From a virus, in the IMG/VR virus record IMGVR_UViG_3300028948_000703, positions 52,273 through 116,272 of that record: a DNA stretch of 64,000 bases; one strand, written 5' to 3'. The notes beneath the pieces were generated by a model that was not told where the DNA came from, searched no databases, and saw only the letters and a list, made by a program, of their open reading frames with translations. Shown here in pieces: positions 1 through 64,000 of this stretch (positions are counted from its first letter, which is position 1; each line of letters starts with the position of its first letter). The position numbers and the translations under genes were made by a program.

Positions 1-141
1 TCTCAAGAAGATTGTGGTTACAAGCCCGCGCGGCAAGATCTGGACCTTTGACAGCGAAAGTGATGCTCGCTGCATCTTCCCTGATAGCTGGGACCGCATC
101 AAAGCTGGACTGTTGGGTTACACTGTCACAGGAGTGTGAAC

Positions 142-339
142 ATGAAGCCTACTATCTATCGTGCATGGATCAATCAACCCAGCACCGATCAGCCCCTTCA
201 TGCGCTGCATGGGCTACGTTGCATTGCAGAGGATACTGGCGGAGCAACTGTTCGTTTATGGTTTGCAGAAGGCGACATCCATTCAATGGAAGCTCTGCGT
301 ACATGTATTAGCAGAATAAAGCTTAGTGAAGCCGGTTGA
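142..339 (+). CDS. hypothetical phage protein
   Basis: GGAG RBS at 131-134 before ATG 142 (MKPTIYRAW...); no recognisable motif. Confidence 0.6.
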   Translation: MKPTIYRAWINQPSTDQPLHALHGLRCIAEDTGGATVRLWFAEGDIHSMEALRTCISRIKLSEAG

Positions 340-388
340 CCCAAACAATCTAGACGCTATACTACCAGCGTTAACAACGGAGCGCACA

Positions 389-640
389 ATGCAGCTTAAG
401 ACCGCAAACGAACTGAACATGCAGGCAGCTATCCAGCAGGGTCTGGGCACGCACTACATGCTGGACGAGAGTGACAACTGCGGGCTCTGCGGCGAAGATC
501 TTGAGGGTGCTGTGAGTGAAGTGCAGGTGGCATCGATCATCAACGACACGATCGAAACCAATACCTGTACGGTCTATACCGATGCTGCCGGCGTGATGCG
601 GGTGGCCAATCCGGACGAATTTGTGAGGTGCTTTGGCTAG
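389..640 (+). CDS. hypothetical phage protein (CxxC)
   Basis: TTGACC..TATACT promoter (~336-363) and CGGAG RBS before ATG 389; CGLC motif. Confidence 0.6.
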   Translation: MQLKTANELNMQAAIQQGLGTHYMLDESDNCGLCGEDLEGAVSEVQVASIINDTIETNTCTVYTDAAGVMRVANPDEFVRCFG

Positions 641-664
641 GCTGTAGCAAGAGAGCTTTATTGG

Positions 665-829
665 GCCCCTGTCGTTTAATTGGAATAGGACGCCGTGCTC
701 GATTTCACTGCCTGACATGGCTATAGTATTGATCATACCAGTGGTTGATTCTCTGTAGGTGTTGGGTAAAGATACTGTGCTGGTACACAGGAGAGCATTG
801 GTATGCAGGTTCGAGACCTGTCAGGGGAA
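665..829 (+). tRNA. tRNA-like gene with ~90-nt insertion in the anticodon loop (identity undetermined)
   Basis: Acceptor CCCCTG/CAGGGG, D-arm GTTT-AATTGGAATA-GGAC, anticodon stem CCGTG/CATTG, T-arm GCAGG-TTCGAGA-CCTGT; insert ~700-790; no encoded CCA. Confidence 0.65.
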
Positions 830-908
830 GCAATAAAGGTAGCCTGTGCGTGATGTAACATACAGGAGCAACTAACCCGAGGCGTCTTCACCACTACGCC
901 TACTCTTG

Positions 909-1871
909 CTAGAGAAATACTTCTTTAAAACGTTGCATCACTGGCCATGGTGCAAACTGCTGAATTCGATCAGACCAAGTAGCCTGCGAACCCAGGTCTT
1001 TGATATTCATGAGTTTTTCCTTGACAGTGGATTCACTATAAAGTAGATTGCTATTGTTGAGCAACACTTGATGATTTTGATCATGGCCGCCCTCCCAGGC
1101 TAGAACGGGCTTGTTCAAGGACAATGCTTCGGCAATTGCAAGGCCAAATGATTCGCCTCCAGATCTAGCATGTATCATTGCATCACAGCTGGCAATAAAG
1201 TTTGATTTTGCTTGAGGGCTGTGTATTTCAGTGAGAAACCTAACCTGCGGATGTGATATCCAAGGTTCTGTGCCAACAAAAACAAAAGTATAGTCTTGCC
1301 GTGCTGCTAAGACTTCGGTGATCGCTTGTTTGACAAATGGGATATCAAAGGTATAATATCCTCCCATGCGTCCAATTACAGTATTAGACTGTGGAATTCC
1401 CAGTATCTCTCGATAGTTGTCAGTGACACTGGGCAGCGTGACCATGTGAGGCACCCAGGGAATTGCAGCAGAATGTCGTTGATTCATTGTTAAAGCCAGC
1501 CATTCACTGATATAAGCATATCTGTGGCCGTGCGGATTGTAGTATTGAAATACAGCATGAATCGCTGTGGCACAACCCGGCGCAACATAGTTGCCATTGC
1601 CAGCATGTATCATGTATAGGAGATCTGGCTTCTCTTGATCAACAAGTCTTGATAGATCATCTTGGCCACAGTGTGATAAAACCTTGAATCTACTCTGCAG
1701 AGATTCTAACACTGCAGGTTCAGTACCAAGATCCTTTGCATATGCAAACGCAGTATCATAGCATATAATGCTTTGGTTTCCAAGTAATGATTGATTATAT
1801 GTGGCATAATCTCTAACAGCTACGGTGGTACCTCTATATGATAATGTGTTGGTGTGAAACAGTATTTTCAT
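909..1871 (-). CDS. glycosyltransferase (GT-B fold, family 4-like)
   Basis: RGTTVA N-terminal motif and HARSGGESFGLAIAEA (E-x7-E) motif. Confidence 0.85.
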   Translation of the reverse strand: MKILFHTNTLSYRGTTVAVRDYATYNQSLLGNQSIICYDTAFAYAKDLGTEPAVLESLQSRFKVLSHCGQDDLSRLVDQEKPDLLYMIHAGNGNYVAPGCATAIHAVFQYYNPHGHRYAYISEWLALTMNQRHSAAIPWVPHMVTLPSVTDNYREILGIPQSNTVIGRMGGYYTFDIPFVKQAITEVLAARQDYTFVFVGTEPWISHPQVRFLTEIHSPQAKSNFIASCDAMIHARSGGESFGLAIAEALSLNKPVLAWEGGHDQNHQVLLNNSNLLYSESTVKEKLMNIKDLGSQATWSDRIQQFAPWPVMQRFKEVFL

Positions 1872-1894
1872 TGTAATGCATTATATGCAATATA

Positions 1895-1929
1895 AAATCG
1901 GTTGCATAATTGGATAAACACTTTATAAT
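1895..1929 (+). promoter_or_regulatory. sigma70-like early promoter with extended AATCGG-TTGCA -35 element
   Basis: AAATCGGTTGCAT-N16-TATAAT; related copies at ~5001, ~5479, ~5765. Confidence 0.7.
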
Positions 1930-1936
1930 CGAACAC

Positions 1937-2092
1937 ATGAACAAGAGCATCAAGCGTTATCTCAAGTGCGGACCCGGTGGGCGACGCTGTGTCTGTTGCT
2001 TTCCTGCTCCGGGTAGCCGCGAACGCAAGTTTGAGTATCGCCGGGCCAAGCGTAAGGCTCGCCAGCAAGCGTTGCGTGATCAGGAGCAGTAA
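1937..2092 (+). CDS. small basic Cys-Cys/Arg-rich protein (probably leaderless)
   Basis: MNKSIKRYLKCGPGGRRCVCCFPAPG...RRAKRKARQQ; ATG 7 nt after the -10 box. Confidence 0.7.
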   Translation: MNKSIKRYLKCGPGGRRCVCCFPAPGSRERKFEYRRAKRKARQQALRDQEQ

Positions 2093-2169
2093 ATGGATCC
2101 TATTTTAGTGATTGCAACAACCGCAATTGCTATGCTAGTGTTGCTTGGATAAAAAATAGCCGGATAGCT

Positions 2170-2209
2170 AAAACCTGGTCCCCGCAGCTCAAAAACCTGG
2201 TCCCCGCAG
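2170..2209. repeat. 18-bp direct repeat x2 (AAAACCTGGTCCCCGCAG), 22-bp period
   Basis: exact copies at 2170-2187 and 2192-2209. Confidence 0.9.
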
Positions 2210-2248
2210 GGGTTTATAAAACACCAATTATCAGTGAGAGATTAAACC

Positions 2249-2737
2249 ATGGCCCTGCTCAATCGTCGAAAGTTCCTGTTTCGCTCGGCTGCAATTGTCA
2301 CTGCCAGCAACTTGATGCCTGGTCACAGCATTGCTCACCTGCTGGAACCCACGCCTCGCGAAGTGATTGTTGCCAACATGAAGATAATCCAACGAGAGCT
2401 GCAGGCCAACAGCATGAGTGATCTCTCAGCCACAGCACTGAGCAATATTGATGACATCATTCATCGGGCTGTGAACAACATCTGTTCGGTGGGTGTGGAC
2501 CGACTTGCTACACCCAGCAAGGAAGATGTTGCTCATGTTTTCAATCCTCGGCACGAATGGTATCGCAGTGATGTGGCCAGCAACTTTCGTGATGTGCCCA
2601 TTGATGTACTGCCCGTGCATGCACTAAAGACAGTGCTGGGCAAGTGGAAGGCTCCAGTTAACTCTCAGCACGAAGAGTTCAAGGACGGTTGGAAGCAGTT
2701 TGTGAGCAAGTATGTCAACACACTGCCCACAATGTAG
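2249..2737 (+). CDS. hypothetical protein with twin-arginine-like N-terminus
   Basis: LNRRKFL followed by a hydrophobic stretch; GAGAG upstream. Confidence 0.7.
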   Translation: MALLNRRKFLFRSAAIVTASNLMPGHSIAHLLEPTPREVIVANMKIIQRELQANSMSDLSATALSNIDDIIHRAVNNICSVGVDRLATPSKEDVAHVFNPRHEWYRSDVASNFRDVPIDVLPVHALKTVLGKWKAPVNSQHEEFKDGWKQFVSKYVNTLPTM

Positions 2738-2823
2738 CTTGCACTAAAACAAGAAGTGCGCTAGACTTGCTCACATACTAGCGCACTTCTTGCCAGATGT
2801 AAAATAAATTTACACCATCTCTG

Positions 2824-2940
2824 CACGGCGTGCCTCGGGCCTATTCACAACCTTTTGCTGTGATTTTCGTCACGGCGTGCCTCGGGCAATATCACAGTGC
2901 ATTTTTGTAGTTTTCATCACGGCTAGCCTCGCAGTCACAG
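2824..2940. repeat. 47-bp-period repeat x3, core CACGGCGTGCCTCG(GGC)...TCACA
   Basis: copies start at 2824, 2871 and 2918 (third degenerate). Confidence 0.85.
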
Positions 2941-3057
2941 CTGAATTTTTTTCTGCGGCTGGCGAACGAATTCATTTTTTTTGCACCTTTTTTGGTAGAC
3001 TGCTGCTAGCAATGTGCTAAGTTCACATTGTTAACACAAACACAAAAGGTAGTGCAA

Positions 3058-3477
3058 ATGATCAGCAACGAGCAAGCAATTGACGCCATGATGTGCAGCT
3101 TCGAAAAGTACGCCGCTCTGCGTGCTGAACTGGGCTTTCCGCTGCCCAGCAAGGTCAACAACAACCTGCTGCCGAGCTGGGTCCTGCGTGTGGGTGAGAA
3201 GCCCAAGACGGAATGGGTCATGCCTAAGCGTGCTTCGCAGCCCGTCCAGCCCGCTGCTGAGACTGCAATCGTCGAAGTCAACGCGCCCGTGCAAGTCGCT
3301 GCAGAGCCCACTGCTGCAAAGCTCGACAGCTGGGCCGCGCGTGTGCGTGCTGTGATCCGTGCAGCCAAAACGGAAGGCCAGACGCCGCAGCAGGTGCTCA
3401 AGCACGTGGTGGAAAGCATGGGCATGAAGGAAAGCAGCGCTCGCAACTGCATCAAGCACAATTGGCTTAAGGTGTGA
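3058..3477 (+). CDS. hypothetical phage protein (possible C-terminal DNA-binding helical domain)
   Basis: AAGGT upstream of ATG 3058; biased codon usage; Ala/Pro linker before a basic helical C-terminus. Confidence 0.7.
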   Translation: MISNEQAIDAMMCSFEKYAALRAELGFPLPSKVNNNLLPSWVLRVGEKPKTEWVMPKRASQPVQPAAETAIVEVNAPVQVAAEPTAAKLDSWAARVRAVIRAAKTEGQTPQQVLKHVVESMGMKESSARNCIKHNWLKV

Positions 3478-4216
3478 GGGGAGGCGCAAGCTTCTTACAC
3501 TGGGAGAAGTGATACCTAAACATAGCGGGTCCTTTTCCAAGCTTATTACAGTGAGGGCACTCATAAACACGCAAAATGTTATGAGTGCCCTCCATCATGC
3601 GTTTTTGATTCGTCTTCCTTGACACTTCACCGCCGAGAAAATTATGCCGTCCTTCAGCTACTAGACGCCTGTGTACTTCACCGCCGAGGAGATGATGCGT
3701 GCCTTCCTCAACACGCTTCCTTTGTAAGTCGCCCCCGAGAAAGTTGTGTGTACCATCCTCGATACGCCTCTTGTTGGCCTTCTTAACGTGTTCTCCGCCC
3801 TGGAAGGGATTTGTTCCGTTTTTAACACGTTGCCGTGCATGATCGCCTCCAACAAAGGGATGTGTACCGTTGGCTAACATCTTATATACAGGATTTCTCT
3901 CCCTAATAAAAGGATGAGTTCCGTCGTCTATGCGCTTTTTTGCGGAAAGCTTTGCTATTTTTGATTTTTCTTCCTTGCTCATACCTAGCCTGGACATCAA
4001 TCGCATAGCTGCGGCCCAGTCGCCTTGGTCAAGATGTATTTGAAGATGATCCTGTATTGACACAGCTAGCAAATTGCTTATATCGTTGTTTGACGGGTCG
4101 CCATCAATGTGATGTATATCATAAGTCCGACCTTGATCGTCCTGTGGGATAGGGCCGTGATGCTGTTCATAGATTTTTCTATAGACACGTGATTGACTTC
4201 TAGCATAAGTAGTCAT
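3467..4216 (-). CDS. HNH homing endonuclease with GTH(P/N)F-GG repeats and C-terminal CPHC finger
   Basis: YDIHHIDGDPSNNDISNL...H..IH HNH motif; about seven internal repeats. Confidence 0.9.
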   Translation of the reverse strand: MTTYARSQSRVYRKIYEQHHGPIPQDDQGRTYDIHHIDGDPSNNDISNLLAVSIQDHLQIHLDQGDWAAAMRLMSRLGMSKEEKSKIAKLSAKKRIDDGTHPFIRERNPVYKMLANGTHPFVGGDHARQRVKNGTNPFQGGEHVKKANKRRIEDGTHNFLGGDLQRKRVEEGTHHLLGGEVHRRLVAEGRHNFLGGEVSRKTNQKRMMEGTHNILRVYECPHCNKLGKGPAMFRYHFSQCKKLAPPLTP

Positions 4217-4284
4217 AGCTGTTGTTCCTCTAAAACAATAGAGCGATCGGGAGTTCCACCGCCGCGGATCGCAACATTATTTAT
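4217..4284 (-). promoter_or_regulatory. late promoter plus RBS-associated hairpins upstream of HNH gene
   Basis: minus strand TATAAATA, then a GCGATC..GATCGC stem and a TTGTT-TTAGAGG-AACAA hairpin covering the GAGG RBS. Confidence 0.55.
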
Positions 4285-4328
4285 AATGGCCTGTGCTGAT
4301 TTTCTTAAATTAAATTTGCCGTGAGTGA

Positions 4329-4532
4329 TTGATTCTAAGAACTTCAGATCCAATCCACACGAGTATCCCAAACCCTACGTGTTGATTTTAAGGAGTCCAT
4401 AGTCAATCCTCACGATCCCTAAGTAGCCGTGTCTGTTGATTTTAAGGATTCCAGGAAAGATCCGCACGAACGCATCTGAAGACTTCTAATGAATGTTAAG
4501 ATAATCCTTAACCCCGGCTATTGATTCTAAGG
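4329..4532. repeat. ~54-bp-period iteron-like array (TTGATTYTAAG...ATCCNCACGA)
   Basis: TTGATTYTAAG at 4329, 4382, 4436, 4521; ATCCNCACGA at 4353, 4406, 4460. Confidence 0.8.
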
Positions 4533-4763
4533 ATCTCGACTAGCCTACAACGGCTAGATTAACTGTTGACACACTTCCAAAATGCACTATAATAAAAAAA
4601 TGGACGAGTTGATCACAGCCATTGTTTTTCAAGCTGTTTACATGCAGGACAACGGCTGCAAATATGCGGCTCGCTTGCCTTGCCAGCAAATCACTGACCC
4701 TGAATGGGGTAATCCAGAGTTTATGAGCGAAGTTACCAGAACGCTCTATCAAGGAAGCTAGCC

Positions 4764-5000
4764 ATGCATTGCTATATGATCATTGAACATCTTGAGCCGG
4801 ATCAACACAAGGGACTGGGAACCATGCACAGCATTGGCACAGTGTTTGCCAGCAGTGACGAGGATGCCATGCAGCAGATCGTTGATCACTGGGGAATCAA
4901 GGATCCCATGCGAGACCTCAGCGATAACTGGGCTGTGGAAAACCGGCAGTTCTCAGTGGTCAAACTGGTCCCGCCAACAGCGGCAATCAAGATCAAGTAA
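4764..5000 (+). CDS. hypothetical phage protein
   Basis: AAGGAAG RBS; TTGACA..TATAAT promoter at ~4566-4593. Confidence 0.65.
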   Translation: MHCYMIIEHLEPDQHKGLGTMHSIGTVFASSDEDAMQQIVDHWGIKDPMRDLSDNWAVENRQFSVVKLVPPTAAIKIK

Positions 5001-5042
5001 AATCGGTTTACAACACATGTGCCATTGTGTATAAGTAGTTAG

Positions 5043-5216
5043 ATGAAAACATACGGACTCACTGATCGATCCCTGCGCGGATGCTGTCCTGGGCATGATA
5101 AATTCCCTCGAGAGAGCTATAATAACCGTCGCTCTAAGCGGAGAAATCGTCTAACAACTAAGATAATGCGTAGACGGCAGCGTCGTATTGATCGCCGCGC
5201 CGCTAAAGCCAGCTAA
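5043..5216 (+). CDS. small basic Cys-Cys/Arg-rich protein, 57 aa (absent from ORF track)
   Basis: MKTYGLTDRSLRGCCPGHDKFPRESYNNRRSKRRNRLTTKIMRRRQRRIDRRAAKAS; ATG 7 nt after TTTACA-N17-TATAAG. Confidence 0.75.
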   Translation: MKTYGLTDRSLRGCCPGHDKFPRESYNNRRSKRRNRLTTKIMRRRQRRIDRRAAKAS

Positions 5217-5221
5217 CATCA

Positions 5222-5374
5222 ATGAAAGCCTACGGACACAGTCGCAAAGACAAGCTGGAATGCCGGTACGGATGTTGCACTGGCAAAAGCGGCGCAAAGA
5301 AGAATTGCCGTCCTGTAGTTGACAAAGCCCGGCGAAAGCGCGCACGGCGTGCAGCTAAAGATACCCATGCATAA
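5222..5374 (+). CDS. small basic Cys-Cys/Arg-rich protein, 50 aa (absent from ORF track)
   Basis: MKAYGHSRKDKLECRYGCCTGKSGAKKNCRPVVDKARRKRARRAAKDTHA; shares MKxYG..GCC..RRAAK with the upstream ORF. Confidence 0.75.
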   Translation: MKAYGHSRKDKLECRYGCCTGKSGAKKNCRPVVDKARRKRARRAAKDTHA

Positions 5375-5537
5375 TCAACATTGCCTTGACTATTACCTCC
5401 ACATGCAGGAAGAGGCAGGCGATGTCTGCGACCTAGATCATCAAACCATGTGGCAGGATTTTTGGTTTGACGAACAAGAATCGGTTGCAAAATTCTAAAA
5501 CTCTGTTAGTATAGCACACCGTTAACAGGAGCACACC

Positions 5538-5756
5538 GTGGCCAAAGAGCTCAAGGTTGGTGAGCGGATCAACACACAAGAACTCAGCTATGCACATTTT
5601 ACTGTTGCCGCTGGGTCAACGATTCAACTATCAATGTACTCAAACAGCGATCACGAGCCTCGCAAGATCGTCACAGCTACTCTGGAATACGACATTGATA
5701 TCTTTGAAGACAGCCGCGTGCAAGTCCTGATCACAGACATCAAGAACGCAGATTAG
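5538..5756 (+). CDS. hypothetical phage protein
   Basis: AGGAG RBS, GTG start, upstream AATCGGTTGCA promoter. Confidence 0.7.
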   Translation: MAKELKVGERINTQELSYAHFTVAAGSTIQLSMYSNSDHEPRKIVTATLEYDIDIFEDSRVQVLITDIKNAD

Positions 5757-5827
5757 GCCAAAGAAATCGGTTGCAGAGTATTAACGAGCTGCTAATATAG
5801 CGCTTGTACACAGTTGCACACAACTTG

Positions 5828-5863
5828 ACCCGCTGATGTTGAAAAGCACAGCGGGTTCTTTTT
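5828..5863 (+). terminator. intrinsic terminator
   Basis: ACCCGCTG...CAGCGGGT stem followed by TCTTTTT. Confidence 0.7.
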
Positions 5864-6127
5864 GACCCTGAACTGCTCGTGCTGCTAGGCCTAGAGCTAG
5901 CCTATCAATACCCACACGACTAGATAGGCCAACAGTCAAATGTCTCCCTAGCCGTGGCTGAGCTTATATGGCATCCTTGATATGTTCTGCATGGCTTGAC
6001 AAGATTCTATTGATTTCATCTAGGATCGTGTCTAGATATCCGGAGGTATCCATGGCAATCTAGCACGGTTATAGAGGGTCAAGTCAGCTTATCTGAGAAC
6101 ATTAGTCTAACTCGTGCTGGGCTTCTT

Positions 6128-6255
6128 GGAGGTATTCTAGGAGAAACACTGTGGCAAGCATTGATCATGCTGCTGTATTCTAAGGTTCTTCGACTTACTA
6201 TGCACGATAATAGCCTGATCACACTCAGCTTTGTGGAGGTATTCTAGGAGAAACA
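6128..6255. repeat. 21-bp direct repeat x2 (GGAGGTATTCTAGGAGAAACA) in a ~1-kb non-coding region
   Basis: exact copies at 6128-6148 and 6235-6255; partial ATCCGGAGGT copies at ~6038 and ~6306. Confidence 0.85.
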
Positions 6256-6863
6256 GTGAGGCAAACGATATAGAAGCCTATTATAATCCTGAGCCGTGCT
6301 GGCTTATCCGGAGGTTCTGAACAGGTTTAATACGACATAGAGGACCTTAGACTAACATAGCCTGCCGTACTAGTGCCAATCAAGTCCGCTATTAGACGTG
6401 CACACGGTACATAAAAAGCTCTTGTACACCGGCCAACTCTGTGCTATAGCTATAATGGAACACAGGGAAATGAATGCCTATGCTGGGCTCTTATACCTAC
6501 CTTAAACATGTGCGTAAGTGCAGCACGAGTAGCCGTGCTGTGTACCCACAGGACTGCGCCATGCACCCAGGGGCTAGCAGTAGCGCAAAGCAACGGAGTG
6601 AGTTGCGGCAGAAAACTTTTGCCGTGCAGGTCGGAGAAGGGTAAAGAGACAGAGAGGTCGAGGCCGCCGTGAGGGGTTAAGAAAAAAGAAAAACCGGTAT
6701 ATAAACTATAGCTTTATAGTATACAATATGTAATATAGCGTAGACTCACTATAAAAATCTGGTTTTTTGCCTCCTTAAAATCCTGAATTTTTTTTTCGAA
6801 AAGATTTTTGCATTTACAGCCTACCCCTCTAGATTTCTTCTTATTGTTGCATATAACTGTTAT

Positions 6864-7136
6864 ATGTCAAAGCGTAAATGGTCGTGGCAGCATAGGCATT
6901 TTATCAGCTCACGTATGTCTAAGCGTGATTTTCATCTTCTACGGAGATTCTGCAGTGAGCATTTTGGCCCCGATCTTGGTGATTTTAACAATCGTTGGGA
7001 TTATACTGGTCTAAAGCGTGTTAGTCAGTATCACGGACATGAATATCACAGTGTACAGCTATTTTTTCGTACGTTAGAAGATCTAGTGTTGTTTAAGCTA
7101 GTATATAACCCAGATGAAATCTATGGCAAATCGTAA
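6864..7136 (+). CDS. small paralog-family protein (C-terminal FxxxEDxxxFxL motif)
   Basis: FFRTLEDLVLFKLVY; ATG just after TATAAC. Confidence 0.75.
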   Translation: MSKRKWSWQHRHFISSRMSKRDFHLLRRFCSEHFGPDLGDFNNRWDYTGLKRVSQYHGHEYHSVQLFFRTLEDLVLFKLVYNPDEIYGKS

Positions 7137-7371
7137 ATGGTCGTGGCGTTATAAAATTTCCATGGGTCATCTTAACAGCGATCGTATGACTAAGCTTAGA
7201 GAGTTCTGCGATGAACGGTTTAATAAAGATTCTTCTAGGTATGATTTTAGCTTTGTTAAACGTAGACTAAATCCCACCAGTTGGTTTCCACGCTATTACT
7301 ATTCCCGAGTAAAAATCCATTTTAAGGATCATGAAGATCTAGTGTTGTTTAAGCTAACTTATACCGAGTAA
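7123..7371 (+). CDS. small paralog-family protein (duplicate of 6864 gene)
   Basis: MANRKWSW...HFKDHEDLVLFKLTY; GAAGATCTAGTGTTGTTTAAGCTA shared with previous gene. Confidence 0.75.
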   Translation: MANRKWSWRYKISMGHLNSDRMTKLREFCDERFNKDSSRYDFSFVKRRLNPTSWFPRYYYSRVKIHFKDHEDLVLFKLTYTE

Positions 7372-7596
7372 ATGTCGCTTATTCGTGGTCAACCTAATCC
7401 GTGGGTCAAAGACTATCCTTATAACTGTGAAATCTTGGTTATACCCTGGGAATTGTGGACTTGGATTGACTCTAATCTAGCAGTTGATCAATGGTGTTGG
7501 GATATGATATATGATTTCACTGAAAACACAAATTTTGTTTGGTTTGGGTTTAAACGACAAGAAGATTACGTTAGGTTTTGTTTAACATGGATCTAG
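7372..7596 (+). CDS. small paralog-family protein
   Basis: VWFGFKRQEDYVRFCLTW. Confidence 0.75.
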   Translation: MSLIRGQPNPWVKDYPYNCEILVIPWELWTWIDSNLAVDQWCWDMIYDFTENTNFVWFGFKRQEDYVRFCLTWI

Positions 7597-7805
7597 CAGT
7601 GGAATTTCAGTGGTCTGCGACTTGCGTATATGGTGGGGAAGTATCTGATCGTGCCATTGAATGGTTGGAGAATAACATGGATAACAATCTATACTTTATA
7701 GATTTTTTACATGAATCACCTACAAGTTGGCATCCTTCGCATGTTTGGTTTGGATTTAGGTCCAGAGAAGATCTAGTACGGTTTCAATTTTCCTGTGGGG
7801 GCTAA
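7587..7805 (+). CDS. small paralog-family protein
   Basis: VWFGFRSREDLVRFQFS. Confidence 0.7.
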   Translation: MDLAVEFQWSATCVYGGEVSDRAIEWLENNMDNNLYFIDFLHESPTSWHPSHVWFGFRSREDLVRFQFSCGG

Positions 7806-8109
7806 AACTTTTTGCGTGGTGGTAGATTAGATTTTAAAAAATTTTTAGCAAAAAAAAGTTTTGAATTATAATCTATAGGCCGGTTATAAAATTGCAGATT
7901 GAGAAAGTTGTATTGATTAACAAGCTTGGTAAATTTTCCGCATTATAATATGAAATTAACTACATAGTTAATAACGGCGGAGCGTTGGCTTCGCCAACTA
8001 TTTCTGCAAGGTTGCGGTTTGGTTTTTGGTTAAGTGTGCCTTGCCAATATCATAGATTTCTGTCAGTGTTGTTATCTATAATTTATTATAGTCTGATAAA
8101 TACGCTATC

Positions 8110-8814
8110 ATGAGAATACAAGAATTGCTAGAAGCTAAACCATTATCAAATGGGTATGATGTTGAACACTATGGTGTTTGGACAGTAGAAATGAGTCAAC
8201 ATCCAGTTAGAATGCCTGCTATTACCGGTAATACTGCACAATATGTAGCCAAGGTTACACACAAACGCACTGGAAAAATTGAAATAGCTGCAGGATCAAG
8301 CCAAAGTGAAGCTAGAGAACGTGCATTAGGTTTAGCCACAGGAGTTAAGGCTGATGATCCTACATATGATGCCGGCCAATACGATGCATTTACAATTGAT
8401 TTCAATGCGGCCTTTACACGAGAGTATTGGAATAAAAACAGCAGTTCCTGGTATAGATTTTCTCATGAAGGTGATCAAATTTTACTAATAAGGGCCAGTC
8501 AAAATTATGCTCAGGAATTTGGTGAGGAGCTGAGAGAGCTGGGATTCTCCCGTGCTATAATACGTACTCAACATCGTGGTATTGAGTTAGCAACTCCGCA
8601 CCTTGGATTTAGTCTGGGTGCACAGCAGTTTCGTCGCACGGGGTTATCAATTAAAACACGTTACATGGTAAAATTTGAATATCTTGACAGCGATAAAAAT
8701 GAAGTATTTTCAACGATGGTTCACAGCAGAGTTCAAGGAATTGAAGGTCCGGGAAAACCAGAACTATTAAAATTTCCTGCATTTTCTACCAGTGGTAGTT
8801 ATAAAAATCTATAA
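8110..8814 (+). CDS. putative virion internal/head protein
   Basis: GATAAATA late-type motif upstream; N-terminal MRIQELLE leader. Confidence 0.6.
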   Translation: MRIQELLEAKPLSNGYDVEHYGVWTVEMSQHPVRMPAITGNTAQYVAKVTHKRTGKIEIAAGSSQSEARERALGLATGVKADDPTYDAGQYDAFTIDFNAAFTREYWNKNSSSWYRFSHEGDQILLIRASQNYAQEFGEELRELGFSRAIIRTQHRGIELATPHLGFSLGAQQFRRTGLSIKTRYMVKFEYLDSDKNEVFSTMVHSRVQGIEGPGKPELLKFPAFSTSGSYKNL

Positions 8815-8863
8815 TTTTTTAAATCTCTTTACAATTATATATTGTCTATGCTAACATAGAAAA

Positions 8864-9085
8864 ATGCACAAGTATGAATTCAGACCTAGTAAACTAACCT
8901 ATTATCCATATCTCTGTGTGCCCATTCGATCAAGAATGGAAGAAAATGATGTTCAGCATGCATGGTGTCAACGTATGTTTGGTTCAGAAGGTACTAGAAA
9001 TTTAGGAAAATGGTACGGGGGTCTTCTGGGTTTTTATTTTTCCAGCCGTGAAGATGCAGTACAGTTTATGTTAGTCTGGGGCTAG
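8864..9085 (+). CDS. small paralog-family protein
   Basis: FYFSSREDAVQFMLVWG; probably leaderless after TTTACA..TAACAT. Confidence 0.7.
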   Translation: MHKYEFRPSKLTYYPYLCVPIRSRMEENDVQHAWCQRMFGSEGTRNLGKWYGGLLGFYFSSREDAVQFMLVWG

Positions 9086-10488
9086 TACCCTTGAATTTTT
9101 GTAATTTGACTGTCAATTCTGGAGAAATACTCTTCAACATTGGATCTGGCTTGTGCGTAGTTCATGGGCTGTTGATCATGATTCATCACAGCAATAGCAC
9201 TGTTGCCTGCCATGGGTATGTTTTTAACACCGACTAAATTACCAAGATATTGATTTAACAGTGCTGCGATATTTTTTAGAGTCGTGTTATAGTAGTAATT
9301 GTTGATCATATCACCAGAGCCTTTGTTAAACCAGCCATCTGATCCAATACCCCAGAACGGATACCATTGACCCGCAGCAACATCTGCTTTGCCTCCGCGA
9401 CCAGTACTGCAGTAAAAAGGTACAGTATGCCCATTTAAGTTTACCACTACAATTGGTCGTTGTTCCAGATTGACTATAAATGTTTTACCGCCGTTTACTG
9501 TGGGCATTAGTACAAGACTGACGTGATCAATTAGTTTAGTGAGTTTTGCAGCTAGAGCACGTTGTTCTGCGGATAGTTCTTCATATAAAGATTCATCAGA
9601 TGCGAAACGATCGTCTAGCCATTTGTTATTAACAAGAGCATACATTTTTCCTGTAATATTTTGTCTATCATCTGTCCACAGTATAAAATCATCTGGTAAT
9701 GAATCTAAATCTTCTGAAAAATCTGAATAGCCACTGGCAATATTATTATTAATCATCCACGGGACTAGTTTATTATACAATTTAATTCTACTAGAATCCT
9801 TGTCATTTGCTATAAATGCTATAATAGACGGTTTCTTTCCAGAGATAAATTGTTTCATTGCAGATACAAATGTTGAAAATATCTTGATAGAATCACCTTT
9901 GCCTGTGATATCTTGCTGGTCGTCTACATAAAAATTTACCAATGCATATCTAATTTCTGGATCCCACTCAAACTCAATTTTAAATATTCTATTATCATCT
10001 AATACAATTTGCTTTGAAAATTGTTCGCTTCCTTGAGAAACTTTCCATCTTTTTGGCAAAGTATATGGTTTATTAAATATTTCATTTATAAATGAATCTT
10101 CTTGCGCATTCTTTCGACCACGACGCATGTTTAATTGCCAACGTGCCAGTTGACCTTTACGGCCTTTAGCTTTTGCTGCTTTTTCTAGCTGTGCTATCGT
10201 GGCATTTTTTAGAATACCATGACGTTGACTGTCTCCCGGTCGTCCTGGTCCTCGACCATCTGCAAAGTTTTCGTCTATGGATTTATTTTTATTGCGTATA
10301 TCTTTTAACTGTTGTTTTAATCTGTGTAATTCACCAGCATTGCTTTCGGTACCTGATAATTTACGATCATAGAGTATTTGCCTGATACGTGTTAAAATTT
10401 GTTTTTCTGTGGTGTATGTATATGAACTATCTTCTTGAATGTTGTCAAGTATATAAGAAGATTCAGAAATAATGTCCGCAATTTTCAT
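9082..10488 (-). CDS. multi-domain putative virion internal protein
   Basis: MKIADIISES leader; modules separated by xxE-type sites (IDEN, INE, LYEE); ENFADG..PGRPG module. Confidence 0.6.
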   Translation of the reverse strand: MKIADIISESSYILDNIQEDSSYTYTTEKQILTRIRQILYDRKLSGTESNAGELHRLKQQLKDIRNKNKSIDENFADGRGPGRPGDSQRHGILKNATIAQLEKAAKAKGRKGQLARWQLNMRRGRKNAQEDSFINEIFNKPYTLPKRWKVSQGSEQFSKQIVLDDNRIFKIEFEWDPEIRYALVNFYVDDQQDITGKGDSIKIFSTFVSAMKQFISGKKPSIIAFIANDKDSSRIKLYNKLVPWMINNNIASGYSDFSEDLDSLPDDFILWTDDRQNITGKMYALVNNKWLDDRFASDESLYEELSAEQRALAAKLTKLIDHVSLVLMPTVNGGKTFIVNLEQRPIVVVNLNGHTVPFYCSTGRGGKADVAAGQWYPFWGIGSDGWFNKGSGDMINNYYYNTTLKNIAALLNQYLGNLVGVKNIPMAGNSAIAVMNHDQQPMNYAQARSNVEEYFSRIDSQITKIQGY

Positions 10489-10503
10489 TTTTGTTAAATC
10501 TTT

Positions 10504-11532
10504 TTATGTTTGAGTAGGCGGAGGAGTTTCAGTTGCCGGTGGTGTTTCGTTTTCTGGTTTCTTAGTTGCAGGTCTCTTTTTATCTGTCCAATAATCTGAT
10601 AGCCTGTTTAATTTCTGTATTTCTGCTTCAACATCGTAGATTTTTTTCTCAATTCCAGATTCTTCTCGAGGAGCTTCAATATCGTTTTTATGTGCACGAA
10701 GTCCTGCTACAAGATCAGTGTATAGATAAGGAAATCTTTCTTTAATTTGTTCCGCTGAAACTTGCATATCTAGAGGATTTTTAAACTGATTACTTGCTGC
10801 ATCAAATTGAAACTTTTCTGGTAGTTCTTTTTGTGGTTTACCAAATGCATCTGTTCCTGTATAACTACGTTGTTCAGCTGGGACCATTCCAAAAATTGCA
10901 CCAGCTTTACTGTACCTTTCCCAGTTTCCTGGATCTGTGCTACTAGCAGTGCAAAATGTTGCTCCTTTGCCAAATGCGCAAGCAGCTCCGCGATTTTGTA
11001 ATAACCATATTTTATAATCTGGATTATCAACAACCAATATACTTCTTTTATTTTTAATTATAGCATTAAGTACTGCATCTTTTCTTAGATCTTTTAGAAT
11101 ATTGTCATAATGTGTTACAAGATAACGATGTAAATTTTTAACTCCATTGTACTGAGTTAGTTCTTTGTGATTAGAGTCTAATAGATTACGATTTCTCAAT
11201 AACATAAAGTCTCTAATAGTTTCAGGATATTCACCGGTGATATCTTCCCAGAGATCATTACCGTTAGCATAGCATTTAGCTAGCCACATATGATTTTTAC
11301 CATCTCTTACCGATATAATACCATGTACGCCTTCTGCTTCAATTCTATCAAGTTCTTTTACAAACCATGTTGCAAGATCAAGATCTGTTTTAGTACGATC
11401 TCTACGTATGTTTACAGGAACTGTACGATCAAACCGTACGTGATCGGCTATACGAGAAACTAGCTGTTTATTAGCTAGTACATTTCGAGCACCTGCTGTG
11501 TCTTCTGTGAGGATTACTTCTAATATACGCAT
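10504..11532 (-). CDS. putative virion internal protein
   Basis: MRILEVILTE leader; AACAFGKGATFCTA...KFQFD motif. Confidence 0.6.
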   Translation of the reverse strand: MRILEVILTEDTAGARNVLANKQLVSRIADHVRFDRTVPVNIRRDRTKTDLDLATWFVKELDRIEAEGVHGIISVRDGKNHMWLAKCYANGNDLWEDITGEYPETIRDFMLLRNRNLLDSNHKELTQYNGVKNLHRYLVTHYDNILKDLRKDAVLNAIIKNKRSILVVDNPDYKIWLLQNRGAACAFGKGATFCTASSTDPGNWERYSKAGAIFGMVPAEQRSYTGTDAFGKPQKELPEKFQFDAASNQFKNPLDMQVSAEQIKERFPYLYTDLVAGLRAHKNDIEAPREESGIEKKIYDVEAEIQKLNRLSDYWTDKKRPATKKPENETPPATETPPPTQT

Positions 11533-11538
11533 TTGATA

Positions 11539-13992
11539 TTAATACCATATGTTAAATTGGTCGCTATCATCTATCTTATCAAGGAAATTATACATAAACT
11601 CCTTCATTGCCGACGGTTTGCGTTGCATTAGATCTTTAACAACTTCTTCTTTATCTTTAGGTGTTGTATAACTATCAACTGTTTGATTTGCAATAGTTGT
11701 TAATTTGCGTAGAGGAGTTGTTGCCCAATTTGGTTTTGATGTATCCAACGCAATTTGCATCTGATCAATCTTATCCATTTTGTTTAAAAGATTTTGAGCT
11801 TCTTTGCGATTACCGCCTTCAGTATATCTCATAGCCATTTTCTGCATTTCGCCCATTTTTCTCTGTAACATTTTAACAAGTAACGGACTTAGCTGTTGAG
11901 CAATATCGCGTCCTGGTTCTTTAGTAACAAATTTACCTGGAGTAAATGGTGGAGTTTCTTTTCTCTTTGTGGCAATTTCTCTTTCTGTGCCTCCAGGTAT
12001 TCTTTCGCCTGGCACAGTAGTAGATTGAATCCATTTTTGCGCTTGTGGATCCCATACTCTCACAGGTTTTCCAGTTGTGGCAACAATCTCTCCTTTTTCA
12101 GGATCACTAATATATTCGCCCTTACCAGGAATTTTTCCTGCTTGGTATTTGCCAATCCATGCTTTAGCAGCATCACCTTTTAGTCCGCCTGCTCTTGAAG
12201 TTGACACATATAGCTCTAAATCTGATCCCTTTATGTCGCGACCAATTGCACTCTTTAATAGATCAAAGAAGTTTTGTGTTAGTTCTGGTGTATACGGTCT
12301 ACCAGCTCTAGTCATTGTGACTACGGTTGCAGGAGCCATTGGATTTAGATTACCACGACGTCTTGCAGCAGAGTTATCAACTTTAACTACTGGTTTTTCA
12401 TATGTTTTATTTGGATTTTTAGGATGAGGAACGGTTTCAGTTTTAACTTTTTCTTTTCCTGTAGCTGGATCAATTTCTGTTTCATATTCATCGGGTATTA
12501 GCATATTATCAACACGCATACCTTCGCTGAATGCAACTACTTGATATTGAAGTTTTGTATCACGCTCTGGGTTATAAGATTTACCTCTTTCCTGTGCGGA
12601 TTTTATTTTTGCAGTAAAGTCTTTGAGATCTGGACGAACTGCTGCAACTCCACGAGGACCTTTGATTACCATGAAATGATCTGGGCTAGCTTTGAATAGC
12701 ATCATATAAATACGATCTGCAGTTTTAGCTATTTGATCCCATTCGGCTGTTGCACTAACGTTATCGTATTTGTGCAACCATTTAGCCAGTGCTCTAGCAC
12801 TTTCTGCAGCAGTTACATCAGCTGCAGTTGGTTCTTTCCATTCTTTACCACGACGTTGTGCAGCAGCCTTTCCTTTACCAGTTAAACTAGCACGACGAGC
12901 TTTTGCAGCTTCATCATCTTCTGCTTCTCCATCTTTTGCTGCCCAATAACGATAACCTGTAGGATCAAGTATGTTTAAAAGTGTGCTACGTTCAAATAGG
13001 TAATTTTCTACTAATTTTGTAGCATAATTCTTTGTAGAATTTTTTAAATTATTATGTTCTTCAACTAAAACCGATTCGGTTAATATAGTTAAACCTGCTA
13101 GTTGTTTAATTCTAGCTAAATCTGCATTATTTTCAAGCAATGGTTTTTTGGTCATTATAGCCTCTCTTAGTAATTTCTTTGGTGCTCCGTAGTCGTCGTA
13201 TTCATCTTCGTCAGATGTAATTGCAGATTGTGTATTGTTATTCACAGCATCTGCTTCTGGATAAGCATAGATATAGTATCCGGCAAAATCTTTAACCACA
13301 TGAAAACGTGTGTCGCCGGTTCTAAATTCTATAATTTCTGGAGTGTATCCTGGCATAATTTGGCCGAAATCAATGTCAACTTGTCCAAGATTTTCTGCAT
13401 TTTGTTTTAGCCAACCTAAAACTGAATTAACTTCTAAACTAGTGTTTGGCCCTCGGTTGTTAACATTTGCAATAGTTACAATATCTTCTTGAGGAGTTTT
13501 TGTGAACATTTGAAACAGTTGTCTTCCCATGGCTCTTATAGGACCTTGTAACCATCCTGGTAATGTAGATATTGTGTGCCAATTTGGAGATATTCTCTCA
13601 TCGGCTAATAAGTCCCCTGTGACTCTAGCAATATCTGATCTAACTGTTACAGGAAGTGTGTTAATTACAGCTGGTAAATTTTCATAATTTACTGGACGAG
13701 TGTTAGCTAGTCCTGCTCGACGAGCTGCTTCTTCGTCGCTGATTTCATCGTCGCCGACACCTTGTAATCTACTCATCATATCACGCATTTGATCGGTAGA
13801 TGTCATTCCTCGTAGAGCAGACCGAGTTTGATCTGCTGTGGCTCTTTTGAGTTCTGGTTCAACTGGGCGATTTGATGGTATATCTGTAGCACTGCTAGCA
13901 GTAACAACAGGTTGATCAACACGTGGAGAAATTAAGTCGTCAAATGTAGAGTCTGTGGGTTTTGTTATTGTTGGGCGATTAACCGGCGGCAT
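11539..13992 (-). CDS. large hypothetical (putative virion) protein
   Basis: 817-aa ORF, AGGAG RBS, late motif upstream; LARIKQLAGL motif. Confidence 0.7.
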   Translation of the reverse strand: MPPVNRPTITKPTDSTFDDLISPRVDQPVVTASSATDIPSNRPVEPELKRATADQTRSALRGMTSTDQMRDMMSRLQGVGDDEISDEEAARRAGLANTRPVNYENLPAVINTLPVTVRSDIARVTGDLLADERISPNWHTISTLPGWLQGPIRAMGRQLFQMFTKTPQEDIVTIANVNNRGPNTSLEVNSVLGWLKQNAENLGQVDIDFGQIMPGYTPEIIEFRTGDTRFHVVKDFAGYYIYAYPEADAVNNNTQSAITSDEDEYDDYGAPKKLLREAIMTKKPLLENNADLARIKQLAGLTILTESVLVEEHNNLKNSTKNYATKLVENYLFERSTLLNILDPTGYRYWAAKDGEAEDDEAAKARRASLTGKGKAAAQRRGKEWKEPTAADVTAAESARALAKWLHKYDNVSATAEWDQIAKTADRIYMMLFKASPDHFMVIKGPRGVAAVRPDLKDFTAKIKSAQERGKSYNPERDTKLQYQVVAFSEGMRVDNMLIPDEYETEIDPATGKEKVKTETVPHPKNPNKTYEKPVVKVDNSAARRRGNLNPMAPATVVTMTRAGRPYTPELTQNFFDLLKSAIGRDIKGSDLELYVSTSRAGGLKGDAAKAWIGKYQAGKIPGKGEYISDPEKGEIVATTGKPVRVWDPQAQKWIQSTTVPGERIPGGTEREIATKRKETPPFTPGKFVTKEPGRDIAQQLSPLLVKMLQRKMGEMQKMAMRYTEGGNRKEAQNLLNKMDKIDQMQIALDTSKPNWATTPLRKLTTIANQTVDSYTTPKDKEEVVKDLMQRKPSAMKEFMYNFLDKIDDSDQFNIWY

Positions 13993-14070
13993 TATAAACT
14001 CCTAAAAATCTAAGCTATTTATTTATCAATACAGCCAATTAATTTTAAAGTTTATAAAACACCATGCCAT

Positions 14071-14099
14071 AAAAAAAGGGCGAATAAATCGCCCTTTTT
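14071..14099 (-). terminator. intrinsic (bidirectional) terminator
   Basis: AAAAGGGCGA-ATAAA-TCGCCCTTTT. Confidence 0.8.
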
Positions 14100-14119
14100 A
14101 TTAATATGTTTACGTTTAA

Positions 14120-15079
14120 TTAACGTAGAACAATTTCTACGCGACGGTTCTGTGCTTCACGAACGTTAGCACCAGTCTTAACCATAAGACCCTGTTCGCC
14201 TTTGCCAACTACAGTAATAACGTTAGCTGGTACACCTTCTGTAACTAGTGCGCTTTTAACTGCATTAGCACGACGAAGGCTCAATGCCATGTTATAGCTT
14301 TCTGGTCCGCTGGTATCAGTATGACCTGTAGCAGTGATACTAGCACTTCCAGTAGACTTGTATGCACTAGCAGCTTGCTTTACAACATTCATTGCCTGTG
14401 AAGTTAGATTGCTCTTATCCCAGTCAAAGAATACCATAAAACTAGCTGGTGCAACTGGTGCAGCAACTGGTGCAGCAACTGGTGCAGGAGAAGTAAACTT
14501 GTATGTTAGACCAAGCATAACTGTCCAGTTATTGTTATTCCAATTCTGACCATTTACGTATGGATTGGTTGTTCCATAATAGCGACCGTCGAGGTTAACA
14601 CGAAGGTTGTCAGTTGCCTTATATCCTAGACCTGCAATGCCCTGATATGCAAGTGCAGTGCTTCCTAGGCTAGTGTTACCGTCAACAAATGCAACACCTA
14701 GACCTGCACCTAGGTATGGTGTAAAGCGACTGTTTGGCATAAAGTCATAGAGACCATTTACCATTAATGCTAGCTGACCAACCTGGTTGTTAACTGCAGT
14801 GCCTGGTAGACCAACATTAGTTGGATTCCAACGATAAACAGCCTCAAGCTCGACACGAGGACCAACGAAGTCATAACCTACAACTCCGCCTACTGCATAG
14901 CCCATTCCAGGAGTTACACCAATCTGTGGGAAAGCAGGTGCATTTGTATTTGCTGTAAAATTGCTTAGCCAGTTTAGTCCACCTTCGGCACCAATATAAA
15001 ATCCAGTGCTTTCAGTCTGTGCAACAGCAGGAGCAGCAAATGCAACTGCTAGCACAGTTGCTAGTAATGTTTTCTTCAT
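14120..15079 (-). CDS. ompA: OmpA-family outer membrane protein (beta-barrel + peptidoglycan-binding domain)
   Basis: signal peptide, barrel strands (TPYLGAGLG), PAPVAAP linker, GHTD..YNMALSLRRANAV..NRRVEI. Confidence 0.92.
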   Translation of the reverse strand: MKKTLLATVLAVAFAAPAVAQTESTGFYIGAEGGLNWLSNFTANTNAPAFPQIGVTPGMGYAVGGVVGYDFVGPRVELEAVYRWNPTNVGLPGTAVNNQVGQLALMVNGLYDFMPNSRFTPYLGAGLGVAFVDGNTSLGSTALAYQGIAGLGYKATDNLRVNLDGRYYGTTNPYVNGQNWNNNNWTVMLGLTYKFTSPAPVAAPVAAPVAPASFMVFFDWDKSNLTSQAMNVVKQAASAYKSTGSASITATGHTDTSGPESYNMALSLRRANAVKSALVTEGVPANVITVVGKGEQGLMVKTGANVREAQNRRVEIVLR

Positions 15080-15290
15080 TTAATCTTCCTTTCATTTGAA
15101 GTATATAAGAAATTCTAAAACATAACGTTATTAGAAGGTTTGTTATCAAACAAACTCATGTATTATATATACACTATATACCATTAATATGCTAGATGGC
15201 AACGTAAGTTGAAATATGAGTGTTGCATTTATGCAGCAACACCAATACCTATAAGTTGACATACCAAGATATTATAGTAAATATGTAAAG

Positions 15291-15443
15291 ATGAAAACAC
15301 TTTGGTCGATATTAATAGTTGCTATTTTAATATGTTTAATTTTATTTCCACTTAAATCAATTGCCGCAGTGATTCTAATTGGCAGCGGAATGTTAGTACT
15401 TGTTCTTTTTGTATTTGTACTTTTATTTTCAATATTTGATTAA
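15291..15443 (+). CDS. small hydrophobic membrane peptide (50 aa)
   Basis: MKTLWSILIVAILICLILFPLKSIAAVILIGSGMLVLVLFVFVLLFSIFD; TTGACA promoter upstream. Confidence 0.5.
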   Translation: MKTLWSILIVAILICLILFPLKSIAAVILIGSGMLVLVLFVFVLLFSIFD

Positions 15444-15447
15444 AAAA

Positions 15448-15671
15448 TATACATGTGGTGATTTTGCAGTGCCGAGTTCCTTTGTGAACCAATGACATCA
15501 AACAGTTTGCCAAACCTACGTCAAAGTAGTCATTATTTCAGACCTGCGCTTTTTCCTAATCACCTCAGGGAAGAGACTTAAGACGGACACTCTACTCTAT
15601 ACATACTGTGTGTATGGTCTTTCCTCGCATCACCGGCTTCTTCCTTACCGCGCTGGATTTTAACATGTATA
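15448..15671. ncRNA. candidate structured ncRNA (~225 nt), probably minus strand
   Basis: closing stem TATACATGT/ACATGTATA; GC-richer than flanks; internal pairings; no ORF. Confidence 0.5.
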
Positions 15672-15750
15672 CTTTTATATTTTATATAATTGACATCTAA
15701 AAAACCACAGCATTCTTTAAACGTCAACTATATTGTTAACAACTATAACA

Positions 15751-16875
15751 CTATTTGCTTGCGTGTCTATCGATAAATGCAGGTGCCCACGGTAACCCAA
15801 ATGCTGTTGCAACTTCTTGATTTACCACATTTTGGCTCCAGATATTAAGTCCATTTCTTAGACCATCATGATTCCACATGGTTCTTTCTAGCCCATTATC
15901 TGCTAGAATTTTAATATAAGGCAGTGTTGCATTATTCAGTGCATACGTTGCTGTTTTAGCTACAGACCCAGGCATATTTGTAACGCAGTAATGTAGAACA
16001 TCGTGTGTATAGTAAGTAGGTTTAGAATGATTAGTTGGCAAACTAGTTTCTATACAGCCTCCTTGATCAATGGCAATGTCAACAATAACAGACTTTGGAG
16101 TCATTGACTTAACTATGTCTTCTGTGACTAATTTTGGTGCTACTGCACCTGGAATCAAAACTGCACCAATTAATAAATCTGCTGATTCCACAGCAGTTGT
16201 TATGTTCTTCCTGGTAGAATAAACAGTTTTAATTCTTGAACCATATAGAGAATCTAATAGGTTTAATTTTTCAAGATTTTTATCTATTACTGTAACCTGT
16301 GCACCCATACCTACTGCAATTTTTAAAGCATTGCTACCTGCTACCCCAGCTCCTAAGATTACAACATTAGCTGGTTCAATACCTGGAACGCCGCTTAAAA
16401 GTATTCCTTTACCGCCGTTGTTTTTTTCGAGGAAATGTGCACCTACCTGCACAGACATTCGTCCGGCAATAGCACTCATAGGTGCTAGAAGAGGCAATAG
16501 TCCTGCTGTGTCTGTAACTGTTTCATATGCTACACAACTGACTCCTGAATTTAAAAGATGCATGGTTTTTTCACGATCGGCTGCTAAGTGCAAATAGGTA
16601 AAAACAATCTGTCCGGGTTTTAATTTATCAATTTCTTCCCATTGTGGTTCTTTAACTTTTACAATCATTTCTGATACATCAAATATGTCTTCACTTCTTT
16701 TTAAGATTGTTGCACCAGCTTGAATGTATTCTCGATCGTCGATTCCAATGTTAGCACCTGCATTGGTTTCTATATAAACGTCGTGTCCGCTATTAACTAG
16801 TTCAGCAACGCTTCCGGGTACTAAACCAACTCTAAATTCTTTTATTTTGATTTCTTTTGGAACGCCAATACGCAT
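15751..16875 (-). CDS. ald: alanine dehydrogenase
   Basis: MRIGVPKEIK..EFRVGL, KVKEP, FTYLHLA, GAGVAG Rossmann motif, DIAIDQGGC, HYCVTNMPG. Confidence 0.95.
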   Translation of the reverse strand: MRIGVPKEIKIKEFRVGLVPGSVAELVNSGHDVYIETNAGANIGIDDREYIQAGATILKRSEDIFDVSEMIVKVKEPQWEEIDKLKPGQIVFTYLHLAADREKTMHLLNSGVSCVAYETVTDTAGLLPLLAPMSAIAGRMSVQVGAHFLEKNNGGKGILLSGVPGIEPANVVILGAGVAGSNALKIAVGMGAQVTVIDKNLEKLNLLDSLYGSRIKTVYSTRKNITTAVESADLLIGAVLIPGAVAPKLVTEDIVKSMTPKSVIVDIAIDQGGCIETSLPTNHSKPTYYTHDVLHYCVTNMPGSVAKTATYALNNATLPYIKILADNGLERTMWNHDGLRNGLNIWSQNVVNQEVATAFGLPWAPAFIDRHASK

Positions 16876-16942
16876 ACTATTCGTCTCCTATATAACCATT
16901 TAATTAAAATATAAAAAAACGAAAAAGTATATTTTTGATCAC

Positions 16943-16974
16943 AAAAAAAGCGTAGTAAAAACTACGCTATTTTT
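16943..16974 (-). terminator. intrinsic terminator after the GOLLD-like RNA
   Basis: AGCGTAGT-AAAA-ACTACGCT with T-run on the minus strand. Confidence 0.75.
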
Positions 16975-16977
16975 AAA

Positions 16978-17830
16978 AGCTCTGAGATTACAAGCTTAGC
17001 ATTAGTACCTCGGAGATTATATTCAACCTTGCGAGTCGTTTTCCTCCGACATCCACAATCCCGGCGACGCAGCGCACTATTGGAACTGTCTACTAACAAT
17101 GTCGCCTTTTTTAAGGTCAGGCAGTAGACCTTTCATGTAATGCTACTCTACAACTTCTAATCCGTTAGCCTTGCGAGCTATTCAGGAGCGCTAACCCCTT
17201 ACGACTCTTCCGTTATAAACCAACTCCGCCTTGCGAGCTTTGCTGGACTTGATTCCCTTGCGGGTCAAGCTTTAGACATCTTTCACACTACACAGGGCCA
17301 GGCTTTGCTTTTTGTAATCGAAAGTTGGAATCGAACCAACATACGACTGCTTAAAATGCAGTTGCCTAAACCGTTCGGCTATATCGTGTAACCTACTGTG
17401 ATGTGCTAGCCCAGTTGCTCAGTATCTTGTTAGATACCAAATACAACACACCACCTGTATTTCGTCTTGCGGACTACTATACCGTTTACCTGGACACTGT
17501 CTGATCTTACGAACCAGCCAATCCCCTCAAAACTGCCAACCGCCCTTAGTTGCAACACCTTGGACTAATTGACTATCCGTTGTCTATCAGCATTTGGTTG
17601 GTTTGCATGTAAAGGTGATACTTGCGGTATCTTGCTCCTCACCGATTGGCTCTGGAACACATCCTTTCGGACCTTTACCCAACCGTCCTGCTTACCACCC
17701 TTTAGTGGATGGCCCCTTTCGGAGCAGACCGGACCTGTATAGTTGGACCTATTGCTAGGTGCTGGTATGTAGGCTTTCCAGCTTTGGCTCAGTTGCCTGA
17801 CTTATCCTTTATTGACGCTATACCGCCAAT
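16978..17830 (-). ncRNA. GOLLD-like giant structured ncRNA (~850 nt)
   Basis: ORF-free; many GNRA-capped hairpins (CGCAAG, CGAAAG, CGTAAG); internal tRNA-like element; upstream promoter and downstream terminator; size and embedded tRNA fit GOLLD. Confidence 0.75.
17316..17388 (-). tRNA. degenerate tRNA-Lys(UUU)-like element inside the large ncRNA
   Basis: D-arm GCCG..AGGC, anticodon arm ACTGC-ATTTTAA-GCAGT, T-arm GTTGG-TTCGATT-CCAAC; acceptor stem has three mismatches. Confidence 0.55.
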
Positions 17831-17938
17831 GCTTTATTTTTAACTACTTACTGCACATTTTGCTTTTGCTTGTGTGCAGCTTCTATTTTCTTAATATACT
17901 GTTTTTATTTTTAAATGCAAGAGCAAAAATAGATTATT

Positions 17939-18370
17939 TTACAAATTTTTAATAATTTCGCTAGCCATTTTTCCGTCGTACTGTCCTGAATAGGTATTTT
18001 TTAAATAAGCCATTGCTTGTCCTATTGCGCGTGGACCCGAAAGATTATTAGTAGCTAAAAACTCTTTTAGAATAGTTTCTAACGAATTTTTATCTAATTG
18101 GCTCGGCAAATACTTGTTAAGTATTTCAACTTCAGACTGTTGTGTTAGATCATTTTGATTTCTTTCCTTTAACAATCTGGAAGTTTCTGTAGCATTTGCT
18201 ATAAACTTTTTCACAGTGGCTATTACTTCCTCGTCAGTACTTGGACCGTTTCGTTTATCTTTTCCAACTTTACTGGCTTCGGAATACAGTGTTATTAAAA
18301 GATTTTTAGTAACCGTATCTGAGTTTTGTCTAGCCAACATCATGTCGGCATGAATTTGATTAATTAACAT
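17939..18370 (-). CDS. GatB/YqeY domain protein
   Basis: TDEEVIATVKK...EVEILNKYLPSQL...IGQAMAYLK...DGKMASEIIK. Confidence 0.85.
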   Translation of the reverse strand: MLINQIHADMMLARQNSDTVTKNLLITLYSEASKVGKDKRNGPSTDEEVIATVKKFIANATETSRLLKERNQNDLTQQSEVEILNKYLPSQLDKNSLETILKEFLATNNLSGPRAIGQAMAYLKNTYSGQYDGKMASEIIKNL

Positions 18371-18474
18371 ATTTTATATGTAACTATTCACGGTCTATAA
18401 GTCAATAGTATATTTAAAAATATTGCTACCAACAGTGCTGCAGTGGCATAAAAGTTAATAGCTATGAGGAATCA

Positions 18475-19041
18475 ATGACTAACGATTTGTTTATATTTAA
18501 CGAACCCTACAAACCTGGAATTGGGTATCAAGAATACAAAATTTTAAGAAAGCATCGAGAAAATTTAAGACCTAGTCAACTTGAACATCAAGATTATAAA
18601 AGACATATACTATATTTTGGCAGAATGCATTTAATTGACCATATGTCTAAAGAAGAGAGTGTCGGTCCAATGAAAGTAGGAAAGACGTATTATCCTACCA
18701 GTTTATTTCGTGCTCGAAATGAAGCCGGCGGCGAATTTCGATTGTATGCTGAGATTGTTTTATATGATCAATTTGAAATGGATTCAATTGAGAAAATAGC
18801 TCATAAAGCATTAAATATTTATAGAATTGAAGGACCTCAGGGTCAAAAAGAGCTGTTTAACTTATCAAATATTGATTTAGACCAGCACATTGACTCAGTA
18901 TTGTATGCATTTTTAAAAAATAGATTCTTTGATTCAAAAGTACAAGAGGTTTTGAAATTTGATAATAATGAACACTCGATATATTCAATTTCAAAATTCA
19001 AAATTCATAATGAATCCAACGAGGATTGCATAATAGTATAA
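18475..19041 (+). CDS. hypothetical, possible T5orf172/GIY-YIG-like nuclease
   Basis: LYF...MKVGKT...R..N...EKIAHKAL...ELF pattern; GAGG RBS. Confidence 0.5.
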   Translation: MTNDLFIFNEPYKPGIGYQEYKILRKHRENLRPSQLEHQDYKRHILYFGRMHLIDHMSKEESVGPMKVGKTYYPTSLFRARNEAGGEFRLYAEIVLYDQFEMDSIEKIAHKALNIYRIEGPQGQKELFNLSNIDLDQHIDSVLYAFLKNRFFDSKVQEVLKFDNNEHSIYSISKFKIHNESNEDCIIV

Positions 19042-19166
19042 AAACGATTAAGATATAAATCTATCACAAGATGAAGGGTCGAGTGGCAGAAATTCAACCC
19101 TTTTCTTTATTAAAGAGGTCTTAGCGTATGTTAGAACATGAAACCTACATTAAATGTCGCAATAAG

Positions 19167-19385
19167 TTATTGCCAGGACATTCTCCACATTGTATATTGT
19201 TCTGTTGTGGGTATAGTAAAATATATTGTGTCAGTGGTTGGTGTAAATTCTGGACAGTTTCTTTCAAACCAAGTTTTAATTTTATCTAGATTCTCATTCC
19301 ACCAACCTCGATTTGTTACAATCAAATGCCAAGGGCCCTGTTCTTGCATATTATTGTATGCTGAATATTTTTTTTCTATGTCCAT
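19167..19385 (-). CDS. small paralog-family protein (divergent)
   Basis: IKTWFERN...FTIPTTEQYTMWRMSW. Confidence 0.6.
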   Translation of the reverse strand: MDIEKKYSAYNNMQEQGPWHLIVTNRGWWNENLDKIKTWFERNCPEFTPTTDTIYFTIPTTEQYTMWRMSWQ

Positions 19386-19573
19386 GTTAATATAAATGTT
19401 GTTACATCTTCCATTGTTTGGAATTCAAACAAACCGTTACCATAATTTATTATGGATGGTAAATTTTGTTCAATCCAATAGTTTAGCTCGTATTTTTGTC
19501 TAACTGGCCAATGTTGCATACTAATATGCCCTATATAACCTCCATCAGTTGTTTGCCAATAAAAAAAAGACAT
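19376..19573 (-). CDS. small paralog-family protein
   Basis: FEFQTMEDVTTFILTW. Confidence 0.65.
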   Translation of the reverse strand: MSFFYWQTTDGGYIGHISMQHWPVRQKYELNYWIEQNLPSIINYGNGLFEFQTMEDVTTFILTWT

Positions 19574-19620
19574 ATATGGAGTTTATTATAAACTGTAACG
19601 TTAATCAACTATAATTTTGA

Positions 19621-19968
19621 TTATATATGAAAACTTGAGCCGCATCCGCATCGGCCTTTCTCATTAGGATTAGTAAAGCTAAATCCTTTTTCAAACGTAG
19701 AGTCTTTGTAATCTATTACAGTGCCAATTACAAATAATAAAGATTTTGAATCAATAAAAATTTTAATACCATCTTGTTCTACAACATCATCGGTTGCGTT
19801 TGCAATGTCACAAAATTCAAGAGTATAGCTTAATCCACTACAACCTTTTGTTCTAACAGCAATTCTAATGCCAAGAGTTGTATCTTTATTTCGGTCCGCA
19901 ATTAGTTTTTTAATTTCAACTACGGCTAAATCTGTAATTTTTATTAAAGTAGGGCGTGACTTACGCAT
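19621..19968 (-). CDS. iscA: A-type Fe-S cluster carrier (IscA/HesB)
   Basis: KGCSGLSY and NPNEKGRCGCGSSF. Confidence 0.93.
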   Translation of the reverse strand: MRKSRPTLIKITDLAVVEIKKLIADRNKDTTLGIRIAVRTKGCSGLSYTLEFCDIANATDDVVEQDGIKIFIDSKSLLFVIGTVIDYKDSTFEKGFSFTNPNEKGRCGCGSSFHI

Positions 19969-19976
19969 TACAATAT

Positions 19977-20285
19977 TTATGCTGATTCAACACGGCATTC
20001 TAATGGAAAGGAGTGAGACCTTGCTACAAACACAGTTTCTTTGCATTTTTGATCTGCTACTTCATAGGTATAAGTGCCAGCAATGCCTTTACCTTCGTCG
20101 TGTATTCGCATTGTTAAATCGTTAGCTTCATCAAATGTTTTATAAAAAATATTCATCAGAACTAAAATAACAAATTCAACTGTGGTGCTGTCGTCATTAT
20201 ACAGCACCACATTGAACATTCCGGGTTCTTGCATGACTACCCGTGTATCAGTTTTAGTAATAGTTTCTGTATTCACAGATGTCAC
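19977..20285 (-). CDS. clpS: Clp protease adaptor ClpS
   Basis: VVLYNDDSTTVEFV...IHDEGKGIAGTYTYEVA...FPL. Confidence 0.93.
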   Translation of the reverse strand: MTSVNTETITKTDTRVVMQEPGMFNVVLYNDDSTTVEFVILVLMNIFYKTFDEANDLTMRIHDEGKGIAGTYTYEVADQKCKETVFVARSHSFPLECRVESA

Positions 20286-20296
20286 GCGATTCTCCG

Positions 20297-20767
20297 TTAT
20301 TTAGATTCTAGTAAAGTCGATGTAGACGTAGATCCGATAGCAATCTTACGTGGTTTCATTGACTCTGGCAATTGATATTCAAAGTCAATTGTAAGAATGC
20401 CATTTTCTAAAGAAGTGTTCTTAACTTCAATATAGGTGTTGAGATAGAATTCTCGTTTGAAATTTCTACCTGCGATACCTTTATGAAGATAAGTTTTGTT
20501 AGTATCCTTTTCGGTTCTACCTTCGATAGTAAGTATACCTTGATGTAAGGTAATATTAATATTATTTTCAGTAAAACCAGCTACAGCCATAGTAAGACGA
20601 TATTTATTTTCATCCGTCTGCTCTAGATCATATGGCGGATAGTTAGTTTGAGACGTATCTCGAACATTGTTAATCATTCTAAGTGTTGGTTCAAATCCAA
20701 CAGTAAAACGATTCATATCTCGAAACATGTCATCAATATAACTATTAAGTGTAGTAACTTCTCTCAT
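20297..20767 (-). CDS. small heat shock protein (Hsp20/IbpA family)
   Basis: NYPPYDL, MAVAGF, YLHKGIAGRNF, LENGILTI, PESMKPRKIAI. Confidence 0.93.
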   Translation of the reverse strand: MREVTTLNSYIDDMFRDMNRFTVGFEPTLRMINNVRDTSQTNYPPYDLEQTDENKYRLTMAVAGFTENNINITLHQGILTIEGRTEKDTNKTYLHKGIAGRNFKREFYLNTYIEVKNTSLENGILTIDFEYQLPESMKPRKIAIGSTSTSTLLESK

Positions 20768-20880
20768 TATAATACCTCCTGTAATAAGCAAAGTAAATGA
20801 TTTAGATCCTAATTAGGCATCTAAAGCTAGTATGTAACTAGCGTAGTTAATATATGCATAATGTTTCATTTTGTCAACGG

Positions 20881-21204
20881 TTACGTTCTATCTTTTGGAA
20901 GATTTATTACAGAACGGTCCACAGGTTTTGTCTGAGCATATGGCTTCTTTTTACGCGGCAATTCAATGTCCATAATTTGAGCATATTTCTTTTTCCAACG
21001 AAGTTTTGCTTCAGCCATACGTTGCCGTTTTTCAATACTATTAGGAGTAAAATGCTTACGACGACGCAGTTCTTTATTAACGCCTTCGCTATTCATTCTT
21101 CTCTTTAGCTGTGCAATTGCACCTTCTATATTTCCGTTGTTGACTCTTACAGTCATACCTTTCTTACGAAAGGGATTTTCTTCATGTTGCATCTGTTTCT
21201 CCAT
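20881..21204 (-). CDS. rpsU: ribosomal protein bS21 with terminal extensions
   Basis: VRVNNGNIEGAIAQLKRRMNSEGVNKELRRRKHFTPNSIEKR. Confidence 0.85.
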   Translation of the reverse strand: MEKQMQHEENPFRKKGMTVRVNNGNIEGAIAQLKRRMNSEGVNKELRRRKHFTPNSIEKRQRMAEAKLRWKKKYAQIMDIELPRKKKPYAQTKPVDRSVINLPKDRT

Positions 21205-21792
21205 TTAATTAACATTTGCATTTTTGCTAATGGGTGCGATTATTGCCGTAATCATTCTAGACTCAAGTTGAGGTTGTTTTTCAATACGGCAAGGACCTAA
21301 GCCATTAATAAATGTTTGCATAATTTCAAACCCTTTGTCACTAAAATTCAGTTCACGACCCCAGAATTTAACAGTGATTTTTAATTTATTATTATCTGCT
21401 AAAAATTCTTTAGCTCGATTAATTTTTATTTCAAGATCATGTTTATCTGTAACAGCACGTAGCTGTATTTCTTTCATAACAATTGTGTTTTGTCTAGTTT
21501 TTTTGTCTTGCTCTTTTTTAGATTTCTTTAAATTATAAATCCATTTGTTGAGATCAACAATGCGTACAACCGGTGGATTAGCTGATCTAGTAACTTCTAC
21601 TAAATCTAATCCCTGATTATATGCCATTTGAATGGCTTGTTTAGAACTTAAAACACCGAGAGGATTGCCATCAACGTCCAATAGTCTTACATCTTGATAT
21701 CTAATCTGCTCATTTATTAACAGACCTGCACGTATTGGATCTTCAGGACGTCTTCTATCTCTATATGAATTGTTTGAATAACGAGTGTTCAA
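21205..21792 (-). CDS. infC: translation initiation factor IF-3
   Basis: INEQIR..VRLLD, GLDLVEV...PPVVRI, KEIQL..HDLEIK, KFWGRE. Confidence 0.93.
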
Positions 21793-24107
21793 TTAATTTC
21801 TCCAGTGGCTAAGTCAAAAACTTTTAGTGGTTGTTTCATTTGTTCTACAGTCTCCTTTGTGATACATAATTTTTTTACATTTTGTTTTGCAAGTCCGGGC
21901 AAGTCAAACTGACTTTCCATTAAAATATTTTCTAAAATACTTCGAAGCCCTCTTGCTCCGGTTTTCCTATTCATTGCCTGTTCGGCAATTGCATCAAGAC
22001 TCTCTGGGCTAAACTCAAGTTTAACATCATCAAGCTCGAATAATTTTTGATATTGTTTTATCAAAGCATTCTTAGGTTCAGTTAGTATCTTTACTAGAGC
22101 TGATTTATCAAGATCATGAAACGTTACAATAATTGGTAGTCTTCCAATCATTTCTGGAATAATACCAAATTTAACTAAATCTTCGCCCTGTACTTGTTTA
22201 ATTAATTCGTAGTTGTCGATAGACGCATTCTTGTCTTTGATCGCAGCTCCAAATCCAATTGTGGTTTCGTCGGTGTTAAGACGATCTGCTATAATTTTAT
22301 TCAATCCTTCAAACGCACCACCGACAATAAAAAGAATATTTTTTGTATTCACAGTTACAAACTCACCGGATGGGTTTTTACGACCGCCTTGAGGAGGAAT
22401 TTTAACCTCGCATCCTTCAATCATTTTTAACAATGCTTGCTGCACGCCTTCGCCGCTAACATCTCTGGTTACGCTTGTATTTTCGCCTTTTCTTCCTTTT
22501 TTATCAATTTCGTCGATATAAACAATGCCGCGTTCAGTTTTTGAAATATCGTTATCGGCCGCATGATATAGCTTAGCAATAGCATCTTCGACATCAAGCC
22601 CGACATAACCGCTTTCTGTTAAGCTAGTTGCATCAACTAATGCAAATGGTACATCTAAAATTTTTGCTACAGTTTGAATGGTAAATGTATTATGCGTAAC
22701 TACGTAGTTATTTGTAACATATAAATGTTCTGGATGATCAACCATAATACATTGCGCCGGCATTTTCCCAACATACTTGACATCTCTAATTCCTAAACGC
22801 AATTCTCGATTAATTGATGCGTCTGAATATTGATATTGCATCGGTACAAGATTTAATTTTCTCGGCAACGATACTAAATCTCTAGGAGAATGATATCTAA
22901 TTGATACAATATAATTAATCTTTCCTAATTTTTTTACACCTTTATCTTTATAAGATGGTGATTTTTCTGAAATTTTTGCAATTCCCCCTATAGACCAAAT
23001 TAATTCCTGCACATCTAATGCAAGTCTTTTTGATGATGTTGAAAATGACAATGATCCAGTTTTAACATCTACGTATCCATCGGTATCCATTAATCCTTTG
23101 ATTAGATCTAGTCTCTGATTTAAAGACGAGTTCTTATATATATAAGGTATAAATTTATCATTGCTTAATTTTTCGTGCAGACCCAACGACACAAAGATCT
23201 TTTTATATAAATGTAATTTTTCTATTTTCTCTTTTCTAATTAATGGTATAGTTGAAGAAATATTGTAATCATATTTTAATCCGCGTTTTTTCAGAAAATA
23301 TCCATCTTTTTTAATTATATTTGAAATTTTATTTAGAATAAAATCGTCTTTTGACGATATCATAAAAGTACCATGCCGTGTACAACCATCGCCAATCATT
23401 ACGCCTAAAAAGTATGGGTCCATTGGCAGTTTGATATTTTTATGAGTATCAATCTTTGAAATCAATGGTATATATAATTTTCTAGATTTTCTTTGCATAT
23501 GAAACATTATTTCTTTTAGAGAAATAGTTTGATATCCATATTTTGGTATATAAACTTTCCATAAATGTTCATCACAACATTCCACAGTACGGCCGTCATC
23601 AAATGTAATCTTATATATTTCTTTATCTCCTTGAGGATATATGCCTACTACCTTAGTAGTTCCGCCATTTGGAGTACTAATCATATCTCCAATTTTAATA
23701 TCACCCATTTTGACCCATTTCTTTGGTGCTCTAATTAATGAATGCAACGGTTGAGCTTTACCTGTACCGCTACCGCCAATAAAAAGCATATTACTTTTAT
23801 CAATTTCAACACCGTCAATTACTGGATTGTTAATCCGTTTAACGTGGTTATATATTGCAACAGCTAATGTCTTTTTTGCAATGTCTTGGCCAACTACATA
23901 CTCATCAAGACGTTTTTTAATTATACTTGGCTTAATTGTTACCTCAGATAAAACTTTGGGTTGATCTTTTTTAATAATCTCAAATGACAATTTAATACAT
24001 TCGTCACATATATAAACATCATTACCTGCAACAAGTTTGCTAACTTGTTGTTGATTTTTTCCACAAAAACTGCATTGATGTAATACTTTAGTTTGATCTA
24101 CGGTCAT
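21789..24107 (-). CDS. clpX: ClpX ATPase containing an intein
   Basis: CSFCGK..ICDEC zinc domain, [43 protein letters not shown]. Confidence 0.95.
22689..23756 (-). mobile_element. 356-aa Ala1 (class 3-like) intein with LAGLIDADG endonuclease in the ClpX Walker A motif
   Basis: GSGTGK|AQPL...EHLW...LGVMIGDG...GLMDTDG...AQCIMV...VTHN|T. Confidence 0.92.
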
Positions 24108-24115
24108 TTGTCCTC

Positions 24116-25663
24116 TTAATACTTATATCCTCGATAGTCTCTTTTAATTTGAATGATTGGTTTATTTTTATTTTTTGTATGGTTTTTAAGCTTAGATATA
24201 ACTTCGTCGGCGTTTACTTGAGATAATTCAATATTAGAGTTTGATGTAGTAATTGATTGAATTGTTGTATTGTTTACTGCGTTGTTTGAAGTTGTGATAT
24301 TAGTTTCAAATATTTGATTGTTAGATTCATTTATTGAATTATCTATTTCTACGTTAGGCTTTGTATCTTCAGATTGTACAAGATTTACAGCATCTGTCAA
24401 GCTTGACTCATTAATTTCATAGCTTTTATCTATATTCACGTTTGGTGAACCTACATACGACAACGTATTAGACTCTATGATCAAGTTAGATTCTTTTTCA
24501 ACGGGTTGAATCTTTTTTTTTAGATCGCTATTTGCTGCAATTAACATAAGAACTGCTAATGGATCAAATACTATTATTATTATGATAATCATCCATGTAA
24601 CTGATTTTTCTAATACAGCACTGTCGGTATTGCTATCATAGATAAAATTTGCAATATATTTAATTGGACCAACTTCTGCTTCAAGCTTGCGATATGCAGA
24701 TTCTAATTGATATTTTTTTTCTGTAATTTTATCAAGTTCTGTAGATGTAGCTTTTATAATATCCTGCTGTTCTTGTATATCTTTCGATAGAGAATCAACA
24801 CTAGATTTACCAAGCTGATCTCTTAATCTGTTTATTAATTTGTTCGATTCGTTTACTTGTAATTCTGCAGTTTCTCTAATTTTTGCAATCTCATCCCTTG
24901 CTTTTTTAATAGTTAGGTTATTTTGATTAAAATCATCAAGTTTACTGACTATTTGAGATTTTTCTTGCATTTTTTGTTGTTGCCAGTTGCGAACTGCGGT
25001 TGCAGTTCCCGGTCCCCAATTACCATCTGCTCGGGTTCCAACTAGTTGTTGTGCTTTGGTAATATCGTTGCTATCAATATATTTTTGTAAAATGCTAAGT
25101 TCCTGATCAATCTGCGATAATTGACCGGAAATTAATTTAGTTTGATTTTCAATAATTCTGTTTTGTTCATCTATAACAGGTTGTATACGAATATACGCAT
25201 TATCAATTCTCTGTTGTTCTGTATTAATTTGGTTTTGAATATTAACATCTGCGCCGCCTCCAGATGTTTCTAGCTGTTTAAGTCTAGTTGTTGCTCTTTC
25301 TAAGTTAAACTTGTATTGTGCAATATCGCTATTGATTTTATTAATTTGAGCTAGATTTTCTTGTGTTCCAACAGTTTGATCTATATGTGCTTTAGATAAA
25401 AATCCAAAAATGCCAATGCTTGTTATACACATTAACACAATAACTGCACTGGTTAAATATGTTTTTAATAAAAAGGGTATTTCATTCCATTTTTGATAGA
25501 GCCAACTACTAACTATTAATTTTGAAGCTTCTAAAATACTTCCCATTATTATTACAGGATAAAATGCTCCAGCAAATATTGTGGCAAGCCCGATAATGCT
25601 ATACCATGCTGCAATTGAACTTAGTGCCAATGCACATATTAGTAATAATAATGTTATAAACAT
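24116..25663 (-). CDS. membrane-anchored coiled-coil protein
   Basis: N-terminal TM helices, [10 protein letters not shown], long coiled coil, ADGNWGPGT peptidoglycan-binding-like motif, [17 protein letters not shown]. Confidence 0.75.
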
Positions 25664-25667
25664 AATT

Positions 25668-26075
25668 TTATCCGTGTATATAATTTCCAGACTTGAGCTC
25701 TATAAAATCGTTTTCTCGGTCTAGGAATTTATATCCAGCAGATTTTATCTCAAAATGATTGCAAATGTATTCCATTACTTCGTCAACTTCAAATGGTGCG
25801 CATGAATATAAATCAAATTGCATCATACTATCATTTGGTTCGTCAAAGTTCCAGATATGTAATGTACAATGGCTGGTAGTTAAAATTACAGTTGAAGTTA
25901 TACCTTCATTACCCAAATCATTGCACCAAGCAGTAACAGGATCGATCATCACTTTCATGCGAACATGTTTTACCATGCCTCGCATAAATTCACTCACTTT
26001 ATCGCAGTCTGTAGGACCCGGTGGATTCTTAATTGCTGCGTTAATTAACAAATGAAGATGTGCATCAGGTTTCAA
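25668..26075 (-). CDS. speD: S-adenosylmethionine decarboxylase-like proenzyme
   Basis: HLLI...GITSTVILTTSHCTLHIW...FDLYSC pyruvoyl-enzyme pattern. Confidence 0.75.
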   Translation of the reverse strand: MKPDAHLHLLINAAIKNPPGPTDCDKVSEFMRGMVKHVRMKVMIDPVTAWCNDLGNEGITSTVILTTSHCTLHIWNFDEPNDSMMQFDLYSCAPFEVDEVMEYICNHFEIKSAGYKFLDRENDFIELKSGNYIHG

Positions 26076-26090
26076 TATATTCTCCTATGT

Positions 26091-27236
26091 TTATACGTTT
26101 GGAATTTGTGTTACAGATATATTTTGTTCTATAATTTCTATATTATCAATAATATCTAACCCTTGCGCTGTAATTTTTTGTATTCTTGCTGCATTTGGTC
26201 TGTCAGTGTAACTGCTGTATGATGCCAAGGTTGGATCAAAAACCTTACAATTTTTAGTGATGTTTCCAACCATTGCTCTAGCTATAGCTCGTTTAATTGC
26301 AAGAGCTCCTTCAAATACAGTCCCTGCATCTGGTTCATTTGGTCTAGCAACAGTTCTAATGTAATCTGGTCTATCATATCCAATTGTAAATGTAAAGGTT
26401 GTGCAAGCACCATTACCGTTAAGGTTTCCTGTACGAACAATATCTCCAACTAATATTGGTAATGACCATTCTTCTAGTTCACTAATTGCCTGTACCCATC
26501 TTGAATTGGCACGTTCTTTATTTTGACTTGTGGCAATAGTAGTTGGGTAGCCGCCGTGGTTGCCTGCAGAAAATCCCATAGCGGTTAGAGCAGTTCCACT
26601 GTTTAATGCGTATGGTTGCCCATTTACGCTTGCTAATTGTAATTTGCCTCCAGCAGCTTGTGCAACAACACCGGTGGTTGGTGTGTTTTCGTTGATTTTG
26701 CTAACAACACCGGAAAGTGGACCGGCACTAAACGTTATATTAATTCCGTTAATAACAACATTATCACCATTTCCTACAGCCGAAAATGCAGAACCAACTT
26801 CATTTGGCCAATATTGATATGCTCCTGCAACCAATCCAAGCTTTGATAATGCAGATCCGTTGCCTTCTGCTAGGCTAAAAGGATAACCTTCTGATCCAGG
26901 AGCATTTGCTAATGTTATGTAATTAGAAGCTATTCTTTGGTCGGCAATTACATTTGTGAACTTTGAAGCTAGATTAATCCTGGAAATAACATTAGCTAAT
27001 GTCATAGAACTATCAAAAATAATTGCTTTATCATTTACTATAATTGTTTCACCATCTGACATTACAGTTGATGTAACTTCTGTATTTCCAGTTGTATGAA
27101 TTAATCTATTGTAATTCCATGCATTAGTACTATCAAGTCCGCCGGCTTGATCGCCTGTTAACGTTGAAAAGTTATTTGGACTTGATAGGTTCCATGTTAC
27201 TTGGTAATAAGTTGGATTTAATGAATAAGTTGTCAT
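26091..27236 (-). CDS. putative virion structural protein
   Basis: Gly/Thr/Asn-rich duplicated module (VISRIN..V.A; GSALSKLGL); late motif upstream. Confidence 0.65.
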   Translation of the reverse strand: MTTYSLNPTYYQVTWNLSSPNNFSTLTGDQAGGLDSTNAWNYNRLIHTTGNTEVTSTVMSDGETIIVNDKAIIFDSSMTLANVISRINLASKFTNVIADQRIASNYITLANAPGSEGYPFSLAEGNGSALSKLGLVAGAYQYWPNEVGSAFSAVGNGDNVVINGINITFSAGPLSGVVSKINENTPTTGVVAQAAGGKLQLASVNGQPYALNSGTALTAMGFSAGNHGGYPTTIATSQNKERANSRWVQAISELEEWSLPILVGDIVRTGNLNGNGACTTFTFTIGYDRPDYIRTVARPNEPDAGTVFEGALAIKRAIARAMVGNITKNCKVFDPTLASYSSYTDRPNAARIQKITAQGLDIIDNIEIIEQNISVTQIPNV

Positions 27237-27309
27237 AAAATTATCCTCTGCATAATATATGTGTGCTAGGCTTATTTATGCAGAAATTGACTATTATGAC
27301 CTGTATCTG

Positions 27310-27807
27310 TTATTTAATTGCAAAACGTTCCATATGTATTCCGCGTGAATACGGCAATCCAGTAGTATATAGTACTCTACCAACTTTATACGTTTCAATT
27401 GCTTTTGCGCATCCTTCGCACGGCATGCTCAATGCCGGACGACCTCCAGTTGTTAACCGTAGGACATACATAGTAGATTTTGATAGAAGATGTTCGTTGT
27501 TATTTTTAATTGTGTTTCGTATTGCATGTGTTTCTGCATGCCAATACACAGCATGTGGATTTTTACAATATCTAGCCTGAAAAGGATGAGTTTTGGATCC
27601 ATTAAATCCAAAACTCAATATTTCACCTCGGTGTGCAATAATAGCAGAAACCCTAGCACCTGCATAAGGAACAGAATCTCTAGCTAATTTTTCAGCCATA
27701 TTGATAAATTTAATATCTCTATCCGAAAATTTTTCGTTACTAGACTTCAAGTTCCACCATTGACCATTTAGAGTTTTCACCAGGGTAACCAACAGGATTA
27801 CAAACAT
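27310..27807 (-). CDS. cytidine/deoxycytidylate deaminase-family protein (true start probably downstream)
   Basis: HAE and PCxxC zinc motifs. Confidence 0.8.
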   Translation of the reverse strand: MFVILLVTLVKTLNGQWWNLKSSNEKFSDRDIKFINMAEKLARDSVPYAGARVSAIIAHRGEILSFGFNGSKTHPFQARYCKNPHAVYWHAETHAIRNTIKNNNEHLLSKSTMYVLRLTTGGRPALSMPCEGCAKAIETYKVGRVLYTTGLPYSRGIHMERFAIK

Positions 27808-28564
27808 AATTAATACCGTTGATAGTTTTCATACTTCTATAATGTGTATGGCCGTAACACCAGTACTTAATATTGTTATTAATAATATCTTCACAATGTG
27901 TGTTTACAAACATTCCGTGTAGCTTAGTCCAAATTTGATCAAATGGCTTAGCATAACTTAACAATCTATTTGGCAGATGATGAGTAACTACAACACACGG
28001 AAGATCAGTAGCTGAAACGGAACTTCTAATATAATTAGCATCCTCATATGCAGCGGTTTCGACTATTTCGTTGTCTCTTGTTTTTCCACGCCAATTTATA
28101 ATTCTATCAGCTGATTTAAATTGCCATGCATCGATTTGTTGATCTTTTGAAAAAGGTTCACCAGCAACAAAATTGTGCCAGCCAGTAGCACCTATAAAAA
28201 GAACATTATCGATGTTTACAGAATCACGATGAATCATATGAATATCATGATCCTGGCTCCACTTTTTATAATGACTATAAATTTCATTCACATACATTGG
28301 ATATGGATATTTTTCATATAGCTCAGAATTAGCTAGTTTGGTTTTATGCACTCCGACGTTATAAAAGTCATGATTGCCTGGGACCCAGATTACATTATTA
28401 AAGCGTAATCTAAGATCGGCTAACCAATTACTAGTTATCCAGATGTCATTGCTAATGTCGCCAGACACTACAATTGTATTGCAATCTGCAGAGCAAGAGT
28501 CTAGCAACTCCCAGCTCCAAGGCATAATATCGACGTGTACGTCACTAATTAATATAAATTTCAT
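27740..28564 (-). CDS. calcineurin-like metallophosphoesterase
   Basis: SDVHVD, GDIS, PGNHDFY, THHLP, GHTH, NPVGY. Confidence 0.9.
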   Translation of the reverse strand: MKFILISDVHVDIMPWSWELLDSCSADCNTIVVSGDISNDIWITSNWLADLRLRFNNVIWVPGNHDFYNVGVHKTKLANSELYEKYPYPMYVNEIYSHYKKWSQDHDIHMIHRDSVNIDNVLFIGATGWHNFVAGEPFSKDQQIDAWQFKSADRIINWRGKTRDNEIVETAAYEDANYIRSSVSATDLPCVVVTHHLPNRLLSYAKPFDQIWTKLHGMFVNTHCEDIINNNIKYWCYGHTHYRSMKTINGINYVCNPVGYPGENSKWSMVELEV

Positions 28565-28611
28565 AGCTTATTTTAACATAGATAATTGTCAAGTCAATTA
28601 GAATTTTTGAT

Positions 28612-29172
28612 TTACATTTTCCAAAATAAATGGCTACCAATTGGTATCTTTCTAATTGATGGTGCCCAATCTGCTGTCCTGTGTGAAAAATAAATTGAGC
28701 CATGTGCTGTATCTTGAATGTTTTGGCGATATACGTTATATGCTATTTCTTGTACTTTTAACCATGTATTATGTTCGATTTTCCATTTTTTATTTGGTTT
28801 ATACCCTGCCCAAACAAATTGAAAAAATTTTCGACCATTGACATAATTATATTGAAAAACATTTGTACAAATATCTAAACTAAACCTTGAATGCTTTGTT
28901 CTATTAATTGGAATATACGCAACAGCTACTTGTTCAATTTTGGTTCCTCCTCTTGCTTCAAAATATAAATTCCATGCAATGCATTCTAAATCTTTTAATT
29001 CAGATTCATTTAACTCGTTAATAACCTCAATAGATAACGGTAAAACCTCTTTTAGATTAGGTATTATCCCAAAGTCAGCTGTTATACGATCCGACGCGTA
29101 TGTCGACATGCATAACAACAACGACAAAAGATAGACACACACAATTGTTATTGTGTTTTTGATTAATAGCAT
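28612..29172 (-). CDS. SleB-like cell wall hydrolase (Hydrolase_2)
   Basis: CIAWNLYFEARG...AVA...NR...QFVW...IGSHLF; N-terminal hydrophobic segment. Confidence 0.85.
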   Translation of the reverse strand: MLLIKNTITIVCVYLLSLLLCMSTYASDRITADFGIIPNLKEVLPLSIEVINELNESELKDLECIAWNLYFEARGGTKIEQVAVAYIPINRTKHSRFSLDICTNVFQYNYVNGRKFFQFVWAGYKPNKKWKIEHNTWLKVQEIAYNVYRQNIQDTAHGSIYFSHRTADWAPSIRKIPIGSHLFWKM

Positions 29173-29449
29173 AATTATTCCCCTCTGTTTTATAAGGCAG
29201 GATATACCTGCTAAGAAGATAGTTAAAACGTATCTCTTATTTGCAACCAATTAATATAACGTTGGTACGATATTTAAATCGTATTAAAATTACTTAAAAT
29301 ATAAGTTAATTTTGTAGGCTTATTGGCTACTAAACTAGGTAGTATGTCTAGTGTGTTATATATGTAACACTATTCTTTTTGAAATACAAATAAAATCTTG
29401 AAATTTGCGTACAAATACGTTATCACATACTGAACAAATGTAACCAGGA

Positions 29450-29809
29450 TTGACAATGCACACAATATCGCAAGAAGATTTAGTAGTATGGAATACATAT
29501 ATTGATAATCTATATAAAACTCCTGAGCATCAGTTTACTTCGAAAAAAGTTCAAAAAGATGAGCCGGATATTATAGATCTGCATGGCATGACTATTCAAC
29601 AGGCGTTCCATAAAACTAATTCTTTTCTACGCCGGCATTTCGAGGTTGGTAACAAATTAGTAACAGTTATCACTGGCAAGGGTGGTCAAATTAACAAAGA
29701 ATTCTTGCATTGGTGCAACAATATTCCGTTTATTACCAGTGTGGAGCCATTAACTGATAGTCGTGGGCAAGCTGGCGCTTATTTGATTTTGTTGAAAAAG
29801 AAAAGATAA
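29450..29809 (+). CDS. Smr-domain endonuclease
   Basis: IDLHGMT..QA, VITGKG, GQAGA. Confidence 0.9.
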   Translation: MTMHTISQEDLVVWNTYIDNLYKTPEHQFTSKKVQKDEPDIIDLHGMTIQQAFHKTNSFLRRHFEVGNKLVTVITGKGGQINKEFLHWCNNIPFITSVEPLTDSRGQAGAYLILLKKKR

Positions 29810-29816
29810 ATTGAAT

Positions 29817-30224
29817 TTAATCTTGTTGAAGATATAACAATGTAGCAATGGATTTAAAATCCTCAACATCGCCGGATAGGTTAACTGTAATATCTGTGCC
29901 ACATCCATTCCAGCTATTTGCATCTTCAATAATATGTCCATTCCAAAATGTATTTTCTTTCCATTTTGGCAATCTAGATGTGCTACTAACTGGCCATTCT
30001 ATCTTTTTTTCCAATGTCCACGATGGACCTTTAAGAGTGTATATATTAGTTACAATACCTGGAACAACAGCTAAATTTTTCTGTATACTTAGCTCTAAAG
30101 AATGATCGCAGCATTGATAAGAGATTTGTCCAAACTCTTTTGATCCGTAGAGATATTTTCTATTTTCAATAAATTTAAAAATAAAATCACAAAGATTTCT
30201 ATACTCTAATGGAGCCAATGACAT
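29817..30224 (-). CDS. hypothetical protein
   Basis: 135-aa ORF from ATG 30224. Confidence 0.55.
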   Translation of the reverse strand: MSLAPLEYRNLCDFIFKFIENRKYLYGSKEFGQISYQCCDHSLELSIQKNLAVVPGIVTNIYTLKGPSWTLEKKIEWPVSSTSRLPKWKENTFWNGHIIEDANSWNGCGTDITVNLSGDVEDFKSIATLLYLQQD

Positions 30225-30307
30225 TTTTAGATAATATACGATATCAATATCATACACAAGAAAAATTATATGTAATACTGTGCAATGCCAAAAAAATACA
30301 AGCAAAT

Positions 30308-30324
30308 ATGTTGCAATGCAACAT
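30308..30324. promoter_or_regulatory. palindromic operator ATGTTGCA-A-TGCAACAT (PhaR-box-like)
   Basis: perfect 8-bp inverted repeat upstream of a two-gene operon. Confidence 0.55.
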
Positions 30325-30358
30325 AAATAGTATTATATACAAAGTAAGGAGAAATGCT

Positions 30359-30529
30359 ATGCAGTGGTTTAGCGCAATTTCAACAAAAATATTAAATTGG
30401 TGGCACGGATTTACCATGAATCCAACCGATGAATATTTAAATCAAGCAGTCGATCTTGTAGACCTCGAACATAGACTGCGTGCAATCTCATATAGGGCAA
30501 CCGACAAAACTAGACATGGAGTACTATAA
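30359..30529 (+). CDS. DUF3563-like small protein
   Basis: AAGGAG RBS; DEYLNQAVDLVDLEHRLRAI. Confidence 0.7.
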   Translation: MQWFSAISTKILNWWHGFTMNPTDEYLNQAVDLVDLEHRLRAISYRATDKTRHGVL

Positions 30530-30702
30530 TGGAAAAAACATTTAAAGAAATGAACGAAGCTGTATTATCATATATGATGAGCAGCGCACGTCAAGTAGTA
30601 GAGTTAAATCAAAAACTCTGGAGTGATTATGTTGAGCTTACAAACAACATTGTTGCTAAGAACACTGTGTTATCTACAGTAACACAAAACACCAAGAAGT
30701 AA
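30529..30702 (+). CDS. small helical, phasin-like protein (57 aa)
   Basis: TAATG coupling and GGAG RBS; MEKTFKEMNEAVLSYMMSSARQVVELNQKLWSDYVELTNNIV. Confidence 0.55.
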   Translation: MEKTFKEMNEAVLSYMMSSARQVVELNQKLWSDYVELTNNIVAKNTVLSTVTQNTKK

Positions 30703-30737
30703 AAAATAAAGCCCATTTTAGATGGGCTTTATTTTTG
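30703..30737. terminator. bidirectional intrinsic terminator
   Basis: AAAAATAAAGCCCAT...ATGGGCTTTATTTTT between convergent genes. Confidence 0.85.
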
Positions 30738-30755
30738 TTAATAATTTATATAAAT

Positions 30756-31889
30756 TTATCTTACAATCCAGTTAATTTCGTGTGCTTCTATCCGGCTTAC
30801 AGGTTCCCACTTATTAAGCATACTGTAAATTACAGATTCCGGAACAACTGCTTTACGTGATTTATTACTTGCCAACGTAGTTTGAAAATCTGTGCCCATA
30901 ATATAAATGTTTGTATAAGCATCATATGCACGACATAGGTCAATAACTTTTCCTCGTGCAAGTCTTGTTAGGTTTGTACTATTCCACACAAATGGTGATT
31001 TTTTGCGCAGGTATTCTTTTGCTGTTTCCAGTGCAGTTTGAATAACAGGACCTTGATTATCCCCATGATCAATCTTTAATGCAATACGTATCTGATCCAT
31101 ACTGATAACAGGAAGCCCACCGAAATTTTCTGCTACATATGTATCCTTTCCGGAACCAGGAAGTCCGCACATAATAATTACATTACTTCCTTTTGGTCTC
31201 TGAGCGTGATATGTATGATCTCTGCCCTCTTTTTCAAAATAGAAAATTTTACTAGAATTGCTGTGCCATTGTTTGTTAGAAATATTATTTTCTTCGAGCC
31301 ACATGCGCAACAGCTCTAAACTCTCGACAGTTTCTTGTTGATGTGCGCTAATACGACCAAGATTATCACAAATAGAAAATTCAATAAGATCATGCCACGG
31401 TGCATCTATGCTATATGTCAATGCCGATCTTACCATATCAGTGTGTTTCCATATATGATATGAACGTTGATGCCATTGAATCTGTTTATATACTTGCAAT
31501 CTGGTTGCAATATCTCCAATATTATGTTGCCACATGTCGACCCATGCCATTTGAGCGCTTATTCGACTGTGGTATGGATGACTAATACGTATCCGGTCTG
31601 GTTGTACAATTTCTTCTCTGGTTTTAGCCTTTGCGACATCGTGGAATAGAGTTGTAAGCAGTTGTACATCGTTTGAATGTCCGCGATCATGTACATGCTG
31701 TGCAATCATCTGAATATGAGTCCAGACATCACCCTCTGCATGATAAACAGAATCTTGTATACATTCTTTCATTTCAGCTGAATACGGAAAGAGATTCTCT
31801 ACTCTTTGCCAATGGATACGTTTAGTTTTAGCATCAGTTGTGTTGAGTGCTAACTTCAGTTCGGACAAAATATTTTTATAATTAATCAT
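30756..31889 (-). CDS. HD-domain + P-loop (AAA_33) polynucleotide kinase-like protein
   Basis: HAEGDVWTH, LFHDVAK, CGLPGSGKDT, WNSTNL. Confidence 0.88.
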   Translation of the reverse strand: MINYKNILSELKLALNTTDAKTKRIHWQRVENLFPYSAEMKECIQDSVYHAEGDVWTHIQMIAQHVHDRGHSNDVQLLTTLFHDVAKAKTREEIVQPDRIRISHPYHSRISAQMAWVDMWQHNIGDIATRLQVYKQIQWHQRSYHIWKHTDMVRSALTYSIDAPWHDLIEFSICDNLGRISAHQQETVESLELLRMWLEENNISNKQWHSNSSKIFYFEKEGRDHTYHAQRPKGSNVIIMCGLPGSGKDTYVAENFGGLPVISMDQIRIALKIDHGDNQGPVIQTALETAKEYLRKKSPFVWNSTNLTRLARGKVIDLCRAYDAYTNIYIMGTDFQTTLASNKSRKAVVPESVIYSMLNKWEPVSRIEAHEINWIVR

Positions 31890-31892
31890 ATG

Positions 31893-32672
31893 TCACCTAA
31901 AAATATTTACACCATCTGCGAGCATATTAGGCAATATTGGTCTATCTGCCCAATGCGTGCCACTATCTAAAATAGTCTGAACAAAATCAAATCGAACATA
32001 TTTGTAACGTCCAATTACTTTACCGTTCTGCTCGTGTTTAAGATATAACCCTTCAGATAAATTACTTTTTTCAGTTTCTTTAACAGCTTGGTCCGAATCA
32101 ATGCCGTGTCGTTCAGCTTGAAGCCTAAGATTAGCTACCCAATTTTCACTTTTAAACAAACTTGGTTTAATAAGAGCTTCGATACCTTTTTTATCTTTTA
32201 CAGGTCCTCGATGAACAACAGGTACGCTTACAACAGGTAAGTCTTTTAAAAGAGTATGTCTAGAATTAGTATCTAACCAATAATTATCTTTTCTGTCATA
32301 TATGTCAAATTCTAAAAAATAATGAGGAAGTTTGTCATAAAAAACTGAATGTTTTGCATAACACCATTCCCCGTACATAGTATACCTGTCACCTAGCACT
32401 AGATAAAAATCATCTGTAAGAGATGTTGCCCATTGCTTGAATAGGTTAAACTGTGCTTCTCGCGCTCCGCCAAGTAAAACATGTCCGCGGCTTTGAAGTT
32501 GAATAGACACGTCAGTACGCGCACTTACTCCGCTATTTGCACCGTCTATCTTTTCTTCCCATACAAACTCGCCACCAGACAACGACGAAATAGGAATTTG
32601 ATCGTTCGCAGTATCGCCGGGCTGTAAGCGGCTTCCTTCGAGATGAGGAGTTCTAGGATATTTTATAAACAT
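31893..32672 (-). CDS. ATP-dependent RNA ligase family protein
   Basis: KYPRTPHL, EEKIDGAN (motif I), YGEW, FLEFDI, EGLYLK, RYKYV. Confidence 0.88.
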   Translation of the reverse strand: MFIKYPRTPHLEGSRLQPGDTANDQIPISSLSGGEFVWEEKIDGANSGVSARTDVSIQLQSRGHVLLGGAREAQFNLFKQWATSLTDDFYLVLGDRYTMYGEWCYAKHSVFYDKLPHYFLEFDIYDRKDNYWLDTNSRHTLLKDLPVVSVPVVHRGPVKDKKGIEALIKPSLFKSENWVANLRLQAERHGIDSDQAVKETEKSNLSEGLYLKHEQNGKVIGRYKYVRFDFVQTILDSGTHWADRPILPNMLADGVNIFR

Positions 32673-32756
32673 AACATCAAACCTTATTATGGTCCTATAA
32701 TAGCATTATATGATTACAACGTCAATGCTAAAATTTAGGTGCAAATTATTAAGAAA

Positions 32757-32786
32757 AATAAAGCCTGCTGTAATGCAGGCTTTATC
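32757..32786 (-). terminator. intrinsic terminator
   Basis: ATAAAGCCTGC...GCAGGCTTTAT with T-run on the minus strand. Confidence 0.75.
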
Positions 32787-32787
32787 T

Positions 32788-33029
32788 TTATCGCAGGTTG
32801 ACTTTATATCAACTTATGGGACTTTTGTTAACAGTTGCTTCGGAATTCTATCCCTGTCGTATCATGGCCTCTATCTTCGACAGTTAGTTAACATGGTCTC
32901 TTTAGAAGTTGGTCGGTATATCTCCGCTCACATTGGCCAAATTGTTTGTCCTCATTCACCCTTTATAGAGTCTAACATATTGTTGCTCTACACCCTCACA
33001 TCATCGTGTAACACACGCCTCTGCGATAA
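32788..33029 (-). ncRNA. candidate independently transcribed structured ncRNA (~240 nt)
   Basis: closing stem TTATCGCAG/CTGCGATAA; TTGACT..TATAAATA promoter directly upstream; terminator directly downstream. Confidence 0.6.
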
Positions 33030-33084
33030 CTATATTTATATATAATGATTGATAAAGTCAAAGATAGAATTGTAAGCTGCGTAT

Positions 33085-33732
33085 TTAAACGATTAGGGTT
33101 TTTTCATGTCCTACACGTATAGCAGGATCTACAAGAATGTCAAATCCTTTTTCTTGTGCACTCCAACAAAACCCAACATCTTCGGCACAAAAATCATGGA
33201 AGTTATTGTTTGATATCCATCTAGGTCTGAACCACGGATATTCCATAGATTCAATTACTCCTTTTTTAATTGCAATAAATCCAAATCCAACATAACTAAC
33301 ATTAAAGGGAGAAGATTTTAACGAAAGGTCTCGATCTGTCATGAACTTAAATGTTCCATAATTTTCTAAATGTTGAAAATTTAAATTTTCAACAATTGGA
33401 TAGTTTATTCCATTGGACATATGATAACATCCACTAACAATAGGTTTATCATGTTTTAAAAGATTTAATATGTCTTCTGGTTTCCAAACAATGTCGTTAT
33501 CTATCCAGATTTGATATTCATAATCAATTTGACCTTGCCACGGTATCTGATTTTTGCCTTTAACATTATCTCCGCCTAATATTCGATTTCGTGTATAGTA
33601 CACTACTGGATCATAGTCCATGCAATATGCATAAGCAATATGATTTTTTGCTAATTCGTGGATTGTAGAATTCCAGCTACTAAAATATCGACTAGATATG
33701 GTATTACCAGGCAGACAAAAAACAACTCTCAT
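33085..33732 (-). CDS. glycosyltransferase family 2-like
   Basis: WIDNDI (DxD), GFGFIAIK, AEDVGFC, VGHEK. Confidence 0.8.
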   Translation of the reverse strand: MRVVFCLPGNTISSRYFSSWNSTIHELAKNHIAYAYCMDYDPVVYYTRNRILGGDNVKGKNQIPWQGQIDYEYQIWIDNDIVWKPEDILNLLKHDKPIVSGCYHMSNGINYPIVENLNFQHLENYGTFKFMTDRDLSLKSSPFNVSYVGFGFIAIKKGVIESMEYPWFRPRWISNNNFHDFCAEDVGFCWSAQEKGFDILVDPAIRVGHEKTLIV

Positions 33733-33740
33733 TGATATTA

Positions 33741-33944
33741 TTATTCTCCTAAATTTTCTGTAAATGTTAAAAGATATAATGACTGATCATTAACAGATTT
33801 AAAAAATACACTATCTCCAAATACAAATACATCGCTTTCGCAATTAAAAATGAATCTCACAAAATTATTTGTATATATGCCGTCATTGAGTACACCAAGT
33901 TTAACAGGTGACAATAACCAACTATTATCTAAATATTCCTCCAC
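33741..33944 (-). CDS. small protein, possibly paralog family
   Basis: VFFKSVNDQSLYLLTF. Confidence 0.5.
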   Translation of the reverse strand: MEEYLDNSWLLSPVKLGVLNDGIYTNNFVRFIFNCESDVFVFGDSVFFKSVNDQSLYLLTFTENLGE

Positions 33945-34642
33945 GGAAATCCTCCAGGATATCGAGTTTTCATTATCTTGTTTCCGGTTAAAAAGAAATC
34001 TGATGTTACTGAATTTGGATTACCATCTAACCTATAGCATACTGTTGCTTGACCAGTACATTTATAATTGGGAGCATACTGATCAATTATACTGTAAAAT
34101 CGCCGATCGCCACCCCACCCGCTGTACCATGCAGATGCTAAACCTGTTATAATTTCTTTTTTTATACAGTATGTGGAAGTATCAACTAATCTGTGTTGAT
34201 CTGACATATATATAGGCCATCGTCCTAAACTTTCGCAGTCGTCATCGCATATATAATTTAAATTAGAGTCGTATATTTTTCGTAGGCTATGACACCACTG
34301 TAATTTATTATTTTCACAAGTATTAATCATAGTGTCTACATGGTTTGCTTCAAACCAATTATCTTCGTCGCAATATAAAATGTAATTATGATCAAATAAA
34401 AAGCTTACAGCGGCTAAAATACGATGTCCATACCATCCGTTTTTACCAGTGTTAGCAGGTAATATACAGTGTTTAACCTGCGGATATTGTTTTAATATTT
34501 GTAATGACCTTTCAGCATATTCTGGACCATCAATTATAGACCAAACTTCTGTATTAGTATATGTCTGAGAGGTGGCACCGGATAATGCTTTGTTAAGTTT
34601 TTCTGTACCTATAGTTGGAATAACAATTAGAGCAGATGTCAT
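33929..34642 (-). CDS. glycosyltransferase family 2
   Basis: VIPT, IIDG, CDEDNW, WGGDR. Confidence 0.85.
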   Translation of the reverse strand: MTSALIVIPTIGTEKLNKALSGATSQTYTNTEVWSIIDGPEYAERSLQILKQYPQVKHCILPANTGKNGWYGHRILAAVSFLFDHNYILYCDEDNWFEANHVDTMINTCENNKLQWCHSLRKIYDSNLNYICDDDCESLGRWPIYMSDQHRLVDTSTYCIKKEIITGLASAWYSGWGGDRRFYSIIDQYAPNYKCTGQATVCYRLDGNPNSVTSDFFLTGNKIMKTRYPGGFPWRNI

Positions 34643-34678
34643 AACAAATTATATTTAATTGATTATCATTATTCCTAA

Positions 34679-35407
34679 TTAAAAATACCAACAAAAATTC
34701 TTAATATATTGATCACGTTCCGTTTCATTTAATGTTAAAAAATCTTTTTCCATTTTATACCATTTATCCATTAATGGGTTAGAAATTGACGGATACCAAA
34801 ATAGTCCTAATGAATTTCGGCTCCACGGAAATCTTCCCTTAATTCTAAATTCTTCAAGCATATCAATTATAATCCATCTTAGATTTGCACCTGACTCGAC
34901 GCTTAAATTATTTCTATCAAATGCAGTTGTAGTGAGCCATTCTCTTATTTTTAAACGAATAGGTAAAGGAGCAAGGCCAATAGTCTGATTAACTACATTA
35001 CTTGTCCACACCAGTGAACTGCCAAAATTGCTTAAAGACATTGACTCTGGTACACCTCGACGAATGGGCACTAAATGATCTTTAGTTCCCATCCATGGCA
35101 TTACTTTAGAATCATGATTCCATTTTTCTCTTTTATGAGTTACAGGTAAACACACAACACTTGAATAAAAACATCTGTAATCTATAGTTGGCAGATGAAA
35201 TTTTTTATATTTTATAGTATTTCTAGATGAATAATAAGAAGGAGGTTCCCATAACCCAATTATATTTTTTGATATAATTGGTTTTTGAATTTCACCGTAT
35301 ACGCCTTGTGCAAATCTTTCGTGTCTTTTTACTTTATGTTTATGATGTTTACGAGCCGCTTTTGGCATGCTTTCTGTTAGAGGTTGAATTAACTGTGTCA
35401 TTTTCAA
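34679..35407 (-). CDS. hypothetical protein (weak HNH-like TKDHLVP motif)
   Basis: CFY...TKDHLVP...N. Confidence 0.5.
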   Translation of the reverse strand: MKMTQLIQPLTESMPKAARKHHKHKVKRHERFAQGVYGEIQKPIISKNIIGLWEPPSYYSSRNTIKYKKFHLPTIDYRCFYSSVVCLPVTHKREKWNHDSKVMPWMGTKDHLVPIRRGVPESMSLSNFGSSLVWTSNVVNQTIGLAPLPIRLKIREWLTTTAFDRNNLSVESGANLRWIIIDMLEEFRIKGRFPWSRNSLGLFWYPSISNPLMDKWYKMEKDFLTLNETERDQYIKNFCWYF

Positions 35408-36359
35408 TAAAAATCTTTTTCCCGTGTTTCCTCAAGCGAAAACCTTTGACATACAATTCATTTTTAGAATCAAACGTAGCATTTTTAATTCCGTGCGAGA
35501 ATTGTTCAATATGTCCAATGCTATATCCATATACTTCGTTGTTGCTTAGAATATGAAGAATTAGATTCTTAATTCTAAGAGAACTTAGCTTTTGAATTTT
35601 AGTCCAGTCTAGAACATTATCATCAATTTTTGAGTTTTGATAATCATTCATAGCCAAGTCTGTGTTTAATTCCCACGACTCTCCCAATAGTTCAATACTT
35701 TTAGCAATATTGATATCTGCAATATCAAATCTACTAGAGATCACTGGCCATACTTCGTGACGAATATAGTTGCGATCATATTTTGTATCATAATTACTAG
35801 TATCATTGCAAGATTGAATATCATTCAGAGCAGCATATGCTTCAATTGTACTGCGACTTACATTTAAAAGAGGTCGAACAATTGATACATCACTGTCGTA
35901 CCAACAAGGACTAACAACTGGCATGCTTTTTAGCCCTCGAATACCACTACCACGGAATAGCTTCAAAAAGAAAGTTTCAATTTGGTCGTTCATGTGATGT
36001 GCTAAGATCAGCGTATCTGACTTAGTTTCACAAAATGCTTGATATCGAGCTTGTCTTGCAGCATACTCGACATTTTTGCCAAACGAATCAATGTTAACAT
36101 TCTTAATAGTGCAAGACAACCCAAGATTTGCACAGGTCATACTTACTAGATCTGCCCAATTATCACTGTTTGGATGAATTCTGTGATTAATATGCATAAT
36201 GTGCATTTCTTTGTCAATATGGTCTTTATTGTCTGCTAACCAGTGCAATAGTACCATACTATCAACACCGCCGCTTACACCTACCAGGCATCGACGACTA
36301 TCTTTGATAAGTCTATTAAACCAATTTGTATCGATTAATTGCATATGTGATTCCATCAT
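35349..36359 (-). CDS. tilS: tRNA(Ile)-lysidine synthetase
   Basis: SGGVDS PP-loop, HINH, ARQARY, AHHMNDQIET, RPLL, RNYIRH. Confidence 0.93.
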   Translation of the reverse strand: MMESHMQLIDTNWFNRLIKDSRRCLVGVSGGVDSMVLLHWLADNKDHIDKEMHIMHINHRIHPNSDNWADLVSMTCANLGLSCTIKNVNIDSFGKNVEYAARQARYQAFCETKSDTLILAHHMNDQIETFFLKLFRGSGIRGLKSMPVVSPCWYDSDVSIVRPLLNVSRSTIEAYAALNDIQSCNDTSNYDTKYDRNYIRHEVWPVISSRFDIADINIAKSIELLGESWELNTDLAMNDYQNSKIDDNVLDWTKIQKLSSLRIKNLILHILSNNEVYGYSIGHIEQFSHGIKNATFDSKNELYVKGFRLRKHGKKIFIENDTVNSTSNRKHAKSGS

Positions 36360-36387
36360 ACACTAATAACAATAAATTTAGTATAAA

Positions 36388-36840
36388 TCAACGAGTATTT
36401 TGAGCAGTTAAATTAACTAATCTCTTTGCAGCACGGTCGCTGTTAAACAACTGCGTAAGACCCCAATGTAACGGGTCTGGTAATTCATCAATGGTGCACC
36501 ATAGATAATCTACGCTTTCCCAATTTAATCTTGGTTCAAATTTTTTGTCTATGATACATGCAAACGTATAAAATTTAAATTTTGGAGCATGTGTTTCATT
36601 GGTATAAATCAATGAGAGAGTTGATGGATCAACTTGATATCCAATTTCTTCGTATGCCTCTCTACATGCTGCATGTGCAGGCAATTCTTGTTTTTCTGCA
36701 GATCCGCCAGGCAAGCACCATGTGTTTGGCATAGAAACTAAACTACTGCGTTTTATTAATAAAAAATTCCTATTGCTTGGAATGTAAAATAAACAACCTG
36801 CTCCTCTATGTTGAGGAGCAGCTAAATCATTGGCTTTCAT
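36388..36840 (-). CDS. Nudix hydrolase
   Basis: GGSAEKQELPAHAACREAYEEIG Nudix box. Confidence 0.9.
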   Translation of the reverse strand: MKANDLAAPQHRGAGCLFYIPSNRNFLLIKRSSLVSMPNTWCLPGGSAEKQELPAHAACREAYEEIGYQVDPSTLSLIYTNETHAPKFKFYTFACIIDKKFEPRLNWESVDYLWCTIDELPDPLHWGLTQLFNSDRAAKRLVNLTAQNTR

Positions 36841-36848
36841 AGAAATAT

Positions 36849-38207
36849 TTATCGTTCTACAGTGGGTAATTTTTTCAACTCTGTTACTTCTTTTCTATAT
36901 ATAGCACGTATTTTAGTTTCGTCGGCTAAAATTGAGTTGTATTCTGCAATAGTTTGTTTTAGTTCTTTTATTTTGTCTACTATTTCTTGGTATGCATCTT
37001 TAGCCCATCTATACGATGGTAAAGCACTTAACCGATCTAGCTGATCGTTATCAAGATCTAGGTCTTTACAAATCTTTGTAATTTTATCAATTAACTCACT
37101 TCTGTCATTTGCTTTTGGTAAAAAGGCTGGCAATCCTTTGTCTATACATTCTTTAAGGGCCAAATACCAATTTAACGAATGTGTAGCATCTTTGATCCAT
37201 TTTGAATATCGAACTTTATAGAATTTAAGTCTCCATTCAACAAACTCTCTTATTAATGTTTCAGCAGATGTGTATTGCCTAATAGAAGTACCGTCCCAGT
37301 CAAGTACTACGATACGTTCGGTTGTTTTGCTGCGTAGCTTTAAAAAATCAACAGCTTTGTCTTCGGTCCAGTTATCTATTGAACCACGTTTGAATCTAAT
37401 TTCGACATGTATATTTTTTGTACTGCGATCAACATATGTTTGTATTTGACCCTCGTCTTCCATCTTGTTGAGACGTACTTTAAATTTTTCAAGACTGAGG
37501 TCAGGTGGTAGTTCACTAACAATAATAGTGCTTCCATCTATAGCGAGTTTACCAACAAATTCATACGCATTATCGCCAATCCCTCGTACACTGGTATTAA
37601 GATATTCGTAACAGGGTAATAATTCAGGCAACTTTTTCTTTCCGTCAATTGCAGCAATAGTAGCATCTACTAAATCAGAAAATGACCGTGGTAAAATATC
37701 AGTGCTCCAACCAACTGCAATACCGCTTACACCGTTTAACAATACCAACGGAATTAACGGAAGAAAATTCTTAGGTTCCATTACACTTCCATCATAATTT
37801 TCTTTCAATGGGATAATTTCGTAATCATGATAGATTAGTTTATCCGTAAATGTATTCTTTTTGACATATGTATATCTAGGTGCACCCCAATCTGTAGGTC
37901 CAACTCTAGTTCCAAATGCTCCAATACCAGACAGCAATGTAATATTATTGCAATAAGGAGCTGCCATCAAGCTGATAGTATCACATGCAGATGCATCTGA
38001 GTGTAGGTAAATGTTCTGAGATATCATTTCGCCAGCAAGAGAGATAGTTTTTAGCTTATCACTCTTAGGTTTCATCACAAATAATGCTTTACGCTGTGCG
38101 TCTTTTAAACCGTCACTAACACAAGGAATTCCTCGGCTTTGACAAACATATATACTGTAGTCTCTACTAGTATCTTTGATAAAATCTGTTGTAGTTGAAT
38201 ATTTCAT
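36849..38207 (-). CDS. type II DNA topoisomerase, GyrA/T4 gp52-like subunit
   Basis: DGLKDAQRK, YLHSD, GAPRYT catalytic Tyr, NGVSGIAVGW. Confidence 0.92.
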   Translation of the reverse strand: MKYSTTTDFIKDTSRDYSIYVCQSRGIPCVSDGLKDAQRKALFVMKPKSDKLKTISLAGEMISQNIYLHSDASACDTISLMAAPYCNNITLLSGIGAFGTRVGPTDWGAPRYTYVKKNTFTDKLIYHDYEIIPLKENYDGSVMEPKNFLPLIPLVLLNGVSGIAVGWSTDILPRSFSDLVDATIAAIDGKKKLPELLPCYEYLNTSVRGIGDNAYEFVGKLAIDGSTIIVSELPPDLSLEKFKVRLNKMEDEGQIQTYVDRSTKNIHVEIRFKRGSIDNWTEDKAVDFLKLRSKTTERIVVLDWDGTSIRQYTSAETLIREFVEWRLKFYKVRYSKWIKDATHSLNWYLALKECIDKGLPAFLPKANDRSELIDKITKICKDLDLDNDQLDRLSALPSYRWAKDAYQEIVDKIKELKQTIAEYNSILADETKIRAIYRKEVTELKKLPTVER

Positions 38208-38495
38208 TTAGGCCTCTATATCATGTGTTAGTAAAAATTGTGTTGCATGTTCTTTATTTTTAAACCTACAACTTACACGTACAGTTGTTAGATATAACAC
38301 TGGATCGTAATCAGATATTATATGTATTGGACAATAGTCTAGATTTTCACTGATCCAATTTATAATATCTGGATGATTTTTGTAAAACTCAAAACTTATT
38401 GCATTAATATTTTCGTCACTAATATCAGTAAATTTGTATTTTTTGATTAAGATATCTATAAACTTATTTTTTTCAGAAATCATAGAGATATCCAT
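38208..38495 (-). CDS. small paralog-family protein between topoisomerase subunits
   Basis: NWISEN...RFKNKEHATQFLLT. Confidence 0.55.
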   Translation of the reverse strand: MDISMISEKNKFIDILIKKYKFTDISDENINAISFEFYKNHPDIINWISENLDYCPIHIISDYDPVLYLTTVRVSCRFKNKEHATQFLLTHDIEA

Positions 38496-40354
38496 GCTTT
38501 TCTATCGTCGGCGCGCGTACCAGAGAAAATCAAATCTAGTGCATCGGACAATTTGCCGTCATCAATAATAGGAATTAGCTTAGGTTCTTTAAGACTGTGA
38601 ATCCAATCCTCTTCTTCTAGACTACCCAGACCCTTTGCACGAGTTGGTTTTGGACAATTCTTCCAGTCGTCTGGATTATATGTGTGGTAATTATCTGCAT
38701 ACCAATAATGTCTCTTCTTACCTTTCTCCTGAATAATAAAAGGAGTTTGGAAACTATAGAAAAATGGTGGTAATTTAGAATCAAAAAGCTCTGGCCATTG
38801 TAGATAAAAGAAATTTACCAACAGCGCAGTGATATTTGCACCGTCTGGGTCCTGGTCAGCCGCAAGATAAACTTTGCCATATCTTAACTCTTCTCTTATC
38901 GCAGTCTGACCAATTCCTACTCCAATCGCTGACATAAGATCAGAAATTATCTGATTGTCAATAATTGCTTTTACACTTTCTCCTCGTACATTGAGAATTT
39001 TACCCCTCAATGGAAGAGCGCCATGTATTTCAGGATCTCTAACAGAGCTTACCATTGTTTTAGCACTATCGCCCTCTGTAATTAGCAAAATACACTTGGT
39101 CCTATCTTTGCCATTTGCGTCTAATAGCTTAGGAACTTTTTGACGCATGAGTTTTCTGTTAGCTTTTGCTAGATCAGCATCGTCTTTTTTCTGTGTACGA
39201 GCTGCACAACGATCATAGATCGTTTGTATCCATTCCTTGTTTTGTCTAATAATTGTTTTAAACGTAGCATCGTCGACTAAGTTATCTTTAATTAACTTTT
39301 CAACATTATCATTAATTAATCTGGTCTTTGATTGGCTGTCAAACTCGGGCTTTTTCATAGTAGTTATGTTAAAGATTAACATAGTTTCCAGCACATCGCT
39401 GCGATTGGGAACTAGTCCTCTTTTTTTAGATTCTTTTTCTAGTGACGAAAGTATCCCCTGAGAGAAGTATTTCTTAAACGATTCTATGTGTACACCACCG
39501 TCAAATGCTGGGATATTGTTCACTAGAGTTTGTGCATGATCTCCGGTTTCAATTAGCCCAGGAACTAGAATAAACTTGCTGTCAAATGTTTTCTCTTGAT
39601 CGTTTAGGTTTATAGTAATTGTTTTCCTATTGCCAAATAGTTCTTTCTCAATGTTTTTAACCTTAATAGTGTCATTGTTAAATGTTATTTTCAATTTTGG
39701 ATTACATGCGGCAATCTCAATTAGTCGATCTTTGACAAATTTTTCAGATAAGGTTAAATCTTTGAACACAGACTTAGACAGTTTAAAACTTATTTTTGTA
39801 CTGGAGTTTCCAGTCTTCTTTGTAATCTTAGGTTCAGATTTTTGTAGCTCAGGAAGAAGATCATTTCCTTCGGTAAACTTCTGAAGAAATTTTTGTCCGT
39901 CCCGGTGAATTTCAACTGTAAAATATTCTGAACAAAAATTGACACCGGACGCACCAATTCCGTTCATACCTGCTGTGTTGTTACGTTCGTCAAAGTTTCT
40001 ACCAGACATTAACTCGCTTAATGCCAGCGTAGCTTTATGCATATTATGCTCGCTATCCCAATCGATCGGAATTCCTCTGCCGTTGTCTTCGATAGAAAAT
40101 TCCATAGTAGCAGGATCGAATGTAACATCAATTCTATTACCATGCCCATGTGCAACAACTTCATCAAGTGCGTTGTCTAATATTTCTCTAAATGATGTAA
40201 AAACCGCTGGTACCCATTTTGACTCAACTACAGATGCTGTGTTGTTTTCGTATGACAATACATTGCCAGTGTGCAATGTTGTAGAACCATAATAAACTGT
40301 GGTTCTAAGTCGTACGTGTTGATACGGTGTTAGTTTTTTAATTTCGTTATTCAT
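38480..40354 (-). CDS. type II DNA topoisomerase, GyrB-like ATPase/Toprim subunit
   Basis: EILDNALDE, DNGRGIP, GMNGIGA, TEGDSA, PLRGK, DQDPDG, KGLGSL. Confidence 0.93.
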   Translation of the reverse strand: MNNEIKKLTPYQHVRLRTTVYYGSTTLHTGNVLSYENNTASVVESKWVPAVFTSFREILDNALDEVVAHGHGNRIDVTFDPATMEFSIEDNGRGIPIDWDSEHNMHKATLALSELMSGRNFDERNNTAGMNGIGASGVNFCSEYFTVEIHRDGQKFLQKFTEGNDLLPELQKSEPKITKKTGNSSTKISFKLSKSVFKDLTLSEKFVKDRLIEIAACNPKLKITFNNDTIKVKNIEKELFGNRKTITINLNDQEKTFDSKFILVPGLIETGDHAQTLVNNIPAFDGGVHIESFKKYFSQGILSSLEKESKKRGLVPNRSDVLETMLIFNITTMKKPEFDSQSKTRLINDNVEKLIKDNLVDDATFKTIIRQNKEWIQTIYDRCAARTQKKDDADLAKANRKLMRQKVPKLLDANGKDRTKCILLITEGDSAKTMVSSVRDPEIHGALPLRGKILNVRGESVKAIIDNQIISDLMSAIGVGIGQTAIREELRYGKVYLAADQDPDGANITALLVNFFYLQWPELFDSKLPPFFYSFQTPFIIQEKGKKRHYWYADNYHTYNPDDWKNCPKPTRAKGLGSLEEEDWIHSLKEPKLIPIIDDGKLSDALDLIFSGTRADDRKAWISL

Positions 40355-40424
40355 GTTTGATCCGTTTACTGCTTTTAATGTGTATAGCTTAATATTTGTT
40401 TGTGTAATGTCAAATTTACAAAGC

Positions 40425-40452
40425 ATTAGAGGTGAGTTTCCTCACCTCTAAT
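40425..40452. terminator. hairpin, probable terminator
   Basis: ATTAGAGGTGAG-TTTC-CTCACCTCTAAT. Confidence 0.6.
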
Positions 40453-40558
40453 AATTTCTTGCGTTATATTTTAGAATTTGATCAGTTCTATCAATGCAAG
40501 CGTCGGTGACTGACCTCTTTAACATTTATTACAATATAAACAAACTTATGATAACTAT

Positions 40559-41257
40559 TTATTTACGATCACCTAACAAACTAAGTAAATGAACAAAAAT
40601 ATTAATAAAATTAAGATATAAACTTAACGCACCAAAAATACTTGCCTTTTCTGGGCTTTCAAATCCGTATACACTGCCATTGCTTGTATAATCACTTTTT
40701 ATATTTTGAGTATCGTATGCTGTAAGTCCAACAAAAATTAAAACGCCAATAACTGAAATTGCAAATGATAAAAATGAACTTGCTAAAAATATATTTACCA
40801 AGCCTGCAATAATTATACCTATGAGTCCCATTAATAAAAATGAACCCCATGAGCTAAGGCTTTTATTTGTTGTATAACCATATAAACTGGCAGCAGCAAA
40901 TGTCCCTGCAGTAATAAAAAATACCTTAGTAATGCTGGCACCTGTATACAATAAGAATAAAGTACTTAAACTTAATCCCATTGAAACACTAAAAAGATAA
41001 AATAGCAATGTTGCAGTTGCAATACTAAAAGATTTAATACCAAAAGACAGAGCAAAAACAAATGCCAATGGTAGAAGTGCAAAAACTATCCACACAGGAC
41101 TTTGTATATAGGCTGTTAAATAGACCGACGCAAACCAAGCAGTTAAACCTGTAACAGCTAAACCTGCTGTCATCTTGTTATAAATGCCAAGCATGAATTG
41201 ACGTAATCCTTGATCAATACTGTCAACTTGTGCAATTGCTGAAAATTGATTGTTCAT
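40559..41257 (-). CDS. Bax inhibitor-1/YccA family membrane protein
   Basis: seven TM segments; SLYGYTT, GLTAYDTQ, GALSLYLNFINIF. Confidence 0.9.
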   Translation of the reverse strand: MNNQFSAIAQVDSIDQGLRQFMLGIYNKMTAGLAVTGLTAWFASVYLTAYIQSPVWIVFALLPLAFVFALSFGIKSFSIATATLLFYLFSVSMGLSLSTLFLLYTGASITKVFFITAGTFAAASLYGYTTNKSLSSWGSFLLMGLIGIIIAGLVNIFLASSFLSFAISVIGVLIFVGLTAYDTQNIKSDYTSNGSVYGFESPEKASIFGALSLYLNFINIFVHLLSLLGDRK

Positions 41258-41328
41258 TGTTTCTCCATATTTGTAAGAAATTTACATTAAATTATAATTG
41301 ATTTTTTACAAAAATCAAATGGATACCA

Positions 41329-41600
41329 AAAAGGTAGGCGAATAGTTGCCTATCCGCCTTTCTGTTTCCAGGTTCCCTTTAAAACCCATTGAGGCTTACG
41401 CTGCTAGGCGAACTTCCTCAAATGCAATGTTATCATTGACATTTATTTGTTTTGAACAGATTGACGGTCGTATCTTACCGAATATCTCAATCAATTTTTA
41501 CACACACGTCGATCCTAGTTTACCCACATAAAAAAATGTGGTGTAGGTAACGGGTACTGCCCCCGTGTCCGCATTGCTTATTATATTAATCTACAAACGA
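41329..41600 (-). ncRNA. ssrA: circularly permuted (two-piece) tmRNA; tag (A)VNDNIAFEEVRLAA
   Basis: acceptor piece ..GACACGGGGGCAGTACCCGTTACCTACACCA (ends 41539); 11-nt spacer; coding piece GTGGGTAAACTAGGATCGAC from 41527; G3:U70 pair; tag ORF 41440-41396; 3' hairpin. Confidence 0.92.
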
Positions 41601-41615
41601 TATTAATTATATTTA

Positions 41616-42245
41616 TTATGTTGTAATAGAAGAAGTCAAATTTTTTCTAAACTCAGTTGAAATAAAATCTAAATCAGATTTATAGTATAATTTTCTATCT
41701 TTTGGATTATATCCTTCATCTAAATTTGTTAGATATCCACCATATATTTGTAAACCAAATATATCTATTAGTTTTGCTTCTAACGACAATGCTTCACATT
41801 CGGTTAAATTATCTTTAATAATAAAAGATATAGGTTCTTTATCTAATTCATTTATCCATTGTCGAATTTTTCGATGTGTTTCGTTCCTAGCCAGATTTGA
41901 AAATCTATCACCTAAGCCTTTACCAACATAAAAAGGAAAATGTGTCATTCCTAATGTAGCAGAAAATGTAGTTAACCAATTAAACCCCACCGCTATTTTT
42001 TTCAAAGGATTCATATGGACATAAACATAGTATTGTCGTGTTTGGTCTAATTTTAAATTGTTATATAAACTTGAAATGTCTGTATTATACACATTCATAC
42101 ATGACTCAAATTTACGCCTATTCATCTCTTTCTTAGAAATTTTATTTGGATTAATTTGTCCTAACCTAGATTTTATTTGAGTTCCTAATTTTGATACTTG
42201 TTTATAGTCATCCCAATCAATTGTAAATGTTTTAATATTTGTCAT
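41616..42245 (-). CDS. GIY-YIG (LEM-3-like) homing endonuclease
   Basis: YYVYVH...PFYVGKG..R...EALSLEAKLI...LTN. Confidence 0.85.
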   Translation of the reverse strand: MTNIKTFTIDWDDYKQVSKLGTQIKSRLGQINPNKISKKEMNRRKFESCMNVYNTDISSLYNNLKLDQTRQYYVYVHMNPLKKIAVGFNWLTTFSATLGMTHFPFYVGKGLGDRFSNLARNETHRKIRQWINELDKEPISFIIKDNLTECEALSLEAKLIDIFGLQIYGGYLTNLDEGYNPKDRKLYYKSDLDFISTEFRKNLTSSITT

Positions 42246-42254
42246 TGTAATGTA

Positions 42255-42415
42255 TCGATCCCATTTCGCCCCCATCATAGACACATTAAGTAAACAGCCG
42301 CAAAGGTTAGCTACTCCTCTGGTCCGGGATACCCTCCCGGTGCTTAACGTGTCTATGGTGGAGGCGTCGGGAGTTGAACCCGAGTCTTGTTCACCTATAT
42401 ATTGCTATCAACGAC
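42255..42415 (-). ncRNA. second permuted tmRNA tRNA-like domain lacking a tag region
   Basis: ..GACTCGGGTTCAACTCCCGACGCCTCCACCA (ends 42356); 82-nt hairpin-closed spacer; GGGGGCGAAATGGGATCGA from 42273; G3:U70 pair. Confidence 0.8.
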
Positions 42416-42424
42416 AGCTACGTT

Positions 42425-42453
42425 ATTTATAGCACAAAACTTATAAAAAGCAA
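42425..42453 (-). promoter_or_regulatory. promoter TTGCTT-N16-TATAAATA, partly duplicated at ~42683-42716
   Basis: TATAAAAAGCAAGAGAT on + strand at ~42442 and ~42699. Confidence 0.6.
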
Positions 42454-42512
42454 GAGATTATAAAAATTAGCGATCACAGGGTTATGAGAATATATTATAC
42501 AGATAACCTTAA

Positions 42513-42630
42513 TCTTACATCATACGCACACGGCCAAGGGTAACTATCCAGCCTGCTTAACTACTGGATCATGCCTTGTTAGGTATAAAGCAGGAAATCC
42601 CGTAATAAACCATGTACGTATGATGTACGA
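42513..42630 (-). ncRNA. candidate pseudoknotted small RNA
   Basis: long closing stem TACATCATACGTACA/TGTGCGTATGATGTA; CAAGG/CCTTG, ATCCAG/CTGGAT and CCTGCTT/AAGCAGG pairings; promoter upstream. Confidence 0.55.
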
Positions 42631-42718
42631 TGTAAGATTGAGGAGTTAACCTTACATCATTTCTATCTATATAACTACTATAGTTATAACACAACAATTA
42701 TAAAAAGCAAGAGATCAT

Positions 42719-42824
42719 AAAAAACATTTGGCGTCTGCATTTCCTTGGTTATCTTACTTGCAACTCCGGACCCCATAGTATTATCTAACTTGTCCTTTGT
42801 ATCCGAGAAGACCAAATGTTTTTT
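42719..42824. ncRNA. candidate small RNA closed by a long stem
   Basis: AAAAAACATTTGG/CCAAATGTTTTTT closing stem; no ORF. Confidence 0.4.
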
Positions 42825-42856
42825 GTTAGTAAAAATATTTACCAAATTATATTAAA

Positions 42857-43762
42857 TCAACCCACACTTGAATTTTTAATTCTATGTGCAACCATACTAG
42901 CATATTGCCAACAGAACGTAGCAGCAGCTAGAGATGTAATTTCACCATGATCATACGGTGGACTTATTTCTACACAATCCATTCCAATCCAGTTAACACT
43001 GTCTAAATTGTCTAACAATTCTCTCAACCAAACTGTGTTAAGTCCTGCAATTTCCGGAGTTCCTGTTCCTGGTGCATATGCAGGATCAAGACAATCTATA
43101 TCCAATGACAGATACGTTGGTGAATCTTTTACTTTGGTTTTAATAATATCTGCCATTGCAACAGGAGACCATCGTAATGCACGAGCAGCAGTGTAAGTTG
43201 TTCCTCCGTTTTTTTCTAGATATGTTCTTGATATTTCATCACTTGGACTTCGTATGCCAATGCTTATTGTGTTATTACTATTAATTAAATTTTTCTGAAT
43301 TGAATTATATAACCATGTCCCGTGGCCATATGGTTCGCCAAAGTGACTTGACCATGTATCACAGTGTGCATCAAAATGCACAACTGCGATATCTTTATAT
43401 TTCTTGCTTAATGCACGAAGTATACCAAAAGTAATCGAATGATCACCACCCAATGTAATTAGGTTTTTATCTTGATTATCTAATATTGCCCCTTCAACTG
43501 CAGCTAGCATTATATGTGTGTTACCAGTAGGCAACACCATATTACCTAAGTCTTGAACGTAATCGTTAAGGTTTACTTGATACTTAGGATGTGTACCATC
43601 TGTAAGCATAAGGCTAACATTACGAATTGCATTAGGGCCCATTCGAGTGCCACTGCGAAATGTAGTTGCGCAATCAATGGGTGCACCGATAACACCAATT
43701 GGTCTAGATTCCTGTCCTACACCGCAAAATGTAGGCATTAGTTGAAAAGGCTGATGCATCAT
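42857..43762 (-). CDS. speB: agmatinase (ureohydrolase family)
   Basis: GGDHSIT, HFDAHCD, SLDIDCLDPAYAPGTGTPE, VEISPPYD. Confidence 0.92.
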   Translation of the reverse strand: MMHQPFQLMPTFCGVGQESRPIGVIGAPIDCATTFRSGTRMGPNAIRNVSLMLTDGTHPKYQVNLNDYVQDLGNMVLPTGNTHIMLAAVEGAILDNQDKNLITLGGDHSITFGILRALSKKYKDIAVVHFDAHCDTWSSHFGEPYGHGTWLYNSIQKNLINSNNTISIGIRSPSDEISRTYLEKNGGTTYTAARALRWSPVAMADIIKTKVKDSPTYLSLDIDCLDPAYAPGTGTPEIAGLNTVWLRELLDNLDSVNWIGMDCVEISPPYDHGEITSLAAATFCWQYASMVAHRIKNSSVG

Positions 43763-44103
43763 GATTGAACTAATTTACTAACTGCGCCTGCAGTTGGAAT
43801 AGCCAAACCAGTTGTTGTTTGTGTATACCCAGCTTTTGCTTCTGGATTTGAAAGCACCATACACATTATGTGATCTTTGTTGATTGGAAACTTCCCTTCT
43901 TTATCTGCTCCTAGCATAAAAAAAGGTGCCATTTGAACCCCAGGGCGACCGGTTTGAGGGTCAGCTGATAGAACCATTAATAGTGGTTTAGAAACCGTAA
44001 CACTGGTTTCATTTCTTTCTACAAATTTTGCAATAATTTCGTCGCCGTTAGACAGCTTTAAAGATACAACTTCATTTGGTTGTATAGATTTTTCAATTAA
44101 CAT
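43759..44103 (-). CDS. Sm-like fold phage protein
   Basis: VVSLKLSNGDEIIAK...YTQTTTGL. Confidence 0.65.
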   Translation of the reverse strand: MLIEKSIQPNEVVSLKLSNGDEIIAKFVERNETSVTVSKPLLMVLSADPQTGRPGVQMAPFFMLGADKEGKFPINKDHIMCMVLSNPEAKAGYTQTTTGLAIPTAGAVSKLVQS

Positions 44104-44160
44104 TATTCTTCTCCATGTTATTATCTAATAATAATAGAGAGTAGTTGAAATAAGCAAGTA

Positions 44161-45043
44161 TTAACGAATGCCAAATTGGTTATCAAGATTTGCTAAACCG
44201 TTGGTTTTTAAAAATGCATTAGTCCCGCCGTTCATAACAGCAGTTTTTGTTGGATCGCCAGCTTTCTTGATAGGAGGATTGGCATATGAAACATGTATCC
44301 AACTTGCGTTTCCTTGGTATTCTAGTAGAAGTTGGTCGTATGGTACGTTATCTTTAATCCAGACTGCCATTTCATAGTGTTTGCGCCATTGTCCAGGAAG
44401 TTGTATATCGACAGCTTGAAACTTAGGATGTTGACTAGTTGGGTTTCCACTTGGACGTCTAATACTGCTTGTTATTACCATGCTGGGATAACGATCTCTA
44501 ATAGCATCTAAAACGTTAATTGCTAGTAGTTTTGCATTTGCTACAAGTTGTCCGGGTGTTAGTCCGGCATTCCCACTTCTTACTATACCATTACGAGTCC
44601 ATTGAGGGTAATAGACATATGGAGCGTCAGTAACCTGGCCTAATGTAAAATTTCTGCTAAGTCTTAAAGTAGGTGGAAAACTCTTGAGACTTTCTACTCC
44701 TTCTGTATCATTGCTAACAACGCCCGGTTGACTTGATGGAGCACCAGAAGTATCCTCAGTTCCATTAAGTTTTGCTTTTCGAACTTCATCGGCTTCTTCT
44801 TGTGTCATTACACCAGTTCTTACTAACTCCTGTAGATACGCTTCTCCTTGATTTTCTGCAAATGATGTAGGTTGGAATTGTGTGTCTTCACCTTGAATAT
44901 ATGCTTGCATTTTAACTTTCATATCTTCTGGGATAGCACGAGATTGCGGAGGCTGCCATAGAGCTGCTTGTACCTGATTTATATAAACATCAGGACTATA
45001 CCAAACATCTTGACCTTTCCAGCTAGGGAGGGTTGAGTGGCAT
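44161..45043 (-). CDS. Peptidase M15-family peptidoglycan hydrolase; full length needs a +1 frameshift at CCC-TAG (45028-45023)
   Basis: ITSSIR...SQH...AVDI...DQLLLEY...WIHVS; RBS+ATG at 45043 lies one base out of frame with the open extension upstream of 44922. Confidence 0.8.
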
Positions 45044-45140
45044 TGGTTTCTCTACTCCTTTACAAACGAAAGGCGGGTCCATCGTTCGCCTTTTAAATAT
45101 TTATCTATTAATTCTTTTATATATTCGTCAGCATTCTTCA

Positions 45141-45398
45141 TTATTTATTTTCAAAATAAGCCGCTAATTCTGTATACCCACCTATATAATTACCGTCTAA
45201 CCAAATTTGTGGTACTGTTCGAGCATGTGGAGCTCTTTCTAATAATTGTGCTTTTGTAACATTATTCTGAGAATTAGATTCCTGTATAGGATCTGCAACA
45301 ATGTGATATTCAGTATACGAAATGTCTTTTGATTTCAATAGGAATTTTGCTTTTGTGCAGTAAGGGCAATTTGTCTTTGTATATATTTCAGCTTTCAT
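45141..45398 (-). CDS. glutaredoxin
   Basis: CPYC, TVPQI, IGGY. Confidence 0.93.
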   Translation of the reverse strand: MKAEIYTKTNCPYCTKAKFLLKSKDISYTEYHIVADPIQESNSQNNVTKAQLLERAPHARTVPQIWLDGNYIGGYTELAAYFENK

Positions 45399-46096
45399 TT
45401 TTGTTCCTTGTGTTTATGAACTGTAACTTTTCCAGAAGAATCTTGTTTCATCCAAATACTATCATCAGGAATGGTGACATTAGCCTGTTGAAAATGCCAT
45501 GCCCATTTTGTGTAATAATTTACAGTTGGTGTCGAAGAATGACTACGTTTAATATTTGAATTACTGGCGATTAGATTCCAAAATATTCTATCACCTGCAA
45601 GTGCCTGATTTTTATCTGTAATCCACCCTGTCATTATATGTAATAAACGACTGGTTAAAAATAAACAGTTGGTGTCACAAAAATCTGTACCATTACTTTC
45701 TATAGTATCAACATACAGAAATTCATTGTTAAATTTTGATACTATATTTCTTGTAGCTGATACAACATCGCAATTATTTTGTTTAGCTATTTTAACCATA
45801 GTTTCTATATGCGACGGTCCATAGGTATTATCTGCATCTAAAAATGATACTGCATCGTAACCTTGACTAAATGCACTTATAGCACCTATTGCGCGTGGAG
45901 TAGCACCTGCATCGGCATGAGATGTTGATAAAACAATATGATCAGAATCTTTCCATGTAGACAACCAATCATTTGGACGACCATCTGCTACAAATATGTG
46001 TCTGCAATCATATGTTTGATTAGATACAGATTTTTTGCAGCGAACAAGTACGTCAATTGATTCAGAATAATACGGTGTAACAACTGCAATCTTCAT
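45395..46096 (-). CDS. glycosyltransferase family 2
   Basis: VVTPYY, VADG, FLDADN, AGDR; similar to 33929-34642. Confidence 0.85.
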   Translation of the reverse strand: MKIAVVTPYYSESIDVLVRCKKSVSNQTYDCRHIFVADGRPNDWLSTWKDSDHIVLSTSHADAGATPRAIGAISAFSQGYDAVSFLDADNTYGPSHIETMVKIAKQNNCDVVSATRNIVSKFNNEFLYVDTIESNGTDFCDTNCLFLTSRLLHIMTGWITDKNQALAGDRIFWNLIASNSNIKRSHSSTPTVNYYTKWAWHFQQANVTIPDDSIWMKQDSSGKVTVHKHKEQK

Positions 46097-47229
46097 TAAA
46101 GACTAATACCTTTAAAGCTTGTATCAGTTACATCCATTTTTGCATCACCGATCTTGTACGAGGACAACTCGACTTCTTGAGGTGCCACTTGTACTTCTTT
46201 ACCACTTATCCATTTTGTTGTCCAAGGTAATGGATTAGTTTTTACATTATAAGGACTTTCTAACCCAATGCTGTCCATACGCATACCGGCAATATATTCA
46301 ACATATGACTTTAGAAGATCAGCATTAAGTCCGATCATACTTCCATCTTTAAACAAGTAACCAGCCCATGATTTCTCTTGGTTAACTGCAGATAAAAACA
46401 TGTCAGTGCATTCGGCAGCACATTCAACTGAAATTTTAGCAAAGTCAGGATCATCTTTTGGTAATAATTTAATAAGAGTTTGTGTACTGCCAAGATGTAG
46501 ATTCTCATCACGACAGATAAATTTTATTATCTTAGCATTACCTTCCATTTTCTTTAGTTCGGCAAAGGCCCATGCACATGCAAAACTAACATAAAACCTA
46601 ATGCCTTCAAGTACATTTACACTGTTAAGACACAGCCAAAGTTTTTTCTTTAGTTGATATATATCTACTTCGATAACATTGCCATTGACAGTATGTTTAC
46701 CTTCGCCTAGTAAATGATACCATTGTACAGCAGTTATTAAGTCATCATAGTACTTGGTAATATCTTTTGTGCAATCGACAATTTCTTGTATATCCATCAT
46801 GCTATCAAAGACTTTACTAGGGTCGCTGTAAATATTTCGAATAATATGTGTATAACTCTTTGAATGAATTGTTTCGAAGAAGCTCCATGTTTGAATCCAT
46901 ACTTCTAATTCTGGTAAACTACAAACTGGTAAGAATGCAAGATTAGGAGCACGACCTTGCACACTATCTAAAATAATTTGTCTTTTTAAATTAGAAGTAA
47001 AAATATGCTGTTCATGTGGTGTAAGACTTCTAAAATCTTTTTGATCTTTTGCAATATCTACTTCAGCAGGTCTCCAGAAAAAACTTAATTGATTTTCTGT
47101 TAAACGATCAAACACACGATATTTAATATTGTCATAGCGAGCCACAGTCGTAGTACCGCTTTTATCTAAAAATGCCTGTACCTTTGAATTATCGGTACGA
47201 TTGTTACTGTCTAATACTTTAAAAGCCAT
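46096..47229 (-). CDS. nrdB: ribonucleotide reductase class Ia beta subunit
   Basis: FFWRPAEV, LDSVQGR, ETIHSKSY, LEGIRFYVSFAC, RDENLH, APQEVE. Confidence 0.96.
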   Translation of the reverse strand: MAFKVLDSNNRTDNSKVQAFLDKSGTTTVARYDNIKYRVFDRLTENQLSFFWRPAEVDIAKDQKDFRSLTPHEQHIFTSNLKRQIILDSVQGRAPNLAFLPVCSLPELEVWIQTWSFFETIHSKSYTHIIRNIYSDPSKVFDSMMDIQEIVDCTKDITKYYDDLITAVQWYHLLGEGKHTVNGNVIEVDIYQLKKKLWLCLNSVNVLEGIRFYVSFACAWAFAELKKMEGNAKIIKFICRDENLHLGSTQTLIKLLPKDDPDFAKISVECAAECTDMFLSAVNQEKSWAGYLFKDGSMIGLNADLLKSYVEYIAGMRMDSIGLESPYNVKTNPLPWTTKWISGKEVQVAPQEVELSSYKIGDAKMDVTDTSFKGISL

Positions 47230-47247
47230 TGTTATTTTTCCTAAATT

Positions 47248-48282
47248 TTATAGAACGCAGCTATCACAATCTGTGTCACTGGGTAAGGTGTTATCTTCTA
47301 CATTATTTTCATTAGCAATAAGCTTGTCAACTTGTACTTCACCTTGGCCATCAGCTGTGTTCATATAATAAAAAGTTTTTAATCCATATTTGTATCCAAT
47401 TAGCATATGGCGCAACAGTTCGCTCATTGGTAACTGCTGGTCGGGATAGTGTTCGGGATTATAGCTTGTATTAACACTAATAGATTGATCTATATATTTT
47501 TGTAAAACTGCTGAAATTTTCAAATAACCTTCTGGAGATGTTTGATCCCAAAGCAAATCATATCGATTTTTTAATCGACGATATTCTGGAACTACTTGTT
47601 TTAGAACACCATCTTTACTTTGTTTAACACTAATATAACTGCGAGGCGGCTCAATGCGATTGGTAGCGTTTGAAATTTGACTTGAGCTTTCGCTTGGCAT
47701 TAATGCCATTAATGTTGCATTACGTATTCCATATTTTTTAGCAGATTCGCGTAATTTATTCCATGGCATACGTTCCTTGTATTTTACAAGTTCATCGATA
47801 TCTTTCTTACGAGTGTCAATCGGCAAAACACCGTCTTTATATTTGGTGTTTTGTAATCCTTCGCATGCACCTTGTTCTTTGGCGAGGTCAACACTGGCTT
47901 TAATAAGATAATAACTCCACGCCTCTGTATATTCGTCGACAAGTGGTAATGCTTCATCGTCGGTATATTTAACTCCGTTTTTAGCTAACCAATATGCAAA
48001 ATTGATAATACCAATTCCTAAATTTCTATACAACATAGTATTTGTTTCAGCAGCATTTAATGGATAATCTTGATAACTTAACAATGCATCTAAACCTCTC
48101 ACAGCTAGTGTACAGGGTTTTTCAAAATCTTTTGGCTCTCTAATTTTACCCCAGTTAATTGCTGAAAGAGTACATAATGCAATAGATCCAGATTCTTCAT
48201 CCATCATTTCTTCTTCAAAATATTCATAATTTTCATAATCTAATTGCTCATTAGGTTTTACAATTGAAAATAGTTCATTCAT
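47248..48282 (-). CDS. nrdA: ribonucleotide reductase alpha subunit, C-terminal fragment (split gene)
   Basis: IALCTLSAIN, GIRNATLMALMPSE, KTFYY, C-terminal DCDSCVL. Confidence 0.93.
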   Translation of the reverse strand: MNELFSIVKPNEQLDYENYEYFEEEMMDEESGSIALCTLSAINWGKIREPKDFEKPCTLAVRGLDALLSYQDYPLNAAETNTMLYRNLGIGIINFAYWLAKNGVKYTDDEALPLVDEYTEAWSYYLIKASVDLAKEQGACEGLQNTKYKDGVLPIDTRKKDIDELVKYKERMPWNKLRESAKKYGIRNATLMALMPSESSSQISNATNRIEPPRSYISVKQSKDGVLKQVVPEYRRLKNRYDLLWDQTSPEGYLKISAVLQKYIDQSISVNTSYNPEHYPDQQLPMSELLRHMLIGYKYGLKTFYYMNTADGQGEVQVDKLIANENNVEDNTLPSDTDCDSCVL

Positions 48283-49228
48283 CTTTATTTTCCTTTTTTA
48301 AATAATTTTCTAATTTAGATTGGCTCCAGCCTAATGTTTTCTTCACATGATGCTTACTTTCATATTGTATTCCATGTACTACGATTGCAATCTTATTAAC
48401 TGCAACTTTAGAAAAATATTTCTTTTTCATTTTTAGCGATTCATATTTACTAATATGAGATACATCAATATATTGAACATTTTTATTATCTATAGATTTC
48501 CAATCAGTGCATCTATTGTTATTAATTCGATTAATTATTGAAACATTTGATACTCCGAAAAACTTACCTGCATCGGTAGCATTTTTAAAAATACCTTCTG
48601 GTGTTGAAACGAAATTATCTCTTAATAATATTCCATTTTTATGAGCTAATTTCCAATTTTTATCTAGTGCCATTAATTTGTTTCTTTTTATAATATGTTC
48701 TTTCCATGTTCTATTTTTATTTCTGTTTTTTATACCTTCTTGTCTATGTTCAGGGGTAATAAATTTTAAGTTCTCTCTTGATTTTTGTTTAGAGATCTCT
48801 TTATTAGCATGTATTTTTATTTTTTCATGTGCATTGCTGTTTAACATACCTTGTTTTGTTTTAAATTTGTGTACTTCTTTATCTTTTATAACATATCCAC
48901 CGGATGTAAATGATCGTTGATTAAAAAACATTTCTGATTGTTCGGCATTAAATAAATTTATCCAATACTGTTCTCTAGAAAGAACCTCACTTCGTGAGTT
49001 ATTATGTAATTGTTCAAGTACATACCTTTTGAAATATTTTCTACCAAATTTTTGTATATAAAAATTTAATAAAGATCCTGACCCTAAATAATTATCATTA
49101 TTACAACAATGACTACCTATATAGCCAAATAAAAATTTATCTGGATGAAAACAATATGTAATATATATAAATGGTAATTTGTAAATTTTTACACCGGAGG
49201 TATTAATTTCTTCCATTTTTTCCTCCAT
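48275..49228 (-). CDS. GIY-YIG (Seg-like) homing endonuclease inserted in nrdA
   Basis: FIYIT...YIGSH...YLGSG...REQYWI...FFN; NUMOD-like C-terminal repeats. Confidence 0.88.
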   Translation of the reverse strand: MEEKMEEINTSGVKIYKLPFIYITYCFHPDKFLFGYIGSHCCNNDNYLGSGSLLNFYIQKFGRKYFKRYVLEQLHNNSRSEVLSREQYWINLFNAEQSEMFFNQRSFTSGGYVIKDKEVHKFKTKQGMLNSNAHEKIKIHANKEISKQKSRENLKFITPEHRQEGIKNRNKNRTWKEHIIKRNKLMALDKNWKLAHKNGILLRDNFVSTPEGIFKNATDAGKFFGVSNVSIINRINNNRCTDWKSIDNKNVQYIDVSHISKYESLKMKKKYFSKVAVNKIAIVVHGIQYESKHHVKKTLGWSQSKLENYLKKENKDE

Positions 49229-50658
49229 ATTTTATATTCTTCTACTTTTTCTTTTGGCACCTTAACTAATACTTTTTTAGCACCACCTGAAACATCATTT
49301 AAAGGTGTAGTTGGCAACGTAATTTCTGCGCAGAGGTTACTCTGTCGTATTGGAGCAATATCTTCAATAAATGATCCGTGTGTGTTAGCATGGTCAACGT
49401 TCATGAGGTATATTCGTCCAGTGTTCTTTCTTTCCTGCATAAACGAAGTGAATAGGTCAATTGCCTTAACAGTCTTTTTTCTTAGTTTTGAATTTTTCTC
49501 AGCAGCCTCGTATAACTCCTTAAATTTTTCTTGATCAGAGAAAAATGCATTGTAGAGCTCTGGTACATCACTTGGAGAAAATAATGTAAGATTGCTTCCG
49601 TTAATAAGTCGTTCGTATGCCAGTTTATTAAACTGTACACCATAGTCCATATGACGTGCACGGTTTTCTTCAGTTCCTTTGTTGTTCTTTAACACTACTA
49701 GGTCTTCAAATTCGTAATGCCAGAACGGGAAATAAACTGTAGCTGCACCGCCACGAATACCTCCTTGGTTACAACTCTTTACAGCAGATTGAAATAGTTT
49801 TATAAAAGGAACAATACCAGTGTGATAGGCGTCACCTTTGCGTATTGGACTACCAATAGCTCTTATATTTCCTGCATTAATCCCAATACCTGCTTTTTGA
49901 CTAACATATTTTACAATACTACTTGTGGTGGCATTAATAGAATCAAGACTGTCGTCACATTCGATTAGAACACAGCTTGAAAATTGTTTTTGAGGTGTTC
50001 GTACTCCGGCCATTACAGGGGTTGGTAGACTAATGTCATGCGTGCTGATTGCATCATAATAATCTTTTATCCACTTTAGTCTAGTATCAGGAGAATAATT
50101 AGCAAATAATGTTGCCGCAATTAGCATATATGCCATTTGCGGTGTTTCAAACAATTGACCGGTGACACGATTTTTTACAAGGTATTTTCCGCGCCATTGT
50201 TCCATAGCGGCGTAGGTCATATCAAAATCGCGATCATGATCAAGATATGTATCCATTACATTCCATTCTTCATTAGAATATTTTGATTGTAATTCCCTAT
50301 CATAGTAACCAAGGTCTACTATTTTATTAACATGATCTTTTAATTTAGTGGGTGTAATTCCGTCATATACTTCTTTACGAATATGATAATTAATTAAGCG
50401 ACCTGCAACAAATTGATAATTAGGAGTTTCTTCACTAATTAAATCAGCAGCAGCCTTAATTAATGTTTCTTGTATATCTTTAGTTTTTATATTTTGATAA
50501 AATTGTAGCTGGCTGCGAATTTCAACTTCGCTAGCAGATACTCCGCTAATACCTTCAGTAGCCCACATTACTTGACGATGAATTTTATCTATGTTAAGCA
50601 ACTCTTTACGTCCATCTCGTTTCAAAACAAAAATTTCATTGTGCTTTTGAGCTGCCAT
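49189..50658 (-). CDS. nrdA: ribonucleotide reductase alpha subunit, N-terminal fragment (split gene)
   Basis: ATP cone (VLKRDG), QFSSCVLI, QGGIRGG, QSNLCAEI. Confidence 0.94.
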   Translation of the reverse strand: MAAQKHNEIFVLKRDGRKELLNIDKIHRQVMWATEGISGVSASEVEIRSQLQFYQNIKTKDIQETLIKAAADLISEETPNYQFVAGRLINYHIRKEVYDGITPTKLKDHVNKIVDLGYYDRELQSKYSNEEWNVMDTYLDHDRDFDMTYAAMEQWRGKYLVKNRVTGQLFETPQMAYMLIAATLFANYSPDTRLKWIKDYYDAISTHDISLPTPVMAGVRTPQKQFSSCVLIECDDSLDSINATTSSIVKYVSQKAGIGINAGNIRAIGSPIRKGDAYHTGIVPFIKLFQSAVKSCNQGGIRGGAATVYFPFWHYEFEDLVVLKNNKGTEENRARHMDYGVQFNKLAYERLINGSNLTLFSPSDVPELYNAFFSDQEKFKELYEAAEKNSKLRKKTVKAIDLFTSFMQERKNTGRIYLMNVDHANTHGSFIEDIAPIRQSNLCAEITLPTTPLNDVSGGAKKVLVKVPKEKVEEYKIWRKKWKKLIPPV

Positions 50659-50710
50659 TTTTTAGTACCTTTCGTTATTCGCTTATTATTTCGAGTAGTA
50701 TATTTAACAA

Positions 50711-51187
50711 TTATTTGTTGAGGTTGTCTTTAATTAAATGACTTTTTCCATTGTAGATATACTCTTGTTGTATATAAAATTTCTCTAGTAAATTATTGAT
50801 TTCAATAACTTTTTTGTACTCATAATTGAGCAGTTTTTCCTCATCTACAAATAAAATAATTTTTTGTATACTATGAATATCATCTTTAATTAATTTTAGT
50901 TCACATCGATTATTAGTCCAACGTTGATCTTCAGATAGTAACAAGGTGTACATCATCCCTAGGCTAACCGCGCTGTCATCAAAGTTATTTGAATATACAA
51001 GATTCCACGGATCCGGCCAATCTTGCGGCCTATCCCAGTCTAGCAACCTAGTCGATAACGGGGCATAACTCCAAAAATTTGTAACTAATGATAAATGTTC
51101 GTTGTCAGACAACTCATGTGTTAATGATTTGCGTAAATCTTTCCAACTTTGTAATAGACCATGTGTGCCAATAATAAACGGTGACAT
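50711..51187 (-). CDS. hypothetical phage protein
   Basis: FWSYAP...WPDPWNLV...SLGMMYTL. Confidence 0.7.
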   Translation of the reverse strand: MSPFIIGTHGLLQSWKDLRKSLTHELSDNEHLSLVTNFWSYAPLSTRLLDWDRPQDWPDPWNLVYSNNFDDSAVSLGMMYTLLLSEDQRWTNNRCELKLIKDDIHSIQKIILFVDEEKLLNYEYKKVIEINNLLEKFYIQQEYIYNGKSHLIKDNLNK

Positions 51188-51290
51188 TATACTGATATTC
51201 TTTTTAATATTTATGCTTTTTAAAGTAGAGGTATAATAAATCTTTTTAATTTTATCATTTGATAAATATGTTATAATATCTGAGGTCAAT

Positions 51291-51941
51291 ATGACTGTAT
51301 ACAGCAATATCAATCCTAATTTTCCAGTCGAAGGAATTAGTCAAAACAGTAGTGGGTTTCGTAATAATTTTTCCGCAGCAAAACAAGAAATAGAAAACTT
51401 ACAATCTAAAACTATCCAGTTAGCTGGAGCAATTGTCAGTAATCCTACTCAAGTTGGGTCAGGTGATGGTAATATAGTAATTGATACATATTATGCAGTT
51501 GAGACTGTGTCATCCGGTACTTTTACACCAGGGTTTACTTTTGCAACACCGGGCGACAGTTCTATTACTATTGTCTCATCATCAGGAATATATGTAAACA
51601 CATTTTATACTTCCTTTACTTTAGTATGGATAGCAATAAATTTAAAATTTAATCCAGGTGCTTATACAACAGCAGCAGGCGATGCTTATATAACTGGCTT
51701 ACCTTTTACAACAATAGACGATCCGGATAATATTGGAATGTTTAGCTTAGTAGATAATAACGGACAGATTTTATTACCAACAGGTTGTACACAATTTATC
51801 TCTCAGCCTGTTGCGCTAACAACAACTGCAAAATTAATAGGTATTGGATCAGGTCAAAGCTTACCAATCACAACTGCAGAAATTGCACCAAGTACCGAAT
51901 ACAATTTAACGTTACAAGGTACATACAGAATAGCAGTTTAA
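51291..51941 (+). CDS. putative tail/baseplate-associated structural protein
   Basis: late motif GATAAATA; NINPNFPVEG..SSGFRNNF..EIENLQ; ITGLPF fibre-tip-like C-terminus. Confidence 0.7.
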   Translation: MTVYSNINPNFPVEGISQNSSGFRNNFSAAKQEIENLQSKTIQLAGAIVSNPTQVGSGDGNIVIDTYYAVETVSSGTFTPGFTFATPGDSSITIVSSSGIYVNTFYTSFTLVWIAINLKFNPGAYTTAAGDAYITGLPFTTIDDPDNIGMFSLVDNNGQILLPTGCTQFISQPVALTTTAKLIGIGSGQSLPITTAEIAPSTEYNLTLQGTYRIAV

Positions 51942-53299
51942 CCAACTAGCCAATCTGTTCCATTGCTAACTACTGGCACTGCAAATGCACCACTCCCAGC
52001 TGCAGTTGCAAGGAAAGTGTTTGTGTTACAGTCAGTAATAAAAAATCTAGCACCTGCTCCGGCTACTGCTGGATCTGGTAAATTATCAAATGTAGACGAA
52101 CCTGATCCATAGAAATTATTTTGTTGCGGATTTAAAATTAAATTTTGTGTACCATTATCTAACACATATGGTTGTAATGTATCAAACACATCACCGATGC
52201 TCGAATTAAGAGTTGTACCGGTATCCCATAGAATTACATTTAAATCGTAATTTAGAATACAATCAACAAACGTGTTATGTGAGCTTGCTATTCCAGGGTT
52301 AGAACCAAAATTAACTATAGCAGATCCATCTAAATTGTAAAAGCGAGACATTGAAATTGTGGAATATTTTGGTCCATTAAAGTTTGCACTTTCACCAAAA
52401 TTTACCCCTCTGAAACATTCCGTAAACGCACTTCTAGATACAGTTGTGTAGGCTACAGGATCATCTGCATATATTCCATATTGTAGATTTGTAAACATAC
52501 AATTAATAATTTGTGCGTCGTATGTTTGTATAACATCACCGATACTTCTCAGATATAATCCTTTCTGCGGATTGGTAAGAGGATTTCCTAATTGGAACCC
52601 TCCTTTAAATTCAACGTTTTCAAATCTTATGGTCTGATATCTATTAAGATGTCCGATATCCATATAGTTTCCATCGGTATCAAGTGTTAAATCAGCTATT
52701 GATATATTTTCAGGTAATATTCCAACCGATCCTCCAATATTTGCAGCAGTGTTTCCCATGCTATCAGCTGTTTCAAGCATATAAGGCAGTGTGTTATCAA
52801 TTGGTTGAATAATGGTTTTTCCTTTACCCGCGCCGATAAACCCTACATAAGGATATAATAACAGAGGAATTGAAATTTTATATATGCCCGGTGGAAAATA
52901 TAAAAAAACTCTAGTTTGATAATTTGCAGGAGTAAAAGTTCCTTCTGAATAAAATAATTCATGTATAGCAGAATTAATGGCAGGCGCGTCGTCTGTTACC
53001 CCATCGCCAACTGCTCCAAAGTCTTTAACACTTACTATGTCATTTAATTTGCTACCAAGAGGTCGAGCAGTAGACACTGCTACTTCGGCTAACATGGTTC
53101 GCCATGTATTTGTGATTAAATCTGTATTTTTTGAAAATTGTGTAAGAACTTGCGTATTAAATCCATAACCCGGACTATTACCAATATATAGCTCTCGCGT
53201 ATCAAGACACCATCCAAATTCACCTTCGGCTAATTCGTCAGGTAAATCTAGTTTTACACCTCTGCGGTGCTGTAATCTTGAGATATTTGTTATTGCCAC
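51938..53299 (-). CDS. tail fibre/spike protein with pectate-lyase-like beta-helix
   Basis: LQHRRG..LAEGEFGW..LYIG; VSVKDFGAVGDGVTDD; YFPPGIYKI. Confidence 0.8.
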   Translation of the reverse strand: MAITNISRLQHRRGVKLDLPDELAEGEFGWCLDTRELYIGNSPGYGFNTQVLTQFSKNTDLITNTWRTMLAEVAVSTARPLGSKLNDIVSVKDFGAVGDGVTDDAPAINSAIHELFYSEGTFTPANYQTRVFLYFPPGIYKISIPLLLYPYVGFIGAGKGKTIIQPIDNTLPYMLETADSMGNTAANIGGSVGILPENISIADLTLDTDGNYMDIGHLNRYQTIRFENVEFKGGFQLGNPLTNPQKGLYLRSIGDVIQTYDAQIINCMFTNLQYGIYADDPVAYTTVSRSAFTECFRGVNFGESANFNGPKYSTISMSRFYNLDGSAIVNFGSNPGIASSHNTFVDCILNYDLNVILWDTGTTLNSSIGDVFDTLQPYVLDNGTQNLILNPQQNNFYGSGSSTFDNLPDPAVAGAGARFFITDCNTNTFLATAAGSGAFAVPVVSNGTDWLVG

Positions 53300-53441
53300 G
53301 TTTAATATCCTTGTGCGTTTACTTCTTGATATACCATATTTATCAATAAGTTAAAAACTTTTATACGGTATAAATGATCTGATATAACGGTTTAGATCAT
53401 TTATGTATTGACAAGTCTTTATAAAACGCTATTATCATAGC

Positions 53442-53627
53442 ATGAAAATTTTAGTAGGAAACTGGACAACACTCGATGACGTGCCTATATTTTATAAAAA
53501 TTGGGCAGAATATGTAGCTGAACATTCTCTTAATTTAGATGAGATTAATAAATTAGTAGAATCTTACGAATTATATATTAGTTACCTAGATGATATTGAG
53601 AAACACGATTCCACCATTGGTCAATAG
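53442..53627 (+). CDS. hypothetical small protein (probably leaderless)
   Basis: TTGACA promoter immediately upstream. Confidence 0.45.
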   Translation: MKILVGNWTTLDDVPIFYKNWAEYVAEHSLNLDEINKLVESYELYISYLDDIEKHDSTIGQ

Positions 53628-54264
53628 CAGTATTCATATCAGACTCGCTTATTATCCACGATTGCGGTGCTAGATCTTTTGAGCACATTAAAATAACACC
53701 TTGCTTTATATCAGTGCCATGTATTTTATTATGCGCTGATAGATATGCTGCTAGTTGAACCTTGTAGTCTGCAATTCGATCATCAGTTTTTGGTTTATTT
53801 GTTTGTTTAAAATCGATAATGCTTGGAATTCCTTTGTATACTCCAACCATATCAGTAGTTCCTGCATATAGTTCTGGATAATATAGAGCAGATTCTAAAG
53901 CCCAAAATTCATCAAGAAATGGCTTTAAATATGTCTCTAATATAACCCCTGCCATCTTGTAGCTGTGTTTATGATAATAATTAGTACCTGATTGAGGGTT
54001 AAGCCCTTTTAAATGCTTTTCTAAATAGTTATGCATTAAGGTTCCTCTAAAAGCTGCTTCGTTTTTTATTTCGTCAGCTTTTTTCTGACCCATACGACGT
54101 TGCCATGCTTCGAGCGCTTTCTTAGTTTCTTCACTTTTAGTTTTATCTAAAATAGTCGTTACACTTGGAAGCTTGTTACCATATGGATCAATATAAACTC
54201 TTCCATTAGGTCCGCCGTCTTCTCTTGTAAGTGGGTGATATGTAAATCTTTCAACTAGTTTCAT
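53578..54264 (-). CDS. PD-(D/E)XK exonuclease
   Basis: PSVTTIL, RGTLMH, YAGTTD, IIDFKQ, QLAAY. Confidence 0.88.
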   Translation of the reverse strand: MKLVERFTYHPLTREDGGPNGRVYIDPYGNKLPSVTTILDKTKSEETKKALEAWQRRMGQKKADEIKNEAAFRGTLMHNYLEKHLKGLNPQSGTNYYHKHSYKMAGVILETYLKPFLDEFWALESALYYPELYAGTTDMVGVYKGIPSIIDFKQTNKPKTDDRIADYKVQLAAYLSAHNKIHGTDIKQGVILMCSKDLAPQSWIISESDMNTAIDQWWNRVSQYHLGN

Positions 54265-54277
54265 TTGTTAATTATAT

Positions 54278-54760
54278 CTATAAAAGTTTTGAAATTCTAT
54301 CTTTCTCTAGAGATCTAAGAACAGATATAGTTCCTTGTCGAATTGCTTGACTATTTAATTTTAACCATTCTAATTTTTCAGGTGATACTTTTATCCGGTT
54401 CGAACTAATATAAATTTCTTTATCAGTTAGTTGTAACCAATACCATGCGGTCTCTATGAATAGTTCAGTAGCTTTTTGTTTAAGCCAGAAAGACGAACCT
54501 TTAAATTGAAATATATCAAATTGCTTTTCAGCTTGCTGCGGTATATGTAAAGATTGCATTTTATCAGCAATTAATTCAGCATTAGTTCCTTTATTTTTAC
54601 CTAGTTCTTTAATTTCTAACAATCCTCGTATAGTATCTGGTTTTTCTGGCAACGCTCTAATATCGTTGAGAGACATCGAATCAATTTGTTTAATTAAATT
54701 TTGAATTTTAGGTTTTTTACTTGCTAATAATAAACGCCCTGGTCCGTAAATAGAACGCAT
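54278..54760 (-). CDS. hypothetical protein
   Basis: 160-aa ORF in operon orientation. Confidence 0.65.
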   Translation of the reverse strand: MRSIYGPGRLLLASKKPKIQNLIKQIDSMSLNDIRALPEKPDTIRGLLEIKELGKNKGTNAELIADKMQSLHIPQQAEKQFDIFQFKGSSFWLKQKATELFIETAWYWLQLTDKEIYISSNRIKVSPEKLEWLKLNSQAIRQGTISVLRSLEKDRISKLL

Positions 54761-54790
54761 AGTAACCTGTTTCTTTCTATTATAAGCTGT

Positions 54791-57286
54791 TTACCATTGT
54801 ATATACCACATTAATGTACTATTGGTACTAGGATTTGTTAGTCTATTAATGTTATAACCAAGGTTAGTAAAATATGAAACAATTGTATCCATACGCTCTG
54901 TATAAGGACGTAACAATTGTTCATTACTTAATGCCTGTCCTTTCCATGCTTTGAAATAATCTCTGCTAGACGTATATGGTATAACTACAAATGTACCTAA
55001 GCCTGTACCGATAGATGCTGTTGCTACAGCAGTATTTGATGTCGAGTAAAATGGAGCAGCTATTGTAACATCTGGAATAGATTGATATCCTTGTCCTTCG
55101 CTGGTAACTGCAATTCTCCCAACACTAAATGCTCGTTGTGCTGATAATACAGGTGAAACAGGCACCCCAACCTGATTTGATCCTGGTGTTAGATAAACTA
55201 TAGGATCGGCTACGTAGTTTTTACCTTGGTTAATAACTGTTATATCACTAATTCCAGTTGGAGTCATCACTGCTGCAGCTAATGCATCGCCCTCAACATT
55301 AATAACAGGAGGTGCATTATAACCAGAACCTTTAGTTAATATTGATATTGAACTTAGTGTAGTTGGTGCTAAATTAGCAATTGCTTCCGCTCCGATACCG
55401 TCGCCCTCAATGATTACAGTTGGGATATCAACATATCCGCTACCACCTGTTATAACTGTTATTGAATCAATTTGATCTCCTACAATATTAGCACTAGCCG
55501 TTGCGTCTACAGATGCTCCGCCGTCGACTATTGTTACAGTAGCACTGCTATATCCCGAACCGTTGTTAGACATTGTTATAGTAGAGACAACAGTAGGAGT
55601 TAAGTTAGCTTGTGCTGTTGCTCCTGAACCATTTGAAACACTAACTGTTGGTATAGAAACATATCCAGAACCAATTTCACTTATAATTAAATTAACCACT
55701 TCTCCGTTTTCAACAATTGCTTTTGCTTTTGCAGTTGTTCCGCCTTCTGCAGGAGCTGAAATAGTTATAATAGGTGGAACAACATATCCAGTTCCACTAC
55801 TTTGTATATCAATAGATTTTAGACCAAGTGTTAAATTAAATGCAGCAAGTGTTCCTGTGCCGCCGTTAACAGGATTTGCAACTAACCCTGGTACCTCAGT
55901 ATATGATCCACCGCTTTCTAAAACATATGATAATATTCGTCCGTTGACATCAACTGATAACACTTTAATCCATGCATTTTCAGAACCAGCCCCACCTGAT
56001 ATTAACAAACTATCCCCAGCAACATAATCTTTACCGTTGCTAACCATTAAAACATTAGTTACAGTTAGATTAACTGTTCCAGCAATTGCACCGCTACCGG
56101 CAGTACTAATAATTACAGTTGGGATATTAGTATATGTTTCACCGCCGTCGTAGGTTAACGCTATAGAGTCAACACTTGTAGGCTGAAGACTGGCTACACC
56201 AGCGGCATCTGATCCAGTATCTAGTACAACACTTGATACATCAAGGTATCCATATCCTGGATTAGTTACAACTATACCAGATACACTACCTCCATATATA
56301 GTAGCATATGCTTCTGCACCTGTTCCTGTGTTAGTGTTTATTATTACTCTAGGAGCAGAAATATAATTTGTTCCATTGTCTGATATGCTGATGCTTTTTA
56401 TTCCAAAGGTTAAATTTAATGTACAAGATGTCCCACCGCTTGGTGCAACTGATGTTGCTACATTAACGGACGTCGGAAGACTAGTATACTCTCCAGGGTT
56501 TACTATGCTAACAGATAACACTGATCCGGAAAGATTAACAGACGAAACTCGTATAGTAGACGTTATTCCTGTACCACCTGTTACGCTAAGTATATCGCCT
56601 GTGCTATATCCAGTTCCTGCATTGTTTACAACTGCACCTACTAGTTGATATGATACTGTACCTACACTTGCACCGGAACCTTGCGGTGCAAAAGTTACAC
56701 TAGGAAGATCGGTATAATTGGAGCCGTTTGTTGTATTAGCAACAGCTACTATAGTCCCCCATGTTGATAGATATGCAGTAGCAACAGCATCAACAGTTGG
56801 ATCACCGCCTGATAATGTTACAACTGGAGCCTGAATATATCCTCCGCCGTTATCAGTTAGATCAATACTGGTAACTCCGGATGTTATATCAATAGCTATT
56901 GGGCGCCCAGCTAATGCATCTGTAATGCTTGCTGCTAGTTTGATATGATTAGGGTCGACATATATAACATAATAATATGAATAGTTATTCAACGGTGCTG
57001 GTAAAACAACTGATGAATTAACTGTAACAGTATCCCCATTTTGAAATGGATGAGTAGGAATGTACAATTGGTCAGTTGCTGGATCTACTGTCCATACTGC
57101 TGCAACTGCAGTGGTACTATCTGTCATTGGAGTACCGTTTGCTACTGTTGCATCATAAAATCCAAATCTAACAGCTTCTAAAATTTTATTCTCAATAAGA
57201 CGAGCTTCTTCGTGTATTACTGTTTCTCTTATTGGATTTTGTCTTGCTTCGCCAGCAGTTAAAAAAATACTTGTACATGCTACCAT
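54791..57286 (-). CDS. repeat-rich virion structural protein (tail/baseplate)
   Basis: many GxGY..xPxVxI repeats; YYVIYVDPNHIKLA module. Confidence 0.8.
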   Translation of the reverse strand: MVACTSIFLTAGEARQNPIRETVIHEEARLIENKILEAVRFGFYDATVANGTPMTDSTTAVAAVWTVDPATDQLYIPTHPFQNGDTVTVNSSVVLPAPLNNYSYYYVIYVDPNHIKLAASITDALAGRPIAIDITSGVTSIDLTDNGGGYIQAPVVTLSGGDPTVDAVATAYLSTWGTIVAVANTTNGSNYTDLPSVTFAPQGSGASVGTVSYQLVGAVVNNAGTGYSTGDILSVTGGTGITSTIRVSSVNLSGSVLSVSIVNPGEYTSLPTSVNVATSVAPSGGTSCTLNLTFGIKSISISDNGTNYISAPRVIINTNTGTGAEAYATIYGGSVSGIVVTNPGYGYLDVSSVVLDTGSDAAGVASLQPTSVDSIALTYDGGETYTNIPTVIISTAGSGAIAGTVNLTVTNVLMVSNGKDYVAGDSLLISGGAGSENAWIKVLSVDVNGRILSYVLESGGSYTEVPGLVANPVNGGTGTLAAFNLTLGLKSIDIQSSGTGYVVPPIITISAPAEGGTTAKAKAIVENGEVVNLIISEIGSGYVSIPTVSVSNGSGATAQANLTPTVVSTITMSNNGSGYSSATVTIVDGGASVDATASANIVGDQIDSITVITGGSGYVDIPTVIIEGDGIGAEAIANLAPTTLSSISILTKGSGYNAPPVINVEGDALAAAVMTPTGISDITVINQGKNYVADPIVYLTPGSNQVGVPVSPVLSAQRAFSVGRIAVTSEGQGYQSIPDVTIAAPFYSTSNTAVATASIGTGLGTFVVIPYTSSRDYFKAWKGQALSNEQLLRPYTERMDTIVSYFTNLGYNINRLTNPSTNSTLMWYIQW

Positions 57287-57651
57287 TATAACAAATCCCC
57301 TGATTTAATTGCTTTTTTAGCTACCTTTGCTGCTGTTTTTTCAATTTTCTTTTGTTCTTGTTCTTTTTGCTTTAGTGGTTCTTTTTCTCCATCGAATATT
57401 TCGTCAAATTCAATTTGTTCCGGAGTTGTTTTTACTACTATATCAGTGAACGGAGGTTTAGATACTACATCCATTATTTCGTTAACAGTAAGTGTATGGC
57501 CAATTTTATTCAAATAGCTAATTACACCGTTATCACCTTTCATGGGTATACTATTTTTATTCTGCGATTTATAAGTCGTAAAAAGATCCATTAGTGCATT
57601 AACAATTTCATCTTTTACTTCTGATTCGCATAACAGATCTTTTATACGCAT
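57286..57651 (-). CDS. putative head-associated protein
   Basis: MRIKDLLCESE leader; basic C-terminus. Confidence 0.65.
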   Translation of the reverse strand: MRIKDLLCESEVKDEIVNALMDLFTTYKSQNKNSIPMKGDNGVISYLNKIGHTLTVNEIMDVVSKPPFTDIVVKTTPEQIEFDEIFDGEKEPLKQKEQEQKKIEKTAAKVAKKAIKSGDLL

Positions 57652-57654
57652 GAA

Positions 57655-60549
57655 TTATTCACCTTTAAGAATATTGTCTATCGCAACATCAAATGTTGTT
57701 GGATCTATTAATTTAACATTAGACAGTTTGTCATTATGTAAATTTAACCAATAGTTTCTTGTTTCTACTGATTCAAACATTTTTTTACTTTTGTTACCGG
57801 TAGAAGTTGTGTATATTATCCCGTATGGTGTTTTATTTTTAACTTCAACTAATTTATCAGCTTTTTTATTTTTAGAAATATCGTTCAACATGCGGTTAAT
57901 TCCATCTTGCATCTCTTGCAACATTCTAGATTTGGTGTCATATACTCGTACGGAGATTTCATTGATTTGTTGAATAAGTAATTCGCCAGCAAGTCCGTAT
58001 CCAATATTAAGAGGGTCTGTTACTTTACCTTCTTTTACAGTCTTTGAAAACTCTTCTTTGTGTTTAATTAACTGATGATTTAGCTTATCTAAAACTTTAT
58101 TAGATTGTTCAACAATTTTAGATGAATTCTGGTATGATTCACTCTTTGAACCAAACATGTCCCATGCCTTTGCATAGAGCACGCTCATACCTTTTTTCTT
58201 GCCGTATTGTTTAATAAATCGAGACTTGTTAGATCGAATCCAATGCTCAGCATCTTTACCAGGAGGTGACTTTTCTGTTAAAGTGCTTTCTTTTAAATCT
58301 TTTTCAATAGATTTAATAATTTCGTCTCTTTTTATAATACCTTTTTTAGTTAATTTCGTACCTGTCCAATAGCTTTTGCCCATTTTTTTAACTTGTGCTG
58401 TAGCAACTGCACCGGGTTCTTTTGCTTGTTTTGATTCGGCTACTTCTTTTTTAGCTCTACCAAGAGGTTCGCCTGGCTCTGGCATTTCTTCTCCTGCACT
58501 TGTATCATCAAGCGCTGGCATTTCTTCATCACCAGCAGGTTCAACTTCTGGTTCTGGCGCAGATTCTAAATCTGATTGTTCGCTTGGCACTCCGCCGCGA
58601 TTAACAGTGTCAATAGCCACATCTAGCTTTTCTTTAGTATCGGTTGTTACTGTTAGTAATTTATCAAATATGTCTTTAGCAACAGTGTTAAAACCGGCTG
58701 CGGCTTCTGGACCAAATAAGCTTCTCATGCTATTAACTAATGGCATTAGTTCTTCAACACTTAGCTTAGCAATATCCTGTGCCATTCCTTGTATTTGTGA
58801 ACTCATGTCTTTTGCGTTTAGAATCAATTGAGCCTTTGCTAATTCAATAGCATTAACGTCACCAATTAGTTCAGCATCATCCTGTTTTGCTTCCATCATT
58901 TTCTTTTGAGTTGCACGACGACCTGCATCAAAATGATCATCTAATGCATGCTTTTCAAATTGAACATAATCCATATAATGCTTACAAGAGCTAACACATT
59001 CACTAGCTGTGGTTAGCTTCATTGCAACCCAACCTTCTAATTTATCACCTGGCTGTATCATGTTGAAAAGCTTAATCGAATACTCACTAATTAACATAAG
59101 GTTTTGACGAGTTACACCACCACTAGTTTCTCCTAGTTCCATGTCACCGTCCATATCTTCTGGTAATTTTTCTGGTTCAAAAGTCTTGTAGTAGTCTAGA
59201 TAATGATATATCTTATCAAGGTAATTAGCTGCTTTTGTTAATGCACCGGCAATCCACGGTGTTACTTCACTGTTTGGATCAATTTGATGCAACATGCTCA
59301 TAGCATATTTTGTATTCCTATATAATTCACTACGTGCCATACTGGCTTGATACTCATAATGTTGCGCTTGCTGTGTAATTTGATTTACATCAACAGCTTC
59401 TGTAATGTCAATTGATTCTTTATTATATGATTTGTCAGCTGTTTGTTTTATAGCAGCATTTTTAGTCATACCACCAGCAGTCATTCTTGCAATCATAACG
59501 TCGGCAAAATCTTCGTCCCCGTCGTGATCTTGATCTTGCTCAAATAACCCCTCTGCTTTGAGTTTTCTAATAGCATACATCGCAATATCTTTATCTTCTG
59601 TTGAAAGAACAGTCGGATCATTTGACATAGACATATCAAGTAATTCTTGCCCAACTCTAGAAAAATTATTCATCATAGTTAAGTCTTCATCGGTTTTTGG
59701 TGATGCTTTTTCGCTGTAAGCGATCATAGCGTTAGCAAGTTTTAGAATATTTTCTTTGTTTTTCATAGTATTATCGTCTTCCATTCTAGGATGTTTTTTT
59801 GCATAAGCTTCTGCTGATTTTTTTGCTTCCTTGTCTCGTAGGAATTTATTATAGGCGACTTGTCTAGTAGTTTTAGACTTTTCTTCCTCTGGAGTTTCAT
59901 TCCAAAATTTTTCAAATTCGTTTTTAACTGTCTGTAACCAGTTGCCCGCCATAGATCCTAGTCCTTCACCTACTTGATCTTTTTTAAATTCTGCAATTGC
60001 TTTTTCTAAATAAAATATAAGTTGGTCTGGGCTAAAAACTTTTTCAGAAGTTAACTTCAACGCAGATTGAATAAGATTGTTAACCTTTGAATCTGGTCTA
60101 ACATAAGACGGTGCGAGTTCTTTTATGTCTAATAGTGCTTGACGTAATTTTTCACGGCCGTATATATCATTTCCTAAATCTATATCCCGCACTGTTTTGA
60201 CTGCATTTGCTAATGCATCAATTAAAGTTAATCTTGTCTCTGATAAACTTTCTGTAACTTTTTTTGATCTACGACGTTTCGGTGCTATTTCTTTTAGAAT
60301 TACACGTACAGCTTCTAATATGAGCATAGTCTTAATATATTCTGGATTTTGCTGATACGAATTAAACGCACTTTCTTTAACAATGTTATCTTTTTTAATT
60401 TCGTATTCTTGCTGGCATTCTAGTAATGCACGTTCCCCGTCAACTGTATTAATATCAAAGTTTAAATTAATTCCATGAACATGTCTTAATGTACTTAAAA
60501 TTTGCTGCAACTTAATGTCTGTTGTACTTTCAAACTGATTCAAATACAT
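57655..60549 (-). CDS. large putative prohead core/scaffold-like protein
   Basis: acidic flexible segments, duplicated W(I/V)AxxLTxAxxxxxxxxHY(L/M)DY module, PLGRAKKE; late motif upstream. Confidence 0.65.
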   Translation of the reverse strand: MYLNQFESTTDIKLQQILSTLRHVHGINLNFDINTVDGERALLECQQEYEIKKDNIVKESAFNSYQQNPEYIKTMLILEAVRVILKEIAPKRRRSKKVTESLSETRLTLIDALANAVKTVRDIDLGNDIYGREKLRQALLDIKELAPSYVRPDSKVNNLIQSALKLTSEKVFSPDQLIFYLEKAIAEFKKDQVGEGLGSMAGNWLQTVKNEFEKFWNETPEEEKSKTTRQVAYNKFLRDKEAKKSAEAYAKKHPRMEDDNTMKNKENILKLANAMIAYSEKASPKTDEDLTMMNNFSRVGQELLDMSMSNDPTVLSTEDKDIAMYAIRKLKAEGLFEQDQDHDGDEDFADVMIARMTAGGMTKNAAIKQTADKSYNKESIDITEAVDVNQITQQAQHYEYQASMARSELYRNTKYAMSMLHQIDPNSEVTPWIAGALTKAANYLDKIYHYLDYYKTFEPEKLPEDMDGDMELGETSGGVTRQNLMLISEYSIKLFNMIQPGDKLEGWVAMKLTTASECVSSCKHYMDYVQFEKHALDDHFDAGRRATQKKMMEAKQDDAELIGDVNAIELAKAQLILNAKDMSSQIQGMAQDIAKLSVEELMPLVNSMRSLFGPEAAAGFNTVAKDIFDKLLTVTTDTKEKLDVAIDTVNRGGVPSEQSDLESAPEPEVEPAGDEEMPALDDTSAGEEMPEPGEPLGRAKKEVAESKQAKEPGAVATAQVKKMGKSYWTGTKLTKKGIIKRDEIIKSIEKDLKESTLTEKSPPGKDAEHWIRSNKSRFIKQYGKKKGMSVLYAKAWDMFGSKSESYQNSSKIVEQSNKVLDKLNHQLIKHKEEFSKTVKEGKVTDPLNIGYGLAGELLIQQINEISVRVYDTKSRMLQEMQDGINRMLNDISKNKKADKLVEVKNKTPYGIIYTTSTGNKSKKMFESVETRNYWLNLHNDKLSNVKLIDPTTFDVAIDNILKGE

Positions 60550-60625
60550 GATAACCTATCTCCCGGCCATAAGGCTCGTCTATGTTAATATAGGTTATTT
60601 ATGCTAAACGACGAATGTTTTTAGT

Positions 60626-60946
60626 CTAAACTGAAAAACTTGTTCCACAACCACATTCGCTAGTTGCCTCTGGAATAGAAATATTAAAATATGATCCTAA
60701 AAGAGTGCTAGTATAATCTATAGTTGAATTTTTTAAAAATTCTAAAGAAATTTCATCAATAACAAGGGACCCGGACTCGAAATTAAACTCTGTATCGTTT
60801 GTATTGATATAATTGGTTACGTCCCAATTTTTGGTAAACCCGTTACATCCGCCTGATAGTATAGATAGCCTTACATACTTAGATGGTGTTTTTTGGCAAA
60901 TTTTAATAATTTGTTCTCTGGCAGCCGCAGTAATGTTAACATTCAT
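60626..60946 (-). CDS. second A-type Fe-S carrier (HesB/IscA/ErpA family)
   Basis: GGCNGF and ECGCGTSF. Confidence 0.9.
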   Translation of the reverse strand: MNVNITAAAREQIIKICQKTPSKYVRLSILSGGCNGFTKNWDVTNYINTNDTEFNFESGSLVIDEISLEFLKNSTIDYTSTLLGSYFNISIPEATSECGCGTSFSV

Positions 60947-61574
60947 TGGCTAGATTTTTAATTTGCTGTTTAGCTGTCATTGCACGATCAAGACTAGCTT
61001 GATATCTGCTTTCATATATATCGTGTTTCATTGGATTTGTCGATTTAGAAAGTTTATACTTATACATTAATGCATCGACACGATGACTTGTATAAACATC
61101 GTCTTGTTCAAATAGCTTTCTAATTTCTTTACTATTAACAAACTTACCAGAATTTAATAACCTAACGGCTGCTAGAGCAGTTTCATATAAACTCAAATCA
61201 TCAGCAATAGTTTCATTAGTAATGCTATGATATATTGAATAATATTGTTTTCCTGCTAGTCTTTTTTTATTCTCTTGTATTTTAATTTTATATTTTCCAA
61301 CTTTAACACCGTCGTCTGTGCGACTTGTTTCCAATGCTTCATTGAATAAACGGTCATCACTCTCGACAATTGCTGTCCTCGTTTCAACTGAATTAAGCTT
61401 TGATAGAATCCCAGCCATTGCATTAATATCATTTTGAGTAATTGCTCCAGGTCCTGCTAGTTCAACTGGATTTGACGTTGACTGAGTCATAGGTGCAGAA
61501 GTACTAGGTTTTTTCCCGTCTAAGATGCTTAATAGTCGAGACATTTCATCGCGTTCTTTTGGTGACACTGTCAT
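60936..61574 (-). CDS. hypothetical phage structural-region protein
   Basis: 212-aa ORF, translationally coupled. Confidence 0.7.
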   Translation of the reverse strand: MTVSPKERDEMSRLLSILDGKKPSTSAPMTQSTSNPVELAGPGAITQNDINAMAGILSKLNSVETRTAIVESDDRLFNEALETSRTDDGVKVGKYKIKIQENKKRLAGKQYYSIYHSITNETIADDLSLYETALAAVRLLNSGKFVNSKEIRKLFEQDDVYTSHRVDALMYKYKLSKSTNPMKHDIYESRYQASLDRAMTAKQQIKNLANEC

Positions 61575-61807
61575 TATTCTACTCCAAATAATTCATCATG
61601 ATCATTTATAATGAAACATAGCTTATCTGAAAATTTAATTCTAGTCAAGAAACCTCTGTTAACTAGTTGTCTAGCTATTTCTTGTTCTCGCAAATCAAGT
61701 TTATTTTTTGGCATTGGTTCAACATGCTCGCGAATTTTTTCTAAAATTATGTTTTCTTCATTGCTTATAGGCAATAAAATAGATCCGGTTATTTCGATAA
61801 ATTTCAT
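61574..61807 (-). CDS. hypothetical protein
   Basis: 77-aa coupled ORF (ISNEE...REQEIARQLVNRG). Confidence 0.7.
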   Translation of the reverse strand: MKFIEITGSILLPISNEENIILEKIREHVEPMPKNKLDLREQEIARQLVNRGFLTRIKFSDKLCFIINDHDELFGVE

Positions 61808-62484
61808 GCTTTTAACATTTGTTGTGCGTTTTGAATTAAAAATGCCCCTAGACCTACTGCTGTATCTAATTTAGATGCTAATTCATTTGGAATACTGTCT
61901 TTTGTTTTTAGCTCATTAACTATTGTCCCGAGACCAATCATAATTTGACCTACAGTAGCTAATCTAGCAGCCGCCGGATTATTTTTAAATTGTCCAGTCA
62001 TATTAGCCTGAAACAATTGATTAAACATATTAGTAGCATCTGCTTCTGTTATTGTTTCTTCACCAATAATAGTTGGGTTACTTATACCAGCTAGTTGCAT
62101 CATGCGGTTTATAGGTGATAATTGGGTCATACCGCCCATAACACCTTCTACTAATGTATCTGCCATGACCATTTTTAGTTCGCCTTCATATATAATTCCA
62201 ACAGTGCCATCTGGACCATTTGGAATTTTAATTTCAACTGATTGATTGTTGTATATTGCAGTATCTCCTGTATTCCATGAAGAGTTTAGAACTTCATGGT
62301 CTTCATCGACTATTTCTGCTACTTCATTTACAGTTAATGGGTGTTTAGCGTTTCGACTCCAACGATCGTAGGAACTATTCCATAGTTCTTCTTTACTTGC
62401 ATTTTGCGGAGCCATAATACGGCGAGGTTTCATGTTAGTATCCTCCTGATGAACTTGATTAATATAATCTTGTAAATTTTTCAT
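61804..62484 (-). CDS. putative head-associated protein
   Basis: LVEGVMG..INRMMQLAGI motif. Confidence 0.65.
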   Translation of the reverse strand: MKNLQDYINQVHQEDTNMKPRRIMAPQNASKEELWNSSYDRWSRNAKHPLTVNEVAEIVDEDHEVLNSSWNTGDTAIYNNQSVEIKIPNGPDGTVGIIYEGELKMVMADTLVEGVMGGMTQLSPINRMMQLAGISNPTIIGEETITEADATNMFNQLFQANMTGQFKNNPAAARLATVGQIMIGLGTIVNELKTKDSIPNELASKLDTAVGLGAFLIQNAQQMLKA

Positions 62485-62683
62485 TTTCTTTCCTTGCTAA
62501 TTGGAAAAAGTTCTTTTGATTTTTTGGTTATTTTATCAGATTGAATTACAGGTTTCCATATAGCTTTCATTTTTCCATTACGTCTAACTATTCTTAAAAC
62601 CTTTGGTAAAGCAGGTTCAAACATTTGATCAAGTAACATTCTTAAATCCTTTTATGCTAGATATTTATACAATTACTCAATAA

Positions 62684-62708
62684 GAAAGGCGCAAAATGCG
62701 CCTTTCTA
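62684..62708 (-). terminator. intrinsic terminator
   Basis: AGAAAGGCGCA-AAA-TGCGCCTTTCT. Confidence 0.75.
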
Positions 62709-62732
62709 TTTGTTCTAATTAGAATTTTCTAA

Positions 62733-63341
62733 TTAAAGAACTAGTGAACGTATAGCAAGAGTGTTACGAGTAGCAGCATCGCCGGAACCTGTTACAAACT
62801 TGTTACCAGTTACAGCAGCAGTTGAAGTAGCTGTGCAAGGTACGTTGTTTAGTGCTGTTAGGAACTGATATCCTAGTGTATTGCTTTCTGCAGCAGTGCT
62901 GACATTCCAATACCCAGATTTTTCAGTTGCAAGCTTTACAGTTGTAACATCACGGCTGGTGTTGTATCCGCTACCAAATGCAGTTCCGTTTAGGAAGCCT
63001 GTATATGTTTCGCCTGATGGGTCGCTGATTGTTGCGATTGAAACGCTAACAGCAACTGGATTTACATTCTGTGCAAATATCTGAAGTAGCATGTTGAGAT
63101 TGCTCTGCTTGACTAGAGCATCTGTGTATGAAACTTCTGTTGAATATGTTACAGGTGTACCAGATCCATCAACTACAGTAACGTTCTGCCATGTGGTATA
63201 ACCTTGCTGGGTATATAGATCAGCTACTGGTGTTGTTACATTGGTTTGTGCCATTGGAACAACAGATACGATTGTGAAAAAATCCATATTGCCAGTTAAA
63301 AATTCACCAGCTTGGACTCCACCATTTACTTTATCAGTCAT
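62733..63341 (-). CDS. putative abundant virion structural protein
   Basis: AAGGAG RBS, biased codons, own terminator; MTDKVNGG..GEFL N-terminus. Confidence 0.7.
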   Translation of the reverse strand: MTDKVNGGVQAGEFLTGNMDFFTIVSVVPMAQTNVTTPVADLYTQQGYTTWQNVTVVDGSGTPVTYSTEVSYTDALVKQSNLNMLLQIFAQNVNPVAVSVSIATISDPSGETYTGFLNGTAFGSGYNTSRDVTTVKLATEKSGYWNVSTAAESNTLGYQFLTALNNVPCTATSTAAVTGNKFVTGSGDAATRNTLAIRSLVL

Positions 63342-63407
63342 TTTATGTTCTCCTTAAATAAAGAATGCAAAGTTGTTTTGCATTTTTATTTACCACGTAT
63401 GATCTTT

Positions 63408-64000
63408 TTAGCGCTTCTTAGCTTTTTTCTTTGGTTTTTTTGATTTTGGCATGCTGTATGGTGCAAAAAAACTTTGTCCAGGAGGCATACGCTTGATCAT
63501 AGGCATCATGGGTCCTCCCGGGTTAGCAACACTGGCAACACTACCTGCCGATGTTGCACCTCCCGATGCTGTTTCTTTAATATTTTGCGCTTTCACAATT
63601 CGAATTTGCCATAAGATTTTTTTTGTAAGTTCTTCTTTACTCATACCTGCATCGATTTTTTCAATCATTTGTCGCTGAAAACCTTTCATGATGTTTTGCA
63701 TAGCAGGGGTTTGATATGGAATTGATACGAGGTCATTAACCATCTTTTTAAGATTAGATGTGTTATCCTTAGCTATTTCAGGTGCAGTTGCATCTTTCCT
63801 TAATTTTTTAGAGGTAACATCAACTGGAGTTGACATTTTTTTTGCAAGTGTTGGGTCAATTCCTGATTTAACTAAAATGCTTTCAATTGCATCTGGTTGA
63901 AAATTTAATTCTTTAAGTACAGATGACACCATTGCAATCGATGGTGCTTTTTTCTTTTTAGAGGCTTCATTTTTAATTTTTTGTTGAATAATTGTATTGA
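63408..64000 (-). CDS. putative head-associated protein (5' end probably outside the window)
   Basis: IKETASGGATSAGSVASV motif and Lys-rich tail; frame appears open to the window edge. Confidence 0.6.
   Translation of the reverse strand, partial: NTIIQQKIKNEASKKKKAPSIAMVSSVLKELNFQPDAIESILVKSGIDPTLAKKMSTPVDVTSKKLRKDATAPEIAKDNTSNLKKMVNDLVSIPYQTPAMQNIMKGFQRQMIEKIDAGMSKEELTKKILWQIRIVKAQNIKETASGGATSAGSVASVANPGGPMMPMIKRMPPGQSFFAPYSMPKSKKPKKKAKKR

Follow-up and report, generated by a model that had tools for sequence, protein, structure and literature searches.

A tRNA-like domain that runs into a nuclease gene at a phage tmRNA locus is most likely a scar of gene invasion

Why would a phage carry two tmRNA tRNA-like domains in tandem, the first of which runs straight into a nuclease open reading frame instead of a tag? 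The locus lies in a 64,000-nt stretch (the window) of a 116-kb IMG/VR virus record (CheckV completeness estimate 28%) from an uncultured freshwater phage, and reads on the minus strand from an upstream tRNA-like domain (TLD1) through the nuclease ORF into a complete permuted tmRNA gene (tmRNA2). The presence of two permuted tmRNA tRNA-like domains on this strand had been claimed in a first-pass annotation made from the letters alone. ARAGORN, which had been proposed there as a check together with Infernal, found neither tmRNA, while both copies were matched by Rfam models and by a base-pair descriptor scan. The parts of the locus, with the evidence for each in brackets, are as follows.

42655-42727, minus strand: third copy of the promoter box with the first part of the leader, without a T arm (direct repeat and alignment)
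42418-42466, minus strand: promoter box of the resident (upstream) tmRNA gene (alignment of tmRNA 5′ regions and identity to L004)
42387-42417, minus strand: leader of the resident gene (alignments, in which it corresponds to the helix-2 5′ strand of relatives)
42255-42386, minus strand: TLD1, read as what remains of the 5′ end of the resident permuted tmRNA gene (Rfam, model R1, descriptor scan and fold)
41616-42245, minus strand: 209-aa GIY-YIG-like nuclease ORF, stop included (family, motifs and predicted fold)
41351-41638, minus strand: complete permuted tmRNA gene, tmRNA2 (Rfam, tag and aligned promoter box)
41336-41359, minus strand: intrinsic-terminator-like hairpin and T run, closing the unit (10-pair stem with 5 G-C pairs)

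TLD1 reached 51.1 bits with the Rfam tmRNA_permuted model, whose gathering score is 47, and the match spans no more than model positions 33-105 of 213; alpha_tmRNA gave 42.5 bits, under its gathering score of 50, and R1, a tmRNA model built in this analysis, gave 49.9 bits. The descriptor scan found 5/5 pairs of the T stem and 7/7 of the acceptor stem, the window being the only source with two such domains, and the fold z was -5.26. The T arm (42383-42367) is followed by the acceptor 3′ strand (42366-42360), ACCA (42359-42356), an 82-nt hairpin spacer (42355-42274), the 5′ acceptor strand (42273-42267) and a D-loop analogue (42266-42255), and nine bases then separate the end of the domain from the nuclease ATG (42245). 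The G3:U70 pair is present in TLD1 and in tmRNA2. By its Rfam match over 33-105, its full stems and its ACCA end, TLD1 is thus a complete tRNA-like domain. Ahead of it stands a T4-late-type TATAAATA box at 42431-42424, with TTGCTT at 42453-42448 and a 16-nt spacer between them; the box was read from the sequence and was not listed by a simple sigma-70 consensus scan. It aligns with the box of relatives, the ATAAAT core being invariant across 11 aligned tmRNA 5′ regions. The promoter, T arm, CCA end and G3:U70 pair that had been ascribed to the upstream copy were therefore all located.

What follows the domain is not the rest of a tmRNA gene. Homology to the tmRNA gene of a related phage locus, L004, ends right after GGGATCGAT, with the nuclease ORF 9 nt further on, in agreement with the earlier view that a tag ORF is missing, and the frame is indeed open from 42404 through TLD1 into the nuclease ORF. 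This open frame is not conserved, since the N-termini of the nuclease family all begin at the position of ATG 42245. In the Rfam alignment model positions 106-213 are absent and 1-32 unpaired, so that TLD1 is without a closed helix 2 and an mRNA-like part; the leader (42387-42417) corresponds to the 5′ strand of helix 2, and its 3′ partner is gone. The first-pass annotation had also reported helix-2 complementarity as missing, and we found no duplex above chance (z -0.1), in a test of low power, as the intact tmRNA2 fails it too. For the 470 nt ahead of TLD1, an Rfam search of 41200-42900 by E-value gave no match. The one match to an exact 25-nt pattern of TLD1 was in L003, a high-GC phage that is unrelated and whose tmRNA, of the standard form, has an identical 3′ end, which shows the T arm and acceptor sequence to be generic.

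The downstream copy had been described as complete, with a tag, and this was borne out. tmRNA2 scored 136 bits with alpha_tmRNA and 112 bits with tmRNA_permuted over 1-213/213, and has 5/5 T-stem and 7/7 acceptor-stem pairs in permuted order. Its tRNA-like domain lies at 41566-41509 with an 11-nt spacer, and its tag ORF (41440-41396) translates as VNDNIAFEEVRLAA*, with the hydrophobic ...LAA end followed by a stop; the resume codon is GUC and not GCN. Its own ATAAATA box, aligned with other tmRNA 5′ regions, overlaps the nuclease stop codon. On the best reading of the locus, tmRNA2 would now supply the tmRNA function.

The 209-aa ORF starting from ATG 42245 was present as described, while its assignment to the GIY-YIG class drew weak support from Pfam for the protein alone and better support from motifs and predicted fold. 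The Pfam LEM-3_GIY-YIG model matched the window protein with E 0.0036 and 17.7 bits, below the cut-off of 27, the SegE/Seg models gave no match, and PF22945 was among the precomputed domains of 9 of the 120 relatives listed. A scan of viral contigs with the single protein found no relative, while an alignment-based scan did, and the family comprises at least 138 relatives at E <= 0.001, unannotated, GIY-YIG-like and none of them in cultured phages. The closest proteins, P0002 (on a 1.1-kb contig) and P0003 (on a 64-kb contig), are 87% and 65% identical to the window nuclease. No GenBank phage record covered at least 80% of the protein, and blastn of the locus against GenBank phages returned a single 59-nt match (Ralstonia phage). 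Across 31 sequences the motifs YYVYxH, PFYVGKG, R, RNETHRK, E and NLDEG are conserved, with Y75, H77, Y106, G108, K109, G110, R114, R120, E156 and N174 invariant, and the GIY-like and YIG-like strands, Arg, His/Tyr, Glu and Asn that define the GIY-YIG superfamily are all found. An AlphaFold2 model (pLDDT 90.3) placed a helical N-terminal part before a catalytic core of strand/helix/strand/helix/strand/helix at residues 72-163. The top Foldseek matches were weak (best E 4.5e-3, TM 0.33) and were all to GIY-YIG proteins, namely PD-T4-3, the UvrC N-terminal domain and R.Eco29kI; a profile search of the PDB gave 9u75 with E 0.006. The gene is present once in the 116-kb record, and we presume from its sequence that it encodes a free-standing homing endonuclease.

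The family proved to be closely linked to tmRNA genes. A permuted tmRNA lies within about 100 nt of a family gene in 29 of 37 viral loci (27 by Rfam, L048 by ARAGORN and R1, and L072 read directly), or 22 of 28 after near-identical loci were merged. In a metagenome scan, which gave more than 360 hits, R1 found a tmRNA-like domain nearby in 11 of the 15 best-matching loci, and in none of 65 control loci with catalytic-core similarity only. The comparison with related phages suggested in the first-pass annotation showed the family to be encoded in none of 44 related loci; exactly one tmRNA follows the arginase gene in 11 of 13 scanned relatives. As is typical of a free-standing homing gene, the nuclease is thus sporadically present beside a conserved target, and the family appears, from these sequences, to be specialised on permuted tmRNA genes of phages. 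We also weighed, and rejected, the possibility that the nuclease is an RNase that processes tmRNA, the gene being absent from most tmRNA-bearing relatives and its structural neighbours being DNA enzymes.

Comparison with the relatives then indicated whose gene each copy had been. L004 is the nearest relative on both flanks of the locus (arginase 64.4% and topoisomerase large subunit 64.2% identical). From promoter to CCA, 42455-42349 is 83% identical over 107 nt to 6437-6543 of L004, and the 5′ part of TLD1 is 87% identical to the front end of the L004 tmRNA over 87 columns. TLD1 begins about 470 nt after the arginase gene, like the single tmRNA of L004, L015, L026 and L029. The 5′ part of tmRNA2, in contrast, is closest to L019 (85%) and then L015 (81%), and its identity to TLD1 of 75% over 72 columns equals the baseline of that measure; the two copies have different T-loop types and acceptor sequences, and their spacers measure 82 and 11 nt. 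TLD1 thus groups with the gene of relatives and tmRNA2 has the character of a diverged incoming copy, as in the mitochondrial mobile ORFs discussed below. Judged by these alignments, TLD1 is the 5′ part of an L004-like resident tmRNA gene, and the two domains come from different lineages. No relative exceeded about 79-85% in any segment as a donor of tmRNA2, the 3′ parts of the tmRNA genes were all 73-85% identical, a range that does not place a crossover, and the flanking-protein identities (for example topoisomerase 64.2% vs 62.9%) lie too close together to establish that the backbone is mosaic. No close relative with an empty site was found, L004, the nearest, being only about 64% identical in flanking proteins.

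The linkage of the family to tmRNA genes, its absence from 44 related loci, the L004-like remnant and the different lineages of the two copies together favour the first-pass suggestion that a homing nuclease had invaded ssrA and brought a diverged replacement copy, which fits the evidence best and is supported in part. We consider it probable that the resident tmRNA gene was invaded by a cassette of a free-standing homing-type nuclease gene and a complete tmRNA gene, and that its 5′ part was left isolated upstream. The apparent second tmRNA is then most likely a leftover of this invasion and no novel type of RNA. The stranded part would comprise promoter, leader, T arm, acceptor, spacer, 5′ acceptor strand and D-loop analogue, and the nuclease gene would have arrived together with tmRNA2, a complete gene of another lineage.

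There are precedents for this proposal. T4 SegB, as far as the available text of PMC2330249 describes it, is a free-standing GIY-YIG homing endonuclease within a tRNA gene cluster whose 27-bp site contains the conserved T-psi-C stem-loop motif and which drives inheritance of the T4 tRNA region. The window gene is likewise GIY-YIG-type, free-standing without an intron and placed among tRNA-like genes of a T4-like phage. SegB homing carries neighbouring RNA genes along and displaces recipient markers, and by analogy the window gene may home in the same way. It differs from SegB, however, in having no detectable sequence relationship beyond the GIY-YIG core, another domain order, a two-piece tmRNA gene as its putative target, and a partial copy of that gene left behind. 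Mitochondrial mobile ORFs (mORFs; PMC3630166) bring a substitute for one end of the gene, whose native end persists as a remnant, examples being Allomyces atp6 and Glomus atp6, atp9, cox2 and nad3. The window shares with them an endonuclease ORF in a gene, a foreign diverged copy of the disrupted part, and a nearby native remnant closest to the gene of relatives. While the mORFs described there occupy organelle protein genes, replace the 3′ (C-terminal) end and mostly encode LAGLIDADG nucleases, the window has a phage RNA gene with its native 5′ end stranded upstream and a whole incoming gene with its own promoter.

If T4 SegB and the mitochondrial mobile ORFs are taken as models, the event may have begun with a co-infection in which the nuclease cut a nuclease-free tmRNA gene. 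The nuclease-bearing genome would have served as template for repair of the break, the nuclease and adjoining tmRNA would have been copied in, and the 5′ part of the recipient gene, up to a break or deletion point just after GGGATCGAT, would have been left behind. The old promoter probably now gives a single transcript of remnant, nuclease and tmRNA2, ending at the terminator at 41336, and may in this way drive the nuclease.

TLD1 bears no sign of decay, its stems being perfect and its ACCA end present. As the remnant still looks foldable, we took the event to be recent and did not assume a new function; an intact TLD1 fits a recent event and equally fits selection. On a rival reading, which we regard as unlikely, selection would retain TLD1 as a functional component of the nuclease cassette. 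At the RNA level, its promoter would drive the nuclease, and RNase P (at 42273) and 3′ trimming (at 42356) would release or tune the nuclease mRNA. At the DNA level, TLD1 would be a left homology arm, with which the unit of remnant, nuclease and tmRNA homes into any tmRNA gene, whatever its neighbours. Consistent with this, the old promoter box is retained, a terminator scan listed no minus-strand terminator-like site between TLD1 and the ORF, and no obvious Shine-Dalgarno sequence was read ahead of the nuclease ORF.

The other nuclease loci bear on this question from both sides. In L052 an L004-like promoter, T arm and CCA lead through a spacer of about 45 nt to the nuclease ATG and then to a full tmRNA, and L072 has the nuclease within the spacer of a tmRNA gene that is otherwise intact, so that in both, as in the window, it begins right after a T arm/CCA module. 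In L048 a near-complete upstream domain precedes the nuclease and a full tmRNA. The L048 nuclease is only 51% identical to that of the window, and recurrence of the domain with so divergent a nuclease could reflect a conserved role and not repeated accidents. Against such a role, an upstream domain was detected with R1 (E <= 0.1) in only three of 28 other nuclease loci, and most of these loci have unrelated coding or non-coding DNA upstream. The extent of the remnant also varies, and in L080 the upstream pseudo-tmRNA is degenerate, with 5/7 acceptor pairs. For the invasion reading, the recurrence of remnants with different break points in L048, L052 and L080 counts in favour; the variation of the break points among loci also means that there is no defined insertion site, which counts against it. 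That the stranded 5′ end is more than a scar, driving the nuclease, freeing its mRNA by tRNA-type processing and acting as a left homology arm, is a tentative and rather doubtful proposal. If true, it would describe a self-contained homing cassette, through which a selfish gene could reside within the gene of a structured RNA without needing an intron, with L072, where the nuclease fills the discarded spacer, as a sister solution.

That the 5′ part of a single tmRNA gene was duplicated locally in tandem, independently of nuclease mobility, and that the nuclease landed between the copies later, is very unlikely for the window. The two copies of L080 have identical T-arm and acceptor 3′-strand sequences, as expected for duplication or gene conversion. 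Only this locus stood out when direct repeats on either side of the nuclease were sought by local alignment, a test without power, in which the window scored z -0.7 despite its two domains. The two domains of the window, however, are no more alike than unrelated pairs, and each copy has its own nearest relatives, as is also seen in L048 and L052.

We find it highly improbable that TLD1 is a functional tmRNA in its own right, either as a tag-less decoy, charged with alanine and bound by SmpB, or as a whole-protein tmRNA feeding the 209-codon ORF. The intact G3:U70 pair, ACCA, T arm and D-loop analogue and the frame open through the domain would suit such a role, and the tmRNA database, according to the text available of PMC11915505, holds 72 sequences classed as 'Permuted, no CDS'. 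TLD1 lacks, however, the 3′ strand of helix 2, pseudoknot 1 and the resume context, leaves only 9 nt before the ATG, and is covered by Rfam over less than the whole model; a complete tmRNA lies 600 nt downstream. The remaining suggestions of the first-pass annotation, a leader or whole-protein ORF and a decoy, thus gained no support, the more so as the family proteins begin at the ATG, the arrangement is not conserved in the family, the breaks differ among the few loci with an upstream domain and one acceptor is degenerate.

An assembly artefact joining two phage variants at conserved tmRNA sequence is hardly credible. The record was indeed assembled from a metagenome, and chimeras classically form at conserved RNA genes, but the TLD1/nuclease junction (X1, 42221-42407) and the nuclease/tmRNA2 junction (X2, 41458-41726) are each spanned by a short metagenome contig identical to the window, and the independent contigs L048, L052 and L080 show comparable architectures. 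X1 comes from a public run, possibly of the very sample from which the window was assembled, and X2 from a different study. Four public DNA runs, which left parts without cover, gave only short contigs identical to the window, with no joints and no nuclease-free variant, and none of the public runs listed that contain the stretch was an RNA run.

The invasion of a resident tmRNA gene by a nuclease and tmRNA cassette, which we prefer, would explain the odd-looking tandem tmRNA without a new RNA function. It can be set against two accounts of tmRNA genes. In intron-form tmRNA genes, as described in the available text of PMC11915505, group I introns lie in the T-psi-C loop, some with LAGLIDADG homing genes, and there too homing-endonuclease genes exploit the conserved tRNA-like domain. 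The window, in contrast, has no intron, a permuted gene and a GIY-YIG nuclease, and function would be saved not by splicing but by a second complete gene or, in L072, by the position of the nuclease in a spacer removed at maturation. Melnitz and the pelagimyophages, aquatic T4-like myophages, carry two-piece tmRNA genes (PMC9004378, in the part available), and resemble the window in having an alphaproteobacterial-type permuted ssrA behind an early/late promoter in low-GC aquatic myophages. Theirs is a single complete gene with a glutamine riboswitch, and the part available mentions no adjoining nuclease or duplicated domain. Nuclease genes beside or within permuted tmRNA genes are likewise not mentioned in the available main text of PMC11915505, supplements aside, and we found no published case in the literature, though the supplementary phage-tmRNA lists of PMC11915505 and PMC9004378 could name some.

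Phage tmRNA loci would thus offer a natural system for intron-free invasion of structured RNA genes by homing genes, in three modes: beside the gene, inside a discarded spacer, and with a spare copy brought along. For annotation, partial tmRNA matches by small ORFs in phage contigs should be taken as likely invasion scars. The proposal predicts that tmRNA genes travel between phages as passengers, which would bear on host history drawn from phage ssrA phylogeny, as done for Melnitz. Should the nuclease recognise the tRNA-like domain, such a specificity would be new among small GIY-YIG enzymes.

The tmRNA locus is a hot spot for such genes, a view that draws on two further observations. In the window, a 49-nt direct repeat (42675-42723 vs 42418-42466, 86%) marks a third fragment, which aligns over about 70 nt with the TLD1 leader and L004, blastn to L004 6437-6491 giving 74.5%; this promoter-plus-leader fragment (42727-42655) is probably an older remnant. 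L013 has a SegE-type GIY-YIG gene immediately upstream of its tmRNA.

Two permuted tmRNA tRNA-like domains lie on the minus strand of the window, one on either side of an ORF of 209 aa:

42255-42386, minus strand: TLD1, the upstream domain, a partial tmRNA match (Rfam 51.1 bits, gathering 47; model positions 33-105 only)
41351-41638, minus strand: tmRNA2, a complete permuted tmRNA (Rfam alpha_tmRNA 136 bits; tmRNA_permuted 112 bits over 1-213/213)

Rfam models thus recovered both copies, the upstream one in part, and ARAGORN called neither of the two in the window. A pairing descriptor of our own found both domains, each with a fully paired T stem and a 7/7 acceptor stem; among the loci scanned with it, only the window had two such domains. 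The tag of tmRNA2 is VNDNIAFEEVRLAA*. TLD1 has G3:U70, ACCA, an 82-nt hairpin spacer and a D-loop analogue, and its region folds far better than shuffled sequences (z -5.26). The ATG of the ORF (42245) stands nine bases 3' of TLD1, its frame is open upstream as far as 42404, and its stop codon is overlapped by the ATAAATA box of tmRNA2 itself. The first-pass annotation, which had described two permuted domains, G3:U70, CCA, an open frame and a 209-aa ORF, was accurate.

The ORF by itself gave a sub-threshold match to the GIY-YIG model of Pfam. A search at E <= 0.001 gave 138 related proteins of about 200 aa, none of them annotated, and the GIY-YIG hallmarks (YYVYxH, PFYVGKG, Arg, RNETHRK, Glu and NLDEG) are kept in an alignment of 31 of them. 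The N-termini of these 31 sequences all start at the position of ATG 42245, and the open frame upstream is therefore not part of the protein. An AlphaFold2 model was confident (pLDDT 90.3); its best structural neighbours were GIY-YIG enzymes (PD-T4-3, the UvrC N-terminal domain and R.Eco29kI), albeit at weak E-values, and a PDB profile search with the family agreed with GIY-YIG (E 0.006). GenBank phage records held no clear family member, eight records being matched and none covering at least 80%.

Relatives of the nuclease are encoded at 37 viral loci, and Rfam called a permuted tmRNA at 27 of these (16/20 and 11/17 in two sets). With L048, counted through ARAGORN and R1 (our own model of the tRNA-like domain), and L072, counted by direct reading, the figure is 29/37, or 22/28 once near-identical loci were merged. 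Fifteen of the 22 merged groups have the tmRNA on the nuclease strand, beginning within tens of bases past the nuclease stop codon; three have it immediately upstream on that strand, and three have it on the opposite strand. In the remaining group, L072, the gene is otherwise intact, but its spacer between the CCA end and the 5' acceptor strand is occupied by the nuclease ORF. This permuted tmRNA (2930-3700 of L072; ORF at 2971-3561) has six bases from ACCA to the nuclease ATG and one base from the stop codon to the 5' acceptor strand, and its tag was read as ANDNSVLAQDFALAA. In L048 (3590-3660) the last ~20 nuclease codons overlap the downstream tmRNA, running through its tRNA-like domain, and the stop codon is inside the D-loop analogue. 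No tmRNA was found at L064, L065, L066, L069, L073, L078, L082 and L084, of which L084 is cut 109 nt upstream of the match. In a metagenome scan, R1 found a tRNA-like domain adjoining 11 of the 15 best-matching nuclease loci; in the built-in control, loci sharing the catalytic core only, it matched at 0/65.

Related phages were collected as 34 loci through the arginase gene and 10 through the Bax1-I gene. Exactly one permuted tmRNA follows the arginase gene in 11 of the 13 arginase loci scanned with Rfam, which found none there in L030 and L036, and the window's nuclease family occurs in 0/44 related loci. Distant GIY-YIG genes alone were seen among the 44, in other positions. In L013 (L013/L014, 6365-7165), a different, SegE-type GIY-YIG gene (PF19835, 28.7 bits) stands directly upstream of the tmRNA; a 187-aa ORF without assignment has the same position in L004, the nearest relative.

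L004 has a single tmRNA, and its stretch from promoter box through leader, T arm and acceptor to CCA matches 42455-42349 of the window at 83% identity over 107 nt. TLD1 aligned best with L004 (87% over 87 columns), which is also the nearest relative for the flanking proteins on both sides. TLD1 starts ~470 nt past the arginase gene, as does the tmRNA in L004, L015, L026 and L029. Past GGGATCGAT, helix 2 and the tag follow in the L004 gene, and the nuclease follows in the window. TLD1 and the tmRNA2 domain share 75% identity, no closer than unrelated pairs; for the 5' part of tmRNA2 the closest loci are L019 and L015. Identity to L004, syntenic position, the 75% between copies and the ATAAATA box belonging to tmRNA2 thus indicate that TLD1 derives from the front part of a resident tmRNA gene like that of L004, and that tmRNA2 is a complete gene of another lineage.

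Such upstream domains, on the same strand as the nuclease, were detected by R1 at 3/28 other nuclease loci, and the window holds a further leader copy:

L048, same strand as the nuclease: upstream domain 53 nt before the nuclease start (R1 30.8 bits), near-complete, acceptor 6/7 by reading
L052, same strand: upstream remnant with L004-like promoter, T arm, CCA and ~45 nt spacer, then the nuclease ATG (R1 23.6 bits)
L080, same strand: upstream pseudo-tmRNA, 5' acceptor strand pairing 5/7 only (R1 14.2 bits, E 0.09)
42727-42655 of the window, minus strand: third, shorter promoter-plus-leader fragment, from repeat alignment with the other leader copies

The break points in L048, L052 and L080 are not alike, and most nuclease loci have nothing tmRNA-like 5' of the nuclease. 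With its third fragment, the window locus looks as if several tmRNA 5' ends had been left behind in it. Between two promoter-box copies lie ~200 nt of non-coding DNA (42467-42674, minus strand) with a 15-nt internal repeat (42509-42523 / 42646-42660) and a hairpin; this stretch had no Rfam match at E <= 1 and may represent a small RNA, or what is left of an earlier insertion.

That TLD1 has been kept for a role, as a promoter/processing module for the nuclease mRNA or as a homology arm, we regard as rather improbable. A local duplication is unlikely to have made the two domains, since these are of different lineages. Chimeric assembly of two phage variants is likewise unlikely, because short contigs identical to the window, from two studies (the source sample may be among the runs), bridge both junctions. 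The suggested decoy for SmpB or AlaRS, or a whole-protein-tag tmRNA, lacks support, as helix 2, pseudoknot and resume context are all missing from TLD1 and the arrangement is not conserved among nuclease loci.

Invasion of ssrA by a nuclease that brought a diverged second copy, as first proposed, is instead supported in outline by the link of the family to tmRNA genes, its sporadic presence and the identity of TLD1 to L004. By analogy with T4 SegB and mitochondrial mobile ORFs, the nuclease would cut the tmRNA gene of a nuclease-free phage during co-infection, repair of the break would copy the nuclease with its adjoining tmRNA, and the 5' part of the recipient gene would stay behind. Transcription of remnant, nuclease and tmRNA2 now probably starts at the old promoter and runs to a predicted terminator at 41336. 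Among experimentally known cases SegB comes closest: this GIY-YIG homing endonuclease, free-standing in the T4 tRNA cluster, has a site that includes the T-psi-C motif, and it drives the inheritance of RNA genes around it (PMC2330249). In architecture the closest case is a mitochondrial mobile ORF, which carries in a foreign version of the displaced gene end, the native end being left as a remnant (PMC3630166). The sections consulted of the tmRNA database paper (PMC11915505) describe group I introns in the tmRNA T loop, some with LAGLIDADG endonuclease genes, and a tRNA-Ala gene in one tmRNA spacer, and hold nothing on GIY-YIG genes at permuted tmRNA genes; two-piece tmRNAs in aquatic myophages were already known (PMC9004378). 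A literature search returned no paper on a GIY-YIG nuclease at phage permuted tmRNA genes. The window locus is a variant of a known selfish-gene architecture.

The window covers the final 64 kb of an IMG/VR virus record of 116 kb, which is 28% complete by CheckV. Its DNA is low in G+C (~33% outside the first 6 kb, 46-51% in 1-6000), and at 749-829 ARAGORN reported an unusual tRNA whose anticodon has two bases. T4-like genes include a split topoisomerase II, an arginase-family gene, an endolysin and a Bax1-I-family membrane protein. The latter (40559-41257, minus strand, 193 bits) lies directly 3' of tmRNA2, a neighbour common to L013, L015, L019 and others but not present in L004. Rfam also found a full-length GOLLD RNA at 16979-17454 (minus strand, 196.8 bits, model 1-416/416), with a tRNA match embedded at 17319-17386 (minus strand). 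L003 is a contig of an unrelated, high-GC phage; at 10778-11873 on its minus strand, a tmRNA of standard form (116.9 bits) lies beside a bacterial-type RNase P RNA (187.7 bits).
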